The notes below the pieces were generated by a model. The model was given only the letters and a program-made list of their open reading frames with translations. It was not told where the DNA came from and made no database searches. A program made the position numbers and the translations under genes. DNA of 64,000 nt, from assembly GCA_011364975.1 (NCBI GenBank), contig RDOE01000004.1:3316-67315 (forward strand). The letters are read 5' to 3'. The stretch comes from Promethearchaeota archaeon. GTDB taxonomy: Archaea; Asgardarchaeota; Lokiarchaeia; Sigyniarchaeales; SOKP01. This document shows positions 1 to 64,000 of this stretch, one piece after another. Numbering within the stretch: position 1 is the stretch's first letter; every line of letters starts with the position of its first letter.

Positions 1-28
1 AAAAGAAATCTATATATGAAAAAATAGG

Positions 29-3000
29 TTATAAATCTGGTATTAATTTAAGTAACGTAGCTACAGCACTTCCAATTTCTGTGGTTTGATTTAACTCATT
101 AATAAGATGAAGACTCTTTAGCTTTTCAATAGTTTTATCTATATCTTTTGATAATTTGAGATTTCTTTTATTTAAATATTTATTAATTTTCATAATGTCT
201 GTAGAGCCATCAAATATTGCAAATAGAATGTTTTTATCATCAGAATCCATGTGTTTTATATATTTTTGAAATTCGGCGATTAAATAATTTGTACGGGGAT
301 TGATTGCAAAGACAACTTTATCAGACTTAAGTTTTTGGATGCTCTCAAAAGATTTAATTTCCTCTATGCCTTTTGTTTTAAGATGGTTGATTAATTCTCG
401 TAAGTAAAAGTTAGATTCGAAATCTTCACTGCGAGCTATTACTATTATTTTTTTATCTACGTTATTTGGCATTGATGATTTGAGATAATCTTGGACTTTA
501 GTCTCTACGATTTGATGAGGATATAATAAGTCAGCTTCGAAAATATCCTCAATCATTTTTGTTACAGATGCGTCATCAAATACTTCACCAGAAAAGCTAA
601 TAAGTCTCTCCTTATAAACTTCTTCAAAAAAATGGTTAAAGAACTTAAGTTTCTCTTTTAAACTATTACTTGGGCGTCTTAAAAGGAGAAGTGCAACTCT
701 AGTATATTTACCTTCATTAAGTATAATTTTAAATTGTCTATAAGATAGCTCTTCTAATCCACCTACTCCTTCAGTAATCTTTGAACCAATTTCTTGTCCA
801 AATGAGGAAATGGCACTTAAAAAACCGGATATTAATGTCTCATCTATTGGTACATCCGCCAGACTTTTGCTAAAGCATGGGACTCCTCCATCACTAGTTA
901 GAATGATTATATATGGGATATTTTCCACATCAGATAATTTTTGATAAAGATTTTTCAAAGCTTCCACTTTCCTGCGTCTTTTTGGAACAACAACACCACG
1001 ATGTATGATAAAGATAAAAGCAACCAAAATTCCAACGGCAATTATGATATAAGGTACAAGATCTAGAAAGATTATGAATTCATTTATTACTCTGAAATTA
1101 GCGGAAGTTAATTGTGCGCTCTCATAATATTCTTCTCCAATATAATCAACTTTAATTTTATAATTATTTCCTACGGATAGGTCTAAAGATCCAATTGCAA
1201 TGCCATTTTCACAAATAGCAGTGAAATTATATATCAAATTATCATCATTATCTAGAATTTGAAAAAGGATAAATAACCCATCCAACGGATTACCTAATTC
1301 ATCGGTTACCCAAACTTCAAAAGAATAAGTACCATACATATATTGAGTTTGAGGAGGTTCTCTAAATTCCAGTTGGACTTGGATTTTTGGACTTATAGGA
1401 AAGCTAAAATTTAAAGAATACCCCTCTATTTTATTCGTCCCATCAAAAACAATGGTTAAATTTAAATCACCAGTAAAAGAGTTTGGTATGCCGTATAAAT
1501 AAACTAGCGTATTATTTTCCCCAATTAATCCCGTATAAATTTCTATAGTTGTTCCATATCTGAAAGTAAAAAATATCGGAAGATTCTGGAGGATTATTGA
1601 ACTATTTTCACAATAAAGATGTATTTCAAATCTTATAGTTTGACCAAATCTCATGACACTTGGTAATGGTTGCATGCTAAAGTTTGAAGTCCACTTTGGT
1701 TGGATTAGATCAAACTTTGAGGTGATATTATAAGCCACTGTGGTTGATCCGAGGTATTCGAAATATATTGTCAGATTCATCTTCCCATTAGCTATTTCCG
1801 GTATTTCATTATAACATAAACCGTTCTCATCTGTGTAAAGTTGATTGGTGACAAATGGGATATCAAGTTGATCATCATAATATGCTGAAAAGAAAATTAT
1901 TCGATTTTGAAGAGATTCACTCCCTTCTGTTATATTTATTTGTAAAGCATATCTAGCAGAATATCCAACTCTTAATACATTTGGATATTGAATAATGTTT
2001 AACATTATAGGTATTTTTCCTTGAATAATTTTCGTGATTTTCGCCGAAGATGCTGCAATACTGCTCTGTCCTTGATAATATGCATGGATAGTTATGTTCT
2101 GTCCTTTATATTGTTGAGGTATAATATATTGATAAGTGCTAATACCTTCGATATTTGTAATAGTTGTTATTATAAAATTCTCTGTTAGACCTACACTTAT
2201 ATTTAGATAAATGATTTGTCCTTGTATTGGGGTTGAATTTATAGCATAAGTTAATGTTGTTCTTATCTGAAACTCTTTTAATATTCTTAAAGTGGTCGGA
2301 ATTGAAATATCTAAAAGAGTAGCATCTTGAGGCAATATCGTAAAATTAATAATGTTACTTTGGCTATCTGCACAATTAATAGAAGAACCATTGATATATA
2401 TTGCATAACCTCCCGGTAAAAGACCCGATAGGTAAATTTGTTTCTGGTAAACCCCACTCATTAAGAATCCCAAAGATCCATTGAGTTTGAATGTTGTTCC
2501 TTGATATATATAATATGTTAAGTTAGCATTATTGTTTGGCTTTGGATTGAGGGGATCGATTTTATTAACAATAGTAGCGGTTGCTAAGATATTACCTTCT
2601 GCATATATCGGTTGAATATTTTGCAGTGAAATTTGAGTAGGAATTTTATCAATGAAGATAGTAATATTTACGTGTTTTATATCATAACCACTGGCGGAAC
2701 ATCTGATTTTTAAAGTTTCATTTTCAACAAACTGAGAATCCACTTTTTTAGTAGCATTTAATCCTGTTGTGTTCAATGTAAGATCATATAATCCATTTCC
2801 GATTTCTACAGCTTTAAAATAATTTTCAGTCATACCAATAGTACCAAGGACCAAACCTCCTGTTACAGGAATACCACCATCAGTTAAGTTGACCCGAATC
2901 ATACTATTAATGGTATCATTAACATAAGGAATATTATTAGACGATAAAACCCACTTCGAGTCTATTTCAGATGCGCCTGATACTATATTAAATTCGAAAA

Positions 3001-5794
3001 AATTTTCTGCTATAATCTTAAGAGAAGTGGTTAATACTTGCGTTTCATGAAGATATTTAGAAAACACAAAATAAATAGGATAAGTACCATTTGGGGCTCC
3101 TTCTGTGTATAGAGGAATCGAATAATTGCCTTGCCCTAAATAGGAGATATAACCAACTTGATAGGAACCAGTCCACACTCTTCCCCATAATCTAAGAGTT
3201 CCTGTAGAATTTTCATACACCTGTATCGTTGCACCAGATATCCCCCATCCTAAGTAAGTGGAATAATTGATCCCGAAATAGGCGGTCTCTCCAGAGGATA
3301 CTTGGCTAATCAATGAAGAAAATTCAGCATGAGTCTTATTAAGGATAAAAAACTCCATAATATAAGAACCAAATCGTAAAGCTTTACCAGTTTCAAGGTA
3401 ATTTGAGGTGTCATTCCAAAGAAATCGCAAATAATACTTCCCAATAGCATATTTTTCATCTAAATTTAGATTACCCTCTATTTTATCGTTATTTGAAGGA
3501 AAATGTTGAGGAAATTCGTTTAATAAGTTGCCAATTCCGTTGTATAGTTCAATCGTATAATTACCCATAGTAGATTCAAGCAAACTAAGATTATATAATA
3601 TTGAATTATAAGAATAAAAAGCTGGTAAACTCGAATATAGCACTGTGTTGTTAAACTTACCTGAAATAATGTAATTAGGTTGATATCCACGTAATGTCCA
3701 ATTTCCAAGCCTAAATGCACTAAAAATCGTAGCACTTTGAAGATTAAGGCTTGGTGTATGATTAAAAAGGAATAGATTCTCAGTAAAATCTGTTAAAGTG
3801 GGAGTTAATGCTTCGAAAATCTCCCAGTTTATACTATTTGATGCGTTTAAATCAAAAGCAGGCATATCAAGATATGAAATTGCATATCCAGATAAATTAA
3901 AGTATGGAGTATAATTCGCATAAAGCAATTGATTATAGGAAAAGCTATTGTCATATTTAATGTTCCATATACCTCTATCAGCGTTAGATCCAGGTATTGA
4001 ATAACTAGCAAAAGCTCCTAATGGTGTTTCAAAAGTGATTGCTAAACTTGATTTAAAGTTTAGGTATAATTTATCTTCTAAACTTAAATTATAAGTTAAA
4101 AATTGGAAACTATGTTCCGATCCTCCAATCCAATCGGAAATATTGATATAATGTACTCCCTCTGTGACATTATCCCATATAGGGGCGTTATCAGTATTGA
4201 TATATAAACGTGAATTAGAAATGGTTTGTTTGTAATTTATTGTAAAATAAACATCATCTAGATACGAGATGTAATCTATTTCATTATAATAATTGTTTTC
4301 AAATGCTACTCCGATTTTGAAGGCCAAATTATTTACCTTTAGGAGTTCTTCATATTCCTGGGAAAGACTAAAGCTCATATGGTGCCACGGTGTACCAGAA
4401 TAATCATCATAACTAACCTCTGCCATCGAAAAAGGAAGAACCCTTACATTTTGATAATTACTAGTTTCCAAGTCTCCAAGATAAAGGACTATAGAAGCAT
4501 CATTATCAAATTTAAAGGGATTTACTCCAGTACCATCAACATCAATTAATTTATAGCTGTAATCTAAACGAGCAACTTCATATTTCGTTGTGGTATTATA
4601 AAGGATTTCTATTGATTCAAAATTAACAGAAATTAAATCTTCATCTCCTCCATGGCTTGGAGCTCTAGCCCAAGCTCCAAAGTCAAATTTATTTATTCCA
4701 ACTAATCCATTGATTAAATTAGTTATGTTATAGGTACGCGATATAGTGCCATGATTGACATGGCCTATAATTTCTGGATTATTATATACCATTAGAGCAG
4801 TATCAGAACCATTATAAGGTATTTCTCCTTCCTTTGAAATCCAATTATTTCCATTGATGTACTTATTATTAATCCGAGCAATAATTTCATATTTATCTTC
4901 GGTTTCAAAGGTAGACTGTTCATCAAGACTCCATGTAATAGTCATTTGAGCATAATCTGCCTCATATGGTACTAAAATGTAATACCACCAAGCCGCTGAA
5001 GGGTTTCCTCCAAAAGAGTAACTACTTGGATCAATAATAAGCTTCAAACTTGAGAGTGATTCCTCGTAATATAAGTCTATGAAATCATAAAGAGGTTTGT
5101 AAATTCCACCATAAGGGCTTTCTGAATCCTTATAAAATCCTGGATTTGTGTTAAAAGAGTTAAAGTTTAATATAGTTTGATCTTCTTTCTGTATGATCCT
5201 CCCTCTTTGAATGGGTAAACTCTGAGGATTTATATCCAGTAAATTCTGTGTCCAAAAGGCAAAATCACCGGGGTAGAAAGCAGGGGTGCTTCTATCCTTG
5301 CTGTTATAGATTCTTGTTCTCCCATAATTATAATCCTTTAAATCGTATTGTATAAAATACCCATCACCACTCTGTCTTTTTTCTGTCCCCCAAAAATCGT
5401 ATTCATATTCAAAGGGAGAATCTTGAACTATTTGTTGTTTTGAATATGGTTCAATTTCAAATTGCATCGAAGATGCATTCCATAAGTTGGGTGTAGTGAT
5501 GTTAAAGTAATTATTTGGGACTGCGAGATGATCGTTTTCAGTAATTGTACTAGTAGCATTTTCAAGGGTTTTAAAATGAGTAGTATTAATTTTATTATAT
5601 CCTCCTATATCCCCAGAAATGTCAGATGAATGATAGAAACCTGGTTCATATGCAGGATCAAAATTCTGAGTATAATTATTATTATTTAAATCAACAATAC
5701 ATTCATTAAATTTAGACCCTTCAGAAATAACAAGAAATAAACAAAAAATAAATCCCATAATTGCGAATTGTGTAACTTTTTTATTTTTCTGCAA
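29..5794 (-). CDS. Giant (1921 aa) single-pass surface protein. It has an N-terminal signal/anchor, a very long sequon-rich beta-rich ectodomain with Ig-like repeats, one TM helix, and a roughly 320-aa cytoplasmic tail with a longin/roadblock-like alpha/beta module.
   Basis: Uninterrupted 5.8-kb ORF. Hydrophobic N-terminus FAIMGFIFCLFLVISEG. Dozens of N-x-S/T sequons (NITT, NASS, NATST and others). Hydrophobic span LVPYIIIAVGILVAFIFIIH is followed by basic PKRRRK. Tail motif is YIIILTSDGGVPCFSKS...DETLISGFLSAISSFGQEIG...FKIILNEGKYTRVALLLL. TTG start is preceded by a GGGGTGG SD-like box 6 nt upstream. Confidence 0.75.
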   Translation of the reverse strand: MQKNKKVTQFAIMGFIFCLFLVISEGSKFNECIVDLNNNNYTQNFDPAYEPGFYHSSDISGDIGGYNKINTTHFKTLENATSTITENDHLAVPNNYFNITTPNLWNASSMQFEIEPYSKQQIVQDSPFEYEYDFWGTEKRQSGDGYFIQYDLKDYNYGRTRIYNSKDRSTPAFYPGDFAFWTQNLLDINPQSLPIQRGRIIQKEDQTILNFNSFNTNPGFYKDSESPYGGIYKPLYDFIDLYYEESLSSLKLIIDPSSYSFGGNPSAAWWYYILVPYEADYAQMTITWSLDEQSTFETEDKYEIIARINNKYINGNNWISKEGEIPYNGSDTALMVYNNPEIIGHVNHGTISRTYNITNLINGLVGINKFDFGAWARAPSHGGDEDLISVNFESIEILYNTTTKYEVARLDYSYKLIDVDGTGVNPFKFDNDASIVLYLGDLETSNYQNVRVLPFSMAEVSYDDYSGTPWHHMSFSLSQEYEELLKVNNLAFKIGVAFENNYYNEIDYISYLDDVYFTINYKQTISNSRLYINTDNAPIWDNVTEGVHYINISDWIGGSEHSFQFLTYNLSLEDKLYLNFKSSLAITFETPLGAFASYSIPGSNADRGIWNIKYDNSFSYNQLLYANYTPYFNLSGYAISYLDMPAFDLNASNSINWEIFEALTPTLTDFTENLFLFNHTPSLNLQSATIFSAFRLGNWTLRGYQPNYIISGKFNNTVLYSSLPAFYSYNSILYNLSLLESTMGNYTIELYNGIGNLLNEFPQHFPSNNDKIEGNLNLDEKYAIGKYYLRFLWNDTSNYLETGKALRFGSYIMEFFILNKTHAEFSSLISQVSSGETAYFGINYSTYLGWGISGATIQVYENSTGTLRLWGRVWTGSYQVGYISYLGQGNYSIPLYTEGAPNGTYPIYFVFSKYLHETQVLTTSLKIIAENFFEFNIVSGASEIDSKWVLSSNNIPYVNDTINSMIRVNLTDGGIPVTGGLVLGTIGMTENYFKAVEIGNGLYDLTLNTTGLNATKKVDSQFVENETLKIRCSASGYDIKHVNITIFIDKIPTQISLQNIQPIYAEGNILATATIVNKIDPLNPKPNNNANLTYYIYQGTTFKLNGSLGFLMSGVYQKQIYLSGLLPGGYAIYINGSSINCADSQSNIINFTILPQDATLLDISIPTTLRILKEFQIRTTLTYAINSTPIQGQIIYLNISVGLTENFIITTITNIEGISTYQYIIPQQYKGQNITIHAYYQGQSSIAASSAKITKIIQGKIPIMLNIIQYPNVLRVGYSARYALQINITEGSESLQNRIIFFSAYYDDQLDIPFVTNQLYTDENGLCYNEIPEIANGKMNLTIYFEYLGSTTVAYNITSKFDLIQPKWTSNFSMQPLPSVMRFGQTIRFEIHLYCENSSIILQNLPIFFTFRYGTTIEIYTGLIGENNTLVYLYGIPNSFTGDLNLTIVFDGTNKIEGYSLNFSFPISPKIQVQLEFREPPQTQYMYGTYSFEVWVTDELGNPLDGLFILFQILDNDDNLIYNFTAICENGIAIGSLDLSVGNNYKIKVDYIGEEYYESAQLTSANFRVINEFIIFLDLVPYIIIAVGILVAFIFIIHRGVVVPKRRRKVEALKNLYQKLSDVENIPYIIILTSDGGVPCFSKSLADVPIDETLISGFLSAISSFGQEIGSKITEGVGGLEELSYRQFKIILNEGKYTRVALLLLRRPSNSLKEKLKFFNHFFEEVYKERLISFSGEVFDDASVTKMIEDIFEADLLYPHQIVETKVQDYLKSSMPNNVDKKIIVIARSEDFESNFYLRELINHLKTKGIEEIKSFESIQKLKSDKVVFAINPRTNYLIAEFQKYIKHMDSDDKNILFAIFDGSTDIMKINKYLNKRNLKLSKDIDKTIEKLKSLHLINELNQTTEIGSAVATLLKLIPDL

Positions 5795-6091
5795 TATATA
5801 CCACCCCTTTTCATGATATCAAGCGATTGTTCCTCTTCTTCTTAATATCATACCTATTAGAACTCATTTATCAAGTAAATATCCAATTATTTAAAATTAA
5901 GCTAATTTTGACAAAAAAATTTAAATAACCAGAAATTTATTTAATCGCCACAATATGCTTATACTATATGCTATTGTTAAGTTTGAACGAAAATGAGGTG
6001 ATTATTACTAAATAAGATTCTAAAAGTAATAAAATTTAGAAATTTTTAATTGGCAATAAAAAAACGGAAAAAAAATAGAAAAAAGTTAAAT

Positions 6092-6874
6092 TTACAAACC
6101 TTTTGGACCATTTTGGTATATATTGTAGGCCTCATCTACGGAGGCATTTTCATGGACGATTGCTCGTACAGCTTTTATCATCCCTATAGGACTGTCACTT
6201 TGAAAGATATTTCTTCCCATATCAACACCAACGGCACCTTTTTCAATCGCATCTTTAGCCATTTGTAATGCGTCTCTTTCCTCGACCTTTTTGCCACCTG
6301 CGATTACTACAGGTACAGGACAAATACTGGTGACATTTTCGAAATTCTCACAATAATAGGTTTTTACAAAAGTAGCACCCATTTCCGCAGCCATTCTACT
6401 TGCCATTCCCAAATATCGATCATCTCTAACCATCTCTCTACCAACAGCAGTTACAGCTAAGGTAGGTATTCCATATTCCTGGCCCCAATTGACTAATTTT
6501 GATAAATTCATGAGAGAGTTCTTTTCAAATTCTCCACCAATAAAAATTGAGCATGTAATGGCGGATACGTTTAACCTTATAGCATCTTCAATAGTAACAT
6601 TTATATCCTCATTAGATAATTCTTTTAACATACTTGCACCTGCTGAAACACGAAGAACAATAGGAATATCGTTATCAGGTGAAACGCAACTCCTTAACAT
6701 ACCCCGTGTAAGCATTAATGCATCAGCATGTTCAAATAGAGGATTCAGGTCTCCAAAGCATTTCAATTGTCCTGGAACGTTCCCAAAGTAACCATGATCC
6801 ACTGCAAGCATTACACAACGCCCTGATTTAGGTTTAATGATTCTCGATAAACGATTATGCATACCCCAATCCAT
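6092..6874 (-). CDS. Class I aldolase of the DhnA/FbaB/LsrF (DeoC-like TIM barrel) family. Could be fructose-bisphosphate aldolase or ADH synthase (AroA').
   Basis: 260 aa. Motifs MLAVDHGYFG, FVKTYY (Schiff-base Lys context), VVIAGGKK and GVDMGRNIFQ are typical of this family. Confidence 0.7.
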   Translation of the reverse strand: MDWGMHNRLSRIIKPKSGRCVMLAVDHGYFGNVPGQLKCFGDLNPLFEHADALMLTRGMLRSCVSPDNDIPIVLRVSAGASMLKELSNEDINVTIEDAIRLNVSAITCSIFIGGEFEKNSLMNLSKLVNWGQEYGIPTLAVTAVGREMVRDDRYLGMASRMAAEMGATFVKTYYCENFENVTSICPVPVVIAGGKKVEERDALQMAKDAIEKGAVGVDMGRNIFQSDSPIGMIKAVRAIVHENASVDEAYNIYQNGPKGL

Positions 6875-7030
6875 ACTATTATCACATCAATTAATTTTCT
6901 AAATAAATATTTCTTTAAAGAACTAATTAAGTATTAATCTAATATCTTTTTTTTACTTTTCTAAAGAAAATTGAGTACTCCCTTACAGAAATAGAGCTAG
7001 TATTCTTGTTAATAAAATTAAAAATGTGAC

Positions 7031-7876
7031 TTACTTAATTCTACTGCTAATTTCAGGTGATACTCTTCTTTCTAAAAATTTTTTAATTAATGTAACACGA
7101 TTTTTATTAATAGTGGAAACTATGAGTTTTTCCTTGAGTTTTTTAATCAATTCTTTCTCACTAATGGATCCTGAACTTTCTAAGAGTGAAGTTGTGAAAT
7201 CTACATCATTTATAAATTGAGAGATATAATGAGCTAAATATTTCAATTGATCTGTCTTATTGAGTCTTTCTAAAGCACTACTTAAGATTGATTTTTCAAA
7301 TTCATTATCAATTTCCCATGGTACTTGGATTATTAATCTGCGGTTGTTAATCAGAAATGCATTTTTTTGCTTATATTTAACCATATTATAGAAATAGTCT
7401 GCATTTGGGAAAACATATGAATCAAATTCTATATCTTTTATTACATTATCATTCTTATATTCATTTGGTATAGTATTATCTAATAGATCATTCAAATCCT
7501 CCAAACTTATTTCAAGGTCCTCATTTCTCACAATGTAGGTTGGATAATCAAATAATTTAGCATGAATGAATCCTGCTACACAATTGAATCCAAAAACATC
7601 AATTAATTTATCTAAAGATGTCTTTATATCTTCTTTAGGTGGTGATTGTATGGGTTCGACAGATATTGACGCATCAATTAAATCATATCCTACAATTTTT
7701 CCTTTGGTTGTTATAAATACTATAAAGTTATGACTTTCACATACAGCACCTTGAGGTACTTTAACTTTTACAGTGCCAAATTGTTTATTGGCAAAAAGGG
7801 AATTCGGAATACCAATCTCCTTTCCTTTCCCACATTTTGGGCAAGAAACTTCAAAATTTAGCAATTGTGTTTCCAA
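7031..7876 (-). CDS. Zn-ribbon protein of unknown function, paralog A of a tandem pair.
   Basis: 281 aa. N-terminal C-x2-C...C-x2-H module (VSCPKCGKGKEIGIPNSLF...VPQGAVCESHNFIVFITTKGKIVGYDLID). Colinear with the neighbouring 282-aa ORF. Confidence 0.6.
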   Translation of the reverse strand: METQLLNFEVSCPKCGKGKEIGIPNSLFANKQFGTVKVKVPQGAVCESHNFIVFITTKGKIVGYDLIDASISVEPIQSPPKEDIKTSLDKLIDVFGFNCVAGFIHAKLFDYPTYIVRNEDLEISLEDLNDLLDNTIPNEYKNDNVIKDIEFDSYVFPNADYFYNMVKYKQKNAFLINNRRLIIQVPWEIDNEFEKSILSSALERLNKTDQLKYLAHYISQFINDVDFTTSLLESSGSISEKELIKKLKEKLIVSTINKNRVTLIKKFLERRVSPEISSRIK

Positions 7877-8072
7877 AATAAACCTCTACCTCTTAATGAT
7901 ATAGTTTTCTATTATACATTTAGATTAGATAAATAAAAAACAATTATAATATATTCTTATATAACTTGGTAACTACAAATACGAAGATACTCTTCCTTAA
8001 AAAACTTACACATTTGCAAAAAAGGTTTTGATAGATTCTAGATAAACAATCTACTTTATAACTGATTTAAAG

Positions 8073-8921
8073 TTAAAGTAAGGCTAAAAAATCTTCAACT
8101 TTGCTCTTAATTTCGTCGGATAACTTTTTTGAAAACCTACGATTAATGAATTCTTTTAAAAGTAACAGGCGATAACGATTTATTCTAGGTTCCATTAAAT
8201 CTTGAGATAATTGATCAATTAGGTCATCCTCATAAATTATTTTAACCTTTTCTAATGCATTTTTCGCATATTCCGCCTCTTTGATTAACTTTTTTATGCC
8301 ACGTTTGAGAATTAAGAACTGTTCTTTTTCATCGAAAAATTCGAGAGCTTTCTCTATAAGATTCTCTTCAAATTTTAGCTTTAATTTTTGATCCCAAGGA
8401 GTTTGCAAGATATTTTGATGAGAGTCCATTATAAGTGCAGCATTTCCCTTTAAACGTATATTATCGTAATCGCTTTCATCAAGAAAGATAACTTTATTTG
8501 CTTCTCTATAAATTTCGGGAATTAAATTATCTAATATTCGGTTTATAAGAGCTAAAAATTTCTCATCCCTTTTTATTCTTAAGAGATATATTTGATAATT
8601 AAAAATCTTAGCATGAATTAGGCTAAGTATACCATATAGTCCAAAATTCCTAATAAAATAATTTAAGTTTAAGATCTCTACATTTTCTTTAGGTGGGCTT
8701 TCAGCTTTCATTAGCAAATCAATTGTCTCATATCCCATTATGTTACCTTTTGAATTTATAAAAACGATAAATTGGTGTTCTTTACAAACACCACCTTGAG
8801 GAACTTGGATCTTAATTATACCAAATCTTTTTTGAGTAAGAATTGATTGAGGAATTTGAATATTCTTTACAATTTCACAAATTGGGCAGGATACTTCAAT
8901 TTCTTTATAACTTTCCGCCAT
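8073..8921 (-). CDS. Zn-ribbon protein of unknown function, paralog B of a tandem pair.
   Basis: 282 aa. VSCPICEIVKNIQIPQSIL...VPQGGVCKEHQFIVFINSKGNIMGYETID. Shares the PPKE, HAK-F-Y and C-terminal helical regions with paralog A. Confidence 0.6.
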   Translation of the reverse strand: MAESYKEIEVSCPICEIVKNIQIPQSILTQKRFGIIKIQVPQGGVCKEHQFIVFINSKGNIMGYETIDLLMKAESPPKENVEILNLNYFIRNFGLYGILSLIHAKIFNYQIYLLRIKRDEKFLALINRILDNLIPEIYREANKVIFLDESDYDNIRLKGNAALIMDSHQNILQTPWDQKLKLKFEENLIEKALEFFDEKEQFLILKRGIKKLIKEAEYAKNALEKVKIIYEDDLIDQLSQDLMEPRINRYRLLLLKEFINRRFSKKLSDEIKSKVEDFLALL

Positions 8922-9089
8922 TTTTAACTAAATCTATTCCTGGTCACTAATAATAGTTAATTGAATTAGTCATAATTAATATAATATTTTATACTATCAA
9001 AAGGTATCATTTTTAACTAAACATGGTTTTTCTAATTTAGACTTAGGGATCAAATTTGAAATTAATACATATTTTAAGAGGGAAATAAT

Positions 9090-10370
9090 ATGAAATTAGA
9101 TATTTCTAATGAGGACTCTTACTTTATGTACAATTTTATCCAAGAGATTATAGATAAATGTGGGGCAAGGATGCCCTGCAGTCCCCAAGAACAAAAAGCA
9201 GCTTTAATGATAAAGAATGAAATGGATAAAGTCTGTGATAGTTGTGAGATTGAAAAGTTTTATTGTCATCCTCGTGCTTTTTTAGGATTCATTAAAGTAA
9301 TTATTGTACTCACTTTAGTTTCTTATATTGCATTTTTCTTTTTACCGTTAAATTTACCGTTTTATTGGATACAAGGGTTGACAACAACCTCATTTATACT
9401 AAATTTAATATCAATATTAATTTTATGGAACGAATTTTTTAATTATCGAGAATTTATCGACCCTTTATTTAAAAATAAAGAATCTCAGAATGTAATTGGT
9501 AAATTTAAACCAAAGGGAAAGTTGGAAAAAATCATAATCTTCTCAGGGCACCATGATAGTGCACTCCAGTTTAATTTATTAAAGACTCTTAAGATTGGAT
9601 ATCCAATAATAATATTTGCAGGTTTAATTGTTCTTTTTATTTGGTTCATTACATCTGGATTAATTTTTATCCTTTCTTTTGTAAATTTATTTGCTTTCCA
9701 AGATTTTTTCATATTTTCTATAGTTTTATTTATATTTGGAGTCCCCGCGTTAATATCTTTGTTTTTTTTTGTATCTTCCGGTGAGAAAGCAAATAAAGTT
9801 CCCGGAGCAGTCGATAATCTAAGCGCTGTTGGGATTGTGTTAGGTCTTGGACGATACTTGCAAAAAAATAAACATCTTATTCCAAATAATACGGAAATAC
9901 GATTAATATCTTTTGGGTGTGAAGAAGCGGGATTAAGAGGCGCTTACAGGTATGTAGAGCGCCATAAAGACGAATTAATGGAGTATGACGCCGAATGTGT
10001 AAATATGGATGCCATTCAAACCCCTCAGAGTATATCTATCATAAATTTCGAACCATCTACTCGAACTAAACACTCTGAGACTGTTGTAAATAAGTTAATT
10101 AAAGCTGCAAAAAATACAGAAATAAATATTACATCTTCATCTCTTGGAGGTTCTGGTTCATTTGAAAAAGTTTTTGGTCAAATTACCGGAGGAACCGACG
10201 CAACGGCATTTTCTAAATCAAATATTAAAGCAGCCAACATTTCTGCAATGAATCTAAAAAGGATGCTCGAATTCTACCACCAACCTGGTGATACTCCCGA
10301 TAAGATAGAAAAAGGAGCTCTTGAAAGTGTTTTAAAAGTGTGCTTAAACTATATCATGTTAGAAGATTGA
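9090..10370 (+). CDS. Membrane-embedded M28-family Zn metallopeptidase (aminopeptidase-like).
   Basis: 426 aa. Several hydrophobic helices interrupt a peptidase fold with ligand motifs SGHHDS, GCEEAGLRGA and YHQPGDT. Confidence 0.7.
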   Translation: MKLDISNEDSYFMYNFIQEIIDKCGARMPCSPQEQKAALMIKNEMDKVCDSCEIEKFYCHPRAFLGFIKVIIVLTLVSYIAFFFLPLNLPFYWIQGLTTTSFILNLISILILWNEFFNYREFIDPLFKNKESQNVIGKFKPKGKLEKIIIFSGHHDSALQFNLLKTLKIGYPIIIFAGLIVLFIWFITSGLIFILSFVNLFAFQDFFIFSIVLFIFGVPALISLFFFVSSGEKANKVPGAVDNLSAVGIVLGLGRYLQKNKHLIPNNTEIRLISFGCEEAGLRGAYRYVERHKDELMEYDAECVNMDAIQTPQSISIINFEPSTRTKHSETVVNKLIKAAKNTEINITSSSLGGSGSFEKVFGQITGGTDATAFSKSNIKAANISAMNLKRMLEFYHQPGDTPDKIEKGALESVLKVCLNYIMLED

Positions 10371-10397
10371 CAGAAAGAATTGAAAACTAAGAAGAGT

Positions 10398-13010
10398 TTA
10401 CCTCTTTCTCGTTAATTTCATTACAAAACTTGTAAACAGCATTCCTAATATCATTGGTATAATTCCAATTCCTAGTATAGCAAAAAAGAAGTATGAACTA
10501 AGAGTATTAAAGTATGCATTCATGAATAATTGGCCCGCGGAATCGATAAGATAATGGGTTATGATACTAGGAACTAAACTTTTAGTCTGAATGAACATAT
10601 ATCCGAATAGTAAGCCTAGAAATGTAGCAAAAACAACTTGGATTATTGTAGCAATTAGATTTTGGCCTCCAATCAAATTAACAAAGTGAAATAACCCAAA
10701 TATTACTGAAACTACAATTAAAGATGTGAACTCCGTATATTTTTTTAAATTCATTGTGGTCATAACACCTCGAAATGAGATCTCTTCCCATATCCCGGGG
10801 ATTAACATTATCACGAAATAAAACCATCCTAATCTGAAAATTGTAAGATTTGGAATACCAAATATAACTTCTAAGTCAAAATAGTAAGTCCCAAAAATGT
10901 TTGCCATAATAAATGAACTTAAAAAGAAAATTATCGAACATCCAAGTCCAATTATGATATTTCGTATAAGATTATCTCTTAAATTTAACCCGATTGATTT
11001 TGTAAATCCTCTAAGCTTTTGGTTTCCTATTGGTAGATGAATAACACGAGGAACAATAATTAACCAAAGTAAAACCATAAATCCAAAGGAAATAAAGAAA
11101 TCAATAAATAATAAGACGATATCTGGAATTACATCTACAATAAAAATTAATGGAAGCTCAATAAATCCGGGTAAGAATAGGAATATACCGTATAAAATTA
11201 AAAGTACCACTGTACCCCCCATAGGATATTTTCGGAAGCTTTCACGTATACTTATCATCTCCTTTCTACCAAACTCCTTTGGAAACATACTATTTAGAGA
11301 TAAAATAAGAAGAATTATAGCTATTAAGCTAGTACCAGCAAGAACAATTGTCATTATTATTAGGTCGCCAAATAACAAGAATAAACTTCCGATAAGAATA
11401 TATCCCGCTAGAATTAAGAATTGTGTTATAATCAGAGCTGTCCATTTCATTACTTTTTTCTCAGGGTTAACCTCCTCTAAAACAAATTTATACTTCATTC
11501 TACCAAACATACGAATCTTCATAGAAAAAGCATTAAGTAAAAATAAGAGTGCAATTGGATACCATGAAATAAATAAAGGAATAAATGGTCTCAATGAGGG
11601 AGTTATGAATAATATTACAATAACGGGTAAGAAAAAGGAAACCGTCTGAATAATAACAAGTAATATAAGTTTAGCTTTTGCTTGGTCACGAGGATTTAGA
11701 GGTAAAGCCGCCGTTATTGTTGCACCAGTATCTTCTACGTTTAAAAAACCTGATACAATCATGAGGGAAATTATTGGTTGATAAAACATTAAAAAACTCC
11801 AAAAAGCTATGAGATAACTAAAAATATCTCCAAATTCTCCACTTGGTATAAAACCAAATACGAAAACGATAAGAAGTGGCATTATCATCGGCATGAGGAG
11901 AAACATAAACATCTGAATGTCCCGAGTAGCTATTGAGAGATCTTTTTTAATATACGATTTAATGGGAGTTACTTTTTTAATTGAAATTATTTCATCTCCT
12001 GATTGTTTTAATTTATTTTCTCTTGCTTTTTTGACAATAAGTAAAGTTGAAGAAGTGATGGATCTCATTGATTTTACAGCTTTATTATACAAAATCATTG
12101 TTAATAATATTAACAGAAGCATCCCAATTATTGTTGGTATCCACTGAATAGGTGGAAAACTTAAAGGATCCATCAGCATAGTTATAAGAATACTAGGCGC
12201 AAATGGAAAAGGAATCATACTTATGAAAAATATAACAATATAGGAAACATTCATTGCCGAAACTATTATAAAAAATGAACCTATAGCACTTACTGCCCAT
12301 TGAATAAATAATGATGCCGACATTACTACTATTATATAAGCCAGCATTGTAAAAACACGAATCATGGTTGATTTTTTAGATCCTGCGCTTTCTACCTTTA
12401 ATATTCGCCCTATTTTCTCTGCGACTAATATTAAAACACTGAAGGCCAATATTACTTGAAGTATTGAAATTAATGAGCTAATTATAATTAGAAGGAAATT
12501 TTGACTAAGAATTCCAATTACTAATGGAAAAGATAGGATCATCATAATAAATGCGAGATCTAAATTTCGAAGAACTGTTATAAAGCCTAATTTTTGCAAT
12601 CTATTTTTAGAGAGAGGTAATGTTTCAAACCACTGAAAAACTTCTCCTGACATCATAGAACCAATTGCGAACATACCCATAAACGTCAAATATACTAATT
12701 GCATCCCAAAAAAGATTCCAAACATGATACTTCCGCCAAATAAAATAGATTCTATTGAAATTGTGCCACTATTTATAAATTCAGTAAGTGGAAAATAAAA
12801 CACAACAATTAATATAGCGGCCATCCCAAATATGAATCCATAGGCAAATCTCATGGCAAAAACTTGATATTTTATTGAATTCTTGTTTTTCTTAAACTTT
12901 TCCATCAATCTTGCTTGATTCGCTCCAGACGATTGCACTTGGGAATCTAATACAATCTCTAAATTCGTATATTTTGCTAGTTTATAAAGTCCAAGCTTAT
13001 TTCTACTCAT
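10398..13010 (-). CDS. Polytopic ABC-2-type permease fused to a C-terminal CPBP (CAAX/Abi) intramembrane glutamic protease domain, copy 1.
   Basis: 870 aa and almost entirely hydrophobic. The C-terminus carries the three CPBP motifs: PGIWEEISFRG (EExxxR), FGLFHFVN (FxxxH) and THYLID (HxxxD/N). Sits 14 nt downstream of an ABC ATPase gene. Confidence 0.75.
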   Translation of the reverse strand: MSRNKLGLYKLAKYTNLEIVLDSQVQSSGANQARLMEKFKKNKNSIKYQVFAMRFAYGFIFGMAAILIVVFYFPLTEFINSGTISIESILFGGSIMFGIFFGMQLVYLTFMGMFAIGSMMSGEVFQWFETLPLSKNRLQKLGFITVLRNLDLAFIMMILSFPLVIGILSQNFLLIIISSLISILQVILAFSVLILVAEKIGRILKVESAGSKKSTMIRVFTMLAYIIVVMSASLFIQWAVSAIGSFFIIVSAMNVSYIVIFFISMIPFPFAPSILITMLMDPLSFPPIQWIPTIIGMLLLILLTMILYNKAVKSMRSITSSTLLIVKKARENKLKQSGDEIISIKKVTPIKSYIKKDLSIATRDIQMFMFLLMPMIMPLLIVFVFGFIPSGEFGDIFSYLIAFWSFLMFYQPIISLMIVSGFLNVEDTGATITAALPLNPRDQAKAKLILLVIIQTVSFFLPVIVILFITPSLRPFIPLFISWYPIALLFLLNAFSMKIRMFGRMKYKFVLEEVNPEKKVMKWTALIITQFLILAGYILIGSLFLLFGDLIIMTIVLAGTSLIAIILLILSLNSMFPKEFGRKEMISIRESFRKYPMGGTVVLLILYGIFLFLPGFIELPLIFIVDVIPDIVLLFIDFFISFGFMVLLWLIIVPRVIHLPIGNQKLRGFTKSIGLNLRDNLIRNIIIGLGCSIIFFLSSFIMANIFGTYYFDLEVIFGIPNLTIFRLGWFYFVIMLIPGIWEEISFRGVMTTMNLKKYTEFTSLIVVSVIFGLFHFVNLIGGQNLIATIIQVVFATFLGLLFGYMFIQTKSLVPSIITHYLIDSAGQLFMNAYFNTLSSYFFFAILGIGIIPMILGMLFTSFVMKLTRKR

Positions 13011-13024
13011 ATCAATTAAGAACC

Positions 13025-13819
13025 TTATTTACCATTTTTGAAGGATTTCCGTAATTTTTGCACAATTTCAATTACACTAGTATCTTGTTCGGTTAAACGT
13101 AGAAATACATCCTCTAAATTAGCTCCTAATTTGTTTGCCTGTTGTCTTAACTCTTCAATTGTACCTATGCCAACCATTTTACCTTTATTAATAATTCCAA
13201 TACGATTACATAATTGTTGAGCTATTTCCATGATATGAGTAGAAAAAAGAACAGAACCCCCATTTTCAATATGAATATCTAAGATCTCCTTTACCACTTT
13301 CACGGATTTAGCGTCTAAACCAGCCAAAGGTTCATCTAAAATAAGTAGATCAGGATCATGCAGTATTGCAGCTATTATTTGGACTTTCTGCTTATTTCCA
13401 TGAGATAAAGTGGCGATAAGTTGCTCATAATAATCACTTGCCCCTAAACTGTCCATATATTCCTGAGCCTTAGCAGACACCTCTTCCTCGTCAAGTTGGC
13501 GAATAGAGGCTATAAAGCTAAATAGATCTTTTGGAGTAAGAGATTTAAAAATTAAAGGTTCTTCTGAAACATATCCAACTCTCCTCTTAATTTCCACTTC
13601 TTCCTTTTCAGGGTTCATACCGATAACTGTAATCTCACCGTCATTTGGTTCAAGTAAGCCCAATAATAATTTAATAGTAGTTGTTTTTCCAGCACCATTA
13701 GGACCTAAAAGTCCAAAAACTTCGCCCTTTTTAACATCAAATGAGATACCATCGACCGCTTTTACATCTCCAAAATATTTCTTTAAATTTCGAACAGAAA
13801 CCATCATATTATTATCCAT
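13025..13819 (-). CDS. ABC transporter ATP-binding protein, copy 1.
   Basis: Walker A GPNGAGKTT, signature LSHGNKQK, Walker B LLILDEP, H-loop STHIM. Confidence 0.9.
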   Translation of the reverse strand: MDNNMMVSVRNLKKYFGDVKAVDGISFDVKKGEVFGLLGPNGAGKTTTIKLLLGLLEPNDGEITVIGMNPEKEEVEIKRRVGYVSEEPLIFKSLTPKDLFSFIASIRQLDEEEVSAKAQEYMDSLGASDYYEQLIATLSHGNKQKVQIIAAILHDPDLLILDEPLAGLDAKSVKVVKEILDIHIENGGSVLFSTHIMEIAQQLCNRIGIINKGKMVGIGTIEELRQQANKLGANLEDVFLRLTEQDTSVIEIVQKLRKSFKNGK

Positions 13820-13831
13820 TTTTTAACCTCA

Positions 13832-16501
13832 TTATATTTGTTTTTCTAGTAATTTATTTTCAATTATCACACTTTTACTATTCCAATTTTTAGAGATAAT
13901 TCTTATAAAAAGAATGTCAATAATTGTGGGCAATATTCCTATAAAAACAATCATAAAAATCATCAATTGAATTACAGTATCGATTTGAGTTATTGAAAGT
14001 ATCAATCCTACAGTATTAATTAAATAGTGAACTATTATACTGGGAATTAAACTATTTGTTTTAATAAAAAGATACCCTAATAATAATCCCAAAAAGAAGG
14101 TGTAAATGACTTGAAATAGTACAGTTATAATGTTTCCTCCTGATAATAAAACATTAATGGCATTAAATGCATGTGCTAATCCAAAGAAGATACTACTAAT
14201 GATAATTCCTGTTATTTTTGAATATTTCTTCAATAACATAGGAATCATAACTCCCCGAAATGCAACTTCTTCCCAAATACCTGGCTGAAGCATAAATATC
14301 CAGATAAACCACCCGTAACTAAAAAACCCGGGAATCAATGGATTTGGGTCTCCAAATAATAATTCCGGAGCAAAAATAAAATTTCCCAAAAGGTTAGCAC
14401 CAATGAAAACTATAATACCATAAATAATAAACGAGCCTACACCTACCATTATATTTCTACCAACAGGTTTAACTTTTGATATTCGAATCTCCTTAGTATA
14501 GTCCTTAAATGATTTATTTTTACCAAGGAGTTTCAAACCCTTCGGAACAATATATAACAGCAAAAGAGCAAAGAATGCTTGTACCCAAAGAAATTCTATA
14601 ATTATTATTGCTACGTAAGGTAAACTCAGCATCCATGGTATAAAGAAAATTGACTCTAATAAGAAAGCGATAAAAGGAAATGCATTGAATAAAAGAAATA
14701 CTACAGAATTACCAATGATTGGTTGTTTCCTTAAAAATCCCCCTGTTTCATAACTTGGCATCTGTTCTGCTTTAGGAAACATCTTATATAACCCAAATAT
14801 TAGTAAACTTAAGCTGAATAATCCTATTAAAAATGCACTGCTTATGGCTGCGATTATTCCAAATAACGTAAACATAATTGAATTAGCGATTAATATTATG
14901 AAATATACCCCTAACTCGGCAGCTATCATGGCTATCCACTTCATAATTTTATGTCGTGTGTTGACCTCTTCCAGAACATATCGATATTTCATTTTTCCGA
15001 ATAAGGAAACTTTCATTTCAAACATTAGTAATAAAAAGGTCCAAATAATTGGAAGACTACTAAGCATTAGACCTAAAACAATGATTGATTGAGTTTGAAT
15101 CGTTAGTATAATGCTCATAAGAATCATTGAAAGGCTATGAATCGTTAACATCAATAATATTTTTGCTTTCATTTGATCTCGGGGTACCAGTGGTAATGAA
15201 GCCAATATTGAAGAACCTGATTCTTCTATGCTTAAAAGACCCCCTACCAGAATAATAGGAATGAAGATATTAGCTCCAATGATAATTGACCATAAAATCA
15301 TAATACTTACCGGTGATGTAACTTCTCTGGATATAGGAATTTGCATTGAAAAGAGCATAACTAATGGAAATACGATAGGCATAAGAATAAAGATTAATGA
15401 TTGATAATCTTTTGTAGATGCAATAATATCTTTCTTGATATATGCCTTTACAGGAGATATTATATTAAGATCTATTTCAACCATTTTTCGTTCTAACTCT
15501 TTTGGTTTCTTAGCCTTTCTATATTCAAATTCAGTAGTTGATACCGCCTTTAAAGATCTAACGGCTATATAATACATAATAAAGGTTATAAACGCAAAAA
15601 TCGCTATCCCGATTAACGTTGAGAACCAAATAACAATAGGAACTTGTCCAGGAATCATAGTTATTCCCACTAAAAATCCAGGAGCTAAAGGAAAGGGAAT
15701 AATACTTAGTATTATTGCAATTATTTCCGTCGGTGGTGAGATACTTAATGAAATAATGAGGTCAAAGATTGCATTAAATCCTATATTTAATACTAGCCCC
15801 GTGCTAAATGCAATAAAGAAATAACTAAGTAAAGATATAATCCTAAAAATATTTCTTTTTTTAGATTTCGTTCCTCCCTCTGAAAAAAGTCTACTAAATT
15901 TTTCTCCTATAATTATTAAGATACTCACGCTAAACATTGTTATAAGGAATGAAGAGATTAAACTCATTAAAAATGTAACTATATTCTGGGTCATGATTAA
16001 TAATGCTATTGGAAAAGAAAAAATCATTAATATAATCATCACCCCTTGACTTCGAAATAAACTCATATACCCTAACTTTCCTATTTTGTCTTTTGAAAGT
16101 GGTAGTGTTTGCAACCACTTGAATGCATTACCCGTCATCAAAGAACTAGTAGTAAATAAGCCAAAAAGCACAATATACAAGATTAATATGATATAAAAAG
16201 TGGTTATAAATGAACCGAAAATTATAATTGCTCCTTCATTTGAAAGAGCATAAGCATTGATTTCCCCTAAAAGTTCAAAGTAAAAGATAAAACTTAGAAA
16301 TGGAAAAAAGATCATTAATATTGCAGAAACCAATTTTAATGCTATTACTTGGTTTCTCACATAATTCTTATTCCTCTCAAATTTTTCCAATAATTTTGCT
16401 TGATGTGCTCCTGCTGACATATATTGAGATTCCATAGTGATCTCAAGTAAAGGATATTTGGATAACGAATAAAGTGAAAGTGGTTTATCTTTTTTTCTCA
16501 A
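13832..16501 (-). CDS. Polytopic ABC-2-type permease fused to a C-terminal CPBP intramembrane protease domain, copy 2.
   Basis: 889 aa and colinear with 10398..13010. The N-terminus LSLYSLSKYPLLEITMESQYMSAGAHQAKLLEKF matches LGLYKLAKYTNLEIVLDSQVQSSGANQARLMEKF. CPBP motifs are PGIWEEVAFRG, FGLAHAFN and VHYLIN. Confidence 0.75.
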   Translation of the reverse strand: MRKKDKPLSLYSLSKYPLLEITMESQYMSAGAHQAKLLEKFERNKNYVRNQVIALKLVSAILMIFFPFLSFIFYFELLGEINAYALSNEGAIIIFGSFITTFYIILILYIVLFGLFTTSSLMTGNAFKWLQTLPLSKDKIGKLGYMSLFRSQGVMIILMIFSFPIALLIMTQNIVTFLMSLISSFLITMFSVSILIIIGEKFSRLFSEGGTKSKKRNIFRIISLLSYFFIAFSTGLVLNIGFNAIFDLIISLSISPPTEIIAIILSIIPFPLAPGFLVGITMIPGQVPIVIWFSTLIGIAIFAFITFIMYYIAVRSLKAVSTTEFEYRKAKKPKELERKMVEIDLNIISPVKAYIKKDIIASTKDYQSLIFILMPIVFPLVMLFSMQIPISREVTSPVSIMILWSIIIGANIFIPIILVGGLLSIEESGSSILASLPLVPRDQMKAKILLMLTIHSLSMILMSIILTIQTQSIIVLGLMLSSLPIIWTFLLLMFEMKVSLFGKMKYRYVLEEVNTRHKIMKWIAMIAAELGVYFIILIANSIMFTLFGIIAAISSAFLIGLFSLSLLIFGLYKMFPKAEQMPSYETGGFLRKQPIIGNSVVFLLFNAFPFIAFLLESIFFIPWMLSLPYVAIIIIEFLWVQAFFALLLLYIVPKGLKLLGKNKSFKDYTKEIRISKVKPVGRNIMVGVGSFIIYGIIVFIGANLLGNFIFAPELLFGDPNPLIPGFFSYGWFIWIFMLQPGIWEEVAFRGVMIPMLLKKYSKITGIIISSIFFGLAHAFNAINVLLSGGNIITVLFQVIYTFFLGLLLGYLFIKTNSLIPSIIVHYLINTVGLILSITQIDTVIQLMIFMIVFIGILPTIIDILFIRIISKNWNSKSVIIENKLLEKQI

Positions 16502-16502
16502 A

Positions 16503-17318
16503 TTATTCCATCTCTTTTATTTTTGATTTGTAAGATTTCCTTAATTTCTTTACAATCTCAACCACAGAATTATCTTGTTCTGTAAGCCTCAGAAATACCT
16601 CTTCTAACCGCGCTCCCATTTTATTCGTTTGTTGTTTTAATTCTTCAAATGTCCCAATTCCCACAATCTTTCCCTTATTGATAATTGCGATACGATCACA
16701 CAATTCTTCAGCCAATTCCATTATGTGGGTTGAAAATATCACAGAACCTCCTTTCTCTGTATGAATATCTAATATCTCTTTAACTACACGCACACTTTTT
16801 GCATCAAGCCCTGAAAGGGGCTCATCAAGAATTAGTAAATCGGGTTCGTGAATAATTGAGGCAATTATTTGCATTTTTTGTTTATTACCATGAGATAGGG
16901 TTGCGATTATTTGTTGATAATAATCAATTGCTTCCAAACTTTCTAAATATTCTTTTACTTTTTTAGTGGTTTCTTCTTCATCTAATTTTCTTATAGATGC
17001 AATAAAATTGAATAAATCTTTTGGTGTGAGTGATTTAAAAATTAAAGGTTCTTCTGATACGTATCCAACACGACTTTTAATTTTAACTTCATCTCGCTCA
17101 GGATTCATACCAAATATCTTAATCTCTCCACCTAAAGGTTCAAGTAATCCCAGAAGAAGTTTTAGAGTTGTAGTTTTTCCAGCACCATTAGGACCTAAAA
17201 GTCCAAATACTTCTCCTTTATAAACATTAAAACTGATGTCATTTACAGCTTTCACATCATCAAAGTATTTTTTCAAATTATGTACGTTAATAATTTCACT
17301 TTCTATCATACTCATCAT
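16503..17318 (-). CDS. ABC transporter ATP-binding protein, copy 2.
   Basis: GPNGAGKTT, LSHGNKQK, LLILDEP. By eye, most residues are identical to copy 1, for example the shared run VGYVSEEPLIFKSLTPKDLF. Confidence 0.9.
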   Translation of the reverse strand: MMSMIESEIINVHNLKKYFDDVKAVNDISFNVYKGEVFGLLGPNGAGKTTTLKLLLGLLEPLGGEIKIFGMNPERDEVKIKSRVGYVSEEPLIFKSLTPKDLFNFIASIRKLDEEETTKKVKEYLESLEAIDYYQQIIATLSHGNKQKMQIIASIIHEPDLLILDEPLSGLDAKSVRVVKEILDIHTEKGGSVIFSTHIMELAEELCDRIAIINKGKIVGIGTFEELKQQTNKMGARLEEVFLRLTEQDNSVVEIVKKLRKSYKSKIKEME

Positions 17319-17542
17319 AAATTTAAATATTGGAATGTAAATGAAGTTTTATATATATTGTTATATTTTTTCATATATACGTAAATATATAAATATTTCG
17401 AATGAACAATAAACTTAATTATAAATCACAGAATACTGTAAAAAGCCCCCTAATTATAAAATATTTAAAATATTTAAAAATATACAATTAAAAAAACACT
17501 GATTTTTATTGTATATGATGCAAATTTTTGAGTTTACAGAAA

Positions 17543-18409
17543 TTATTCCATATCTGAAAAAATTCTCCTTTTTATCATTTTTCCTGTTTTAGTGGCTGCA
17601 ATTCCTCCCTTCCCTGTTTCTTTTAATTCATAAGGTAATTTACGTCCTACCTTCATCATTGCATCAATGATTTCATCAGCTGGAATAATTGAAGTAACCC
17701 CAGAAAGCGCCATCTCAGCAGCTGTGAATGCATTAACAACACCTATAACATTTCGTTTTATACAAGGAGATATTACCAATCCTGCTACGGGATCGCATAT
17801 AAGTCCTAGTAGATTCTTCAAACTAAGCGCAATGGCATTACTAATTTGTTCATGAGACCCTCCAGCTATGTAAGTAATTGCCGCTGCTGCCATAGCAGAA
17901 GCTACCCCTACTTCAGCTTGACATCCACCTTCACTCCCAGATAACATTGCTTGATTTCCGATTATGGCACCTATTGCAGCTGCAACCATTAACCCATTTA
18001 AAATATCATCATCAGACTTGCTCAAAATATCCTTAGCTTTAAATAATACTGCAGGTAAGACACCTGAAGAACCAGCTGTTGGACAAGCTACAATTAATCC
18101 CATACCACTATTATATTCTCCAATAGCCATAGCCCAAGCCATAGCTTCTTTCATATTATTTCCAAAGAATATCCCGTTAGATAATAATTTATTTGCTTGA
18201 TGACTTGCCTCTTTTATAGGTAACTCCATATCGCTAGCTAATGCTTTTTCAAGCGACTGTTTCATCACATTTAATGACTTTTTCAGTCTTTCAATTATCT
18301 TAGATTCAGGAGTATGCGTATACTCACTTTCATCTTTAAGAATAAGTTCATGTAAAGGAATCTTTTGTACTTCAGATTCGCCTAATAGTTGCGAAATTGA
18401 TTCAAACAT
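17543..18409 (-). CDS. sdaAA: Iron-sulfur-dependent L-serine dehydratase, alpha subunit.
   Basis: 288 aa. Motifs ACPTAGSSGVLPA and SGSEGGCQAEVGVASAMAA. Overlaps the beta-subunit gene by 8 nt. Confidence 0.85.
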   Translation of the reverse strand: MFESISQLLGESEVQKIPLHELILKDESEYTHTPESKIIERLKKSLNVMKQSLEKALASDMELPIKEASHQANKLLSNGIFFGNNMKEAMAWAMAIGEYNSGMGLIVACPTAGSSGVLPAVLFKAKDILSKSDDDILNGLMVAAAIGAIIGNQAMLSGSEGGCQAEVGVASAMAAAAITYIAGGSHEQISNAIALSLKNLLGLICDPVAGLVISPCIKRNVIGVVNAFTAAEMALSGVTSIIPADEIIDAMMKVGRKLPYELKETGKGGIAATKTGKMIKRRIFSDME

Positions 18410-19067
18410 TTATAATTCTCACCCATATAATTTCAGGATAAATTTTTAATGCCTCAACAACTTCATTTGATATTTCCGAATCCGCTTCGAGCCATGTTAA
18501 TGCAATCTTTTTTTTTAAATCACGGGATACTTTCATAGAACCTATATTTAATTTATATTTTGAAAGGGTATTTGTGATATTTACCAACGCCCCTATTTTA
18601 TCTTGATTCAAGATTACAAGAGTATTCGGTTCTCCTCCAAATCCTGCTTCTAAGCCATTAACCTCAATTATTTCGATATTTCCGCCCCCAATGGATGATC
18701 CAATCACTATCATCTTATCAGATTTATCGATCATTTCAATGCTTACTGAATTTGGATGATATTCTGCTCCTAAATCTACAGCTTCAAATGTATATATAAG
18801 TCCTTCTTTTTTAGCTATAGCAAATGCATCCTTAATTCGCTCATCTTCGGGAGTAAATCCTAACAATCCGCCCAATAATGCAATATCTGTACCATGTCCT
18901 CTATATGTCTCGGCAAACGAACCATGAAGACCAATTTTTACCTCTTTGGGTTTTTTTCCAAACAATAATCTAGCAACATAAGCAATTTGGCAAGCTCCCG
19001 CGGTATGACTTGAACTCGGCCCAACCATGATGTGCCCGATGACATCAAAAATTGAAGTATATTTCAC
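18402..19067 (-). CDS. sdaAB: Iron-sulfur-dependent L-serine dehydratase, beta subunit with a C-terminal ACT-like domain.
   Basis: 221 aa. The N-terminal motif VGPSSSHTAGA is typical of SdaAB. Gene order is beta then alpha. Confidence 0.85.
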   Translation of the reverse strand: MKYTSIFDVIGHIMVGPSSSHTAGACQIAYVARLLFGKKPKEVKIGLHGSFAETYRGHGTDIALLGGLLGFTPEDERIKDAFAIAKKEGLIYTFEAVDLGAEYHPNSVSIEMIDKSDKMIVIGSSIGGGNIEIIEVNGLEAGFGGEPNTLVILNQDKIGALVNITNTLSKYKLNIGSMKVSRDLKKKIALTWLEADSEISNEVVEALKIYPEIIWVRIINV

Positions 19068-19367
19068 AATTAATTACTAAATTCCTTTAATTATAACATT
19101 TTTTACTTTTTCTTTCCCGCTGGATAGTATTTTTCTCTTATATAACTAACTTTTAAATAGGTAAATTTTGTTTATAACATTAGCATGGGGAGAGATAAAA
19201 ATAAAATAAGAACTCAAAAATTAAATTTTTGGGCTCAAGGTGTTATCGAATCACATCAGAAAAATTTAAAAAGTAAAAATAATGATCATCGTGAAGAACC
19301 ACAAGCAGGAGATAACTGGTTAATCTCAAAAACAATTAATGTATGAAAATAGAAGGTTTATATTTTA

Positions 19368-19853
19368 TTATAGTAATTCTTGGCTTAATTCTTGTGCAAA
19401 ATTTTGAGCCTTTGTCATCTTAATCCTGAAAAACCCCTTAAAGACCCGTTTATTTGCCACAATTCCACCTTTCTTTTCGATTTCAGTCTGCATCAATTCA
19501 AGAGTTTTTCCCGCTAAAAATCTACATGTGCAAAAGATAACAAACTTTTTTCCATTAATATTTTGAGCTTTTGTTAAATAGCCATCAAATATAGCTGGCT
19601 GACGTCCTCCATAAACGGGATTACCAAAAAATATCAGGTCATATGGTGCAAGATTTTCAATAATTTTATTATATGTGAAATCCGAAAGGTCTCCATTTAA
19701 AATTTTTTCTTGGTTTGATATAATATTTCGAGCTTTCATAGGATACTCTATTCGTTCAATTTGTACGTCGTGTCCTTTAAGGCCTTCAAAAATGGTTTCT
19801 ACAACTTTTTTCGTACGCCCACTCATCGAAAAATATATAATTAATATTCTCAT
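19368..19853 (-). CDS. Flavodoxin-like protein.
   Basis: 161 aa. N-terminus MRILIIYFSMSGRTKK (flavodoxin phosphate-binding loop pattern). Confidence 0.65.
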   Translation of the reverse strand: MRILIIYFSMSGRTKKVVETIFEGLKGHDVQIERIEYPMKARNIISNQEKILNGDLSDFTYNKIIENLAPYDLIFFGNPVYGGRQPAIFDGYLTKAQNINGKKFVIFCTCRFLAGKTLELMQTEIEKKGGIVANKRVFKGFFRIKMTKAQNFAQELSQELL

Positions 19854-20021
19854 TTTAATTCCATTAGGTATGCTTTTTTTTACTTGTTTAGAATTTTTCT
19901 TGCTTTTTATATTTTCTGAGTAATTTAGAGGCTATGCTTCTTATTATGGATTGCCTAATATTAGTTTATTAGACAAATGACGGTTTATCTGAAAAATAAT
20001 AAAGACTCTTTAAAAATCTCT

Positions 20022-20966
20022 TTACTTCTGTTTTAAAATTACATAAATAGAAAGAATTACAAGAAAAGTGCCAACCATATGAAAAACTGTGAAGGCTTCC
20101 CCCAATATAATTGTTGCAAAAATAGCAGTGACTATGGGTGTTGGCGAAAAAATAATCGTTGCAACAGATACATCCAAATAAGAAAGAGCAAAATACCACG
20201 AAACCAAACCAGCACCATAAACAAAACCCATTAATACATAATAGAATGCATTAATAGGTATTAATAGAAGTTGGAAATTAGAAATGGGAAAAAAGATTAA
20301 ATAAGCACTGATCAATATAATCGCACTCAAAATATTTCGCAAAAACACCATTTGAATAGGAGTTGCTTCATTTCTATTGAAAATCGGTTTTGTAATGGCA
20401 TGTCCATACATCCAAAGGCATGTCATTCCTAATAATATTAAAACACCTAGCATTGCATCAAACCCAATTAATAAAAAGTTAAATGAGCCTTGCGTAATGG
20501 CAAGAATTAAACCGAAAAATAATATAATAGAAAAAATTATCTGCATTTTTGTTATTTTCTCTTTTAAGATGATATAACCGAAGAGCAATGAAAAGAAGAC
20601 AGTTGTTTTTTGTGTTAGTGAACCATTAATAGCTCCTGCATATTGGTAACCCACAAAAAAAAGAAGTTGATTAACGCCAAAAATCACACCAATAACAAGA
20701 AGAAGCCTCAAATTTTTTTTCCAATTTTGAAGTACTGATAATTGAATCTCCTTGCTCGACGTATGGTTATCTCTTTTCGAATGTTTTCTTTTTATTTCTA
20801 TTAACATAATCGGAAAGAAAATTATCGCTTCAATTAAGCATGTCATACTAGCGAAAATGAGCGCATCGAGAGATTGAGGTCGTGAGTTTGCAACAATAGG
20901 CTGGAAACCTACAAACAGATTGCCTATTATCCCAAAAAATATCCCTTTCTTCAATTTACTATCCAC
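20022..20966 (-). CDS. EamA/DMT-superfamily transporter.
   Basis: 314 aa with about 10 hydrophobic helices in two repeats. Paralogous to 25050..26012. Confidence 0.7.
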   Translation of the reverse strand: MDSKLKKGIFFGIIGNLFVGFQPIVANSRPQSLDALIFASMTCLIEAIIFFPIMLIEIKRKHSKRDNHTSSKEIQLSVLQNWKKNLRLLLVIGVIFGVNQLLFFVGYQYAGAINGSLTQKTTVFFSLLFGYIILKEKITKMQIIFSIILFFGLILAITQGSFNFLLIGFDAMLGVLILLGMTCLWMYGHAITKPIFNRNEATPIQMVFLRNILSAIILISAYLIFFPISNFQLLLIPINAFYYVLMGFVYGAGLVSWYFALSYLDVSVATIIFSPTPIVTAIFATIILGEAFTVFHMVGTFLVILSIYVILKQK

Positions 20967-21062
20967 GATATTTTAGAAAGGCAAGCAAGAATTAAAAATC
21001 TTATTTTTAAAGGTTTGTGAATTTTAAATAATATTAATTAAGATAAAGCTTAAGATCTTATT

Positions 21063-22220
21063 ATGAACAGTTTTGAGAGAATTTGGAGTGCATTGAATTT
21101 AGAGGAACCAGATATGATTCCTACACATACAATTAACATTGATGGTAATGTTTCGGACTTAATATTAGGAAAGCCTGAGAAAACAGCATTTGATGTATTC
21201 AATGAAATGCAACAGCAATATCCTGATGAGTGGGTTGACAAAATTAATGATATTCTTCATGATATCGAAATTTCTGTTATGGCAAAGTCTGTGCGGGCAG
21301 GATATGAATTAGGCTTTGATGGGGTTGGAATCCAATATATTCCTTTCATTATCGAGAACCAAGAAGAGATGACCGATATATTCGGAAAAAGACACAAAAT
21401 TCGCAACATTGATGGAAACGCTTATCCGGATTATTATGGTGGTTATATAAAAAACAGGCAAGATTGGGAAACATATCCAAAACCAGATATGAAAGAAGAA
21501 TATAATCGCGCTAAGAAGCTATATAAAGGAGTCTTACGTAAATGCAAAGATATTAAAGAAGATATCTGTATAATTGCTCAAAATGCCTTAACATCTGTCT
21601 TTCCTCCTGTATGGCAAGGAATGGGCATGACTAACTTCGTCCGCGCCTTAAAAAATGATCCTAAACTAATTGAAGAGCGATTTAGATATACAACTGATTT
21701 CGTTTTGACTGTATTTGAAGCTTATAAGGATTGTGGAGCCAAGATTTTTCTAGAAGGAGGAGACATTGCACATAGTGGTGGACCAATGATCAATCCAAAA
21801 TACTTCGATGAGTATGTGAAACCTTGCCTCCAAGAGGTAGCAGATGCTATTCATAGCTGGGGAGGAAAATACATATTACACACAGATGGAGACATTACTA
21901 GCCAATTGGATTTTATCGTAGAATGTGGGTTTGATGGGTTGCAATGCTTAGAACCTCCTCTTGTAGATTTAAATTGGGTTAAAAAGAACTATGGCGATAA
22001 GTTATGTTTATCAGGAAATATTGATACAAGATATGTCTTAGTAAAAGGTAGCAGAGAAGAAGTATTTGATGCTGTAAAAAAAGCAGTCAAATTTTTAGGA
22101 CCTAATGGCGGAGCGATGATCTCTCCAGCAAATTTTCATCCTCAGATTTCTGTAGATCGTTTAAAATGGATGATTGAAGCTGCTAATAAATTTGGGAAAT
22201 ATCCCCTAACAGAAATATAA
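21063..22220 (+). CDS. Uroporphyrinogen-decarboxylase (URO-D) family protein, MtaA/CmuA-like methyltransferase candidate.
   Basis: 385 aa. The C-terminal half (ILHTDGDITSQLDFIVECGFDGLQCLEP...LCLSGNID) matches the URO-D/MtaA TIM-barrel pattern. Confidence 0.6.
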   Translation: MNSFERIWSALNLEEPDMIPTHTINIDGNVSDLILGKPEKTAFDVFNEMQQQYPDEWVDKINDILHDIEISVMAKSVRAGYELGFDGVGIQYIPFIIENQEEMTDIFGKRHKIRNIDGNAYPDYYGGYIKNRQDWETYPKPDMKEEYNRAKKLYKGVLRKCKDIKEDICIIAQNALTSVFPPVWQGMGMTNFVRALKNDPKLIEERFRYTTDFVLTVFEAYKDCGAKIFLEGGDIAHSGGPMINPKYFDEYVKPCLQEVADAIHSWGGKYILHTDGDITSQLDFIVECGFDGLQCLEPPLVDLNWVKKNYGDKLCLSGNIDTRYVLVKGSREEVFDAVKKAVKFLGPNGGAMISPANFHPQISVDRLKWMIEAANKFGKYPLTEI

Positions 22221-22282
22221 CTAAAAACTCCCATTAATTAGTTTAAAATATAATTACAAAAAAAAAAAGAAATTGTTGAAAT

Positions 22283-22618
22283 TTACTTAATCATTAATGC
22301 TGGAACAATAGATCTGGATTTATATGAATTCTTATACTGGCGTTTGAAGTACCTAGCTAACCTTATCAGAAGAATTGTTCCAACCATTGCCATTGCAAAT
22401 AAGATCAATGTACTATATGGCGTGAATGAGCAATGTGCATAATATCCTAAGTAACATGGTTTACTTGCCTCATCAGGTAGCATAGTAAGGATTCCTGCAG
22501 AAAAACCGCCTGCTATTAATCCGACTATTAATGTTAAGTAAATTAGAATAAAAGTTGATTTTACAACCTTTAATACTACTTTAACTGCTAAATTTTTTCG
22601 TTTCAATTTTTTCACCAA
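22283..22618 (-). CDS. Small membrane protein, unknown function.
   Basis: 111 aa with two to three hydrophobic helices and basic termini. Confidence 0.45.
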   Translation of the reverse strand: MVKKLKRKNLAVKVVLKVVKSTFILIYLTLIVGLIAGGFSAGILTMLPDEASKPCYLGYYAHCSFTPYSTLILFAMAMVGTILLIRLARYFKRQYKNSYKSRSIVPALMIK

Positions 22619-22883
22619 TAAATTGTGTTAATAAAATAGGAGCGATCATCCTCATATAATTCGATGTACCCTCTTAAGATAATAAATCGATAGAAAAAGG
22701 CTTATCAATTGATGGATTTTTACCTTTTTTTAGAATAAAAGCAATAATTTATGATTACTTTATTAGCTAATTGGTTGAAAAAAATCATATTTTCATCCAT
22801 AACTTTAACGGTTTTATTCCCTTCAGTTAGAACTTACTCTTATAACCTGTTCCATTCTTTTTCTAGATTAAAATTGTTTAAAG

Positions 22884-23087
22884 GTGATTATTATAAGTTA
22901 TAGTAAACGATGCCCTTGTCCTAAAATGAATTGTCCTAATCATGGAGATTGTGAGGCATGCCAACAATATCATGAAAAGTCAAATGGTTTACCTTTTTGT
23001 AAAAGAAATCATGGATTCTTTACCAAGATTTTCTACAGGAGAAATTATAAGATGGTTCAGCAATTAATAATGGAGGGGATGCTATGA
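22884..23087 (+). CDS. Small Cys/His-rich protein, probably metal-binding, translationally coupled to a flavodoxin.
   Basis: 67 aa. Sequence CPCPKMNCPNHGDCEACQQYH...LPFC. Its TGA stop overlaps the ATG of the next gene (ATGA). Confidence 0.5.
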   Translation: MIIISYSKRCPCPKMNCPNHGDCEACQQYHEKSNGLPFCKRNHGFFTKIFYRRNYKMVQQLIMEGML

Positions 23088-23548
23088 AGAAAGCTATCAT
23101 CCTATATGATTCCTTGTACGGAAATACTAAAAAAGTCGCTATGTCATTAACTCGCGGATTAGAATCTGGAGGGGTTTATGTAGACGTCATTTCAATTCAG
23201 GAATTAGAGATCAGTGAACTTAATAACTATGAACTTATTGGTATAGGGGGTCCAACTCATTTCCATGGTGCTTCAAAACAAATGAAATCCTTTTTATCCA
23301 AAATTAAACATTTAAGATTGAAAAACAAAGTAGGGTTTGCATTTGAAACGAAAGCAGACTTTAAATTTTCAGGTTCTGCTGCTAAACGTATAGTGAGATC
23401 GTTAAAACAGATGAAAATACCACTTATTCATTCTATAATTACTGGTATAGTTCTTAACAAAGAAGGCCCATTAGAGGACTCAACTTCTAGTAGTATGGAG
23501 CAAATTGGATTAATTATCTCAGAAAAAATGAATAATAAGGTGAACTAA
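23084..23548 (+). CDS. Flavodoxin.
   Basis: 154 aa. N-terminus MKKAIILYDSLYGNTKKVA, then IGIGGPTHFHG. Confidence 0.75.
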   Translation: MKKAIILYDSLYGNTKKVAMSLTRGLESGGVYVDVISIQELEISELNNYELIGIGGPTHFHGASKQMKSFLSKIKHLRLKNKVGFAFETKADFKFSGSAAKRIVRSLKQMKIPLIHSIITGIVLNKEGPLEDSTSSSMEQIGLIISEKMNNKVN

Positions 23549-23711
23549 CTAAATGAACACTCAAGTTTTGCTAAGTCGAATAAAGTGGATATTATTATCC
23601 GGAGGGGCTTTATTTTTCTGTATTCGAGCAATTGGCCTTGCTAGTTCAGGGGGAGATTGTTTTGGAACAATAAATCCTCTCCTTTCATGAATTCTCTTAA
23701 TCTCAGAGGTC

Positions 23712-23894
23712 TTGATTTCAGGAACTGCGGCTATCGCTGGAGTAATTGGATTAATTCAATGGCTCATGTTTAAAAAACAGGATATTGAAATATCTGATAA
23801 AGGTTTAAGAAAAGTAATAGTATTTACGGGAATTACTGCATACATAATTCATTGTATAAGAGTCGCAATTTGGATTTTATTTTGCGTAATATAG
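23712..23894 (+). CDS. Small two-helix membrane protein. It may be longer; see the 23553..23894 entry under noticed_but_rejected.
   Basis: 60-aa hydrophobic ORF with a TTG start in the ORF track. The same frame stays open upstream to ATG 23553 except for one TGA at 23688..23690. Confidence 0.35.
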   Translation: MISGTAAIAGVIGLIQWLMFKKQDIEISDKGLRKVIVFTGITAYIIHCIRVAIWILFCVI

Positions 23895-23920
23895 ATAATA
23901 TTCAATCTAAATCTTTTTTT

Positions 23921-24832
23921 TTATTTGTATAATAACTTTTCCTTCCATGTATCAAAATAATATACATTGGACATGATATCGAAAAGTAATGATTCAACTT
24001 TTTCTCTTTTTATATTCTCAACTAAATCTGTAAGTTCTTTCATCGTATTAACCCACACCCAACACACGATAAGATTAGGAAGATTGCTAAATGTCCAACA
24101 ATAGAAGAGATGCGGATAATATTTTTCATTTAATTCTTTTGCTAATTGAACTTTATCTGTCATGGGTTTAGTAGATACCTGGAAAAAAGCGAAAATGTCA
24201 TTAGATTCTTGAGGATTAAAGTTAATAGTCAACTCAACAATACCTTCATCTACTAATCGAGTTAATCTACGCCTTATAGTATTTGAAGTACTACTTACAT
24301 CATCTGCGATTTCTGAAATAGGTTTCCGTGAGTCCTTATGTAATGAACGAATAATTTCTACATCTAATTTATCAAAATTCATTGTTCCTGACTTTGGGAT
24401 AATATAAGGAACAGATGATTTATATTGAACACCTGATAGGAACCCAATTTTTGGGGATTGTATTTCGGCAGTTTGGGAAACAAATGAAGCATATTCATCC
24501 AATTGGTGAATATTTTCTAACATAGCGCCAATATACATATAATTACGACTTGATAACATTATTTGCCACGTATTATCATGTTCCCCTAACTTGGATATTT
24601 TATTATTAACATCTTGAGATTTACTTTGACCAAAAATGAATGTATAAATAGCATTAATCGCATATGGTTTAATCCTTGTAACAAATCTTTCAATAATTCT
24701 TAAATCAATTAAACTTTGCACTCGTTTAAAAACTGCGTTGACTGATAAATTTAGATATTCTGAAATTTCTCTATACGTTAGTCGAGAATTATTCATCAAA
24801 GCGAGTATTATTTTAAGGTCTATTTCGTCCAT
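23921..24832 (-). CDS. Tandem-domain Lrp/AsnC-family transcriptional regulator.
   Basis: 303 aa. Two HTH_AsnC-like modules: IDLKIILALMNNSRLTYREISEYLNLSVNAVFKRVQSL and LDVEIIRSLHKDSRKPISEIADDVSSTSNTIRRRLTRL. Confidence 0.8.
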   Translation of the reverse strand: MDEIDLKIILALMNNSRLTYREISEYLNLSVNAVFKRVQSLIDLRIIERFVTRIKPYAINAIYTFIFGQSKSQDVNNKISKLGEHDNTWQIMLSSRNYMYIGAMLENIHQLDEYASFVSQTAEIQSPKIGFLSGVQYKSSVPYIIPKSGTMNFDKLDVEIIRSLHKDSRKPISEIADDVSSTSNTIRRRLTRLVDEGIVELTINFNPQESNDIFAFFQVSTKPMTDKVQLAKELNEKYYPHLFYCWTFSNLPNLIVCWVWVNTMKELTDLVENIKREKVESLLFDIMSNVYYFDTWKEKLLYK

Positions 24833-25049
24833 GGCTATGATAAATTAAAAATAACTATTAAATGGTTTCTTATACTTTTTAATTAAGCTTTTTATTGCTA
24901 TAATACTTAGGATTTTTCTAAAATATTCCTCGTAGTTTTATCCCCCATTGACTATATTTTAATTGTATTAGACTACTATTTGCTATAAACTTCTCTACTA
25001 AGCATAGTTAAAAGTATGATTATTTAACGAAAAAAAAGGAAGTTATGTT

Positions 25050-26012
25050 CTAAGTAATTTTATTTTTAGTTACCTTTTTCTCCTTAATAATCATTATAAT
25101 CGCGAAAATCATTATAATCGTTCCTAAAAAATGGTAAATAGTAAAAACTTCATTTAATAATAAGAAAGAGAAGATTGCGGTTACTATTGGCGTTAATGAA
25201 CCAATGATGGTAATTTTACCAATCTGGAAATAGGTTAATGCTTTATACCAGAAAAATAAAGTAAAGCCATAATCAACTCCATTTAAAATAAAGTAAACAT
25301 AATTAATAGGAGTTAATAAAATGCTAACATTGTCTAAAGGGAAAAAGAAAAAATAAGTAGAGATCAATAAGATTCCGCTAAAAAAATTACGAATAAACAC
25401 TACTTGAGAGGAAAAAAGTTCATTTTTTTCCAAGCTAATTTTAGTTAATGTATGAATTAAAGTAAACAGCCCTACTGTGAAAACTATTAGAATTACACCT
25501 AGATTTAATTCAATAATATTTAAAGATCCTTGAGTTACCGCCAATATTAAGCCAAAAAAGAGGATTACACAAAATACAATTTGAAGTTTACTTATACGCT
25601 CATTTAACATAAAATATCCAAAAATTAATGCAAATATAATCTCAGATTTTGAAGCAAGCGCACTATTAATAGATCCTGCCAATGAATAACCAATATATAA
25701 AAATATCGGAATAAATGAAAAACCTATTACGATTATAATTAATAAAATTAGATTATTTTTCTTTTTCCATCCATAAAGCAATAACGATACATTTTCCTGC
25801 TTGGGTGAATTTCTCATTTTTGATTTTAACTTTCTCCTCTCAATTATAAAAATAGGAAAAAAGATAAGAGCTTCAATAAGAGCAGTTATTGCACCAAAAA
25901 TATACGCATCTACGGATGATGGTCTAGCATTTGCAATGACGGGTTGTAATCCCATCAAAAATGCCCCACTAGCACTATATAATAATCCTTTCTTGAAATT
26001 GTAATTCTCCAC
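25050..26012 (-). CDS. EamA/DMT-superfamily transporter.
   Basis: 320 aa, polytopic. N-terminal pattern GLQPVIANARPSSVDAYIFGAITALIEALIFFP parallels 20022..20966. Confidence 0.7.
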   Translation of the reverse strand: MENYNFKKGLLYSASGAFLMGLQPVIANARPSSVDAYIFGAITALIEALIFFPIFIIERRKLKSKMRNSPKQENVSLLLYGWKKKNNLILLIIIVIGFSFIPIFLYIGYSLAGSINSALASKSEIIFALIFGYFMLNERISKLQIVFCVILFFGLILAVTQGSLNIIELNLGVILIVFTVGLFTLIHTLTKISLEKNELFSSQVVFIRNFFSGILLISTYFFFFPLDNVSILLTPINYVYFILNGVDYGFTLFFWYKALTYFQIGKITIIGSLTPIVTAIFSFLLLNEVFTIYHFLGTIIMIFAIIMIIKEKKVTKNKIT

Positions 26013-26068
26013 GTTATAAGAAAAAAATTAATTAAGAATTAAAAATTTGGGAAATATACAAAATCCTT

Positions 26069-26929
26069 ATGGAAAAGAACTTGTATATGGATGTAAATAA
26101 AAACTGGTTCAAAGATAAGATTAATACCTTTCTTGAAAACGATCAAAGTAATAAAATGATTAGGCTTGATGGATCCTACATATTCGAACCAAACGTGTTA
26201 GTTGGTATCGTGTCGGGTGATGATCCTATCTACATAAAATATAAAGAGATTATTGGGGATTTCCATCTTACGCCCTCAGAAGCATATGAATGGTATTGTA
26301 AAAAGCAAAACAAAGAGAATTCTACACAAGAATTAAGCGTAATTGCCTATATCCTCCCTATTAATCAAAGGACAAAGGATGAGAACTTTACTTATTCTAA
26401 AGAAATGCCCTCAGAGCGATGGGCTCATACTAGATTATTTGGAGAGCAGGCAAACATGAAGCTTCAAACATACTTGGTGGAACAACTTGCTAAATTAGAA
26501 ATAGATGCCTTTGCACCCGCTTTAGATAATAATTTATTTAAAATTAATAGAACTATTTGGGCTTCTAACTGGTCCCACCGCCATAGTTGTTTTGCTGCGG
26601 GATTAGGTACTTTTGGATTGTCAGATGGATTTATAAATCCTCGAGGCAAAGCCATGAGATGTGGATCTATTATAATTAACTTAAAATTACCCTCAGATGC
26701 TAAAAATCGAGCTTCTGACCCCTATGAATATTGTAATTATTGTGGAGATTGTATCATTAGATGCCCAGTAAACGCAATATCCTTTGAAAATCGTCATGAT
26801 AAAATAGTATGTTCTAAACATGTAATGGGTACGATCCCTTATATACAAAAGAACTACGGAATAAATATTTACGCTTGTGGGTTATGTCAAGTGGCGGTAT
26901 CATGTTCGGATGGAATTCCTAAAAAATAG
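26069..26929 (+). CDS. QueG/reductive-dehalogenase-like 4Fe-4S protein (epoxyqueuosine reductase family).
   Basis: 286 aa. Cluster motifs CNYCGDCIIRCPVNAI and ACGLCQVAVSC. The central motif WSHRHSCFAAGLGTFG is typical of the family. Confidence 0.6.
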   Translation: MEKNLYMDVNKNWFKDKINTFLENDQSNKMIRLDGSYIFEPNVLVGIVSGDDPIYIKYKEIIGDFHLTPSEAYEWYCKKQNKENSTQELSVIAYILPINQRTKDENFTYSKEMPSERWAHTRLFGEQANMKLQTYLVEQLAKLEIDAFAPALDNNLFKINRTIWASNWSHRHSCFAAGLGTFGLSDGFINPRGKAMRCGSIIINLKLPSDAKNRASDPYEYCNYCGDCIIRCPVNAISFENRHDKIVCSKHVMGTIPYIQKNYGINIYACGLCQVAVSCSDGIPKK

Positions 26930-26948
26930 AAAAGAAAAAATCTAAATA

Positions 26949-28766
26949 TTATTTTTTATAAGTTCCAAATTGAGGAAAACTTCTTAGCTGAGCGGAATTA
27001 AAGACAGGTCCGTCTTTACATACAGAGATATTGTTATCTTCACCAATGCAACACGAACCACACAATCCTACTCCACATTTCATTTTGCGCTCTAAACTAG
27101 CTTGAACCTCAATCATTTTTGAATCCGCAATTTCAAGAACTCGCTTCATCATAATCTCTGGACCGCATGTGATTATTAAATCAATTTTCTCGCTATTAAT
27201 AATCTCTTCCATTGTATCTGTCACCAGGCATTTTTTTCCGATAGAGCCATCTTCTGTTGCACACATTGTGCTTGGAATTAAATCTATTAGCCGATCTGCA
27301 AAAATCAAAGATGCATCATCCTTTGCCCCGATTGTGACAAATATATTCTTTTTATTGCGCTTTAAGGGGTTTATCAAGGAGGTTAATCCAGCAATCCCCA
27401 TTCCTCCTCCAACGATTAAAATATTTTTAGCATCCTCGTAATTGAATGAAGTCCCGAAAGGACCTCGGATTCCAATTTTTTCCCCAATCCTCATTTCAAA
27501 TAACTTGGAAGTCCCTTCCCCAATCTTCTGAACGGTGATTTCAATTTGGTTTCCCTCTACATTAGAAATAGACATAGGTAAAAAATCGTAATCCGGTATC
27601 CATAATATAATAAACATTCCAGGACGATACGCTTTTGCAATTCTTTCATTTCTAAGTATAAAACTTTTAATTTCGGAAGAATAACTTATAATATCTTCAA
27701 TTTTTACGATATCTGTTTTGTTTCTAGTTATATCCAAAATTAATCCTTCTTTATCTTTTTCAAGTGGTTGGGTTTCTAAGATTCCTTTTCTTATAGCTAA
27801 ATCAAATAGCTGCTTACCTTTTTCAGTTCTTATTATTGCGGTATTCCATCCATTAGAACTGCCAAACTCGCCAACCGATATATCAGCAAATGAGGCGGTA
27901 TAATCTGAACAAGAAAAACACGCTTTTCTAATAGCCTTATCGTAAAGATAATTTAAGGGAATATTCACAGTATTCGTATTAGTCTTAATTAATAAATTGA
28001 AATTATCCTTATCAGTAATTATCGATTTGATTTCATTTTCTATGATTCCTTTTTCTTTATAAATCTGATTGAGTATCTGATTGTAATAAGTGCCTGTACA
28101 AAATGTTCCAATCGTTAAGCTCACTAAATCATATGCCTCAAAATCAAAGCCAGGATGATTTTGTAGTTTTCTTAAAGCCTGAATTTGACATGGAGTTCCA
28201 ACAATTGCAATATCACAATAGTTCTGATTGATTGCTTTTCCAATTAATGATAAAACAGGTCCCTGAGATGGTTTATAACCTACACCTTTCACCAAGTCTT
28301 TAGTTGATTCTGCAATAAATGGAGATGGTCTGAAATTTTCATCCTTATCTGTAATAATTGCTGCATCTATTATTTTAGCTTTCATTGCAGAATGTAATAA
28401 CCCAGTAAGAGGACCAGCTTCATTAGGAAGTTCTTCTCGGGCTTTATCGGTTAACTTAATTGATATTATCTCTAAATAATGACCAAGAATTTTATCTTGC
28501 TTTTTCTGGAAAACCCATTGATCTAAGAGACTTATAGGGAAATTTTCAATTTCTGTTTTAGGGCATAAATTATAACAAACACCAAAACCATCCCGACACG
28601 TATTGATGTCTTTACATGAACCATCTTCAATAGGAACTTCTTTTTCTCGATCAAATTTAATATTATCACAGAAAGCCCCACAAGCTCCACAATATACACA
28701 TTTTCCGCTATTAATAACCTCAGAAACAAGTTCGTTCCAACCTTTTTGCGCTTTATTTATAAACAT
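26949..28766 (-). CDS. Fusion protein. The N-terminal part is F420-hydrogenase/dehydrogenase beta (FrhB/FdhB)-like. The C-terminal part is a PyrK/SudB-like FAD/NAD(P)-binding domain with a 2Fe-2S cluster.
   Basis: 605 aa. N-terminal Cys cluster CVYCGACGAFC...CYNLCPK. Central motif GTPCQIQALRKL is FrhB-like. C-terminal ILIVGGGMGIAG (Rossmann) and MKCGVGLCGSCC (PyrK-type cluster). Starts 2 nt after the OFOR gamma gene. Confidence 0.7.
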   Translation of the reverse strand: MFINKAQKGWNELVSEVINSGKCVYCGACGAFCDNIKFDREKEVPIEDGSCKDINTCRDGFGVCYNLCPKTEIENFPISLLDQWVFQKKQDKILGHYLEIISIKLTDKAREELPNEAGPLTGLLHSAMKAKIIDAAIITDKDENFRPSPFIAESTKDLVKGVGYKPSQGPVLSLIGKAINQNYCDIAIVGTPCQIQALRKLQNHPGFDFEAYDLVSLTIGTFCTGTYYNQILNQIYKEKGIIENEIKSIITDKDNFNLLIKTNTNTVNIPLNYLYDKAIRKACFSCSDYTASFADISVGEFGSSNGWNTAIIRTEKGKQLFDLAIRKGILETQPLEKDKEGLILDITRNKTDIVKIEDIISYSSEIKSFILRNERIAKAYRPGMFIILWIPDYDFLPMSISNVEGNQIEITVQKIGEGTSKLFEMRIGEKIGIRGPFGTSFNYEDAKNILIVGGGMGIAGLTSLINPLKRNKKNIFVTIGAKDDASLIFADRLIDLIPSTMCATEDGSIGKKCLVTDTMEEIINSEKIDLIITCGPEIMMKRVLEIADSKMIEVQASLERKMKCGVGLCGSCCIGEDNNISVCKDGPVFNSAQLRSFPQFGTYKK

Positions 28767-28768
28767 AA

Positions 28769-29368
28769 TTAATTTTTTGCCCCCTTTAATTGTTTTAGAA
28801 ATTCATTTGCCTCCTGCTTGCCTAATTCAAAAGCTTCTAAATTTTTATCAAGAGTAGCAGCAGGCACAAATTTCTTGATAGTTTCAATAGCAGATTCTTC
28901 AGAAAATATACCTGAAAGGATGGTAAAAATCCCAAATAAAATGGAATTTCCAAAAACCATATTCCCAAATTTCTCCACTGCCATTTTTTGAACAGGAATG
29001 CCAATAGCTTTATTAATTCGCTTTACTGATCGAAATTTTTGGATTGTAGAGGTGTCCCATACTAAAAATCCAGAATTTTCATTTATCTTAAGATGATCTG
29101 ATTTAACATCACCTGCAGCCTCCTCTGAAAGTATAATAAGGAAGTCATAGGGTTGCATCGCTTTTGGATAATCTATTAATTTAACTTTTTTATCTAAATC
29201 TATAACTATTTCTGCCCAACATTTTCCTCCACGAGCGGATGAACTATAAGCCTCAGTTTGGGTAGCTGCTAGGTCTTCATATAATGAACTCGCAGTAATT
29301 ATCATTTTTGAAAGCGTTATTACCCCTTGTCCCCCAAATCCTACAATTCTAACTTCATACCTACTCAA
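28769..29368 (-). CDS. 2-oxoacid:ferredoxin oxidoreductase, gamma subunit.
   Basis: 199 aa. N-terminus VRIVGFGGQGVITLSKM is typical of the OFOR gamma domain. Confidence 0.85.
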   Translation of the reverse strand: MSRYEVRIVGFGGQGVITLSKMIITASSLYEDLAATQTEAYSSSARGGKCWAEIVIDLDKKVKLIDYPKAMQPYDFLIILSEEAAGDVKSDHLKINENSGFLVWDTSTIQKFRSVKRINKAIGIPVQKMAVEKFGNMVFGNSILFGIFTILSGIFSEESAIETIKKFVPAATLDKNLEAFELGKQEANEFLKQLKGAKN

Positions 29369-29370
29369 AT

Positions 29371-30288
29371 TTAATCTTCCTCCATAGCCCTTTTCTGAAT
29401 TTTAGCATATTCTTCTGAATATTCGGGTTTACTATTATCGTATCGAAATTCACCGATAATATATCGATTAAATAGTTCATCATCGTCCATAAATCTTGCT
29501 TGATTTTTTCTTACGCTATTTCGTTTAATCCAATCGATCATTTTTCCTCCTGTATCCATTTTACTACCTTGAATACCTAAATATTCAGCACCTAAACTAT
29601 CAAGATTTTTACTCCCAAAATATGTTAAACAAGGAGTAATGACTTCAATTATAGAAGTACCTTTATGGTTTAATGCTTTTCTAAAGTATTTCATAAGAGT
29701 TCGCGGATGTGCTACTGTTATTCTCGCAATATACGATGCACCTGCGGCTAAAGCTAATTTCACAGCATCACTTCTATTTTCGAAGGTTTTATAAGTGGAA
29801 GTAGTGCTTTTTGAGCCATACAACGTGGTTGGGGCACCTTGACCACCTGTCATACCATAGATACTGTTATTAAATATAAGGATAACACAATCAACATTTC
29901 TACGGCAAATATGAATGAAGTGATTTCCTCCAATTCCTAGACTATCCCCATCACCTGTGAATATGATAGGTTTTAATTTAGGGTTTGCTAATTTAATACC
30001 TGTAGCTATTGCTGGTGCTCGACCGTGTAATGCAAAAATTTTTTGAGAATTGTGATGTGCAAGTGTAACTAATTGGGTATAACAACCAATTCCTATAATT
30101 AATGGAAAGGATAAAGGATCTAATTTATCATCCTCAAATACCCGAGTAAATAGGTGACCAATAATACCATATCCACACCCCGCACAAAAAAGAGAATTAT
30201 AACTGCCAAAAAGAAATCCTCCAAACGAATGTTGGACATATGGATGATCTGGTTTCTCTGTGGGATATCTTGGACCTAAACCTGACAT
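29371..30288 (-). CDS. 2-oxoacid:ferredoxin oxidoreductase, beta (TPP-binding) subunit.
   Basis: 305 aa. Motifs CAGCGYGI and GDGDSLGIGGNHFIH (TPP motif). Confidence 0.85.
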   Translation of the reverse strand: MSGLGPRYPTEKPDHPYVQHSFGGFLFGSYNSLFCAGCGYGIIGHLFTRVFEDDKLDPLSFPLIIGIGCYTQLVTLAHHNSQKIFALHGRAPAIATGIKLANPKLKPIIFTGDGDSLGIGGNHFIHICRRNVDCVILIFNNSIYGMTGGQGAPTTLYGSKSTTSTYKTFENRSDAVKLALAAGASYIARITVAHPRTLMKYFRKALNHKGTSIIEVITPCLTYFGSKNLDSLGAEYLGIQGSKMDTGGKMIDWIKRNSVRKNQARFMDDDELFNRYIIGEFRYDNSKPEYSEEYAKIQKRAMEED

Positions 30289-31472
30289 TATTTTGATACC
30301 TCCTTAATAACATTTAAAATCTCTTCTGGATGATGAAACTCACCCACTTTGGGAATTTTAACTATTGGAATTTCAAGTTTCTTAACTCTTTCTACTTGCT
30401 CAGCAATAAATCCTGTATAATTTAATTCAGGTACAATGATTGCTTTGGCATTTTTTATAACCTCCCTAACTTTTTTATCAGGAAATGGCCATACTGTTAC
30501 TAACCTAAATATTCCAACTTTTATTCCCTGCTCCCTTGCAATATCAACAGCTCGATAACTAGCTCTCACGGGCAGCCCGTAAGCTATAATAATTATTTCT
30601 GCATCCTCTAATCTATATTCTTCAGTTATCGAAATTTTATCGATATTGGAAATTATTTTTTCAATTAACATTTCCATAAACTCTAATGAATTAGATGTTG
30701 GAAGTCCTGCATAATTGTGGGGTAGATGAAGAGATGTAGGTGGGAAATATTCCGTACCGGCTATTGGAGTCTTTGGGATAACATACTGACCAGTCATATC
30801 ATCTTTATAAGAAAAAAATTTTGTATAATCTTGAGGTAGTTCACGCTTAATCACTTTCTTAATTATTTCTTCTTTCGGAGGAATATAAACTGGTTCATGA
30901 AGATGTCCTAAATAAGCATCAGAGACAATAAATACAGGGCATCGATAAGTTTCCGCAAAATTGAAAGCTGTTATGGTTAATTCGAAAAGTTCTTGGCAGT
31001 TCATTGGTGCGAGTGCGATGACTTGAAACTCTCCATGACCTGCAAAACGTATTAATCCTAAATCGTTATGGTGAGGTGAAGTAACAGGTCCATGACTACC
31101 AGGGCCAACGCGTTGAACATCACACAAAACAAAAGGAATTTCAAGATTTGCCGCCATTGAGATCGTTTCAACCATTAAAGAAAGACCAGGACCCGAAGTT
31201 GCTGTCATTGCTTTTACACCGGCTAAGGATGCTCCAATAACAGCATTGATTGATGCTAATTCATCTTCCATTTGAATACAACTTCCACCAACTTCTGGTA
31301 ACCGTTTAGTGAGATGCTCTATAACCTCAGTTGAAGGTGTTATTGGATAACCTCCAAAAAAGTTCAAACCTGCAGCTAATGCACCTTCTGACATAGCTAC
31401 GTTCCCCATCATGACATATTTACCTTCTGGTAGATACCTTTTATTATTCTTTATACTCATCTTTTTTCTCAC
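30288..31472 (-). CDS. 2-oxoacid:ferredoxin oxidoreductase, alpha subunit.
   Basis: 394 aa. Motifs GNVAMSEGALAAG...GYPITPSTE and TATSGPGLSLM. Confidence 0.85.
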   Translation of the reverse strand: MRKKMSIKNNKRYLPEGKYVMMGNVAMSEGALAAGLNFFGGYPITPSTEVIEHLTKRLPEVGGSCIQMEDELASINAVIGASLAGVKAMTATSGPGLSLMVETISMAANLEIPFVLCDVQRVGPGSHGPVTSPHHNDLGLIRFAGHGEFQVIALAPMNCQELFELTITAFNFAETYRCPVFIVSDAYLGHLHEPVYIPPKEEIIKKVIKRELPQDYTKFFSYKDDMTGQYVIPKTPIAGTEYFPPTSLHLPHNYAGLPTSNSLEFMEMLIEKIISNIDKISITEEYRLEDAEIIIIAYGLPVRASYRAVDIAREQGIKVGIFRLVTVWPFPDKKVREVIKNAKAIIVPELNYTGFIAEQVERVKKLEIPIVKIPKVGEFHHPEEILNVIKEVSK

Positions 31473-31476
31473 CTTG

Positions 31477-31758
31477 TTATGTTTTAGCTTTTTTATTTTT
31501 TATTTCTTCCTTATTTAAGACGTAAATACACCAATCAGGACATCCAAATTCACATCTTCTACATGCAGTACAATAGTTAGCTTTTCCTTCTTTTACTCGA
31601 GGAATATAGGCAATTCGCATATTTAATTCATTACTGAGCTCTAAAATACCTGTGGGGCAAACGGAAATACACATTTGACATCCTCCACAGCGATCTTTAT
31701 TAAGAAATAATGTGAATTTCTTTTCTTCATTTTCCAATAATTTTGGAATTATCATCAA
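31477..31758 (-). CDS. 2-oxoacid:ferredoxin oxidoreductase, delta subunit (2x[4Fe-4S] ferredoxin).
   Basis: 93 aa. Motifs CGGCQMCISVCP and CTACRRCEFGCP. First gene of the delta-alpha-beta-gamma operon. Confidence 0.8.
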   Translation of the reverse strand: MMIIPKLLENEEKKFTLFLNKDRCGGCQMCISVCPTGILELSNELNMRIAYIPRVKEGKANYCTACRRCEFGCPDWCIYVLNKEEIKNKKAKT

Positions 31759-31895
31759 CTCAGTTAATACTTTAATAGGTTATTAAATATTTTAGATGTT
31801 ATAAATTTCAATTAATTTAATATTAAGTATTACCAGATATAAGCTTAAATAAAATAATATCAAATCTTTTTTTAAAACTACAACTTAATCTAACT

Positions 31896-32636
31896 ATGAC
31901 GAAATTAATCTTCTTAGGGTGCTTATCAAATTCAAGATATAAGGATACCTGTACCAATGCTATAAAGATTATCAAAACCATAGATTCAGATTACAATGTA
32001 ATCGAAAATACTCCTTGCTGTGGAGCGTTGGCATATAACACTGCAAATGAAGAAGATTTAGAAACTCATGTAAAATTCGTGAATGATTGGTTTAAATTAA
32101 ACAATGTTTCTAAAATTGTCACCATTTGCGCCGGGTGTTATAATTACCTTACTAAGTATTACCCTTTAATATTAGAGTCGGAATTTAATATAGACGTAAA
32201 ACATCTATTACAATTTATTTCAATTCCAGAGAATTTAAAGAAACTTAACCTAAGTTATGGTGATAAAAAAATTAAGGTAAGTTATCACGACGCATGTCAT
32301 TTAAGAAATGCAGTAAAACCTATTATTGAAGAACCTAGAACTATTTTAAACTCAGTTGAAAATATTGAAGTATTTGAGATGGAAAATAATAAAGAAAGTA
32401 GTATTTGTTGTGGAGCAGGGGGTGGAGTATATTCTATTTTTAAAGAAAACTCAGATTATAATTCAAAGTTAATATTCGATCAATCTAAGAGAGCTAAAGC
32501 TCTATTAACGGCTTGCCCTTTCTGTTATACTGCTTTGAAAAGAGTAAAAGAGGAAAATGATCTCAAAAATCCTATTATTAAAATCGAAGACTTTATTGTA
32601 AAATTAATGGAAGGAGTTGATCCTATTAATGAGTGA
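31896..32636 (+). CDS. lutA: LutA/GlpC/HdrB-like (Fe-S) oxidoreductase with two CCG domains.
   Basis: 246 aa. Motifs PCCGA, CAGCY, HDACHL, ICCGAGGG and CPFCY. Stop is TGA at 32634..32636. Confidence 0.7.
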   Translation: MTKLIFLGCLSNSRYKDTCTNAIKIIKTIDSDYNVIENTPCCGALAYNTANEEDLETHVKFVNDWFKLNNVSKIVTICAGCYNYLTKYYPLILESEFNIDVKHLLQFISIPENLKKLNLSYGDKKIKVSYHDACHLRNAVKPIIEEPRTILNSVENIEVFEMENNKESSICCGAGGGVYSIFKENSDYNSKLIFDQSKRAKALLTACPFCYTALKRVKEENDLKNPIIKIEDFIVKLMEGVDPINE

Positions 32637-33930
32637 AAAGGGAAAAGAATTATATGAAAAAGTTAAGAAAAATATCAATACCTTACAAACCGATGGTACA
32701 TTAGAAAAAAAATTCGGTGACTTTTGGAAATTTGCCTGTACAATTAAAACTCGGCAACACGATATGAGATATTTATATGAAGATACTAGTAGGGAATTTG
32801 TTGAGAGGTATAGGGAACGTTTGATAAAAATGAGGGAAGAATTTGTTGAGAATATGCAGGATTATGTGAAAAGATGCATTGATATTATGACGAAAAATAA
32901 TATGAAAGTACTCTATGCGAAAACAAATGAAGAAGCACAACAATTTTTTATGGAAGAATTAGGGGGTAGTAAGGTAATATATAAATCTAAATCTGTTGAG
33001 GCCAAAGATATTGGAATAATCGATTTTTTAGAAAAAAATGACATTGAAATAAAGGAAACGGATTTGGGCGATGTACTTGTTCAATTATTTGACTATAAAT
33101 TACCCAGCTTTCAGGTAGGCCCTGGAGCCCATTTTACAGAAAAGGAAATTGCCGATAAATTAAAAGAAGTATACGGTGTAGAACTCGAACCTAAGGCGAA
33201 AGATATTGTTGAATATTTCCGAAAGACTTATCGAATTGAACTATTGAATAAAATTAAAATATCTTTAACTTCTGCTAATGCAATCTCCGCTGAAGATGGG
33301 ACAATTGTGTTAGGTGAAAATGAAGGCAATATTAGCTTACTCACAAGAGCAACTGAAAAACATATTGTAGTGTGTGGGATAACTAAAATTGTTCCTACTC
33401 TGTTAGATGCTGTATTGGTGACTAAACTACAATCAAGAATTAACAATGTTTCCTTTAATTATATTAGTTTAATCTCAGGTCCCTCAAATACATCTGATAT
33501 TCAAGGAACAAGTGTTCAAGGAATGTATGGTGCTAAAGAGGTGGTTGTAATCCTTGTAGATGATTGGAGAACTAAAGCCTTGGAAGAGAATCTTCTGTTC
33601 AAGGAGTTTTTAAAATGTATCGGTTGTCGAACTTGTAATTATGTTTGTACTGCTTCTCGCGCATTTGGAAACATTTACGCTTCGAAATATGGTCTTGGCT
33701 CCACTGCGATAATACGAGATTATATACATAATGGCATTGAATCTGCTGTAGCTGATGGGTTATATCTTTGTACTAATTGTGAGAATTGTTATCATTGGTG
33801 TCCTATTTCACTGAACCTTGGTGAAATTATGAAATCTATGAAAAAAGAAGCGACGGAGAAGGGATTCTGTCCCCCACCTTTAAAAGAATATCAAGATAAA
33901 ATCCTTAAAGAGAAAAATCCATTCAAATAA
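32629..33930 (+). CDS. lutB: LutB-like protein (LUD/DUF162 domain plus 4Fe-4S dicluster).
   Basis: ATG at 32629 overlaps the lutA stop (ATGAGTGA). The ORF track starts 12 nt earlier at TTG 32617. Motifs CIGCRTCNYVC and CTNCENCYHWCP. Confidence 0.7.
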   Translation: MSEKGKELYEKVKKNINTLQTDGTLEKKFGDFWKFACTIKTRQHDMRYLYEDTSREFVERYRERLIKMREEFVENMQDYVKRCIDIMTKNNMKVLYAKTNEEAQQFFMEELGGSKVIYKSKSVEAKDIGIIDFLEKNDIEIKETDLGDVLVQLFDYKLPSFQVGPGAHFTEKEIADKLKEVYGVELEPKAKDIVEYFRKTYRIELLNKIKISLTSANAISAEDGTIVLGENEGNISLLTRATEKHIVVCGITKIVPTLLDAVLVTKLQSRINNVSFNYISLISGPSNTSDIQGTSVQGMYGAKEVVVILVDDWRTKALEENLLFKEFLKCIGCRTCNYVCTASRAFGNIYASKYGLGSTAIIRDYIHNGIESAVADGLYLCTNCENCYHWCPISLNLGEIMKSMKKEATEKGFCPPPLKEYQDKILKEKNPFK

Positions 33931-33942
33931 TTTAAGATTAAC

Positions 33943-35130
33943 CTATTTGCGATGCATATAATGAAACGGGTAAGTGGTATTTCTCCATATAGCTATATCA
34001 TTAAATCCTAATTTTTCTGCTTGTGTTTTTTGTCCATTCATAATGCTTTTGATTTTTACCCAGAGAACTTCTGCAAGCTCTTCAATAGACTTTTCGCCTT
34101 TTATGATTACACTAGCATCGATATCGATATTATTCCCCATCCATTCGCAGGTTTTTGGATTTCCGCATAATTTTATCACAGGTGCTACGGGATTTCCACA
34201 AGGACTACCTCTACCCGTTGTCATAAGTATAACCTGTGCTCCTGCTGCTGCTAAACCCGTCATAGATTCAATATCAAGTCCAGGTTCGTTCATTAAATGG
34301 AGACCATTAGATTTCGGTGCTTCTGAATATTCTAAAATTCCTTGAATAGGTGACTTCCCCGATTTTGCTATGTTTCCTAAGGACTTTTCTTCTATAGTTG
34401 ATAATCCCCCTTCAATATTTCCAGGTGTTGGTTGCACACCTAAAAAATCTATTCCTAAGCGTTTAAGATGTTCTATAAAGCCATAAATAGTAGCATAAAT
34501 TTTATCCGCGACATCTTTGTTTATCGCTCTTTTAACCAAAAGGTGTTCTGTTCCAATCCATTCAGTAAATTCAGGTAAAATAGAAGTTCCTCCTAATTCA
34601 ACGACTCTATCAGAAATTAATCCCACTGTAGGATTAGCTGAGATCCCCGAAATCGAATCAGAGCCTCCACATTCTAAACCAAGGACTAAATTAGAAAAAT
34701 CAAAGGATTCCCGTTTTAAAGTGTTTGCTTCTTCTCTCATTTGATTTCCAAGCTTTATTCCATGCTTGATTGCAGCAATTGATCCTCCCTTTAAATCCTG
34801 AACATCAAAGAATTCAACAGGTTTTTTTGATCTTTGGATATTTTTCGCAAGAACTCTACTTTTTAAATTTTCACAACCTAATCCAACAACGATAACTCCA
34901 TAGATGTTTGGATTACTCCCCAGTCCTACTAGAGTTCGAAGTGTATTATTATAGTCTGGTCCAAATTGCCCGCAGCCTAGAGGATGAGTGATTGCTACAG
35001 CATCATCAACCTTATTTGCAATTTGTTGAGTTATTTGATTGACACAAACTACTGAAGAAATAACTGCAATTTTATTCCTAATTCCTACTTTTCCTTTTGA
35101 TCTTTCATATCCAAGAAATTCTTCCTTCAT
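33943..35130 (-). CDS. UxaA-family hydro-lyase, large (C-terminal) subunit (altronate/galactarate dehydratase-like).
   Basis: 395 aa. Motifs LGCGQ, GLGCEN, LECGGSDS and TTGRGSP. Confidence 0.75.
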   Translation of the reverse strand: MKEEFLGYERSKGKVGIRNKIAVISSVVCVNQITQQIANKVDDAVAITHPLGCGQFGPDYNNTLRTLVGLGSNPNIYGVIVVGLGCENLKSRVLAKNIQRSKKPVEFFDVQDLKGGSIAAIKHGIKLGNQMREEANTLKRESFDFSNLVLGLECGGSDSISGISANPTVGLISDRVVELGGTSILPEFTEWIGTEHLLVKRAINKDVADKIYATIYGFIEHLKRLGIDFLGVQPTPGNIEGGLSTIEEKSLGNIAKSGKSPIQGILEYSEAPKSNGLHLMNEPGLDIESMTGLAAAGAQVILMTTGRGSPCGNPVAPVIKLCGNPKTCEWMGNNIDIDASVIIKGEKSIEELAEVLWVKIKSIMNGQKTQAEKLGFNDIAIWRNTTYPFHYMHRK

Positions 35131-35411
35131 AGGTTTAAAACCTCTTTCAAATAATGACTAATAATATTATGTGTATGAATCCAATCTCCAATCTTAATAT
35201 CTTCGGTAGCTATCCCTATTATTTCTCCATACTTTTTGATAAGGTCACTTTTATTAATGTTTTCCAAAGCAAATTTATGCCCTAACGGAATATTATGATT
35301 TAATTTAATTTTTCGATTCTCAAGTTCCAATTCTTCATTTTCTTCTAGATCTTCTAGAGTGGTTGCGCAATTGTCCTCTTGATGCATTATTATAAACTTC
35401 TTATTCTTCAA
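35127..35411 (-). CDS. UxaA-family hydro-lyase, small N-terminal SAF-domain subunit.
   Basis: 94 aa. Motifs DNCATTLEDL...IPLGHKFAL...GDWIHTHN. Overlaps the large-subunit gene by 4 nt. Confidence 0.7.
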   Translation of the reverse strand: MKNKKFIIMHQEDNCATTLEDLEENEELELENRKIKLNHNIPLGHKFALENINKSDLIKKYGEIIGIATEDIKIGDWIHTHNIISHYLKEVLNL

Positions 35412-35631
35412 TTATATCACTTTAAACGAATAATAATAATGAATCTAATTATGAAAATGTAATAAATCATTCTAACCTCATTAAATATAGAATAAAGTCA
35501 TAAGAAATCGATGAGATTCTGCGTACATAACGCAAAACTGCATGATATTAATTGATATGAAAACACAAATCTTAATCAAAAATGATATAAATTAAAGTAT
35601 AATCTACATTATAAAATCAAAAATTAAATAG

Positions 35632-37482
35632 ATGATCTATAAAATGGCAAATGGATATATGGGTAAAATTTTATGGGTAAACCTTACAGATGAAAGTTTT
35701 AAAGAAGAAGAATTATCAGAGAAGATTTATAGACAATATCTTGGAGGCTATGGTTTAGCTACTAAATTGATTTATCAAAATATGCCCGCAAAAATAGACG
35801 CGCTTTCTTCAGAATCAGTTTTTGGATTTTTTCCTGGATTATTAACTGGTACTGTAGCACCTTTATCAGGTCGTTTTATGGTTGCTGGGAAATCTCCATT
35901 AACCGGAACGTGGGGTGATTCAAACTGTGGGGGGTATTTTGGACCAGAAATAAAAAAGTGTGGGTATGATGCGATCTTAATAAAAGGAGCTGCAAAAACT
36001 CCCAAATACATCACTATTATAGATGATAAAAAGCAAATTTTAGATGCTAGTGATATATGGGGATTAGATGCAGTTCAGACGGAAGAGGCATTAAAAAGTA
36101 AGCATGGGAAGATTCAAGTTGCTAGTATTGGTCAATCTGGAGAGAATATATCACTAATCTCGGGAATAGTAAACGATAAAGCAAGAATAGCAGGAAGATC
36201 TGGTTTCGGAGCAGTAATGGGTTCCAAAAAATTAAAAGCTATCGTTCTTAAAGGGAATAAGACAGTTTCAAGTGCTGATAAAGAGTTATTACTTGAAAAG
36301 ACTAAAACTTATAATGAACAAATTAAAGCAGCAACTGCAGGTGCTGTTGAAGCTTGGAGAACTTTAGGTACTACCTTTGGAAATGTTGTATCTTTTCAAA
36401 TTGGAGATACTCCCTGTAAAAACTGGGGTGGTACTAAAGAAGATTTTCCCGAAGAAAAAGTTAACAAGATATCCGGAACAGAACTACTAAAATACAAAGA
36501 GAAATCCTATGGTTGTTTTTCTTGTCCAGTTCAATGTGGAGCGATTATGAAAATTCCTGAAGCAAATATAGATGAAACTCACAGACCAGAATATGAAACC
36601 TGTGCAAGCTTTGGGCATTTGCTATTAAATGATGATTTAAAGACCATCTTTATCGCAAATGACTTATGCAATAGAGCTGGATTGGATACTATATCAGCGG
36701 GTGCAACAATTGCCTTTGCTATTGAATGTTTTGAGAATGGAATAATTGGAGTAGATGATACAGAAGGCATAATGCTTAAATGGGGAAATTCAGATGCAAT
36801 TATCCAAATATTGAAAAAGATGATTGATCGAGAAGGTTTTGGTCATGTGTTAGCAGATGGAAGTAAAATTGCAGCAGAAAAAATTGGGAAAGGTAGTGAA
36901 AAATACGCGATCCAAGCTATGGGACAAGAATTGGGAATGCATTCTGCTAAATATTATAAAAGCATGGGTGCTGCTTTTGCGTTTGATCCTACTCCCGGAC
37001 GACATACTACTGCATGCTTGGACATGATCGCTGGAGGCCCCATTATTAAACCAGATGGATTATTTGAAGGCTTTACACTCCCAAAAAAATTCAAACGACC
37101 GGGAGAAGATCGAAGTGAGGCTGAAAAATTAATAGCAGGACTTTGGCAAAGCTTTAATAGTTTGGGTTTATGCGAATTCCTTGCATTTTTCCAACAATAT
37201 CCTTTAATTGCTTTCATCAAAGCAATTGTAGGATGGGATTTAACTATGGATGAGATTATTAAGATTGGATTAAGAATACAAAACTTACGACAAGCATTTA
37301 CTTTAAGAGAAGGAGTTAAAATAATAGAAAGTAAAATATCCGAACGAGCCGTAGAAATTGATTATTTAGCGGATTATAAAGGATATTGTGAAAAAATGGG
37401 ATGGAATCCCGATACTGGATATCCATTACAAGAAACCTTAAAAAATCTTGATCTGGAATTTATTCTAAAAGATTTATATTAA
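35632..37482 (+). CDS. aor: Tungsten-type aldehyde:ferredoxin oxidoreductase (AOR family).
   Basis: 616 aa. N-terminus GYMGKILWVNLTDESFKEEEL...YLGGYGLATKLIY and C-terminal YYDERG-like GWNPDTGYP. The real start may be the ATG 12 nt downstream (MANGY...). Confidence 0.85.
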   Translation: MIYKMANGYMGKILWVNLTDESFKEEELSEKIYRQYLGGYGLATKLIYQNMPAKIDALSSESVFGFFPGLLTGTVAPLSGRFMVAGKSPLTGTWGDSNCGGYFGPEIKKCGYDAILIKGAAKTPKYITIIDDKKQILDASDIWGLDAVQTEEALKSKHGKIQVASIGQSGENISLISGIVNDKARIAGRSGFGAVMGSKKLKAIVLKGNKTVSSADKELLLEKTKTYNEQIKAATAGAVEAWRTLGTTFGNVVSFQIGDTPCKNWGGTKEDFPEEKVNKISGTELLKYKEKSYGCFSCPVQCGAIMKIPEANIDETHRPEYETCASFGHLLLNDDLKTIFIANDLCNRAGLDTISAGATIAFAIECFENGIIGVDDTEGIMLKWGNSDAIIQILKKMIDREGFGHVLADGSKIAAEKIGKGSEKYAIQAMGQELGMHSAKYYKSMGAAFAFDPTPGRHTTACLDMIAGGPIIKPDGLFEGFTLPKKFKRPGEDRSEAEKLIAGLWQSFNSLGLCEFLAFFQQYPLIAFIKAIVGWDLTMDEIIKIGLRIQNLRQAFTLREGVKIIESKISERAVEIDYLADYKGYCEKMGWNPDTGYPLQETLKNLDLEFILKDLY

Positions 37483-37545
37483 TCTTTTTTTCTCTTTTTT
37501 ATGAAGCTAAACGGGATATAATAAAAAAAGAAAAAAAAAATTGAA

Positions 37546-37923
37546 TTATAATACCGCTATAGCACTTACTTCTCTTAACATAGTTTCAAGAGGTAAATTT
37601 GAAACTTCAAGTGTTGCACGAGCTGGAAATTTCTCAGTTACCCCATTACCCTCGAAAAATTCTTTATAACTTCGATTCATTTCACTAAAATCTTTTATAT
37701 TTTTCAAATAAACTGTGGTATTGACAATATTAGACATCTTTCCTCCAGCCGCTTCCACAATTTTTTTAATTTTTTCTAGAGTAGTAGTGGTCTGTTCTTT
37801 AATATCTATAGCCCCTTGAGCAGGCCCTTGACCAGATATAAATAATAGATTTCCTACTTTAATTCCGGGGGTATAGGGTCCCGCAACAGGAGTTCCGGGA
37901 TTAATAATTTCTGAATCTGTCAT
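37546..37923 (-). CDS. ridA: RidA/YjgF/UK114-family reactive-intermediate deaminase.
   Basis: 125 aa. Motifs LFISGQGP, VYLKNIKDFSEMN, PARATLEVSNLP. Confidence 0.85.
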   Translation of the reverse strand: MTDSEIINPGTPVAGPYTPGIKVGNLLFISGQGPAQGAIDIKEQTTTTLEKIKKIVEAAGGKMSNIVNTTVYLKNIKDFSEMNRSYKEFFEGNGVTEKFPARATLEVSNLPLETMLREVSAIAVL

Positions 37924-38057
37924 AATTGATTTTAATTCCTTCCACTTTTATACTATATTGAAGAAAATAAAGTAAAAAAGATATTAAATAAATCGAAAAA
38001 AATATTTGTTAGAATTCTTTTATAATTTTAATTTATTGAAATCAATTTTGTGATGAC

Positions 38058-39410
38058 ATGTCAAAGAAATTTACAACTAGTCCCATACGCGGAATGGAAG
38101 ATTATTATCCAGATGATTTGAGAGAAGAAAATTGGATAATAGAAATGATAAAGGACATTGCTGAACTATATAGTTATGAAGAATTTGAGAGTCCTCAATT
38201 AGAACCTATTGAAATTTTTGAAGCTAAATCTTCCGAGGAATTAGTCAATGAACAATCATTTATAGTGGAAAAAAAAGAAGGAGAAAGATTAATACTAATA
38301 CCAGAATTAACTCCTTCTTTAGCTCGTATGATCGCCGCGAAAAGTCAAGAGCTTAAAAAACCAATAAGATGGTTTTCAGTCCCAACATGCTTTCGTTATG
38401 AACGACCTCAAAGAGGTAGAAAAAGAAGCTTTAAACAGATAAATTTTGATATACTTGGTGAGGAGAGTCTCTATGGGGATTTAGAAATATTCAATATCAT
38501 AATTGATATCTTCTCTCAATTTGGAGCAACTTCTGATCAATATCAAATCTTTTTTAATAATCGACGGTTCATAGATTCTTTATGTGAAATGATTTTGAAA
38601 ATACCTAAAGATAAAATTCCATTAGTTTATAAAATCCTAGATAAAGCAGATAAAATGGAAGAGTCTGAATACGAAAAATACGTATTAGATCATTTTAAAG
38701 ATGAGATTATTATTCAAGGTATTTATAAATTAAAGGAAGCAGAAGACATAGATGACCTTTTAAATAATTTTGAAGATATCCCAAAAGAATTTTATAAATC
38801 GAAAGGTTATACTGAATTGATTTCATTTATAAAACTCCTAAAAGATGCAGATCTTTCAGAATATTGTACCTTTTCACCGAGTATCGTAAGAGGTCTAGAT
38901 TACTATACAGGAATTGTTTATGAGGTTTTTGATACGGGAGAAGCAAATAGAAGAAGTATCTTTGGAGGCGGGAGATATGATGATCTAATTTCCCTTTATT
39001 CAGAAGAAAAGATAACTGGAACCGGATTTGGATTAGGGGTGCTAATGTTGTCCCTTTTCCTAAAAACATATAATCTAATTCCAGAAGATATCCGAAAAAA
39101 GGATTATTCAGACACAGTATATATCGCTTGCATTAATAAAGATGTCTCATCTTATGCTTTAAAGCTTGCTAAAATAGTAAGAAACGAAGATTTTCCATGC
39201 ATTATTGATTATCGATTTAATAACCTTAAAAACCAATTAGCAAAAGCGAATGAATTAGGTGTGTTAATTAGTTTAATTATCGGTCCTAAAGAAATGGAAG
39301 ATAATGAAATAACCATAAAAGATATGAACTCAGAAAAACAGAAAACAATAAAGTTGGATAACTTGATTGACGAGATTTATAATATTATTGATGAAAATAA
39401 TGAAAGTTAA
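38058..39410 (+). CDS. hisS: Histidine--tRNA ligase.
   Basis: 450 aa. Class II motif 2 context FRYERPQRGRKRSF, HisRS-specific GGGRYD, and a C-terminal anticodon-binding domain. Confidence 0.85.
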   Translation: MSKKFTTSPIRGMEDYYPDDLREENWIIEMIKDIAELYSYEEFESPQLEPIEIFEAKSSEELVNEQSFIVEKKEGERLILIPELTPSLARMIAAKSQELKKPIRWFSVPTCFRYERPQRGRKRSFKQINFDILGEESLYGDLEIFNIIIDIFSQFGATSDQYQIFFNNRRFIDSLCEMILKIPKDKIPLVYKILDKADKMEESEYEKYVLDHFKDEIIIQGIYKLKEAEDIDDLLNNFEDIPKEFYKSKGYTELISFIKLLKDADLSEYCTFSPSIVRGLDYYTGIVYEVFDTGEANRRSIFGGGRYDDLISLYSEEKITGTGFGLGVLMLSLFLKTYNLIPEDIRKKDYSDTVYIACINKDVSSYALKLAKIVRNEDFPCIIDYRFNNLKNQLAKANELGVLISLIIGPKEMEDNEITIKDMNSEKQKTIKLDNLIDEIYNIIDENNES

Positions 39411-39457
39411 ATTATCGTATTCTCTGTTTTCTTGAAAGGGTTACATATACCATATAC

Positions 39458-39511
39458 AAAAAAGTAAGTACCTCATTAGAATCAAATTTCTTTCTTCTCC
39501 CTTACTTTTTT
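39458..39511 (+). repeat. 11-bp perfect inverted repeat ending in a T-run, 48 nt after the hisS stop. Possible terminator hairpin.
   Basis: AAAAAAGTAAG (39458..39468) and CTTACTTTTTT (39501..39511) are exact reverse complements. The loop is 32 nt, so stability as a hairpin is doubtful. Confidence 0.3.
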
Positions 39512-39611
39512 ATTATAACCATTAGATTTATATCGATTTAGATGTTTCGATGAACCATAAGTATCCATTTAGCTATATAACTCATTTAATGCGTAGCAAG
39601 GAATAATTATA

Positions 39612-41006
39612 TTGAATGACACTCAAAAGGCTATACGAAGCAAAACTAAGGTTAAGAGCAATCTTTTACCTGTAGAAGAGCGTATAAATAACTTTCAAGA
39701 AGTTAATTTAGGTTACCTCAATCTTGATGAAGTAATAGAAGAATGTAAACGTTGTTATCAATGTTTTAGTAAAAGTGATCCGAATGAAAGACCTCCACCA
39801 TGCATGAAATATTGTCCTACTCATTGTAATTCTCGCGATATTATAAAGAATGTTTTAGAAGGTAAAATTAATGAGGCTCTTAACATCATTTATAAGCATT
39901 ACCCGTTTCCTAGATGTGTAGAAAGGGTGTGCCCTGGTTATTGCCAACTCCATTGTACTGCCGGAAAGAAAGGTGATCCTATTCAAATACCCATTATAAA
40001 ACGATATTTAGTTGATCATTATGGTCCAAATGATGAATTTTTTAAAAGTGAACCATTGAAACTTAAAAAAGTGGCAGTAATAGGTTCTGGACCACTAGGT
40101 TTAACAACAGCTTATTTTTTAAAAAAAGCAGGGATTGAAGTTACAATTTTTGAAAAAATGGCTATTGTAGGTGGCATGCTTTACCTTGAAATTCCAGAAT
40201 TTAGATTACCTCGCACAGTATTAAATGAAGAAATAGAAAATTTAAAGAAATTAGGTATTGAAATAATTACTAATAAAGGAATAGACGAAAAACATTCTCT
40301 CGAAGAACTATTTCTATCAGGTTATAATATGGTGGTGATTGGAATTGGGACACATAAACCAAATTGGATGCAACTTCCAGGTGAAGATTCACAAATTATT
40401 CTCCAAGCAATTGAATTTCTAAAAGATTTTCATTTAACCAAAAACTTTCCCGATTTTGATGATAAGAAAGTGCTTGTGGTTGGAGGAGGAAGTACTGCTA
40501 CCGATGCTGCAAGAGTTGCAAAAAGGTTAGGTGCGGATGTTTCCATTTTATACCGCAGAGAAAAAGAACAGATGCCTGCAGGAAAAACTGAAATTGCTGA
40601 TTCGGAAGATGAGGGAATTATTATAAAATATTTAACTACTCCAATCGAGTTTGTTTGTATTGAAGAAGAATTTCAAGGTGCTGTTTGTAAGAGAATGGAG
40701 TTAGGAGAACCTGATTCCAGCGGTAAACCCATAGTAATACCACTTGAAGATTCCGAATTTAGAGAAGAAGCAGATTTTATTATTGAAGCTATTGGTCAAC
40801 GACCTGACTTGACCGGATTTGATACGAACAAGATTAAAGTTAGTGATAAAAGTACTATTATTGTTAATGAAGAATTTTATACTTCGGTTCCTAATGTCCT
40901 CGCGGGAGGAGATTGTGTTTCTGGTTCTAAAAGTGTAGTGGAAGCTGTAGCTCACGGAAAAATTATTGCAGATCAGATTATAAGCTACTTCTCGGATCAT
41001 AAATAA
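39612..41006 (+). CDS. GltD/SudA/NfnB-like NAD(P)H-dependent oxidoreductase (glutamate synthase small-subunit family).
   Basis: 464 aa. N-terminal Cys clusters (CKRCYQC, CPTHC, CPGYCQLHC), two Rossmann motifs (VAVIGSGPLGL, VLVVGGGSTATD), and the C-terminal motif AGGDCVSG. TTG start is uncertain. Confidence 0.75.
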   Translation: MNDTQKAIRSKTKVKSNLLPVEERINNFQEVNLGYLNLDEVIEECKRCYQCFSKSDPNERPPPCMKYCPTHCNSRDIIKNVLEGKINEALNIIYKHYPFPRCVERVCPGYCQLHCTAGKKGDPIQIPIIKRYLVDHYGPNDEFFKSEPLKLKKVAVIGSGPLGLTTAYFLKKAGIEVTIFEKMAIVGGMLYLEIPEFRLPRTVLNEEIENLKKLGIEIITNKGIDEKHSLEELFLSGYNMVVIGIGTHKPNWMQLPGEDSQIILQAIEFLKDFHLTKNFPDFDDKKVLVVGGGSTATDAARVAKRLGADVSILYRREKEQMPAGKTEIADSEDEGIIIKYLTTPIEFVCIEEEFQGAVCKRMELGEPDSSGKPIVIPLEDSEFREEADFIIEAIGQRPDLTGFDTNKIKVSDKSTIIVNEEFYTSVPNVLAGGDCVSGSKSVVEAVAHGKIIADQIISYFSDHK

Positions 41007-41120
41007 TTACAGATTCATAAATCCCAAAAATATTTTTAAAGAATTATATAGGTTTTTAAAATATTTCTTATTAATTTAACAGAGAGGAATTAGAAAATTT
41101 TTTGTAAATTTTGAAAAATA

Positions 41121-41702
41121 ATGGCATCAATTACTGCATTCAAAAAAGATTTGTCACCAAAACAACGTGAAGAACTACTTAGAGCATTGAAAGCCCGTTT
41201 TGAGAAAAATATGAACCGCCATAAAGGTCTTGAATGGGTTAAAGTACAAACAAAGCTGGAAGGTAATACTGAAAAACTGTGGTCACTCAATGAAATGGAA
41301 AGAACTGGTGGTGAACCAGATGTTGTTGGTCAAGATAAAAAGACGGGTGAATATATTTTTTATGATTGTTCAGCGGAAAGTCCTAAAGGGCGCAGAAATG
41401 TTTGTTACGACCGTGAAGGGCAGGAGGCGAGGGAAAAGAAAGGGGTCCATCCAGAAGGTAACGCTATTGATATGGCAGCTGCCATGGGCATTGAGCTTTT
41501 AACAGAAGAACAATATCGAGAGTTGCAGAAACTTGGAAATTTCGATATGAAGACATCGAGCTGGGTGAAAACACCTTCTGATATTAGAAAACTCGGCGGC
41601 GCCATCTTTGCTGATCGACGCTACGATCATGTCTTCGTGTATCATAATAGTGCGCCCTCTTTCTATAGCGTTAGGGGATTCCGTGGCTCGCTAAGAGTCT
41701 AA
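41121..41702 (+). CDS. DUF4256-family protein, a bacterial-type family. Compositionally foreign.
   Basis: 193 aa. The sequence (LWSLNEMERTGGEPDVVG...YIFYDCSAESPKGRR...SSWVKTPSDIRKLGGA...RGFRGSLRV) matches my recollection of DUF4256. G+C is visibly far above the flanks. Confidence 0.7.
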   Translation: MASITAFKKDLSPKQREELLRALKARFEKNMNRHKGLEWVKVQTKLEGNTEKLWSLNEMERTGGEPDVVGQDKKTGEYIFYDCSAESPKGRRNVCYDREGQEAREKKGVHPEGNAIDMAAAMGIELLTEEQYRELQKLGNFDMKTSSWVKTPSDIRKLGGAIFADRRYDHVFVYHNSAPSFYSVRGFRGSLRV

Positions 41703-42237
41703 ATTTGGACTTTGAAATTTAGTATTTCTTTGATTTTTGCTTCTTTTTTTCTAAAAAAGATGATGGGCACTTTTTTCTTTTTCACAAAGTTTTTTAAAGT
41801 TTCTATTTGTAATGATAATATGGTAAACTGTCCAGTTTGCAAAAATCCCTAGCCATTTTTAGATGGGCAACGAGTTTAAGACAATTTGTGCGGGGCGATT
41901 GGACTTCTGGTTATTGTAAAAGTGAAATTGATAGAAAAGGAAAATTAATGAAGAAAAATGAAAAAGGTTTGATCATAAGGTTTCAAATCGAGATTTTAAT
42001 TTTCCTCAATTTTTAATTTAACTCCGTTATTGAATTGGATATAGAGAGTAAAGAATTTAAAGAAAAGAAAACATCAAATTCAAATTCTTAAAAAATTATT
42101 CATATAACAACCAGATAAAAAGTAAAATTGGAAATGAGTCTATTACCAAAAATTTCTAAAATTTGGATCATTCATTGCCAACAATTACTAAATTTATTGC
42201 CAATATTAATTAAAAAACACATTTTTTGTTCTAAATT

Positions 42238-43158
42238 ATGAATTTTATTGAAGACTTAATACGATCAATACAACAGAAAAAATGTGTAGTTTGTATGGGG
42301 CTTGATCCGCGAATGGACAGCGATGCGGAAATACCCAAATATCTAGTCAAAGATTTTGAAGAACCAAATAACATAATACTAGAATTTAATAAAACATTAA
42401 TTGATGCAACTTATGATCTAATCCCTGTAATTAAACCCCAAATCGCTTTTTATGAAAAATATGAGGCTTTACCTGCTTTAAAAGAAACAATTAAATATGC
42501 TCATAAAAAGAATCTTTTGGTAATCCTAGATTCTAAACGAAACGATATTGGCTCAACTTCTGAAGCTTATGCATTTTCAATGTTTAAAGGCTACGGAGCA
42601 GATGCTTCTACTCTTAATGCCTACCTTGGAATCGATGGGATCAAACCATTTTTAAAATACAAAGAAAAAGGTGTCTTTATTCTTGTAAAAACCTCCAATC
42701 CGAGTAGTAAAGAATTTCAAAACTTATTTAGTGTAAAGATTGAAAATATACCCGATAATACGACCGAAATAAAGGTTGATTCGATTACTTTAGATCGAAA
42801 TTATATTCATATGGCAAAATTAGTCCAAGAATGGGGCACTTCTTTGAAAAAGTTTATGAATTTTCATAATTTAGGGGTCGTTGTTGGAGCTACCTTCCCT
42901 GAAGAATTAAAAGCAATAAGAAAAATAATACATAACTCCATTATTCTAATGCCAGGTTTTGGAATGCAGGGGGCTAAATCAGAAGATGTGAAATATGGTT
43001 TTTATAGTGATGGATTGGGTGGAATTGTCAATTCATCTCGTGGAATAATTTATGCTTATAGTAAAAATAAAAATTATCCTCCTGAAAAGTTTGGTGAAGC
43101 TGCAAGAGAAGAAGTTATCCAGATGAAAGAAAATATTAATAAAGCTATTGGTTTCTGA
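42238..43158 (+). CDS. pyrF: Orotidine 5'-phosphate decarboxylase, type 2 (long form).
   Basis: 306 aa. Motifs VCMGLDPR, KPQIAFYE, LDSKRNDIGSTS, MPGFGMQGA. Confidence 0.85.
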   Translation: MNFIEDLIRSIQQKKCVVCMGLDPRMDSDAEIPKYLVKDFEEPNNIILEFNKTLIDATYDLIPVIKPQIAFYEKYEALPALKETIKYAHKKNLLVILDSKRNDIGSTSEAYAFSMFKGYGADASTLNAYLGIDGIKPFLKYKEKGVFILVKTSNPSSKEFQNLFSVKIENIPDNTTEIKVDSITLDRNYIHMAKLVQEWGTSLKKFMNFHNLGVVVGATFPEELKAIRKIIHNSIILMPGFGMQGAKSEDVKYGFYSDGLGGIVNSSRGIIYAYSKNKNYPPEKFGEAAREEVIQMKENINKAIGF

Positions 43159-43168
43159 TTGAATAATG

Positions 43169-43585
43169 CTAAAGTCTTGTTAATTGAGAAATTAAAGGGC
43201 CTAATCCAGACATTACAAAAACCATTGGAATAATAATGATAATCACGACTACAAGAGACCGCTTAAGACCGATCCTGTGAATTATATTCACTACATTTAT
43301 ATCAACTAAAGCACAAATAATTACAACTGGAATAATTGCTCCAGGATTTCCATTAAATGCTCCAATCATCCCTAATAAAAAAAGTGGTGAGCCAATCGCA
43401 AAAATGACTCCGAATTGAATAAAAAAACTAGCAGCAACCCATTTCATCTTTTTCCAGCGTTCAGCTTTAGTAATAACAAGACCAAGTTTCAACAATATTA
43501 AATCAGCAACCGTTAAGCCAAGTATTAAAAATATTGAACTCATGTCACCAGACATTGGACCAAATTGCAGCAGTTGAAAAAACAT
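43169..43585 (-). CDS. Small polytopic membrane protein, unknown function.
   Basis: 138 aa with four hydrophobic helices. A TTTTTATATAAA box lies about 25-35 nt upstream at 43609..43620. Confidence 0.5.
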   Translation of the reverse strand: MFFQLLQFGPMSGDMSSIFLILGLTVADLILLKLGLVITKAERWKKMKWVAASFFIQFGVIFAIGSPLFLLGMIGAFNGNPGAIIPVVIICALVDINVVNIIHRIGLKRSLVVVIIIIIPMVFVMSGLGPLISQLTRL

Positions 43586-43801
43586 AATCTAAAGTAATAA
43601 CCGTGGAATTTTTATATAAATTTTGGGAGTTTTGCCTTTTTTAATAAAGATGCTTATTAAACTATCATGAAACTTTTTTGATAAAAAATTAATTATCTTA
43701 ATCAGAGATTTTAAATTAAAATAAAATATTAAAATTCATAACATAAATCATTAAAATTTCTTGGAGGAATTAACAAAAAAGAACAAAAGGAATGATATGC
43801 A

Positions 43802-45766
43802 ATGGTAGAAACTGAAAATACAGATGAGGAACCAAGAATCTTCGTGGCTATATGCCAATGAGGAATTAATGTTGCTGAAATAATTGAAACTCATTCACTG
43901 GCTGAATTTACCAAAACGTTACCAAATGTCGTAGATGCTCTTGATTATATAAGCCTTTGTACAGAACCTGGTGCTGAATTTATCAAAGAAAAAATGATTG
44001 AAAGCAACGCAAATAGGTTAGTAGTTGCCTCATGTACTCCAAAAACTCATGAACCTGTTTTTAAAAGCGTTCTTGAATCTATGGGATTAGATTCATCCTA
44101 TCTTGAATTTGTAAACATTCGTGAGCATGCAAGTTTTGTCCATCGCCAAGATAAACCAGGAGCTCAAATGACAGCAGAGGATGCTATTCGTTCTGGCGTG
44201 GCAAGAGCTGCAGTTTTAGAAAAGATTTTAGTAAAAGAAGTCGATATCACAAAAAAGGCGTTAATAATCGGTGGAGGTGTAGCAGGCTTAGTTGCGGGAA
44301 TTGATTTAGCTGAGGAAGGATTTGAAGTACATTTAGTTGAAAAATCTCCAACTATTGGTGGTAAAATGGCTATGCTAGATAGAACTTTTCCTACTGATGA
44401 TTGTAGTATATGAATATTGGGACCCGTGATGTTACAAGCAGCAAGAACTCCCGGATTCAATATTTATACTTATAGCGAACTAGAGGATGTAAGTGGTTTT
44501 GTAGGTAATTTTAAAGCAAAGATCCGTAAAAGGGCGAGATATGTAACTAATGATTGTAATGGTTGTGGTTCATGCTTTGAAGTATGTCCTGCCTATGGAT
44601 ATGATGAATTTAATGAAGGAATGAACCCACGAAAAGCGATTTATGTATCATTTGCTCAAGCAGTTCCGTCAATGGCACAAATCGATATGAATAGATGTAT
44701 TAAATGTGGTATGTGCAAAGAAGTATGTGAAGTTAAGGCTGTTGATTTTGATCAAAAGGATGAAATCATAGAACTTGAAGTTGGATCTATTATTGTTGCT
44801 ACTGGTTGGGATGAATATGAACCTGATAAAGGCTATTTAGGGTATAAGGTATACCCAAATGTTATAACTCAAATGAAGCTTGAACGAATGCTTGCTCCTA
44901 ATGGTCCTACTGTTGGGCATTTAGTCCGTCCTTCAGATGGAAAAAAGCCAGAAAGAATTTTATTCATCCAATGTGTAGGTTCAAGGGACTTAAACAAACA
45001 AACGTATTGCAGTGCGGGAGTATGTTGCATGATTTCAATAAAAAATACAAAACTCATTAAACAGCATTATCCCGATATTGATATCACTGTTGCTTATATG
45101 GATATAAGAGCTGCTGGAAAAGATTATGAAGAGTATTTTACTGCATCACGAGCGGAAGGAATTAGATATGTAAGAACCAATGTTTCAAAAATCTATCAGG
45201 ATCCTGAAACAAAAAACCTTAAAGTAATTCTTCAAAATACTTTAAGTAATACAGGACTAATAGAATTTGAATACGATCTAGTAGTTTTATCGTGTGCTAT
45301 GGTACCTGCTATTGGTGTTGATAAAATTGGTAAAATACTAAAACTTGAGACTTCTCAGGATGGCTTCTTTAAAGAATTTCATTCGCGGTTAAACCCAATT
45401 GACACAAAAATCCCTGGAATTGTTTTAGCTGGTGTCGCTCAAGGTCCAAAATCAATAGCAGAGTCAATTTCACAAGGAAGAGCTGCTGCATCTTCTTTAG
45501 CTCGATTAATGAGTAAAGAAAAATACAGAATTTTATTAATCAGAGCTACTGTAGATAAGGATAAATGCGCTAAATGTGGACTTTGTGAACTAAATTGTCC
45601 ATATAATGCGATAAAATTAGAACCGGATGGAGCCGAGGTCAATGAAATTTTATGTAGAGGATGTGGTACGTGTCTAGCTAATTGTCCTTCTGAAGCAATC
45701 ACTCTCAGGTATTATCGTGAACCTCAATATGAAAAACAAATCGATGCTATACTAGAGGAAATATAG
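43802..45766 (+). CDS. hdrA: Heterodisulfide reductase subunit A (HdrA) homolog, a selenoprotein with two in-frame UGA (Sec) codons.
   Basis: One reading frame runs from ATG 43802 to TAG 45766 (654 aa). It is interrupted only by TGA at 43859..43861 (VAICQ-U-GINV, the CxCGxNI motif) and at 44411..44413 (FPTDDCSI-U-ILGP, the DCSxCIL motif). Other motifs: IIGGGVAGL (FAD) and two C-terminal ferredoxin motifs, CAKCGLCELNCP and CRGCGTCLANCP. The ORF track shows only fragments 43994..44413 and 44417..45766. Confidence 0.85.
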
Positions 45767-45779
45767 GGAGGTGGATTAA

Positions 45780-46247
45780 ATGGCAACTCAGGATAGAATC
45801 AAGATTTTAGCGTTCATGTGTTGGAAATGAGGATATGGAGCAGGAGATATGGCTGGAACAATACGCGCTCAATATCCTGCTACTATTCGCCCTATTAGAA
45901 TAAATTGTACCGGAAGAGTAACTCCTAGTCTTATGATGCGAGCAATTGGTAAAGGCGCAGATGGAATCATAGTTGCGGGATGATATGAAGGAGAATGCGA
46001 TTATGAAACAGGAAATTTAGTTGCGGCCAAAAATGTTAAATATACAAAAGAGATATTAAAAATTGCCGGTGTTTCACCAGAAAGAGTACAAATGTTCCAT
46101 TGTAGTGCCGCAGAAGGCCAGAAATTTCAAGAAGAGATGACTAGAGTTTCAAAAATTATTGAGGAATTAGGCAATAACCCTATTAAAGAATCGATCAAAC
46201 TTGAAAAAGAAAAGGAAACTAATACCGTAGAAAAATCAACAAATTAA
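45780..46247 (+). CDS. vhuD: MvhD/VhuD-type hydrogenase delta subunit homolog, a selenoprotein with two in-frame UGA (Sec) codons.
   Basis: Absent from the ORF track. ATG 45780 is preceded by GGGAGGTGG. The frame is open to TAA 46245..46247 (155 aa) except for TGA at 45828..45830 (AFMCWK-U-GYGAGDMAG) and 45981..45983 (IIVAG-U-YEGECDY). Both sit at the conserved MvhD Cys positions (FxCxWCxYxGAD and GCxxGxCHY). Confidence 0.8.
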
Positions 46248-46316
46248 ACCGAAAGAATGAATTTTACGAAAAAAAATTAGTCGTAAAATGACGAACCATT
46301 ATGCCATGGTTTCGGT
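46248..46316 (+). promoter_or_regulatory. Candidate SECIS element in the 3' UTR of hdrA-vhuD.
   Basis: Outer stem is ACCGAAA (46248..46254) with TTTCGGT (46310..46316). The internal hairpin ATTTTACGA (46261..46269) with TCGTAAAAT (46281..46289) forms a 9-bp stem capped by the A-rich loop AAAAAAATTAG. Below the stem, 5' TGA (46258..46260) faces 3' GAC (46290..46292), allowing tandem sheared G-A/A-G pairs (G46259-A46291, A46260-G46290). Confidence 0.5.
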
Positions 46317-46331
46317 ATTTTAGAATTTTTA

Positions 46332-46361
46332 AGAATTAGAAATATTACTACTTCTAATTTT
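46332..46361 (+). terminator. Hairpin plus T-tract after the SECIS candidate, a possible operon terminator.
   Basis: AATTAGAA (46334..46341) and TTCTAATT (46352..46359) are exact reverse complements. The stem extends by a G-T and an A-T pair, and a T-run follows. Confidence 0.3.
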
Positions 46362-46501
46362 GAAGTTTAACTCTATTAAACTTCTAATAATTTAAATTAT
46401 AAATGTATAAATAATACGAAAGCTAGTTTTATCCTAATCCAAATTTAATTTAAAAATGGATTTAAGTCATTAATAATATAAATGAGTTTAGATGATGAAA
46501 A

Positions 46502-47197
46502 ATGGGAGAAACAACACCAAGTAAACTTAAGTTTTCTGTTACAGCCCCCTCTGGAGCAACAAAGGTAGTTGCACTTATGGCTGCTCTTGTATTAATTCGC
46601 GAAGGAATATGGCTTTTTTGGAATACTGCAGATATAAATATCTTTTTTGGAATTATGGAAATAATCCTAGCAGGAATTTTAATTATTGTTCTAAATATAG
46701 TTGATTTTGGAGTGCCTTTCTTTAAGAAACTCTTTTTATGGTGGATAATACTAATTTTAGGAATTTTAGTATTGATGTTCGAAATATTCGCTTCTGGATA
46801 CGACATTTTAACAGCAGCGTCTACAGGATTCTTACTAGGCGGTCTATTAGTAGTAATTGCAGCTATTCTTGAACTTGTTGCGAGTAAACAGAAAATGAAA
46901 GCTTCTCAGATTGTTGCTCTGTTTGGAGCGGCATATACGATCTTTGAGGTTATTTTATTGTTTTTAAATCCATCAACACAAACTATCTATCATGGAATTC
47001 TCGGAATAATATTTGTTGCATTATTACTGATTTCAATGCAAAAAAAGATAGATTTAAAAATCAGATATGAGTGGTGGGTTGTTTTAATTATCGGTTTTGT
47101 ACTTTATTCCTGGGTAACTTCAATACCATCAGTAACCTTCGGAACTGGTGGGACTATAGTATTGATCTCCTTTATATTGATGTTATTAGCCCTTTAA
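46502..47197 (+). CDS. Polytopic membrane protein, unknown function.
   Basis: 231 aa with about 6-7 hydrophobic helices. The antisense ORF 46462..46806 is judged a shadow. Confidence 0.55.
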   Translation: MGETTPSKLKFSVTAPSGATKVVALMAALVLIREGIWLFWNTADINIFFGIMEIILAGILIIVLNIVDFGVPFFKKLFLWWIILILGILVLMFEIFASGYDILTAASTGFLLGGLLVVIAAILELVASKQKMKASQIVALFGAAYTIFEVILLFLNPSTQTIYHGILGIIFVALLLISMQKKIDLKIRYEWWVVLIIGFVLYSWVTSIPSVTFGTGGTIVLISFILMLLAL

Positions 47198-47316
47198 AAT
47201 TTTACTTTTTTTTCTTTTTCTTTTAGTTTAACATATTTTTTGTTTTAAAAAGAAAAATTATTAACTTACTTTTCAATTGTAAAATTAAATAGTTATGATA
47301 CGTACGGTGAATTTAA

Positions 47317-48624
47317 ATGGGAAAAGATCCTAAAACAACCGCTGAAAATCAATTAAAAAAAGCAGAGCAACTATATAAAGCACGGCAATTTAAAAAAGCG
47401 GGCAAGAATTTTCATTCAGCGGGTATTTCTTTTCTTAAACTAGAAGAATATGAAATAGCTAAAAATTGTTTTCTTGAGGCGATAAAACCATTTTTAGAAT
47501 TAGACAAATACGATACGATTTTAGAACTAATACGAAAGGCAAGCGAAGCTTGTTTGCAAAATAATCAATATTCAGAAGCGTTCCGACTTTATAAAGATAC
47601 AATGAACCACATCCCTAAATTAAAGAGTGAAACAGATAAAAATGATAATTATGTTCTCTTTTCTGTTTTATCCTATCTATGTTTACATGCCAATGGTGCT
47701 CCTGAGGAAGGATTAGATTATATTAAAAGAAATAGAAATAAGATAGACAATGACTTCTTCAAAGAAAATAATTTGATTCAATTAATTTCAGAGTTAACAC
47801 TTTCCATCAGAGATAAAACGGAGAAATATCTTGAAAACATTCAAAATAATCTTAATCAATTTAAATTAAGAGATCCGGAAGTAAAATTGTTAAAAGACGT
47901 TATACTGTTGACGAAATTTCAGCTTTTAATTGAAAGTTCTTTAATCTTAGATAAGGACACTTATACTACCAATGACATTATTAATTTAAATGTGGAGTTA
48001 GACACCAATCCTCTCATTCAAGTGCTTAATAACTCATTTTTTAAATTTAAAATCAATAGTTTTCAAATTATTAAACTAATTGTAAGTCTTTCGGATAATT
48101 TAACCACCAATAAAAAGCCAGACTTACCGTTTTCATTAGATATTGGTAGTAAAATTACTTTACCTTTTACATTAAAACCTCACTTTCAATTGGATAACCC
48201 AAAGATAGGCCCTATAAACTTAACGTTTGAATTGAATAATCTACTAATTTTTAATTATGATACCTCCGTTATAATCCCAAATTTAATTTCACCCCCTGCC
48301 TCCTTAGAGGCTTCAATAAAGAATTTACGCCCACCACTTTTAGATCAATCATTTCCATTAGAAATTTTAATTGAAAATCGAAGCCAAGGAGAAGCGCTAG
48401 ATGTAAATATTGATGTTGAATTTCCTGAAGAGCTTAAACTTATGAGAGGCACCACAAATAAGCAAATATATTCATTAAGAAGTAATGAAAATTTAAAATG
48501 GGAGGTCAACCTAAAACCCCTTGATGTAGGAGATTTCATCATTAAAATAAGTATAAAATTTAAAGATCCTGATGATAATCAAATCAACGATGTAAAAGAA
48601 TTCCCCTTTTCAATAAAAATGTAA
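47317..48624 (+). CDS. Two-domain protein: an N-terminal SNAP/TPR-like alpha-solenoid and a C-terminal Ig-like beta-sandwich (CARDB/ASH-like).
   Basis: 435 aa. N-terminal helical-hairpin pattern QLKKAEQLYKARQFKKAGKNFHSAGISFLKLEEYEIAKNCFLEAIKPFLEL. C-terminal strand pattern PLEILIENRSQGEALDVNIDVEFPEELKL...WEVNLKPLDVGDFIIKISIKFKD. Confidence 0.5.
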   Translation: MGKDPKTTAENQLKKAEQLYKARQFKKAGKNFHSAGISFLKLEEYEIAKNCFLEAIKPFLELDKYDTILELIRKASEACLQNNQYSEAFRLYKDTMNHIPKLKSETDKNDNYVLFSVLSYLCLHANGAPEEGLDYIKRNRNKIDNDFFKENNLIQLISELTLSIRDKTEKYLENIQNNLNQFKLRDPEVKLLKDVILLTKFQLLIESSLILDKDTYTTNDIINLNVELDTNPLIQVLNNSFFKFKINSFQIIKLIVSLSDNLTTNKKPDLPFSLDIGSKITLPFTLKPHFQLDNPKIGPINLTFELNNLLIFNYDTSVIIPNLISPPASLEASIKNLRPPLLDQSFPLEILIENRSQGEALDVNIDVEFPEELKLMRGTTNKQIYSLRSNENLKWEVNLKPLDVGDFIIKISIKFKDPDDNQINDVKEFPFSIKM

Positions 48625-48634
48625 TCATACGTCA

Positions 48635-49780
48635 TTATAATATTAACAAAGGCTCTTTATGATTATAGGTTACGACCTCACACTTATCTTTTCCAATGAT
48701 TATGTCATCTTCTAATCGAATACCCCATTTATTTTGCCAATATAACCCTGGTTCATTAGTATATACCATATTTCTTTGAAGAAAAGTATTGTCTGGGGCA
48801 TTAACAGCAACTCTTGGACCAATATCGTGAGCTTCAAAACCTAATGCATGGCCTAATCCATGATTGAAAAGTTTATCTTGATCCGGAAACCCATTATTTT
48901 GTAAATATTCACGGCATTTTATGGCTGGTAAATTACAGGGGGTACCTTCAACATAATATTTATTAGCAACTTCTTTAGCTTCATAAAGGGCATGATATGC
49001 TTTTAAAAAATCACTACTTGGTTTGTTTCCTACCCAATATGTCCATGTAATATCTGAGCACATTTCTTCTATTTGTAATCCTGTATCTATTAATAAAACC
49101 CCATCATCAATCTTTCTAAGTGAGGTATTATGGTGAGGATCAGCAGAATTTGGACCTGAGCCTACTATCGCTTCAAATGCAGGTCTTCCTAACTTCATAT
49201 ACTCATATTCAATTTTCGCTTTCACAGTTTTTTCTGTCATTCCTTTTCTTACCCAATTAGGAACATCATCAAGAATTTCTAATGTGGTTTTGCACACATT
49301 TCTTAGATCTTCTAACTGACTAGAAGATTTTACACTTCTTAATTTATAAATAATAGGAGCAGCAGAGATAAATTCTGTGTTGGGTGATAAGGATCGTAAA
49401 GCATTATAATCTCCCACATATATATAGTCTGCGAATGCAGTTTCTTGAGCACTTAAATTATTCTCCCCAAAGTTTAGTGCGATTCTTGGCTTATTTAAAA
49501 CATTAATTAATAAACTTCCTATTTCTTCAATGGATCTAAAGGCCTTAACCTCGGCATCCACGCCTGCTTTCTTTAATGACCGTTGAATCATAGGTGCTTC
49601 CATTGATACTGCTATAACTTTATGCTTTCCATCCTTAGCCACATATACAAAATGGCGAGCATGAGATTCAACACCTAACATGTATTTAGAATTTATATCA
49701 CTGTCTTCTTTACATGAAATCAACCAACCATCAGCATCTAGTTCTTGTAGTATTTCTTGAACTCTTTCAAATTTATTCAT
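48635..49780 (-). CDS. M24B-family Xaa-Pro peptidase.
   Basis: 381 aa. Metal-ligand contexts LIDTG, SDITWT, HGLGHALGFEAHD, NEPGLY, RLEDD. Confidence 0.85.
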   Translation of the reverse strand: MNKFERVQEILQELDADGWLISCKEDSDINSKYMLGVESHARHFVYVAKDGKHKVIAVSMEAPMIQRSLKKAGVDAEVKAFRSIEEIGSLLINVLNKPRIALNFGENNLSAQETAFADYIYVGDYNALRSLSPNTEFISAAPIIYKLRSVKSSSQLEDLRNVCKTTLEILDDVPNWVRKGMTEKTVKAKIEYEYMKLGRPAFEAIVGSGPNSADPHHNTSLRKIDDGVLLIDTGLQIEEMCSDITWTYWVGNKPSSDFLKAYHALYEAKEVANKYYVEGTPCNLPAIKCREYLQNNGFPDQDKLFNHGLGHALGFEAHDIGPRVAVNAPDNTFLQRNMVYTNEPGLYWQNKWGIRLEDDIIIGKDKCEVVTYNHKEPLLIL

Positions 49781-49920
49781 AATTCAAACCACACAATCTT
49801 ATGTTATTATCTTTATTAATATAAATAAAAAAAGATAACTCAAAAATACATAACAAAAATTAAAATTTTAATATTTAAGTAAAGATACATATATTAAAGA
49901 CAAAAAAATAAAAAATTAAA

Positions 49921-51003
49921 ATGCAAACTTTTAAAATAATCCCTCAGTTTCGGGATAATTGCGTAATCCAAGGAAAGAAGGATTGGTTTCAGGATCTTAG
50001 TTTAGGAGATACGATATTTTTAATCGCAAATGAGCCTACTAAAAAATTCTCTATAATTACTAAAATAGATGGCATAGAGCCTGGAGAAGAACCAATTATA
50101 TATGTAGATCAACGCAATTTGGAAAAATTTGCAGAAGGAGATAAGGTATATCTTTTAAAATATAACCCTGCAGAAGCAATTGAAGTTCGAATTCATATCT
50201 CCGATGAATATAGTCTTATTTCAAAAGGAGATTGGACCAAAAATATTAAACCTTCATTAACTAATAGATTGATTGATATAGGTCAAGAGATTTCCTTTTT
50301 AATTCCATGGGATGCGGGAGATCCAATTATCGGAGCAGGGCTAATAACCTCTACTTTGCCGAATCCTCCATTATTCATCGGTGATCGAACAAAAATTATT
50401 TTAGATAAATTTTCTAATGAGATTCTTTCTAAACTTAAACGTCTTACGATACAAAGTAAAGAAGATCGAGTAGAGATACTGGAAAAACAAATAGAGCAAA
50501 ATATCATAGAGTTTATTAAGAAAATAAAACATCAAAATTACCCCTTCAAAGGTCAAAAATATCAATTTAAAGCAACAAATCCAAAACAATTATTTGAGTC
50601 TATTCTCACATTATTTAAAGGTTTGGATATAATAGAAGAACCAGTTGAAAAAAATTTTGATGAGAAAGATCAAGATTATTTTGCATCAGTGGTCTTCTTA
50701 AATAGAGAAATTGTCCCATATTTACAACTGATTGATCTTCAAATTATTGGTCTTAAAAATACTGGCATGCTAATAATATGGGTTACTGGAGAAAAGGAAG
50801 AGATTGTTGAAGAGACATTAAACAATTATAATACAAAAATATCAGCATTAAAACAAGGTTTAGAACAACATATAAACCTAGTAAGCATACAATGCCCAGA
50901 ATGTGGCGGAGCTTTACCAATAAAAGATATTCAGATAAATGGTATTGTTGAATGTGCATACTGTGCTAGAATTTCTAAAATACCTAAAGCATTACGATAT
51001 TAA
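49921..51003 (+). CDS. Cdc48/VAT N-domain-like protein (double-psi barrel plus beta-clam) with a coiled-coil middle and a C-terminal Zn ribbon. No ATPase domain. First gene of the Ub-like operon.
   Basis: 360 aa. LSLGDTIFLIAN...IIYVDQRNLEKFAEGDKVYLLKYNPAEAIEVRI aligns by eye with VAT-N IGDVVEIE...IVRIDSVMRNNCGASIGDKVKVRKV..AKKVTL. IDIGQEISFLIP...GLITSTLPNPPLFIGDRTKIIL matches the second subdomain. C-terminus is CPECGG-x17-CAYC. Confidence 0.55.
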   Translation: MQTFKIIPQFRDNCVIQGKKDWFQDLSLGDTIFLIANEPTKKFSIITKIDGIEPGEEPIIYVDQRNLEKFAEGDKVYLLKYNPAEAIEVRIHISDEYSLISKGDWTKNIKPSLTNRLIDIGQEISFLIPWDAGDPIIGAGLITSTLPNPPLFIGDRTKIILDKFSNEILSKLKRLTIQSKEDRVEILEKQIEQNIIEFIKKIKHQNYPFKGQKYQFKATNPKQLFESILTLFKGLDIIEEPVEKNFDEKDQDYFASVVFLNREIVPYLQLIDLQIIGLKNTGMLIIWVTGEKEEIVEETLNNYNTKISALKQGLEQHINLVSIQCPECGGALPIKDIQINGIVECAYCARISKIPKALRY

Positions 51004-51008
51004 TTAAA

Positions 51009-51842
51009 GTGGAATTAATCATGGATGAAAACCGATATACTAGACTCAAAGCGCTAAAAGATTTTGGATATGAAATTAACTGGGATGATTTAAAAAGAAA
51101 AAGCGTTGCTATTATTGGTATAGGAGGTTTAGGAACTGTAAGTTCAGAAATGGTGACACGGTGTGGAGTGGGAAAATTAGCTTTATTTGACTTTGATACA
51201 GTTGAACCAGTTAATCTTAATAGAAGTATGTTTAAACCGAAGCATATTGGAAAACCAAAGGCAGAGATAGCCGCAAAAATATTAAATGAAATCAATCCTG
51301 ATGTTAAAATCTATTACTTTATTAAGGACATTATGGATATTGATTTTGAATTTACATTTGAAAAAGAACTTTCAAAGATGGACATAATTCTTAACGGACT
51401 TGATAATATTTCTGCTAGAGAATACCTTAATAGTAAATGTGTAAAGTTGAGAATTCCATATATTGATGCTGGAGCTTCTCGCAGCGGATTATCGGGTTAT
51501 ATTCACCCCATTATTCCTTTCAAAACAGCATGTGCTAAATGTATTAAAAGTATAGCAATAAATCTTCCCGAAGAGAGAGGAGAGCCTTGTGTAGCATCTC
51601 TACCAACAACTATGGCGATACTAGCAAGTATTCAAGTGCAAGAAATGTTAAAACTTCTTCTAAAATTTGGTGAAATGATTGATTATGTTATGTATCATAT
51701 GATTACTGGACAATTCCTTCATTACAATACAAAGAAAGATAATAATTGTCCTATCTGTGGTATTAGAAAAAAAGACGGTAAAAGAATAAAGTCAAAGGTT
51801 ACAGATAAAGATATAGAGGATATAATTGAAAAAATAGAATAA
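51009..51842 (+). CDS. E1-like ubiquitin-activating enzyme (ThiF/MoeB/Uba family).
   Basis: 277 aa. Motifs IIGIGGLGTVSSEMVTRCGVGKLALFDFDTVEPVNLNRSMF, CAKC...CPIC zinc pairs, and PCVASLPTT (Cys loop). An alternative ATG start at 51021 has better spacing to an AGTGGA box. Confidence 0.85.
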   Translation: MELIMDENRYTRLKALKDFGYEINWDDLKRKSVAIIGIGGLGTVSSEMVTRCGVGKLALFDFDTVEPVNLNRSMFKPKHIGKPKAEIAAKILNEINPDVKIYYFIKDIMDIDFEFTFEKELSKMDIILNGLDNISAREYLNSKCVKLRIPYIDAGASRSGLSGYIHPIIPFKTACAKCIKSIAINLPEERGEPCVASLPTTMAILASIQVQEMLKLLLKFGEMIDYVMYHMITGQFLHYNTKKDNNCPICGIRKKDGKRIKSKVTDKDIEDIIEKIE

Positions 51843-51974
51843 ATTAGGTGGTTTATCATCAAAAGGATCCAAATACCCCAAATTTTCATTGAGGTCATTA
51901 AGAATCAAGCTATCCTTAGTTACGAAGAGATATATGGATGGCTAATTGGATATTCTGAGTCAAATGTAACTAAA

Positions 51975-53051
51975 GTGTTAGCAATTTATGAATGTACACA
52001 ATTTATAGAACAAACGGTTATCCATGCAATGCCAGATATATTAGAATTTCAAGAAATTAGTTCAGTTCTTCCTCAAGGTATTGGACCAATAGGTATTTAT
52101 CATTCTCATCCAAGCCTAAGTGATATTTTTCATTCTCATACTGATGATTCAACTCTGATAAGCTTAACAAATCAATTTCAAGATTGCATCTCAATAATTA
52201 CTAATGGACAGAACATTAAATTCTACCAAATGGGGAAAAATTATAAAACTAAAGAAATAGAAGTTGAGTATATTGAACCGGAAGTACCAAAATTTATGTT
52301 AGTTTCAATTAATGAAAAATTTGAAATTTTCATTGATCCCGAATTTTTAACTCAAGAAAAAAGTTTAAGTAAATTAAATATACAAATTCAAAATTTAATC
52401 ATAAATTATTTTCAAAATAACTGGAACGAATTAGAATTTACACATAATAACTCAATAATAGGAAATAAAGATAAATTGCATAAATATTTAGTAGAGAAGT
52501 TAAATACGGAACCATTACGGCTTAAAATTCCATCTAATTTAAAGCAGCGTCATAGAAATTTATTAAAAGTTATCCAGAAAGGCAATAAGGATGATACTGT
52601 AAGTTACGAAGCTTTTGAATTTATTATTAATACAAAATTTCCACTCTATAATATTCGAAAGTATGATAATTTTGATACACTTAGTCAGAAAGTAAAGGAT
52701 GAATTTTTAGGAAATAATCTCATTCAAAAATTGCATAATTTAATCATTGATAAAGAAAACCTTAGAATTATTATACCTAATGACTATTATTTGAAGTTTT
52801 TTGGATTCTATATAAGAACTTTGAACTTCAATAAAAAAAACTTAAATGAAATCTTAATTAAGAATGAACCGTATAAGTTTGAATTGAAAATAATTCGCTT
52901 TTTGAAATCCTTCATAAATTTGGAAGTTTCAATTAAGTTTAAGAACTATTTATATGAGCTTTTGAATAATTTGGAAGATTTTGCTGAACATTTTACATGG
53001 AAAGAGAAATTAAGTGAAGATTTAAAACAACTCAAAATTAACTTAAAGTAG
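51975..53051 (+). CDS. JAMM/MPN+ metalloprotease (Rpn11-like deubiquitinase candidate) with a roughly 240-aa helical C-terminal extension. The true start is probably upstream, near 51855.
   Basis: JAMM motif GIYHSHPSLSDIFHSHTDDS. The matching catalytic Glu motif (EEIYGWLIGY) is encoded at 51924..51953, upstream of GTG 51975, in the same open frame. Confidence 0.75.
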   Translation: MLAIYECTQFIEQTVIHAMPDILEFQEISSVLPQGIGPIGIYHSHPSLSDIFHSHTDDSTLISLTNQFQDCISIITNGQNIKFYQMGKNYKTKEIEVEYIEPEVPKFMLVSINEKFEIFIDPEFLTQEKSLSKLNIQIQNLIINYFQNNWNELEFTHNNSIIGNKDKLHKYLVEKLNTEPLRLKIPSNLKQRHRNLLKVIQKGNKDDTVSYEAFEFIINTKFPLYNIRKYDNFDTLSQKVKDEFLGNNLIQKLHNLIIDKENLRIIIPNDYYLKFFGFYIRTLNFNKKNLNEILIKNEPYKFELKIIRFLKSFINLEVSIKFKNYLYELLNNLEDFAEHFTWKEKLSEDLKQLKINLK

Positions 53052-53147
53052 TAATGAAATTATTAATATTGAAAACCAAAATTAAAAAAAAATAAAAGGA
53101 ACATTTTTTTTAAATTTAATAAGATAAAAATCAGAGGTTAAAATATA

Positions 53148-53414
53148 ATGGCATCTGAATTAAATACCATCTATTTTGTTAATAAATTTGGAACAGAAAA
53201 AAAGCAAGTGCCATTCCCTGTTTCAGCAAACATTAAATTAATGGATGTTGTTCCAGAAATCTCAAAAAAGTTTGGAATCTCTTCTCAAAATGTTTGTATT
53301 GCAAATATGGGAGGACAAGTACTAACTAATACAGACCTATTAAGTCCAATTAAAGAAATTGTTGAAAAGTTCGGAAATACTTTTGATATTATTGATAGAG
53401 GGATTGTTGGGTGA
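53148..53414 (+). CDS. Ubiquitin-like beta-grasp modifier.
   Basis: 88 aa, small and operon-embedded between JAMM and E2. C-terminus is ...DIIDRGIVG directly before the stop. The TGA stop overlaps the GTG start of the E2-like gene (GTGA). Confidence 0.7.
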   Translation: MASELNTIYFVNKFGTEKKQVPFPVSANIKLMDVVPEISKKFGISSQNVCIANMGGQVLTNTDLLSPIKEIVEKFGNTFDIIDRGIVG

Positions 53415-53953
53415 CCAGTTCAGATAAAAGATGGCAAAGGTCTATAGTAGATGAATTAATTCAAGAATTTTCTAACAATTGGGTTTCCATAGGACCTAAA
53501 AATCCTGCATGGAAAGATCGGGTAAAGTTAGAGATCGAAAAAATTATGCAGTATATTAATTTCTTAAAGAATACTAAAAATAGACCTTGGTTTAAGTTAT
53601 TTCCAGAACGAAATCCTCGTTATAATTATTTAATTTGGGCAGGAAATTTGGTTGTGCCTGAACGATCTGAAATAAATTTCGATATCAAAGTATTACTTAC
53701 TTCTGAATATCCAAAAGTATGTCCAAGATGTTTCGCAGAAGAATCTATTTTAAATTACTGTGGTAAAATATTTTTGAAGAATATATGGGAACAGGATAGT
53801 AAAAAGTACGTAATGATATGTCATGAACATATGTCTGATACTAATGCATGGAATGAGCGTCTTGGTATTGTTCATTTCTTTATACGCCAGGTATGGGTAT
53901 GGTGGGCTGCTCAACAAAATGTAATTATCCAAGAATATGATAAAAAACATTAA
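53411..53953 (+). CDS. E2-like ubiquitin-conjugating enzyme (UBC fold).
   Basis: 180 aa. FDIKVLLTSEYPKVCPRCFAEE resembles the UBC YP-x-x-PP-x-x-F segment. NYCGKIFLKNIW resembles the catalytic G-x-ICL-x-x-L-x-x-x-W segment. Confidence 0.65.
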   Translation: MTSSDKRWQRSIVDELIQEFSNNWVSIGPKNPAWKDRVKLEIEKIMQYINFLKNTKNRPWFKLFPERNPRYNYLIWAGNLVVPERSEINFDIKVLLTSEYPKVCPRCFAEESILNYCGKIFLKNIWEQDSKKYVMICHEHMSDTNAWNERLGIVHFFIRQVWVWWAAQQNVIIQEYDKKH

Positions 53954-54161
53954 TTTTTGGTATCATAACCTAGTTTTAAAAAAATTATTTATTTCTTTAA
54001 TTCATGCCTTCTTCTATGCATAAATTCAAGATAAACCGTTGTTTTAGTTGAATATTATAGTTTTATTATTAATGCAAAATGATGCAATATATACCCATTA
54101 TGCAATTATTTAAATATAAGTATATCCATATAATATCATATAAAATAGCAAAGTAACAAGA

Positions 54162-55544
54162 ATGTCTAGAGAATCCAACCAACCCTCCAATACTAAGGAT
54201 ATGCCAATTAGCTTACAAGGGATTGAAAAAATCTTGATTTTTTTAAATAATAATGATAAAATCCTTTTTAGTATTAGAGAAATTGGTTACAAGACTAAGT
54301 TATCGACCCGAACGGTCAAAAATATTCTACTGCAATTAGAAAAATTTAATCAGGTTGAACGTGTCATTGAAGGGAATAATGTTATCCCAAAATGGCAAAT
54401 CACTAAATTCGGAAAAAGAGTATTAAAAGAAGCTAAGGGTGTTGGGAATAATATCACATTTTCTACAAGAGAAGAAGAATTGTTAAAAGGAATAGTGATA
54501 CCTCAAGAAAAATTTCTTGATAATGATTTAAAAAAGACTTTAGATAGAGCACTATCTGAATTAAATACTATGCAAGTTGAAATAAGTAAAATTTTGGGGT
54601 CAATTCTTAATATAAATAATCCAATTTTAGAAGAAACTACTGGATTCATTTTAAAAAGAATCAAATTTCTCAAGCAAAAACTTACTAATTTGTTTGATGA
54701 CCGAACATCTCAAATTTCTAAAGTGGGTGAAAAATCAAAGAAATTTTCCAAAGAAGAGATAAAATTTAATAAAGTGGAAAAATTGCTCTTCAACTCATTA
54801 ATTATTAATCAGATGAAGAGAATTTCAGATATAATTATAGATCTTTCCAATAATGTTGAACATCTAGAAGTTAATAATTCTCTCTCTCTTGCTAATGATT
54901 TAAGAGACGAGATTAGGATCATAAGTGACTTAATTAATCAAAGGGAATCATTAAAAATAGGTTTAAATATTCTTCTAAAAGAAGATTTAAAACAACTTTC
55001 CAATAATAAAATTGCACCTGATATTCTGGATAAAATAATTGAGATTCCCTTGTCTGAGGATATTTTAGGGAGAGAAGTTGGAGAAACGGTACTAACGTTA
55101 TTAAACAGGTTAAATAAAAATGAGACAGTTCTTATAGATCATAATTATGAATTGACAGATTTTATTCCTTTGTTTAAACTCTTTCAGCTTATTTTAGATG
55201 AAAAGCCCAATTTAAACTTTACCATCGATAAATTAGAAGAAACAATCAATGAACTCTCTGAACAAGGATACATCCCTGGAATGAAAACTATTCGGGATGC
55301 AGAAAACAATTATTTGAAAGTAGTTCAACTTAAACCTCATGATGTTTCACAAGATGAGATAGAATTAGTAAAAATTGCATTGAAGCAAGAAAAGTTTACT
55401 CTCGCAGATATTATCAAATTAACAGGTTGGTCTCCAGAACACGCATCAGAACTTTTAAATAAGCTAACAAAGCTTGGAATATTAAACTATTCCAGGTCTT
55501 TTTTACATGGAGAACGATGGTTTGTTATAACCGAGCAAAAATAA
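54162..55544 (+). CDS. Winged-helix protein: N-terminal wHTH, coiled-coil middle, and a C-terminal EAP30 (ESCRT-II Vps22/Vps36)-like tandem WH.
   Basis: 460 aa. N-terminus FSIREIGYKTKLSTRTVKNILLQLEKFNQVERV. The C-terminus KTIRDAENNYLKVVQLKP...FTLADIIKLTGWSPEHASELLNKLTKLGILNYSRSFLHGERWFV parallels the human SNF8 C-terminus (LRVFDSGVMVIELQS...[44 protein letters not shown]). Confidence 0.5.
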   Translation: MSRESNQPSNTKDMPISLQGIEKILIFLNNNDKILFSIREIGYKTKLSTRTVKNILLQLEKFNQVERVIEGNNVIPKWQITKFGKRVLKEAKGVGNNITFSTREEELLKGIVIPQEKFLDNDLKKTLDRALSELNTMQVEISKILGSILNINNPILEETTGFILKRIKFLKQKLTNLFDDRTSQISKVGEKSKKFSKEEIKFNKVEKLLFNSLIINQMKRISDIIIDLSNNVEHLEVNNSLSLANDLRDEIRIISDLINQRESLKIGLNILLKEDLKQLSNNKIAPDILDKIIEIPLSEDILGREVGETVLTLLNRLNKNETVLIDHNYELTDFIPLFKLFQLILDEKPNLNFTIDKLEETINELSEQGYIPGMKTIRDAENNYLKVVQLKPHDVSQDEIELVKIALKQEKFTLADIIKLTGWSPEHASELLNKLTKLGILNYSRSFLHGERWFVITEQK

Positions 55545-55575
55545 TAAATTTAAATTAAAAAGTGAGGATGGAGTA

Positions 55576-56676
55576 ATGTATAAGGAAATAAAAGGTAAAA
55601 GTGTTGTTGATTCCGAGCCAGAGATTATTGCTTGGCAACGTCATGGGATTGATACTAAAAATGGGCCGCTAATTTATGTATTTCCTAAACCAGGTGATGA
55701 TATAAAAAGCAAGAAATTTTTTGCTGTAAAAGATTATGAAAGAGCATTATTTTATAATAAGGGAGAACTTCTAGGAGTCCTCGGGGGCGGGGTCTATGAA
55801 CTAGAGAAAAAGGCAAAAATAAAGGGGACGGAGATCGTTTGGATTGACACCTCTTTTGTAGACATCCAGTGGGGAATACCACAATCTAGTGGTATACCCA
55901 CTTTGGATGGTACTATTCTCGGTTTACATGGAGATCTAAAATTGAAAATAAGGGATGTTAAAATATTTTACAATGATGTAGTAGCTGGTAAAAGCCCTTG
56001 GACCGTTCAAAATCTGAAAGAATTTATAATGAGTCTACTGCATACATCCTTTAGAGATATATTTAAAAAATATAAGGCTAAACAAGTTTTACTAGAGGAG
56101 CGAGAGCGAATAATTAATCTACTTACAGCGAAGGTCGCCGAGGATTTTTTAAGATATGGTTTAGAGCTAGAAACCTTGAATATACTTGGTGTTAAAACCT
56201 CTGAAGGTACAGAAACTCTTTTTAGAGTAGAAAAAGAAAAAAGTAATGTTTCAGATGAGATCGAAATTTTAAAAATAAAAAAAGATCTTGACGCTCAAAA
56301 AATGGAATTAGAGGCTGCTAAACGAGAATTTCATCGAAAAGAAGAGATTTTAGATTCTCGTATGGAATTGGAAAAATCTAAACTTCAAACTGAGGCAGAA
56401 AAGATTGAGGGAGAAGCTAAATCTGCTGTGTTGGAAAAACACGCTAGAGCGGCTGTAGCAGGAGAGATGAGAATATTGGAGGTTCATGGAGATAAAGCAT
56501 TAGAAATCGCAGATAGTAGTAGAAAGGATCAAATTCGGGCTAAGATTGATGAATTAAAAGAAAAGTTAGATAAATTTGATAATTTATTAGCAGAAGATAA
56601 AATTTCAAAGGATATTTATAAAACAAGAGTAGAGCGAATTGAAAAAGAACTGAAAGCGCTTGAACAACAACTTTAA
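55576..56676 (+). CDS. SPFH/Band-7-like (YdjI-type) domain protein with a long coiled coil and a SHOCT-like C-terminus.
   Basis: 366 aa. N-terminal pattern FAVKDYERALFYNKGELLGVLGGGVYEL...IVWIDTSFVDIQWGIP...LHGDLKLKIRDVKIFY. The C-terminal 150 aa is heptad-rich and ends LLAEDKISKDIYKTRVERIEKEL. Confidence 0.5.
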   Translation: MYKEIKGKSVVDSEPEIIAWQRHGIDTKNGPLIYVFPKPGDDIKSKKFFAVKDYERALFYNKGELLGVLGGGVYELEKKAKIKGTEIVWIDTSFVDIQWGIPQSSGIPTLDGTILGLHGDLKLKIRDVKIFYNDVVAGKSPWTVQNLKEFIMSLLHTSFRDIFKKYKAKQVLLEERERIINLLTAKVAEDFLRYGLELETLNILGVKTSEGTETLFRVEKEKSNVSDEIEILKIKKDLDAQKMELEAAKREFHRKEEILDSRMELEKSKLQTEAEKIEGEAKSAVLEKHARAAVAGEMRILEVHGDKALEIADSSRKDQIRAKIDELKEKLDKFDNLLAEDKISKDIYKTRVERIEKELKALEQQL

Positions 56677-56927
56677 TATATTCCTAATTTCCCCAATTTA
56701 CCCAAAATGCATTAATAGATCGCTTTAAGTAATCAGAGGGAATAATAAACACTAAAATGAAAAAGATATAACTTCTTTTCTTTTTCTTGTTAATTAGACA
56801 AGATCTTTGAACGATCTTCTAAAAATTTCTTATTTTTCCAAGTTATTTTTACAATTATGTCTATAACTAAGAATAATACTTATAAGCTACTTTCTTCCAA
56901 TATTACATATTTATTAAATAAATAGAG

Positions 56928-58250
56928 GTGAAATTTCAAATTAAGTCAAGATCATCAATAGTTGCCATAATAGCACTAATAATTGGCATATCTGGAGTAG
57001 GATTTGGAGTATATTCTACTTTTTTCCAGCACCCATTGGATCAAATCGATGAAAAGGATATTTCAAGCAATATAGTCGTAGGAATACTAGATCCTGACCA
57101 TGAAGAAACTGTATCAAACACAATTGAAATAAGAGCTATAGTAGCAGGTTCTAATCAATATACAACTTCAGTTTTAAGAAATGGGACTCAAATTGGGGCT
57201 CAAATTCCACTTCAATGGAACACAAAAACAGTTGTAGATGGATGGTGGAACATCACGGTAATCGCTACTGATGTGCTCTCAGGAAATCAAACCCAAGATT
57301 ATGTTAATGTATTTGTCCTTAATAATCCAGAAGAAAATCATATCTATTATTGTTCCTCACAGCAAGAAATAACTTACGCGCTAAACGCGATTTGGTCGGG
57401 GGCCGGTACCATCATAATCACAGAAAACATAATACTCAGTAATACGATAACTATCTCTGGTGGCGGAAGTTATATTATACAAGGGATCTCTCCAAGTATT
57501 ACCATCGATTGTAATGGAGATAGAGCCGCTTTTACAATACTTATGACAAAAACATGTTTAATCAAAGACTTAACATTAGATGCGGCAGATTTAACAACGA
57601 GTTTTAGAGGGATTATATATGCTATGGCTCCATCAACTTATATTCAAAACGTACGATTTTTAGGAGATTCTGATAAACTTGGCACAGGGATTTACGTCCA
57701 AAATGAAGATACTAGAGTCTCTAATTGTTACTTCAATAATTTACAAGAAGGAATATCCGTTTCTTTAATTGCAGAGTATTCATATATTTCTGAGAATACA
57801 TTTATTAACTGTAGTTCAGCTGCTATAACTATAGCAAGTAAAAGAGTCATTTGCGAAAATAATTGCATAAACTCTTGTTTTAAGGGAATAATGAATATAG
57901 GTGATTTTTGTTCCTTTAGCAATAACATTTTGTATCAATGTGAGGATACTGGAATTTATCTTTATGGTGATTTCAATACTTTTTCAGGAAATTCAATAAC
58001 AGGGATTAGTGTAAACCAAACTAAGAATAATTTCGGAATTTTCGTGGTGTCCGGATCTGACTGTAATGTTTTTACGGGGAATACAATGACATTATTTACT
58101 AATTTAGACCTCACAAATAATGGGTATGGAATGATGATACAAGTTACATGTGGTGAAAATACTGTTGTAGGAAATACAATGCTATTTAATGATATTAATT
58201 ATGCTGATTTTGCTGCTACGACGTTTGAATATGGTAATAATTATATATAA
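56928..58250 (+). CDS. Membrane-anchored surface protein with an Ig-like domain and right-handed parallel beta-helix (PbH1/NosD-like) repeats.
   Basis: 440 aa. N-terminal TM IVAIIALIIGISGVGFGVY. Repeated roughly 22-aa units with N/G-x-I/F patterns (ISENTFINC, CENNCINSC, FSNNILYQC, FSGNSITG, FTGNTMT, VVGNTML). GTG start. Confidence 0.6.
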   Translation: MKFQIKSRSSIVAIIALIIGISGVGFGVYSTFFQHPLDQIDEKDISSNIVVGILDPDHEETVSNTIEIRAIVAGSNQYTTSVLRNGTQIGAQIPLQWNTKTVVDGWWNITVIATDVLSGNQTQDYVNVFVLNNPEENHIYYCSSQQEITYALNAIWSGAGTIIITENIILSNTITISGGGSYIIQGISPSITIDCNGDRAAFTILMTKTCLIKDLTLDAADLTTSFRGIIYAMAPSTYIQNVRFLGDSDKLGTGIYVQNEDTRVSNCYFNNLQEGISVSLIAEYSYISENTFINCSSAAITIASKRVICENNCINSCFKGIMNIGDFCSFSNNILYQCEDTGIYLYGDFNTFSGNSITGISVNQTKNNFGIFVVSGSDCNVFTGNTMTLFTNLDLTNNGYGMMIQVTCGENTVVGNTMLFNDINYADFAATTFEYGNNYI

Positions 58251-58453
58251 TGAGAATCCAACTGTAAATTATATTTTTTTTTCTCTATTCTTCTTTTGAT
58301 ATAATCATTTTGTATAAAAATTGAAATAAACTTAAAGAGATTTAAAAAATAAGCTTTCATGCCCTAAAAATTAATCTGATTACAATAAAAATATATATTA
58401 TTCCTTTTTTATTTCTCTAGATTTAAAATACTTAACAAGATCTTTTTGGAATC

Positions 58454-59992
58454 ATGAAATTAAAAATTAAAAAAATTAGTTTTGAGTCTGGAAATATTAA
58501 AAATGTGATTATAAATAGTAAGGATGCTCATGAGCTAGGTCAGAAGGCTGGGGAAAGAGTAATTTTAAAAAATCCTCATTCTAAAACCATTGAAGATAAA
58601 TATTGGGTTTCGATTTTGCAGATAGATCATTCAAATTCCTTGGTTCAACCCGGAGAGATAGGAATATTTAAAGACATTTTTAACGATAAGAAATATTTGA
58701 AAGAAAATGTCATTCTTTCAATTAAACCAGCGGATCCTCCTGATTCTTTTAAATATATTCAAAGAAAAATCAAAGGGGGTAAACTTACCACAGAAGAAAT
58801 TAATAGTATTATTTCAGATGCAGTATCTGGCTCATTATCTCGTATAGATTTAGCAGCCTTTATTACAGCTGTTGCAATTAATGGCATGGATAATGAAGAA
58901 ATGACATCATTAACGTTATCAGAAGCTAGAAGTGGAGAGATCTTTGATTTTGGTCCAGAAGTTTACGATAAGCATTCAACTGGAGGAGTTCCTGGCAATA
59001 AAGTCTCATTACTTATTGTTCCTATAGTCGCAGCTGCAGGATTAACTATTCCAAAATCATCAACAAGGGCAATTACTTCACCCTCAGGAACAGCAGATTC
59101 AATGGAAGTACTTGCACCCATTGCATTCTCTCCTGAAGAGTTAAAAACTATCGTTTCAAAAGAAAAAGCATGTATCATTTGGGGAGGAGCACTAAACACA
59201 GCCCCTGCTGATAACATTTTAATTGAAATTGAACGTCCCTTGCATATGGATCCAATTGGATTAATGATTCCTTCTATACTAACTAAAAAATTAAGCTTAG
59301 GGGTGAAAAAACTAGTTCTCGACATTCCTGTTGGAGAAGGAACTAAGTTCCCCACTCCAGATAATGGAAAGCAATTTGCTTATCTATTTAAAGAGATTGC
59401 TAAAAATGTTGGTTTAGAGGTCGAATGTGCATTAACTTTAGCCCATCAACCCATCGGTCATGCGATTGGACCAGGTATAGAAGCAAAAGAAGCACTTAAT
59501 CTTTTAAAAGACTATTCTGCCGGTCCTAATTCCTTAATTGAGAAATCAACAGATTTAGCCGGTATATTATTGGAAATGGGTGGTAAAGCTCAAAAGGGAA
59601 AAGGACAATCCTTAGCAAAAGAAATATTAAAGTCTGGAAAAGCTTATAAAAAAATGCAAAGGATCATTGAAGCCCAAGGAGGTAATCCTGAGATTTCTCC
59701 TGAAGATATAAAATTAGGTCCTCATATTAAGGAATTCTATGCGTTAAAAGAAGGGCATATAACTCAAGTAAACAATGCTATAATCAATCAAATAGCTAAA
59801 GCTGCTGGGTGTCCCTTTTCTAAAAGTGCGGGAGTAGAGATTTTTAGGAAACAAGGCGCTCGGATTAAAGAAGGCGAGTTAATATTTAAAGTGTATTCTG
59901 AAAGTCAAAATAAGATTAAGAAAGCAGAAAAAATCTTTAATGCAACTGGCGGTCCTATAATTTTAGGGGGAATGATGATAGAGAGAATCTAA
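58454..59992 (+). CDS. deoA: AMP phosphorylase (archaeal long-form thymidine-phosphorylase family).
   Basis: 512 aa. N-terminal extension with MKLKIKKISFESG...NSKDAHELG, then DKHSTGGVPGNKVSL and TSPSGTADSMEVLA. Confidence 0.8.
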   Translation: MKLKIKKISFESGNIKNVIINSKDAHELGQKAGERVILKNPHSKTIEDKYWVSILQIDHSNSLVQPGEIGIFKDIFNDKKYLKENVILSIKPADPPDSFKYIQRKIKGGKLTTEEINSIISDAVSGSLSRIDLAAFITAVAINGMDNEEMTSLTLSEARSGEIFDFGPEVYDKHSTGGVPGNKVSLLIVPIVAAAGLTIPKSSTRAITSPSGTADSMEVLAPIAFSPEELKTIVSKEKACIIWGGALNTAPADNILIEIERPLHMDPIGLMIPSILTKKLSLGVKKLVLDIPVGEGTKFPTPDNGKQFAYLFKEIAKNVGLEVECALTLAHQPIGHAIGPGIEAKEALNLLKDYSAGPNSLIEKSTDLAGILLEMGGKAQKGKGQSLAKEILKSGKAYKKMQRIIEAQGGNPEISPEDIKLGPHIKEFYALKEGHITQVNNAIINQIAKAAGCPFSKSAGVEIFRKQGARIKEGELIFKVYSESQNKIKKAEKIFNATGGPIILGGMMIERI

Positions 59993-59999
59993 ATATATT

Positions 60000-61529
60000 A
60001 TGAATTACGAACCGAGAACTAGAGAAATGCCTTTAACTCCAGAAGCAATACTTAACGACTTTAAGAATAATGACTTAGATAAAACTTCTACTATTGATTT
60101 ATTAATTTCATTAATAGAAAATGCTGAAAATATTAAAACAAGACTTGAAAGCATAGAAGTTCTTGAAAAAGTTAACTTTAAGGACACAGTAATCTTTAAT
60201 ATTTTAGAAAATTTACTAATAGCTGATTCTAATGAAGATATTAGATGTCGTGCGGCTGAAGCTCTAAAAAGGCTCTTCCTTGACGATAGTATATCCCCTT
60301 TAAAATGGGCTCTTCAAAATGAGCGCTCTCTGAAATGTTGCCTTTGTATGTTAAATCTTCTTGGCGACTTAAGTTCGATTAAGGCAAGGAATATCTTAAT
60401 TAAAAAAATTCATGAAATTAAAAGGAAAAAATATAGATACAACATTCAAAGTCTTTTGAATGATTCTATTGTAAACAATCTTTCTAATAGCGAACTCTCT
60501 GAAATTCTCATCAATTTTTTTGTAATCTCTTTTCTAAAGGCAAAATTTGGTTACATCAGTTATGAGATAAATGAGAAAGGTTTAATTCAGAAATTAGATT
60601 TATCAAATATAGATTATCAAGGTTTAGGATTAAATCGCCTAGAAAAAGCATTAGAGTGTATTTTATCGCTGTCGTATTTAAAAGAGCTAGATCTAAGCAA
60701 TAACCACTTACAATTACTTCCTGATGGAATTATTAAATCAACCCACCTAGAAATATTAGATCTAAGTTTTAATAATTTGGCCAAACTACCAGAATCGATT
60801 TCTAATTTCAAAAAACTTAAAATATTAAATTTAAAATCTAATGGTTTAAAATTTTTACCTGATTCCCTGTCTAATCTTTCTTCGCTTGAAGTATTAATAT
60901 TGAGAGATAATAATCTATCTGAGTTACCTGTTTCACTTTGTTATTTAAAAAATCTTAAAGTATTAGATTTGCATCATAATGAATTAAAGCAAATTCCATA
61001 CGAGACTTATTGCCTTAAGAATCTAAAAGAACTTGAATTGGGCTGGAATGATCTGGATCAAATCCCTATATCTTTAGAAAAGCTTGATTCATTAGAAAAA
61101 TTGAACCTGGGTAGAAACTCTATAGAATCAATTCCAAAATGGATTGGAAATTTAAAATCTATTAAAGAGATTCACCTCTATGACAATCACATTTCAAGAT
61201 TGCCGGATAATGTGTGCTTACTTCATAATTTATTACATTTGAATTTAAGAAATAATAGATTCGATCAATTTCCTGATTGCTTGCGTTCGTTAACTTCATT
61301 AAAAATTCTAAATCTTAGTTGGAATAATTTAACCATTCTCCCACCATGGATTAATAACCTCATTAATTTAGAAGAATTAAATCTCTGGGGAAATAAAATT
61401 GATCTTATTCCCGATTCGATAGTTGATTTAAAACATATAAAAAGAATTTATTTAAATTTCAATAAGATCAAGCAAATGCCAAAAATATTAAAAGATCTTG
61501 AAGTAAATGGTGTAGTGATAACAATATAA
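60000..61529 (+). CDS. HEAT-repeat plus leucine-rich-repeat (LRR) protein.
   Basis: 509 aa. N-terminal HEAT-like DEDIRCRAAEALKRL. About 13 consecutive 23-aa LRRs of the form L-x-x-L-x-L-x-x-N-x-L-x-x-LP-x-x-I. Confidence 0.8.
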   Translation: MNYEPRTREMPLTPEAILNDFKNNDLDKTSTIDLLISLIENAENIKTRLESIEVLEKVNFKDTVIFNILENLLIADSNEDIRCRAAEALKRLFLDDSISPLKWALQNERSLKCCLCMLNLLGDLSSIKARNILIKKIHEIKRKKYRYNIQSLLNDSIVNNLSNSELSEILINFFVISFLKAKFGYISYEINEKGLIQKLDLSNIDYQGLGLNRLEKALECILSLSYLKELDLSNNHLQLLPDGIIKSTHLEILDLSFNNLAKLPESISNFKKLKILNLKSNGLKFLPDSLSNLSSLEVLILRDNNLSELPVSLCYLKNLKVLDLHHNELKQIPYETYCLKNLKELELGWNDLDQIPISLEKLDSLEKLNLGRNSIESIPKWIGNLKSIKEIHLYDNHISRLPDNVCLLHNLLHLNLRNNRFDQFPDCLRSLTSLKILNLSWNNLTILPPWINNLINLEELNLWGNKIDLIPDSIVDLKHIKRIYLNFNKIKQMPKILKDLEVNGVVITI

Positions 61530-61655
61530 AGATCGAAATTTTATCATATTTCAACGATGTTAACCAAAAACTAAACTTTTTTATCCTTTTTCAAAAATTT
61601 ATAAATAGAAAGAAATAAAAAAACCAAACAGCGAAGATGGGGATTATTTAACCTA

Positions 61656-61895
61656 ATGGAATCTGTTAATATTATTATTAATCAAAGTAATTGTACGGGC
61701 TGTAGGGTGTGTCAGTTAATATGCTCTTTCTTGTATCATAATGAGTTTAACCCGAGTAAAGCTAATATTCAAATTATTGAGGAGTATGAGTTGACTCCTA
61801 TCATTAAATTCATGACACAATGTAATCATTGTGGTCAATGTGCAAGAAATTGTCTCTATGATGCTTTAAAACTGGAGGTTGATGACACGAAATGA
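61656..61895 (+). CDS. Small 2x[4Fe-4S]-type ferredoxin-like protein coupled to an AOR-family gene.
   Basis: 79 aa. Motifs CTGCRVCQLICS and CNHCGQCARNC. Its stop overlaps the next gene's ATG (ATGA). Confidence 0.7.
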   Translation: MESVNIIINQSNCTGCRVCQLICSFLYHNEFNPSKANIQIIEEYELTPIIKFMTQCNHCGQCARNCLYDALKLEVDDTK

Positions 61896-63793
61896 ATTTT
61901 TTCGGATATACTGGAAATATATTAAACGTGGATTTAACGGCTAATCGGATTAGAATCATTAAAGAGAATATTGAAGATTTAAGAGATTTCATTGGGGGTT
62001 TTGGTATGAACTGTAAATTATTTGCAGAACTTTATCAACCAAATATAGATCCTTTTTCAACAGAAAATCCAATTATTTTTGGAACTGGGCCTTTAGTTGG
62101 TACGCTTACACCCGGGGCTTCTCGAACTGTCGCTATATCCAAATTTCCTGCTACTAACTCGATTGCTAATTCTTGTGGAAGCATGAGTTTCGGTTTTAAT
62201 CTTAAACAAGCAGGTTATGACCATCTATTGGTTCAAGGAAAATCCGAGGAACCATGTTACTTATATATTTTTAATAACCATATCGAATTGTGTAATGCTT
62301 CAAATATTTGGGGAAAAGATATTATTAAATCAACTGATATATTAAGAAAGCAATATGGTTCTGGTGGAATTATTGCCATTGGTCAAGCAGGGGAGAATTT
62401 AGTAAAATCCTCATTAACCTTAATAGATAAAACTTCTACATTAGGGAGAGGAGGTCTTGGGGCGTTAATGGGCTTTAAAAACTTAAAAGCAATATTTGTA
62501 AAAGGGACTCAAGGGCTTAGCATTGCTGAGCCTAAGACCTTTAATAAGTTATATTTAAAACTTAGAGAGAGAATAAAAAGGTATCCCCAGAGATCATCAT
62601 GGATAGAGCTTGGAATGTTAAGAAGCTTGCCCGTAGGGATGTTTTTACATGCAAAAGGAGAGAAGATAAAAGCTCGTCAATGTAGCGAGAAATTTTACTT
62701 AAAAAAAATGAAGAGGAGAAGGATAGCATGTCCCTCTTGTCCTATGGCAGATAAAGATATCCTTGATATTATGGAAACAGAAAATACTCACTTAATATGC
62801 TATACTTCTTCGGTAATAAATCCATTAATGATGTTTGGGATTAATGGATTAGATTCCTATGTTCAAACAATAAAATTATTTAATATCATAAACGGATATG
62901 GTTTAGATTCATTAACAATGACTTCCCTGTTTGAATTCATCAATAAGATGGTAGATCGTAAAGAGCTTGATCAAAAGGATATTGGTTTCAATTGGAAAGA
63001 AAATTTTGAATCTTATGAAAAGTTGCTTAACTTGGTTAAAGAGAGGAAAGGTTTTGGAGAAATTATTGCAGAAGGATGGGATAAATTAGCATCTCTTAAC
63101 AAAAATTTTTCCAAAATAATGACAACAGTAAAGGGATTAGATGTAGTGTTTGAACCAAGACTTTTAAAACTAGGCACTATGGAATTTGAGCAAATTGTAA
63201 ACCCTAAGGGAGCTCATGTTGCTTCAGGAGGCTCCCCCACTTATGTTGGAGCAGGTGGGTCACTTAATAAAATGCAAAGTCATTTTTATCGTATGGGAAT
63301 TCCAAAGATAGCACATAAAAGGTTATTTGTTCCTCCTAAGAAAGCGATGATAATAAACATCGGGAGAATGACTCGATATTCAGAAGATTGGTATACTATG
63401 TTAACTTCGTTGGGATTATGTGCTAGAGCGCAAATGAATCGATTTTATAATCATGAGTTAATTACTGACCTATATAATTCTATAACTGGTTTTAATCTAA
63501 CTAAGGAAGATTTACGTATAGCTGCAGAAAGATCATGGAATTTACTAAAACTATTAAATGTAAAAGAGGGTTTCTCCCGTAAAGATGATAAATATCCTGA
63601 AGAATGGTTTAATAATTTAAAATACGGTCAAAACGAGCTTAAACTTAAAGACTTTTATGGAACTACAGAAATTACTAAAAAAATTGCTGATCAGTTATTA
63701 GAGGATTACTATGATGAACGTGGATGGAATAAAGAGAACGGCACTCCCAATTATGAAAAAATTACTGAATTGGGGTTGGAAAAATTTCTTTAG
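61892..63793 (+). CDS. Aldehyde:ferredoxin oxidoreductase family protein, divergent second copy.
   Basis: 633 aa. N-terminus GYTGNILNVDLTANRI...FIGGFGMNCKLF, then IGQAGENLVKSS, and C-terminal YYDERGWNKENGTP. Confidence 0.8.
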   Translation: MNFFGYTGNILNVDLTANRIRIIKENIEDLRDFIGGFGMNCKLFAELYQPNIDPFSTENPIIFGTGPLVGTLTPGASRTVAISKFPATNSIANSCGSMSFGFNLKQAGYDHLLVQGKSEEPCYLYIFNNHIELCNASNIWGKDIIKSTDILRKQYGSGGIIAIGQAGENLVKSSLTLIDKTSTLGRGGLGALMGFKNLKAIFVKGTQGLSIAEPKTFNKLYLKLRERIKRYPQRSSWIELGMLRSLPVGMFLHAKGEKIKARQCSEKFYLKKMKRRRIACPSCPMADKDILDIMETENTHLICYTSSVINPLMMFGINGLDSYVQTIKLFNIINGYGLDSLTMTSLFEFINKMVDRKELDQKDIGFNWKENFESYEKLLNLVKERKGFGEIIAEGWDKLASLNKNFSKIMTTVKGLDVVFEPRLLKLGTMEFEQIVNPKGAHVASGGSPTYVGAGGSLNKMQSHFYRMGIPKIAHKRLFVPPKKAMIINIGRMTRYSEDWYTMLTSLGLCARAQMNRFYNHELITDLYNSITGFNLTKEDLRIAAERSWNLLKLLNVKEGFSRKDDKYPEEWFNNLKYGQNELKLKDFYGTTEITKKIADQLLEDYYDERGWNKENGTPNYEKITELGLEKFL

Positions 63794-63932
63794 GTTACAT
63801 AATTTAACGATATTTACTAGTCAAATTTTTGATTTATCTTTTATTACTTAGATTAACTGGCTAAATTAATTTGCAAATAGGAATTGATTATAATTTGAAA
63901 AAATTAGACAGAATATAGAGCTCTGAAGATTG

Positions 63933-64000
63933 ATGAATATATCTCCAAAGGATATTCTTAATCAATATAAGTTAAAAAAGTTAGATAAAGTATCTACAAT
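63933..64000 (+). CDS. 5' end of another HEAT/LRR-family paralog, truncated by the window edge.
   Basis: MNISPKDILNQYKLKKLDKVST resembles LTPEAILNDFKNNDLDKTST at the N-terminus of 60000..61529. Confidence 0.35.
   Translation, partial: MNISPKDILNQYKLKKLDKVST

Follow-up and report, generated by a model that had tools for sequence, protein, structure and literature searches.

Introduction

UFMylation was long thought to appear largely with eukaryotes, and we know of no eukaryotic UFM1 component that has the Cdc48-N fold. Asgard homologues of Ufm1, and an Asgard origin of UFL1 and DDRGK1, have already been reported (PMC12962969, PMC10183829). A second archaeal system, the Caldiarchaeum/Asgard ubiquitin operon, encodes ubiquitin, E1, E2, a small RING E3 and Rpn11 (PMC6043591). 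Modifier recognition by an N-domain fold that has no ATPase is described for the UT3 domain of Ufd1, which uses a ridge to bind ubiquitin and its cleft to take up the C-terminal strand of ubiquitin (bioRxiv 10.64898/2026.03.07.710261).

We analysed a 64-kb stretch of Promethearchaeota DNA (64,000 nucleotides; hereafter the window) that encodes a 360-residue protein, here called the N-domain protein, at the head of a ubiquitin-like operon. An earlier note, made from the letters alone, had described it as an orphan Cdc48/VAT N-domain fused to a zinc ribbon. We found instead that it is an uncharacterised member of a conserved, pan-Asgard family.

Results

The N-domain gene and its operon

The frame at 49921–51003 (+ strand) is a real gene with an ATG start, encoding 360 aa. 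There is no Walker A motif and no G-x4-GK[ST] in these 360 residues, and no AAA model of Pfam matches them. The gene heads a row of same-strand genes and the E1 gene begins 5 nt past its stop codon, in agreement with the head-of-operon position proposed before. Together, the row forms a set of seven genes encoding the N-domain protein, a UBA5-like E1, a JAMM protease, a VG-ended ubiquitin-like protein (Ubl), a UFC1-like E2, an ESCRT-II-like winged-helix (WH) protein and an SPFH protein. The features around the N-domain gene are as follows.

49781–49920, + strand: AT-rich intergenic region of 140 nt between a divergent M24 peptidase gene and the N-domain gene (sequence inspected)
51009–51842, + strand: E1, UBA5-like adenylation domain, 277 aa (Pfam ThiF, E 9e-53)
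51843–53051, + strand: JAMM/MPN metalloprotease, ~400 aa, with a long C-terminal extension (Pfam Prok-JAB)
53148–53414, + strand: Ubl, 88 aa, ending ...DRGIVG, a UFM1-like C-terminus (alignment A5)
53411–53953, + strand: E2, UFC1-like, with Cys137 in MICHEH (Pfam UFC1, 26.3 bits; cut-off 25)
54162–55544, + strand: multi-winged-helix protein, 460 aa, with a C-terminal tandem WH of the ESCRT-II Vps22/SNF8 (EAP30) type (profile against PDB)
55576–56676, + strand: SPFH/Band-7 protein with a C-terminal coiled coil (Pfam Band_7, E 2e-10; Band_7_1, E 3e-10)

The intergenic region contains TATA-like runs, e.g. TTTATTAATATAAATA, and is probably the operon promoter. The best PDB match of the E1 was UBA5 (6h78, E 1.3e-49; MoeB, 1.7e-26), in an alignment confined to the UBA5 adenylation domain, chain residues about 12–294. 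The JAMM frame is open directly from the E1 stop codon, and a conserved EEIYGWLIGY lies upstream of its listed GTG start. The protein retains its catalytic motifs, and its best PDB match was the Caldiarchaeum Rpn11-like protease 6fjv (E 1.8e-3, with HSHP...S.TD aligned). The Ubl gave a weak hhalign match to human UFM1 (E 0.0087), in register through the terminal VG; its HMM searched against PDB matched nothing, UFM1 included. The E2 matched UFC1 in PDB with E 3.3e-4. Its Cys137 is invariant (alignment A6) and, as we read the alignment, would be equivalent to the UFC1 catalytic Cys. We call the operon UFM1-like because its E1 best matches UBA5, its E2 matches UFC1 and its Ubl ends in RGIVG. The earlier claim that the gene is co-transcribed with E1, E2 and ubiquitin genes needs splitting: E1, E2 and Ubl genes do lie in the same-strand row, but judged from its sequences the system is of the UFM1 type and not of the ubiquitin type.

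The remaining two partners were assigned by profile. The WH protein matched SNF8 (3cuq_A, E 1.2e-7), and Pfam EAP30 was found in 9 of 20 family members; an identity as UFL1 was rejected, there being EAP30/SNF8 matches and no UFL1 or DDRGK match in Pfam or PDB. The SPFH gene accompanies the set in most loci. No RING protein was found among the seven genes, the JAMM enzyme is the sole protease, and the N-domain protein with its four-Cys ribbon is the only zinc protein of the set. A TPR/SNAP-like gene further upstream (47317–48624) was considered as a partner and dropped because other loci do not keep it in synteny. The seven proteins are all small, with at most 460 aa, and we noticed no predicted transmembrane segment in any of them, so that reconstitution looks feasible.

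A Cdc48-type N-domain without an ATPase

An AlphaFold2 (AF2) model of the N-domain protein, built from a 50-sequence alignment, reached a mean pLDDT of 87.8, with about 90 over residues 1–90, and a pTM of 0.71. It is laid out as a β-rich part (residues 1–165), a helix (166–192), an α/β unit (β-α-β4-α) and a small ribbon. The β-rich part comprises two features.

49921–50178, + strand: N-terminal subdomain, residues 1–86, double-psi β-barrel-like (Cdc48 Nn-like) (AF2, per-block pLDDT 88–95; Foldseek)
50179–50415, + strand: second subdomain, residues 87–165, β-clam (Cdc48 Nc-like), with the linker motif LKYNPAEA (Foldseek, sub-threshold CDC48_2, hhalign)

We compared the model with PDB by Foldseek, which returned 58 matches at E<=1e-3. 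Among the 50 listed, 48 were N-domains of Cdc48-family ATPases or Ufd1, and the other two were chains of the GATOR1 complex. The top example was p97 (7r7s_D, E 4.7e-7, probability 1.00). Against isolated N-domains the overall TM was 0.58–0.62 (p97-N 4kdl_A, TMt 0.62; VAT-N 1cz4, TMt 0.61), and further matches included PEX1-N (1wlf), NSF-N (1qcs) and UFD1 (2yuj, E 3.1e-4). The alignments span 173–190 columns and cover whole N-domains of 164–185 residues; therefore both the double-psi barrel and the β-clam match. In the model, residues ~1–175 match Cdc48/p97/VAT N-domains, and residues 1–165 have their two-subdomain fold without the ATPase. Structure prediction and Foldseek, the check that had been proposed, recovered the double-psi barrel/β-clam fold, and the fold call held in all its parts: two N-domain subdomains, no ATPase and a C-terminal zinc ribbon.

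The GATOR1 chains are presumably DEPDC5. One of them (9v0j_C, from a GATOR1-KICSTOR complex) aligned over 355 columns, but with an rmsd of 21.7, and we rejected DEPDC5 as a full-length relative. Neither DEPDC5 nor SABA was matched by a model of the C-terminal half by itself; all that the two proteins truly have in common is the N-domain fold.

At the sequence level, homology to CDC48_N is weak, in register and below significance. The window protein matched neither CDC48_N nor CDC48_2 at E<=1, nor Pfam UFD1, and its relatives matched only below threshold (CDC48_2 in 5 of 42 family members, best E 9.6e-4). In an hhalign comparison with human p97-N, residues 71–161 pair in register with p97 95–184, with an E of only 0.094; 'GLITSTLPNPPLFIGDRTKI' stands opposite a stretch of 20 residues of p97. 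The shared register takes in the GD loops and the strand motif 'V..T.P.P..I...T.I'. Two GD loops, G29-D30 and G73-D74, lie in residues 1–86, and the GD motifs are conserved in the orthologue alignment (A1). The linker LKYNPAEA is highly conserved, YNPAEA being the most conserved motif of all, and in the hhalign comparison YNPAEA falls on the p97 Nn-Nc linker, which we take to include Tyr110, part of the adaptor-binding cleft of p97. Across the broad family (alignment A3), A86, G103, W105, D119, P147, P150 and T157 are kept in at least 90% of 42 sequences.

The C-terminal half

Beyond the N-domain, four further features were distinguished.

50416–50532, + strand: connecting long helix 166–192 and short helix 196–204, residues 166–204 (DSSP on the AF2 model)
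50533–50862, + strand: α/β domain (β-α-β4-α), residues 205–314 (AF2 models)
50881–50979, + strand: C4 zinc ribbon CPEC-x16-CAYC, residues 321–353 (four Cys invariant)
50980–51000, + strand: C-terminal tail IPKALRY-COOH, residues 354–360 (conservation)

In the helical connector, R183 is invariant in orthologues. The C-terminal half modelled separately had a pLDDT of 74. We could not assign the α/β domain to a known fold: in PDB, Foldseek reached no better than E 3.8e-3, with generic folds of the helix-grip, PsbP and DcrB-like kinds, and profile searches of PDB and Pfam matched the zinc ribbon only. It is a domain without a confident structural or sequence relative, and could carry an unforeseen activity.

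The ribbon cysteines C325, C328, C345 and C348 are invariant in 50 orthologues; their spacing is CPEC-x16-CAYC (or CPECGG-x14-CAYC), which corrects an x17 given before. The ribbon weakly resembles the LysW type, below cut-offs (Pfam E 0.005, 16.9 bits against 27; PDB 5k2m_E, E 0.04–0.06). In LysW, the zinc ribbon is followed by an acidic EDWGE tail. A LysW-type amino-group carrier was rejected, since the ribbon match is sub-threshold and the tail of the N-domain protein is basic/aromatic (IPKALRY), not acidic. A RING/U-box E3 was likewise rejected: only four Cys are conserved, in a ribbon arrangement, with no eight-ligand cross-brace site, and Prok-RING matched just 2 of 42 family members (E 0.08).

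The ribbon bears on a role as a nucleic-acid-binding regulator of the operon, acting with the winged-helix partner, or on the gene being an unrelated passenger. TFIIB- and LysW-type ribbons are weakly matched, and the WH neighbour matches the generic wHTH of TrmB and IclR, but all of these fall below family cut-offs and the N-domain, with its two subdomains, has a protein-binding fold. A passenger gene, in turn, would not typically stay conserved and linked down to about 20% identity. We consider either version very improbable.

The tail is the other conserved element. P355, K356, R359 and Y360 are invariant in 50 orthologues and the broad family retains P-x2-[LYF]-R near the C-terminus, while paralogues of the C-terminal module retain P-x-W-[LM]. 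To judge from this conservation, IPKALRY looks like a docking motif. An acceptor-lysine role for K356 was rejected, its invariance being limited to close orthologues. This weighs on the idea that the N-domain protein is itself the main object of the operon Ubl, with modification switching its activity. Protein and modifier are encoded in cis, and K356, invariant in the Loki orthologues, belongs to a C-terminal tail that is exposed; in the broader family, however, K alternates there with R, P, L, A and Y, and a pure substrate would leave the conserved N-domain cleft motifs and the fusion to WH domains (see below) unexplained. We consider a dedicated substrate hardly probable.

The invariant C-terminus is also one argument for a Ufd1-like delivery factor. 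Such a protein would bind Ubl-modified proteins, possibly with the JAMM/MPN protein in the manner of Ufd1-Npl4, and pass them on, by way of its tail, to the proteasome or an unfoldase (Cdc48/VAT or PAN). The fold matches include UFD1 UT3, which works without an ATPase of its own (bioRxiv 10.64898/2026.03.07.710261), and the combined inventory of the N-domain and JAMM proteins (N-domain, zinc module, MPN, C-terminal domain) resembles Ufd1-Npl4. On the other hand, p97-N outscores UFD1 in the fold match, and the JAMM catalytic motifs are kept, unlike in Npl4. An HbYX proteasome-docking tail was rejected, as the protein ends in L-R-Y-COOH and not Hb-Y-X. In addition, the loci with examined Pfam-annotated gene lists contain no AAA+ or proteasome gene, and the 64-kb window contains no two-ring AAA+ candidate. 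We think a delivery factor improbable.

Linkage and conservation across Asgard archaea

The family was found in Loki-, Odin- and Heimdallarchaeota. No Pfam or NCBIfam model covers it, and the source names seen for 360-aa members were all generic ("hypothetical protein", once "uncharacterized Zn ribbon protein"). Full-text searches of one literature collection found no prior description of the architecture or the family. This is consistent with the earlier remark that no characterised protein has this architecture.

We observed a very strong linkage to the conjugation genes, the co-occurrence on which the first interpretation had been staked, and it reaches down to about 20–28% identity in Odin and Heimdall lineages. 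The E1 gene lies directly downstream in 19 of 20 target-seeded loci with flank; the exception, L001, has an adjacent but inverted pair of JAB and E1. Starting from the E2, the gene was directly upstream of E1 in 18 of 19 informative Loki-type metagenome loci. In most other loci, too, the gap to E1 is short or a small overlap. Relatives at 20–28% identity stay within the seven-gene set: in an Odin locus (L024) the relative is followed by E1 and JAB, two loci (L025 and L028) have the order SPFH, relative, WH protein, with the relative away from E1, and relatives also lie within the set in L029 and in the Heimdall loci L030 and L087, in the last of which the relative precedes E2. An adjacent copy was not found in some more distant UFC1-like operons (L072, L079/L080, L088), nor in the Loki-type L048; the protein is therefore not strictly indispensable in cis. 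The cassette occurs once per contig and its flanking genes vary between loci. Orthologue identity is 45–84%, near that of E1 and above that of the JAB and WH proteins of the same loci, and among the three non-enzymatic partners it is the N-domain protein that is conserved best.

Proximity to E1 raises an alternative in which the N-domain protein is an E1 cofactor, forming a stoichiometric complex with the UBA5-like E1 and supplying Ubl- and E2-recruiting functions in trans. Eukaryotic UBA5 recruits Ubl and E2 by its C-terminal UIS and UFC1-binding tail. With 277 aa, the archaeal E1 amounts to little more than an adenylation domain, the N-domain gene almost always lies immediately upstream on the same strand with short gaps or overlaps, which suggests translational coupling, and the invariant tail could be an E1- or E2-docking peptide. 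Yet the gene is away from E1 in L025 and L028, between the SPFH and WH genes, and precedes E2 in L087; the E1 has an acidic-hydrophobic C-terminal tail of its own; and a WH-fusion variant points to the WH scaffold, not E1, as the partner. A cofactor role is a possibility to which we assign a small weight.

Domain variants and fusions

The fusion is found in some lineages, as in the two variants P0150 and P0153: where the zinc ribbon would stand, they carry a tandem WH that is homologous to the C-terminal part of the operon WH protein (E 4e-10). Both are placed after E1 and JAB, and no separate WH gene was seen there. The C-terminal module (α/β domain and zinc ribbon) also occurs at the C-termini of many unrelated Asgard-type β-propeller, WD40 and membrane proteins. 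We considered these paralogues as operon-linked alternative receptors and rejected the idea, as neither of the loci inspected, L099 and L100, is a Ubl operon. In many relatives of the system the Ubl is fused to E2.

Some orthologues in the same operon slot carry an N-terminal TIR domain (TIR_2, 43–56 bits against a cut-off of 28), and fusions of just the N-domain occur with NACHT and with LRR/Hint proteins. The TIR fusions point, tentatively, to another biological setting. One candidate is a conflict or defence-type Ubl system like bacterial Bil or CBASS Cap2/Cap3, with the N-domain protein as a sensor or recruiter of foreign targets. Bacterial Bil systems have the same core composition of E1, E2, Ubl and JAMM, and the genes flanking the cassette differ between loci. 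Against this, PADLOC gave no match for the N-domain protein, JAMM, Ubl or SPFH and only a generic E1 similarity (1e-17, against 1e-49 to UBA5), and we rejected membership in known anti-phage Ubl systems (CBASS Cap2/Cap3 and others). One cassette per contig, at 45–84% identity and across three Asgard lineages, is a pattern more typical of housekeeping genes. A defence role is, in our view, rather unlikely.

Discussion

The N-domain protein stays beside UFM1-like tagging enzymes across Asgard archaea; therefore it is probably that system's adaptor or receptor subunit. Put in full, we propose that it is a non-catalytic adaptor/receptor subunit of an Asgard UFM1-type protein-conjugation system, comparable to Ufd1, and give this proposal about an even chance of being right. 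The N-domain would act as it does in p97 and Ufd1, as a protein-recognition module, and its interdomain cleft or linker would bind a β-grasp protein or its C-terminal strand. The bound partner may be the UFM1-like modifier, the charged E2~Ubl or a substrate; Ubl/β-grasp binding is predicted from genomic context and from conservation of the linker motif. The C-terminal module (α/β domain, zinc ribbon and invariant tail) would dock the protein onto a scaffold of the winged-helix and SPFH proteins. Together, the two halves might give the cascade its specificity or read-out, an E3-like/receptor function with no catalytic cysteine or RING. In favour of an adaptor role are the fold match, the missing ATPase, the linkage, the constraint on the orthologues, the WH fusions, the use of each half alone in other proteins, the position of YNPAEA on the p97 linker and the precedent of Ufd1 UT3. 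Points against it are the sub-significant homology to CDC48_N, the α/β domain that lacks relatives, the operons without an adjacent copy, the paralogues of the C-terminal module away from Ubl genes and the TIR fusions.

A bolder version of the proposal, which we regard as speculative and on balance unlikely, would make the N-domain protein the specificity/receptor subunit of a complete, pre-eukaryotic UFM1-type machine on a membrane-proximal scaffold of ESCRT-II-like WH and SPFH proteins. In this version, Ufd1-type modifier recognition would have an archaeal forerunner or sister in the N-domain without ATPase, and the shared C-terminal module would plug N-domains, β-propellers and the cytoplasmic tails of membrane receptors into the same partner, by an adaptor logic like that of F-box proteins.

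At this locus, seven genes form a compact and conserved cassette: an E1 (UBA5-like), an E2 (UFC1-like), a Ubl with a VG end, a probable processing protease and three non-enzymatic partners. If the N-domain protein is a receptor or E3-like factor, target selection by a minimal UFM1-type system becomes testable, as does the question of whether ATPase-independent Ubl recognition by a Cdc48 N-domain, as in Ufd1, predates eukaryotes.

Comparison with known systems

The N-domains of Cdc48/p97/VAT, NSF, PEX1 and SPATA5 share the same two-subdomain fold over about 175 residues (Foldseek E 5e-7, TM about 0.6). Whereas the Cdc48 family continues into D1/D2 AAA+ rings, the N-domain protein has a helix, a novel α/β domain, a zinc ribbon and a conserved tail, and in a profile search of 1.84 billion proteins no Cdc48-length protein was matched at its N-terminus.

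The Caldiarchaeum/Asgard ubiquitin operon is likewise an operon-encoded archaeal Ubl cascade with a JAMM protease (PMC6043591). That operon has a RING E3, whereas the present cassette has UBA5/UFC1-type enzymes and no RING was found in it. The JAMM protease of the cassette probably processes the Ubl precursor.

As for the eukaryotic UFM1 system, UBA5 and UFC1 have their closest archaeal counterparts in the E1 and E2 encoded beside the N-domain protein, and a terminal VG is common to the Ubl and mature UFM1. Eukaryotes use a UFSP cysteine protease and a UFL1/DDRGK1-type E3, in contrast to the JAMM protease and EAP30-type WH protein of the cassette.

The likeness to Ufd1 lies in UT3, an N-domain fold that has no ATPase of its own, acts in a Ubl pathway and binds the modifier. 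In Ufd1, UT3 is followed by UT6, which carries the SHP and Npl4-binding motifs, and the protein works for ubiquitin and Cdc48. The N-domain protein, with a fold score to UFD1 (E 3e-4) weaker than that to p97-N, instead has an α/β domain and a zinc ribbon in an unrelated C-terminal half, and is tied to a UFM1-like E1 and E2.

Fold and domain composition of the N-domain protein

49921-51003, + strand: N-domain protein, a clean ORF of 360 aa with an ATG start

A protein of identical sequence is on deposit from a Candidatus Lokiarchaeota MAG under the name 'hypothetical protein'. Pfam, NCBIfam and PDB sequence searches gave only one feature, a weak match of residues 323-350 to LysW-type zinc ribbons. 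We generated an AlphaFold2 model from 50 orthologues (mean pLDDT 87.8, pTM 0.71) and compared it with the PDB using Foldseek, which gave 58 matches at E<=1e-3. Nearly all of the matches listed were N-domains of Cdc48-family ATPases or Ufd1, including p97 (7r7s_D, E 4.7e-7), isolated p97-N (4kdl_A, TM 0.62 over 173 columns), VAT-N (1cz4, TM 0.61), PEX1-N (1wlf), NSF-N (1qcs), SPATA5 and UFD1 (2yuj, E 3.1e-4). Also listed were two chains of the GATOR1 complex, taken here as the DEPDC5 N-terminal domain. The matches span both N-domain subdomains and bear out the by-eye assignment to the Cdc48/VAT N-domain in the earlier note. Pfam CDC48_2 gave sub-threshold matches in five of 42 family members, and hhalign placed residues 71-161 on human p97 95-184 in the expected register, with an E of only 0.094. 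No Walker A motif was found in the 360 residues, in agreement with the earlier observation that Walker motifs are lacking.

The remainder of the protein is divided as follows.

Residues 166-204: helical (AlphaFold2 model)
Residues 205-314: β-α-β4-α domain (AlphaFold2 model)
Residues 321-353: zinc ribbon, CPEC-x16-CAYC, all four Cys invariant
Last seven residues: IPKALRY, essentially invariant among orthologues

The ribbon is present as described before, with its spacing corrected from CPECGG-x17-CAYC. Modelled separately (pLDDT 74), the C-terminal half had no confident structural relative; its best match, at E 3.8e-3, was to generic helix-grip or PsbP-like folds.

Profile searching across 1.84 billion representative proteins, whose entries carry no taxonomy, identified 105 relatives. 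These show that the protein is assembled from two mobile modules, the N-domain and the C-module (α/β domain, zinc ribbon and short P-containing C-terminal tail). The C-module forms the terminus of many β-propeller, WD40 and multi-TM proteins, usually preceded by a TM segment and an Ig-like β-sandwich. Such membrane proteins (P0174, P0179, P0183, P0194, P0195, P0202 and others) combine a β-propeller or a multi-TM region with a signal peptide or with TM segments; the Ig-like β-sandwich stands before the module, and the tail motif is P-x-W-[LM]. The two of their loci inspected (L099, L100) are not Ubl operons. The N-domain also occurs on one NACHT protein and one LRR/Hint protein. Membership in a defence-type system could be read from such company, and we regard it as rather unlikely.

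The surrounding cassette

A 140-nt AT-rich intergenic region precedes the gene, which is the first of a same-strand row encoding the N-domain protein, an E1, a JAMM protease, a Ubl, an E2, a 460-aa winged-helix (WH) protein and an SPFH protein.

54162-55544, + strand: WH protein; last ~120 residues score as ESCRT-II Vps22/SNF8 (EAP30)
47317-48624, + strand: 435-aa protein, TPR/SNAP-like at the N-terminus (Pfam SNAP E 0.003) and with a C-terminal β-sandwich resembling TRAPPC13_C/TRAP_beta; synteny with the cassette is not kept in the other loci

The E1 matches UBA5 best (E 1.3e-49 versus 1.7e-26 for MoeB), far above MoeB or ThiF. The E2 exceeds the Pfam UFC1 threshold, also matches UFC1 structures, and has an invariant Cys in MICHEH. 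The Ubl C-terminus (...DRGIVG) can be aligned in register with that of UFM1 (...PRDRVG), although the similarity is weak. The protease has intact JAMM motifs and is nearest to a Caldiarchaeum Rpn11-like enzyme. The C-terminal tandem WH of the WH protein is of SNF8/EAP30 type (E 1.2e-7), and profile scoring detected no UFL1 similarity in this protein; 'E3 UFM1 ligase-like' proteins of Asgard archaea appear in the literature. Judged by these sequence identities, the cassette is UFM1-like rather than ubiquitin-like. The gene does head the row, as first proposed, and the operon's earlier label of ubiquitin-like gives way to one defined by a UBA5-type E1 and a UFC1-type E2.

Ubl and E2 are separate ORFs here (53148-53953), in different frames with a 4-nt overlap. 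Many relatives encode them as a single fused ORF of ~270 aa, with ...DRGIVG running directly into S... (L001:11389-12204, L002:11401-12213, L098:10895-11704 and others), and because of this fusion it probably takes the JAMM protease to uncover the C-terminal Gly of the Ubl. The JAMM frame is open directly from the E1 stop codon, with a conserved GGTG just 5' of it, and the conserved N-terminus with the catalytic-Glu motif EEIYGWLIGY precedes the first ATG/GTG/TTG (window 51843-51975; also L003, L032 and L036); together these suggest that translation begins at a non-canonical start codon or by coupled re-initiation. The start predicted at 51975 truncates the protein.

Linkage and distribution

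To assess linkage, we collected 21 GTDB loci seeded with the N-domain protein and two from exact protein look-up, 20 of which had a complete gene and sufficient downstream flank. E1 lies directly downstream in 19 of these 20 (after 5 nt in the window); in the remaining locus, L001, JAB (the JAMM gene) and E1 are adjacent and inverted. A role as E1 cofactor could be read from this adjacency, and we consider it unlikely. A metagenome scan gave 66 E2-seeded loci, of which 19 were Loki-type with sufficient upstream sequence, and the gene lies directly upstream of E1 in all of these except L048 (18/19). An Odin relative has the order gene, E1, JAB; another distant lineage has SPFH, the relative and the WH protein, with E1/JAB/Ubl/E2 at 4 kb; and relatives in Heimdall L030 and L087 and in L029/L086 retain a rearranged association. 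Co-occurrence with Ubl-system genes, the absence of which would have spoken against the earlier reading, is very strong in these loci. No adjacent copy was seen in the distant UFC1-like operons L072, L079/L080 and L088. Within shared loci, conservation is about equal to that of E1 and above that of the JAMM and WH proteins; a mere regulator or passenger gene is very improbable. Insertions of ~1-2.6 kb separate the N-domain, E1, JAMM and Ubl genes in the otherwise tight rows of L006, L007 and L035, and a more distant cassette lineage has two tandem UFC1-like E2 paralogues (L076:4316-5645, L077, L084:9935-11165).

The 125 close homologues are ~360 aa nearly throughout (45-100% identity), and those with a named source are all from MAGs of Lokiarchaeota/Promethearchaeota or Hermodarchaeota. 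Distant full-length relatives (20-30% identity) occur in Odinarchaeota, Heimdallarchaeota and Kariarchaeaceae, and no source gives any homologue a functional name. Some full orthologues carry an N-terminal TIR_2 domain (P0101 at L098:6990-8657, P0075, P0082, P0130; 43-56 bits, exceeding the Pfam cut-off), and P0101 retains the operon slot upstream of E1, JAMM and Ubl-E2.

One lineage has a tandem WH in place of the zinc ribbon and tail.

P0150 (L026:8001-9386, L027:2240-3625), P0153, P0161 and P0172: ~461 aa, N-domain and α/β domain retained, EAP30-like tandem winged helix

This tandem WH and the C-terminus of the operon WH protein are homologous (E 4e-10). The fused gene follows E1 and JAB, and no separate WH or SPFH gene was seen in the available flank. 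The fusion is evidence of the Rosetta-stone type for a normal partnership between the C-terminal part and the WH scaffold.

Proposed role and comparison with known systems

The interdomain cleft of the p97 N-domain and its surroundings serve as the binding site for UBX, UBX-L and ubiquitin folds and for short motifs. In Ufd1 UT3, which shares the fold and has no ATPase, ubiquitin sits on a ridge and the ubiquitin C-terminal strand lies in the cleft (bioRxiv 10.64898/2026.03.07.710261). By analogy, we give about an even chance to the N-domain protein serving the cassette as a recognition subunit without catalysis of its own. Its N-domain would bind Ubl, E2~Ubl or substrate, and its C-module would dock onto the WH and SPFH scaffold, thereby supplying E3-like specificity or read-out. 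The fold, the lack of an ATPase, the linkage and the fusion variants are observed; which partners the protein binds, and which way information flows, we infer. That the protein is itself a dedicated substrate seems quite improbable.

Asgard Ufm1 homologues have been published (PMC12962969), and so has an Asgard origin of UFL1 and DDRGK1, in a paper that reported UFC1 and UFM1 to be confined to eukaryotes (PMC10183829). Our literature search found no description of the N-domain protein or the seven-gene cassette. The protein's fold and general role have precedents; new are its architecture, the existence of a pan-Asgard family and the tie to a UFM1-type cascade. The protein is neither a Cdc48 ATPase nor a RING E3. 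It differs from Ufd1 in being without UT6, and a Ufd1-like delivery factor handing to an unfoldase, for which the UFD1 match might speak, is improbable. As a recognition subunit, the protein would be the same kind of module as p97-N and Ufd1-UT3.

Follow-up and report, generated by a model that had tools for sequence, protein, structure and literature searches.

In animal mitochondria (NCBI tables 2 and 5), AUA, AUU and AUC are routine start codons in an AT-rich genome with a single tRNA-Met. The mRNAs in this system are leaderless, C34 is modified (f5C), and AUA is read as methionine in elongation too. In bacteria, infC, which encodes IF3, and pcnB have AUU, AUA or AUC starts, and NCBI table 11 lists ATT, ATC and ATA (together called AUH here) as initiators. 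The AUU of infC is the basis of autoregulation by a factor that rejects such codons (PMC4705826, PMC2830850), and as few as four such genes in Deinococcus deserti have been described as unusual (PMC2830850). All systems tested to date initiate poorly at AUH codons, and in vitro the aIF1 of Sulfolobus turns AUU away (PMC4705826). Our literature search for precedent found a single ATT anecdote, the report of a 'rare ATT start codon' in AtubA of a Kariarchaeaceae Asgard MAG (Sci Adv 2026, PMC13394414).

We analyzed a Lokiarchaeal ubiquitin operon in a window of 64,000 nucleotides, the whole stretch of DNA under study, in which all genes considered here lie on the + strand. The first gene (49921-51003) encodes a protein of 360 aa whose C-terminal part carries a Zn ribbon, recognized by a weak, sub-cut-off Zn_ribbon_LysW match, and is also found upstream of the E1 gene in the orthologous loci L095 and L097. 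It is followed by an E1-like adenylating enzyme of the ThiF family (51009-51842; Pfam ThiF, E 9e-53), which ends with a TAA at 51840-51842, and by a JAMM/MPN+ (Rpn11-like) gene, which is complete when read from 51858 to 53051 (397 codons plus stop). Further downstream are an 88-aa ubiquitin-like protein (53148-53414), present behind JAMM in most orthologous loci, and a UFC1-like E2 (53411-53953; Pfam UFC1, 26.3 bits against a cut-off of 25).

The original prediction held that the JAMM gene lacks a usable canonical start codon, and the sequence and the ORF list confirm each element of that description. The JAMM frame, which in the window is also the frame of E1 with the single TAA in between, is open from 51843, directly past the E1 stop. 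Its first ATG, GTG or TTG is the GTG at 51975-51977, codon 45 of the open frame, with no canonical start between the TAA and this codon; the open stretch before it encodes IKRIQIPQIFIEVIKNQAILSYEEIYGWLIGYSESNVTK. A Shine-Dalgarno (SD) box, AGGTGG, is located at 51846-51851 (GGTG core, 51847-51850) and is followed by TTT ATC ATC, with the second ATC (51858-51860) 7 nt past the core. The first 18 nt past the E1 stop contain three AUH codons. We propose that JAMM is, very probably, a separate cistron whose translation begins at AUC 51858 behind the SD box. Initiation at an ATC or ATT, with ATC 51858 as the candidate, was one of the options originally put forward and is now strongly supported by GGTG, 7 nt and an AUH codon in 11 of 12 loci, together with orthologous ATGs 0-5 residues away.

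Read from ATC 51858, the 397-residue protein has an MPN domain at about residues 1-140 and a helical C-terminal part. Its GAG at 51927-51929 encodes the invariant catalytic Glu (E24, within E-I-Y-G-W-L-I-G), and the active-site zinc motif H82-S-H84...S93...D96 is encoded at 52101-52145, its positions read from the DNA and its columns invariant. In the JAMM alignment, E24 (9/9 aligned orthologs), H82, S83, H84, P85, S93 and D96 do not vary. The top PDB match is the Rpn11 homolog of Caldiarchaeum subterraneum (profile E 5.6e-12), and E24 aligns to the Glu of E-V-A-G-L-L-V-G in its structures 6FJU/6FJV. A Foldseek search with the AF2 model (pLDDT 77.5) gave 6FNO/6FJU/6FNN as top matches (E ~2e-9, TM 0.67/0.76), followed by BRCC36, Rpn11, CSN5 and PfJAMM1. 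In this model, strand 1 (residues 2-5), helix 1 (8-20) and strand 2 (25-34) are all N-terminal to V40, the internal Val that GTG 51975 becomes under the ATC start. The 39 codons from ATC 51858 to GTG 51975 thus encode three secondary-structure elements and the catalytic Glu, and alignment, AF2 and Foldseek together bear out the earlier claim that this segment is part of the MPN fold.

These 39 codons also hold the invariant I14, K15, A18, E24, Y26, G27, W28, L29 and G31 of the ortholog alignment. The protein shows the defining features of a JAMM/MPN+ metalloprotease, namely the Glu and zinc-site pattern E-x(n)-H-x-H-x(7-10)-S-x2-D, the MPN fold and a score above the Pfam cut-off, and it has the Glu only if translation begins upstream of GTG 51975. 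The Caldiarchaeum Rpn11 homolog (6FJU, 6FJV, 6FNN, 6FNO) shares the E...HxH...S..D site, and both genes are in an operon with E1, E2 and a ubiquitin-like protein. The Lokiarchaeal JAMM differs in having ~250 additional C-terminal residues, at ~21% identity, and its operon differs in having a UFC1-like E2. Isopeptidase activity on a ubiquitin-like modifier is predicted from the operon context of E1, ubiquitin-like protein and E2.

GTG 51975 is the first canonical codon and is the start called by gene finders, as in the public annotation P0002 (358 aa, 97% identical, N-terminus MLAIYEC, no Pfam match). If translation did start there, the product would be an MPN protein without the catalytic Glu, an inactive scaffold, which we consider very unlikely. 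Such a product loses strand 1, helix 1 and strand 2, and its Prok-JAB score (PF14464, cut-off 25 bits) drops from 31.4 bits to 21 bits, below the threshold, indicating that the upstream segment is required for Pfam recognition. The upstream 39 codons are conserved. Contigs from four studies differ at six sites within 51881-51971; in the JAMM frame five of these population variants are synonymous and the sixth replaces Leu by Phe, and a canonical start arises from none of them. Moreover, the first canonical codon in orthologs is scattered from codon 14 to codon 73 of the open frame and is not preceded by an SD box.

We compared the start region in 12 orthologous loci from at least 10 assemblies, including six from genus g1, the genus of this genome. 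All 12 have GGTG, 7 variable nt and then a start-like codon in the JAMM frame. This codon is ATA in seven loci, ATT in two, ATC in two and GTA in one (L095, GCA_048937405.1), so that 11 of 12 are AUH; the third base varies among A, U and C, while the GTA departs from AUG at two positions. An in-frame stop lies 2-7 codons upstream of the AUH codon in the six genus-g1 loci, and in the other six the frame opens at a similarly short distance. Between stop and ATA, one locus has CAA CCT and another has GAC TCC; as none of these is near-cognate, no other nearby start is possible in those two loci. In 10 of the 12 orthologs, the frame holds no ATG, GTG or TTG from its upstream stop to the conserved residues that the protein cannot do without; the remaining two have a non-conserved in-frame TTG ahead of the Glu, as open-frame codon 14 or 20, and this TTG could serve as a start. 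In orthologs with a canonical start, the ATG aligns 0-5 residues from the AUH codon, and ATC 51858 is matched without offset by the ATG of L004, a distant ortholog, and by the Met of P0025. A single indel between ATC 51858 and a conserved Ile-Pro indicates that the start codon is tied to the SD box and not to the protein alignment. The locus thus shows what is found at near-cognate AUH starts of the infC type: no earlier canonical start, an SD box at working distance and a conserved AUH codon.

The original prediction also listed a sequencing error or recent mutation, and a missing start could likewise mark a recent pseudogene. Nothing beyond the absence of a canonical start speaks for this, and its probability is negligible: contigs from four independent metagenome studies span 51840-51977 with identical TAA, SD box and ATC ATC, the arrangement is common to the twelve loci, and the 397-codon frame is intact with mostly synonymous variants. 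The independent assemblies and the orthologs together exclude this option. A search for RNA runs covering the locus found none.

The other listed option was readthrough of the E1 TAA, giving an E1-JAMM fusion in which JAMM has no start of its own, as the shared frame and single TAA in the window would allow. The comparison of E1-JAMM junctions, proposed earlier as a check, revealed no conserved fusion and showed that the SD box and AUH codon, not GTG 51975, are retained. In the five E1-linked genus-g1 loci, the frames of E1 relative to JAMM are 0, 2, 2, 0 and 2, and in the fourth, although in frame, two stops (TGA, TAA) intervene. One genus-g1 copy of JAMM has no E1 upstream and is preceded by a different gene at a 58-nt gap. 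As three of the five loci have E1 in another frame and a further copy lacks it, readthrough is not the conserved mechanism, and the SD box and AUH codon are conserved whatever the E1 frame. A frameshift fusion is excluded too, since the E1 and JAMM open frames do not overlap in L002 and L022. We therefore regard a readthrough fusion as highly improbable.

Translation could also begin in the same short region by another codon or route, at ATC 51855, at ATT 51843, or by reinitiation at any nearby codon after the E1 TAA. The three AUH codons near the stop are compatible with this, as is the position of JAMM 6-19 nt past E1 in 5/6 genus-g1 loci. We judge it unlikely, since 12 loci share the 7-nt spacing from GGTG despite upstream-stop distances that range from 6 to 58 nt. 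ATC 51855 sits at offset 4, which is seldom used by canonical starts in this genome. Against reinitiation, an upstream ORF on the same strand is no more than 30 nt away for just 24 of 89 SD-led AUH candidates genome-wide, compared with 81 of 208 canonical starts.

Initiation at AUC 51858 would proceed by pairing of AGGUGG (51846-51851) with the 3' end of 16S rRNA, which would set the codon 7 nt past the GGUG core into the P site. Of all 4-mers, GGTG shows the strongest enrichment ahead of confident ATG starts in this genome, and the SD spacing before these is 5-10 nt, with 7 the commonest; pooled canonical starts peak at 6-7. A search of the MAG for the 16S 3' tail did not find it, and the standard archaeal anti-SD sequence was assumed. 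The initiator Met-tRNA (anticodon CAU) would accept AUC despite the third-position mismatch, presumably making Met the first residue of a 397-residue protein with the full MPN fold and the catalytic Glu, whose predicted N-terminus is Met-Lys-Arg-Ile-Gln-Ile-Pro. The tRNA census of the MAG is incomplete (15 tRNAs by ARAGORN, 21 by Rfam RF00005) and contains one initiator-like tRNA, with anticodon CAU, A1:U72 and a GGG/CCC stem, on contig C170. When initiator-like anticodon arms with anticodons other than CAU were sought by pattern, the only match was the CAU gene on C170. Since many tRNA genes are intron-bearing or unassembled, a second initiator tRNA that reads AUH could exist. The weak start codon may hold JAMM output low relative to E1, and low or self-limited aIF1 stringency in family f1 of the Lokiarchaeia, discussed below, would permit AUH starts.

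The putative JAMM start is one case of a habit that extends across the genome and family f1, not a peculiarity of this gene. ORFs of 120 codons or more that open at GGTG+7 begin with ATG (18), TTG (10), GTG (3), ATT (14), ATA (12) and ATC (5), against AAA (3), TTT (3) and AAT (1) among control codons, a raw offset-7 count that is inflated by the TGA inside GGTGA. The AUH excess persists after splitting GGTGA from GGTG[CGT] with deep-in-ORF controls. With a general SD definition, an SD is found before 3.3% of AUH candidates vs 1.4% of controls, an excess of ~50. In 14 of 20 strict AUH candidates, the match to a Pfam domain opens at model position 1-9, 2-38 residues from the AUH codon, and a protein made from the first canonical codon would lack part of that domain. 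Genes among the candidates include TatD, CinA and small GTPases. Translational coupling was considered as a requirement for AUH starts and rejected on the counts near upstream ORFs given above. The genome has 31% G+C, and G is rare at third positions.

We also examined two other genes, folE2 and the gene for the fidelity factor aIF1, in which ATT/ATC starts occur across family f1 and sister families mostly have ATG, TTG or GTG. In folE2, GGTG or AGTG is followed by 6-7 nt and ATT, ATC or ATA in most of ~40 family f1 loci from six genera, and sister-family loci with a readable start have ATG, or GTG in one locus. In this genome, canonical codons are absent from the 113-codon aIF1 gene until codon 109, and its ATT/ATC start is conserved across four genera. 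The canonical/AUH/other tallies at GGTG+6/7, small counts from 800 kb sampled per group, are 14/2/10 in the sister family f2, 11/4/13 in family f1 outside the genus and 43/36/33 in this genome; they fit a family-level difference without establishing one.

On these observations, we see about an even chance that family f1 initiates with relaxed start-codon stringency, such that roughly a quarter to a third of SD-led genes, including ubiquitin-system, small-GTPase, roadblock and housekeeping genes, would begin at AUU, AUA or AUC. Under this proposal, an AUU-initiated aIF1, the expected rejecter of such codons, would close an infC-like feedback loop that sets stringency, and genes of this kind would be systematically shortened or absent in published Asgard proteomes. 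For JAMM, ~45 of 120 public homologs are 316-376 aa without a Pfam match; seven of these short homologs (from eight proteins, one being a duplicate) were inspected in the DNA, and all seven have the same truncation. The annotated 358-aa form would be a dead enzyme, whereas the 397-aa form is a complete predicted Rpn11-like protease of an Asgard ubiquitin-type system. When gene finding is limited to ATG, GTG and TTG, dozens of further genes in this genome would lose P-loops, Rossmann motifs or whole domains. Since eukaryotic signature proteins are widely sought in Asgard genomes, systematic loss of N-termini skews predicted structures, counts of domains and phylogenies.

Among known systems, the proposed start resembles those of infC and pcnB in having a near-cognate AUH codon behind a Shine-Dalgarno box, presumably read by initiator Met-tRNA, that is conserved among orthologs with a drifting third base and overlooked by gene finders. 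It differs from infC in its archaeal host, with the eukaryote-type factors aIF1, aIF1A and aIF2, and from both bacterial genes in scale, with dozens of candidate genes in one genome vs one to four. In AtubA, similarly, the deposited protein lacks the first beta strand, and an upstream ATT at a plausible RBS distance restores the fold; that case concerns one gene, described in Methods and treated as rare, without comparative or genome-wide analysis (PMC13394414). If SD-assisted AUH initiation is indeed routine on eukaryote-type machinery, with aIF1 itself AUU-initiated, family f1 would offer a natural setting in which to study how the stringency of start-codon choice is established and changes in evolution. 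Unlike the starts of animal mitochondria, the Lokiarchaeal AUH starts would depend on an SD box, and there is no sign of a changed code.

The E1/ThiF gene (51009-51842; Pfam ThiF, E 9e-53) is terminated by a TAA at 51840-51842, and the frame of the JAMM gene, which is the same as that of E1, is open from 51843 and reads ATT AGG TGG TTT ATC ATC AAA. It contains an AGGTGG box at 51846-51851, the second ATC behind this box lies at 51858, and the first ATG, GTG or TTG is GTG 51975, so that on re-reading the window all sequence statements of the original prediction proved correct. A sequencing error or recent mutation had been proposed as one explanation of this layout. However, the region is covered by contigs from independent assemblies of four metagenome studies, and the TAA, the box and the ATC codons are unchanged in every one. 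These contigs contain six variants at 51881-51971, five synonymous in the JAMM frame, one changing Leu to Phe, and none yielding a canonical start (ATG, GTG or TTG). Agreement among independent contigs and the mostly synonymous variants show that the sequence is genuine and that coding constraint acts on the stretch upstream of GTG 51975.

With this stretch included, the Pfam Prok-JAB score is 31.4 bits, compared with 21 bits from GTG 51975 (cut-off 25). In an alignment of six close and three distant orthologs, with residues numbered from the ATC at 51858, invariant positions include I14, K15, A18, E24, Y26-G27-W28-L29 and G31, and the likewise invariant H82-S-H84-P, S93 and D96 make the JAMM signature complete. 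Searched as a profile, the alignment has its best match of known structure in the Rpn11 homolog encoded in the ubiquitin operon of Caldiarchaeum subterraneum (6FJU/6FJV; E 5.6e-12), whose E-V-A-G-L-L-V-G pairs with E-I-Y-G-W-L-I-G of the JAMM protein. In an AlphaFold2 model (pLDDT 77.5), strand 1 (residues 2-5), helix 1 (8-20) and strand 2 (25-34) all precede V40, the residue encoded by GTG 51975, and a Foldseek search with the model returned the Caldiarchaeum structures at the top (TM 0.67/0.76), followed by BRCC36, Rpn11, CSN5 and PfJAMM1. A product started at GTG 51975 would be without the catalytic Glu and three core fold elements; profile alignment and model both agree with the earlier placement of this Glu upstream of GTG 51975. 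The upstream segment belongs to the JAMM enzyme. In public protein collections the gene is nevertheless represented by a 358-aa product with the N-terminus MLAIYEC. About 45 of 120 listed homologs of this product are 316-376 aa long and have no Pfam match, and eight of these short homologs were looked up. Two of the eight duplicated copies already included, and the same truncation is seen in seven of seven distinct loci, the window's gene included.

We compared the start region of the window gene with five copies from four further genomes in its genus, found by whole-genome searches, and six loci reached via truncated public proteins. When anchored on the box, all 12 loci show GGTG, seven variable bases and, in frame with JAMM, a start-like codon, which is ATA in seven, ATT in two, ATC in two and GTA in one. 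An in-frame stop lies 2-7 codons upstream of this codon in the six loci of the genus, and the frames of the remaining six open at an equally short distance. The codons separating stop from ATA are CAA CCT or GAC TCC in two loci, leaving no alternative near-cognate codon there. One ortholog carries a one-residue deletion between the start-like codon and a conserved Ile-Pro, indicating that the codon holds its distance to the Shine-Dalgarno (SD) box and not to the protein. ATC 51858 aligns exactly with the ATG of L004, a distant ortholog, and with the Met of a public protein (P0025), and the remaining ATG-start orthologs begin 2-5 residues before the aligned position. At the neighboring ATC 51855 the spacing would be 4 nt, a distance seldom found before canonical starts in the window genome. 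Thus ATC initiation behind AGGTGG, the solution originally preferred, is best supported, and ATC 51858 is very probably the JAMM start; with ATT, ATA or ATC (AUH) in 11 of 12 loci, the conserved mechanism here appears to be an SD-positioned AUH start. In the GTA ortholog (L095:1331-1344; GCA_048937405.1), the next ATA lies five codons further on, and the GTA may reflect initiation with a double mismatch, a start that has shifted or an error.

Stop-codon readthrough, which would fuse E1 to JAMM, had also been considered, since the two frames are identical in the window. Of five E1-linked loci of the genus, only two have the E1 stop in frame with JAMM, and one of these two has two stops; the two open frames do not overlap at all in two loci, and one JAMM copy sits 58 nt behind a different gene. 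Because the frame relation varies among loci, we reject readthrough or frameshift fusion as the conserved mechanism. One genome (GCA_019057795.1) has two JAMM copies, the second (L023/L096) with a 488-aa gene upstream instead of E1 and a 348-aa gene followed by Ub-like and E2 genes downstream, and this locus is a rearranged second ubiquitin-type operon.

SD-positioned AUH starts were then counted across the whole assembly (3.74 Mb). Codons 7 nt past GGTG that open ORFs of 120 codons or more, and that have a stop in frame at most 10 codons upstream, are ATG (18), TTG (10), GTG (3), ATT (14), ATA (12), ATC (5), AAA (3), TTT (3) and AAT (1), counts that a TGA within GGTGA raises at offsets 4, 7 and 10. 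With the motif split, and against a background of sites deep inside ORFs (AUH to other about 1:10), the AUH excess persists. When the SD is defined more generally, as 5 nt or more of GGAGGTGATC at a spacing of 5-9, it is carried by 208 of 2266 canonical (9.2%), 89 of 2662 AUH (3.3%) and 193 of 13931 control candidates (1.4%), placing SD-carrying AUH sites about 50 above expectation. AUH starts are independent of an adjoining upstream gene, 24/89 lying within 30 nt of one versus 81/208 canonical starts. Among 20 strict AUH candidates searched with Pfam, 14 have a domain aligned from model position 1-9 at 2-38 residues off the AUH, and initiation at the first canonical codon would truncate this domain: ABC_tran (twice), Ras, Gtr1_RagA (twice), FAD_oxidored, metallo-beta-lactamase, Roadblock, CinA, TatD, CbiA/MinD, folE2, cytidylyltransferase and GFO_IDH_MocA. 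These sequence patterns argue that the AUH start is a genome-wide habit and no peculiarity of the JAMM gene.

Twenty genes besides JAMM (L024-L043) have GGTG, 6-7 nt, ATT/ATA/ATC and at least 16 codons without a canonical start. Among them are genes for housekeeping enzymes (folE2, TatD, CinA, PPAT-like) and for signature proteins of Asgard archaea, namely small GTPases of Ras-like and RagA-like type, Roadblock/LC7 and a gelsolin-repeat protein. At window position 28802 (minus strand), a 617-codon ORF opens directly after a stop with an ATT that is preceded at 5 nt by a GGAGG box, an ambiguous start given an ATG 12 codons past it. Upstream of 702 confident ATG starts, SD-type words are clearly enriched (GGTG 6.6%, AGGT 13.5%, GTGA 15.7%, GAGG 10.8%). 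A minority of genes in this Lokiarchaeon, though no negligible share, use an SD, and the annotated starts may put this share too low.

In relatives, folE2, which starts with ATT in the window genome, shows GGTG or AGTG, 6-7 nt and ATT/ATC/ATA in most of about 40 same-family loci from six genera; ATG replaces AUH in two genomes and a few more have an in-frame GTG. Sister-family folE2 loci with a readable start use ATG, and GTG in one locus. An unbiased scan yielded 43 canonical, 36 AUH and 33 other codons in the window genome, 11, 4 and 13 in other genera of its family, and 14, 2 and 10 in 800 kb of two sister-family genomes. Since these counts are small, we take a family-level shift toward AUH starts as likely and no more. 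A gene (L138-L153) from a different genus of this family opens with GGTGA, 6 nt and ATT, and its product, judged by eye from the N-terminal sequence, resembles ribosomal protein uL15.

A few bacterial genes (infC, pcnB) are known to use AUU/AUA/AUC starts, which NCBI table 11 includes; four such genes in Deinococcus deserti were termed unusual (PMC2830850). For Asgard archaea, we found in the literature one remark, on the "rare ATT start codon" of AtubA (PMC13394414), and no genome-wide description. An incomplete tRNA census of the window genome found one initiator-type tRNA, with a CAU anticodon, A1:U72, three anticodon-stem G:C pairs and introns. Taken together, AUH starts would be a genome-wide and, likely, family-wide habit on a eukaryote-type initiation apparatus, with practical consequences for Asgard annotation. 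In the aIF1 (SUI1) gene of the window genome (contig C38:7743-7958, minus strand), the first ATG/GTG/TTG comes no earlier than codon 109 of 113. In 22 genomes, which represent four of the family's genera, ATT/ATC is conserved six codons ahead of the CPxC zinc knuckle; the same site has ATG, TTG or ATA in sister-family genomes and GTG in one genus of the window genome's family. In the Sulfolobus system in vitro, aIF1 rejects AUU (PMC4705826, PMC6237735). We infer that the aIF1 arrangement may set a low stringency here; formally, it is like the autoregulation of infC in bacteria, which works through AUU, and that of eIF1, which works through a poor context.
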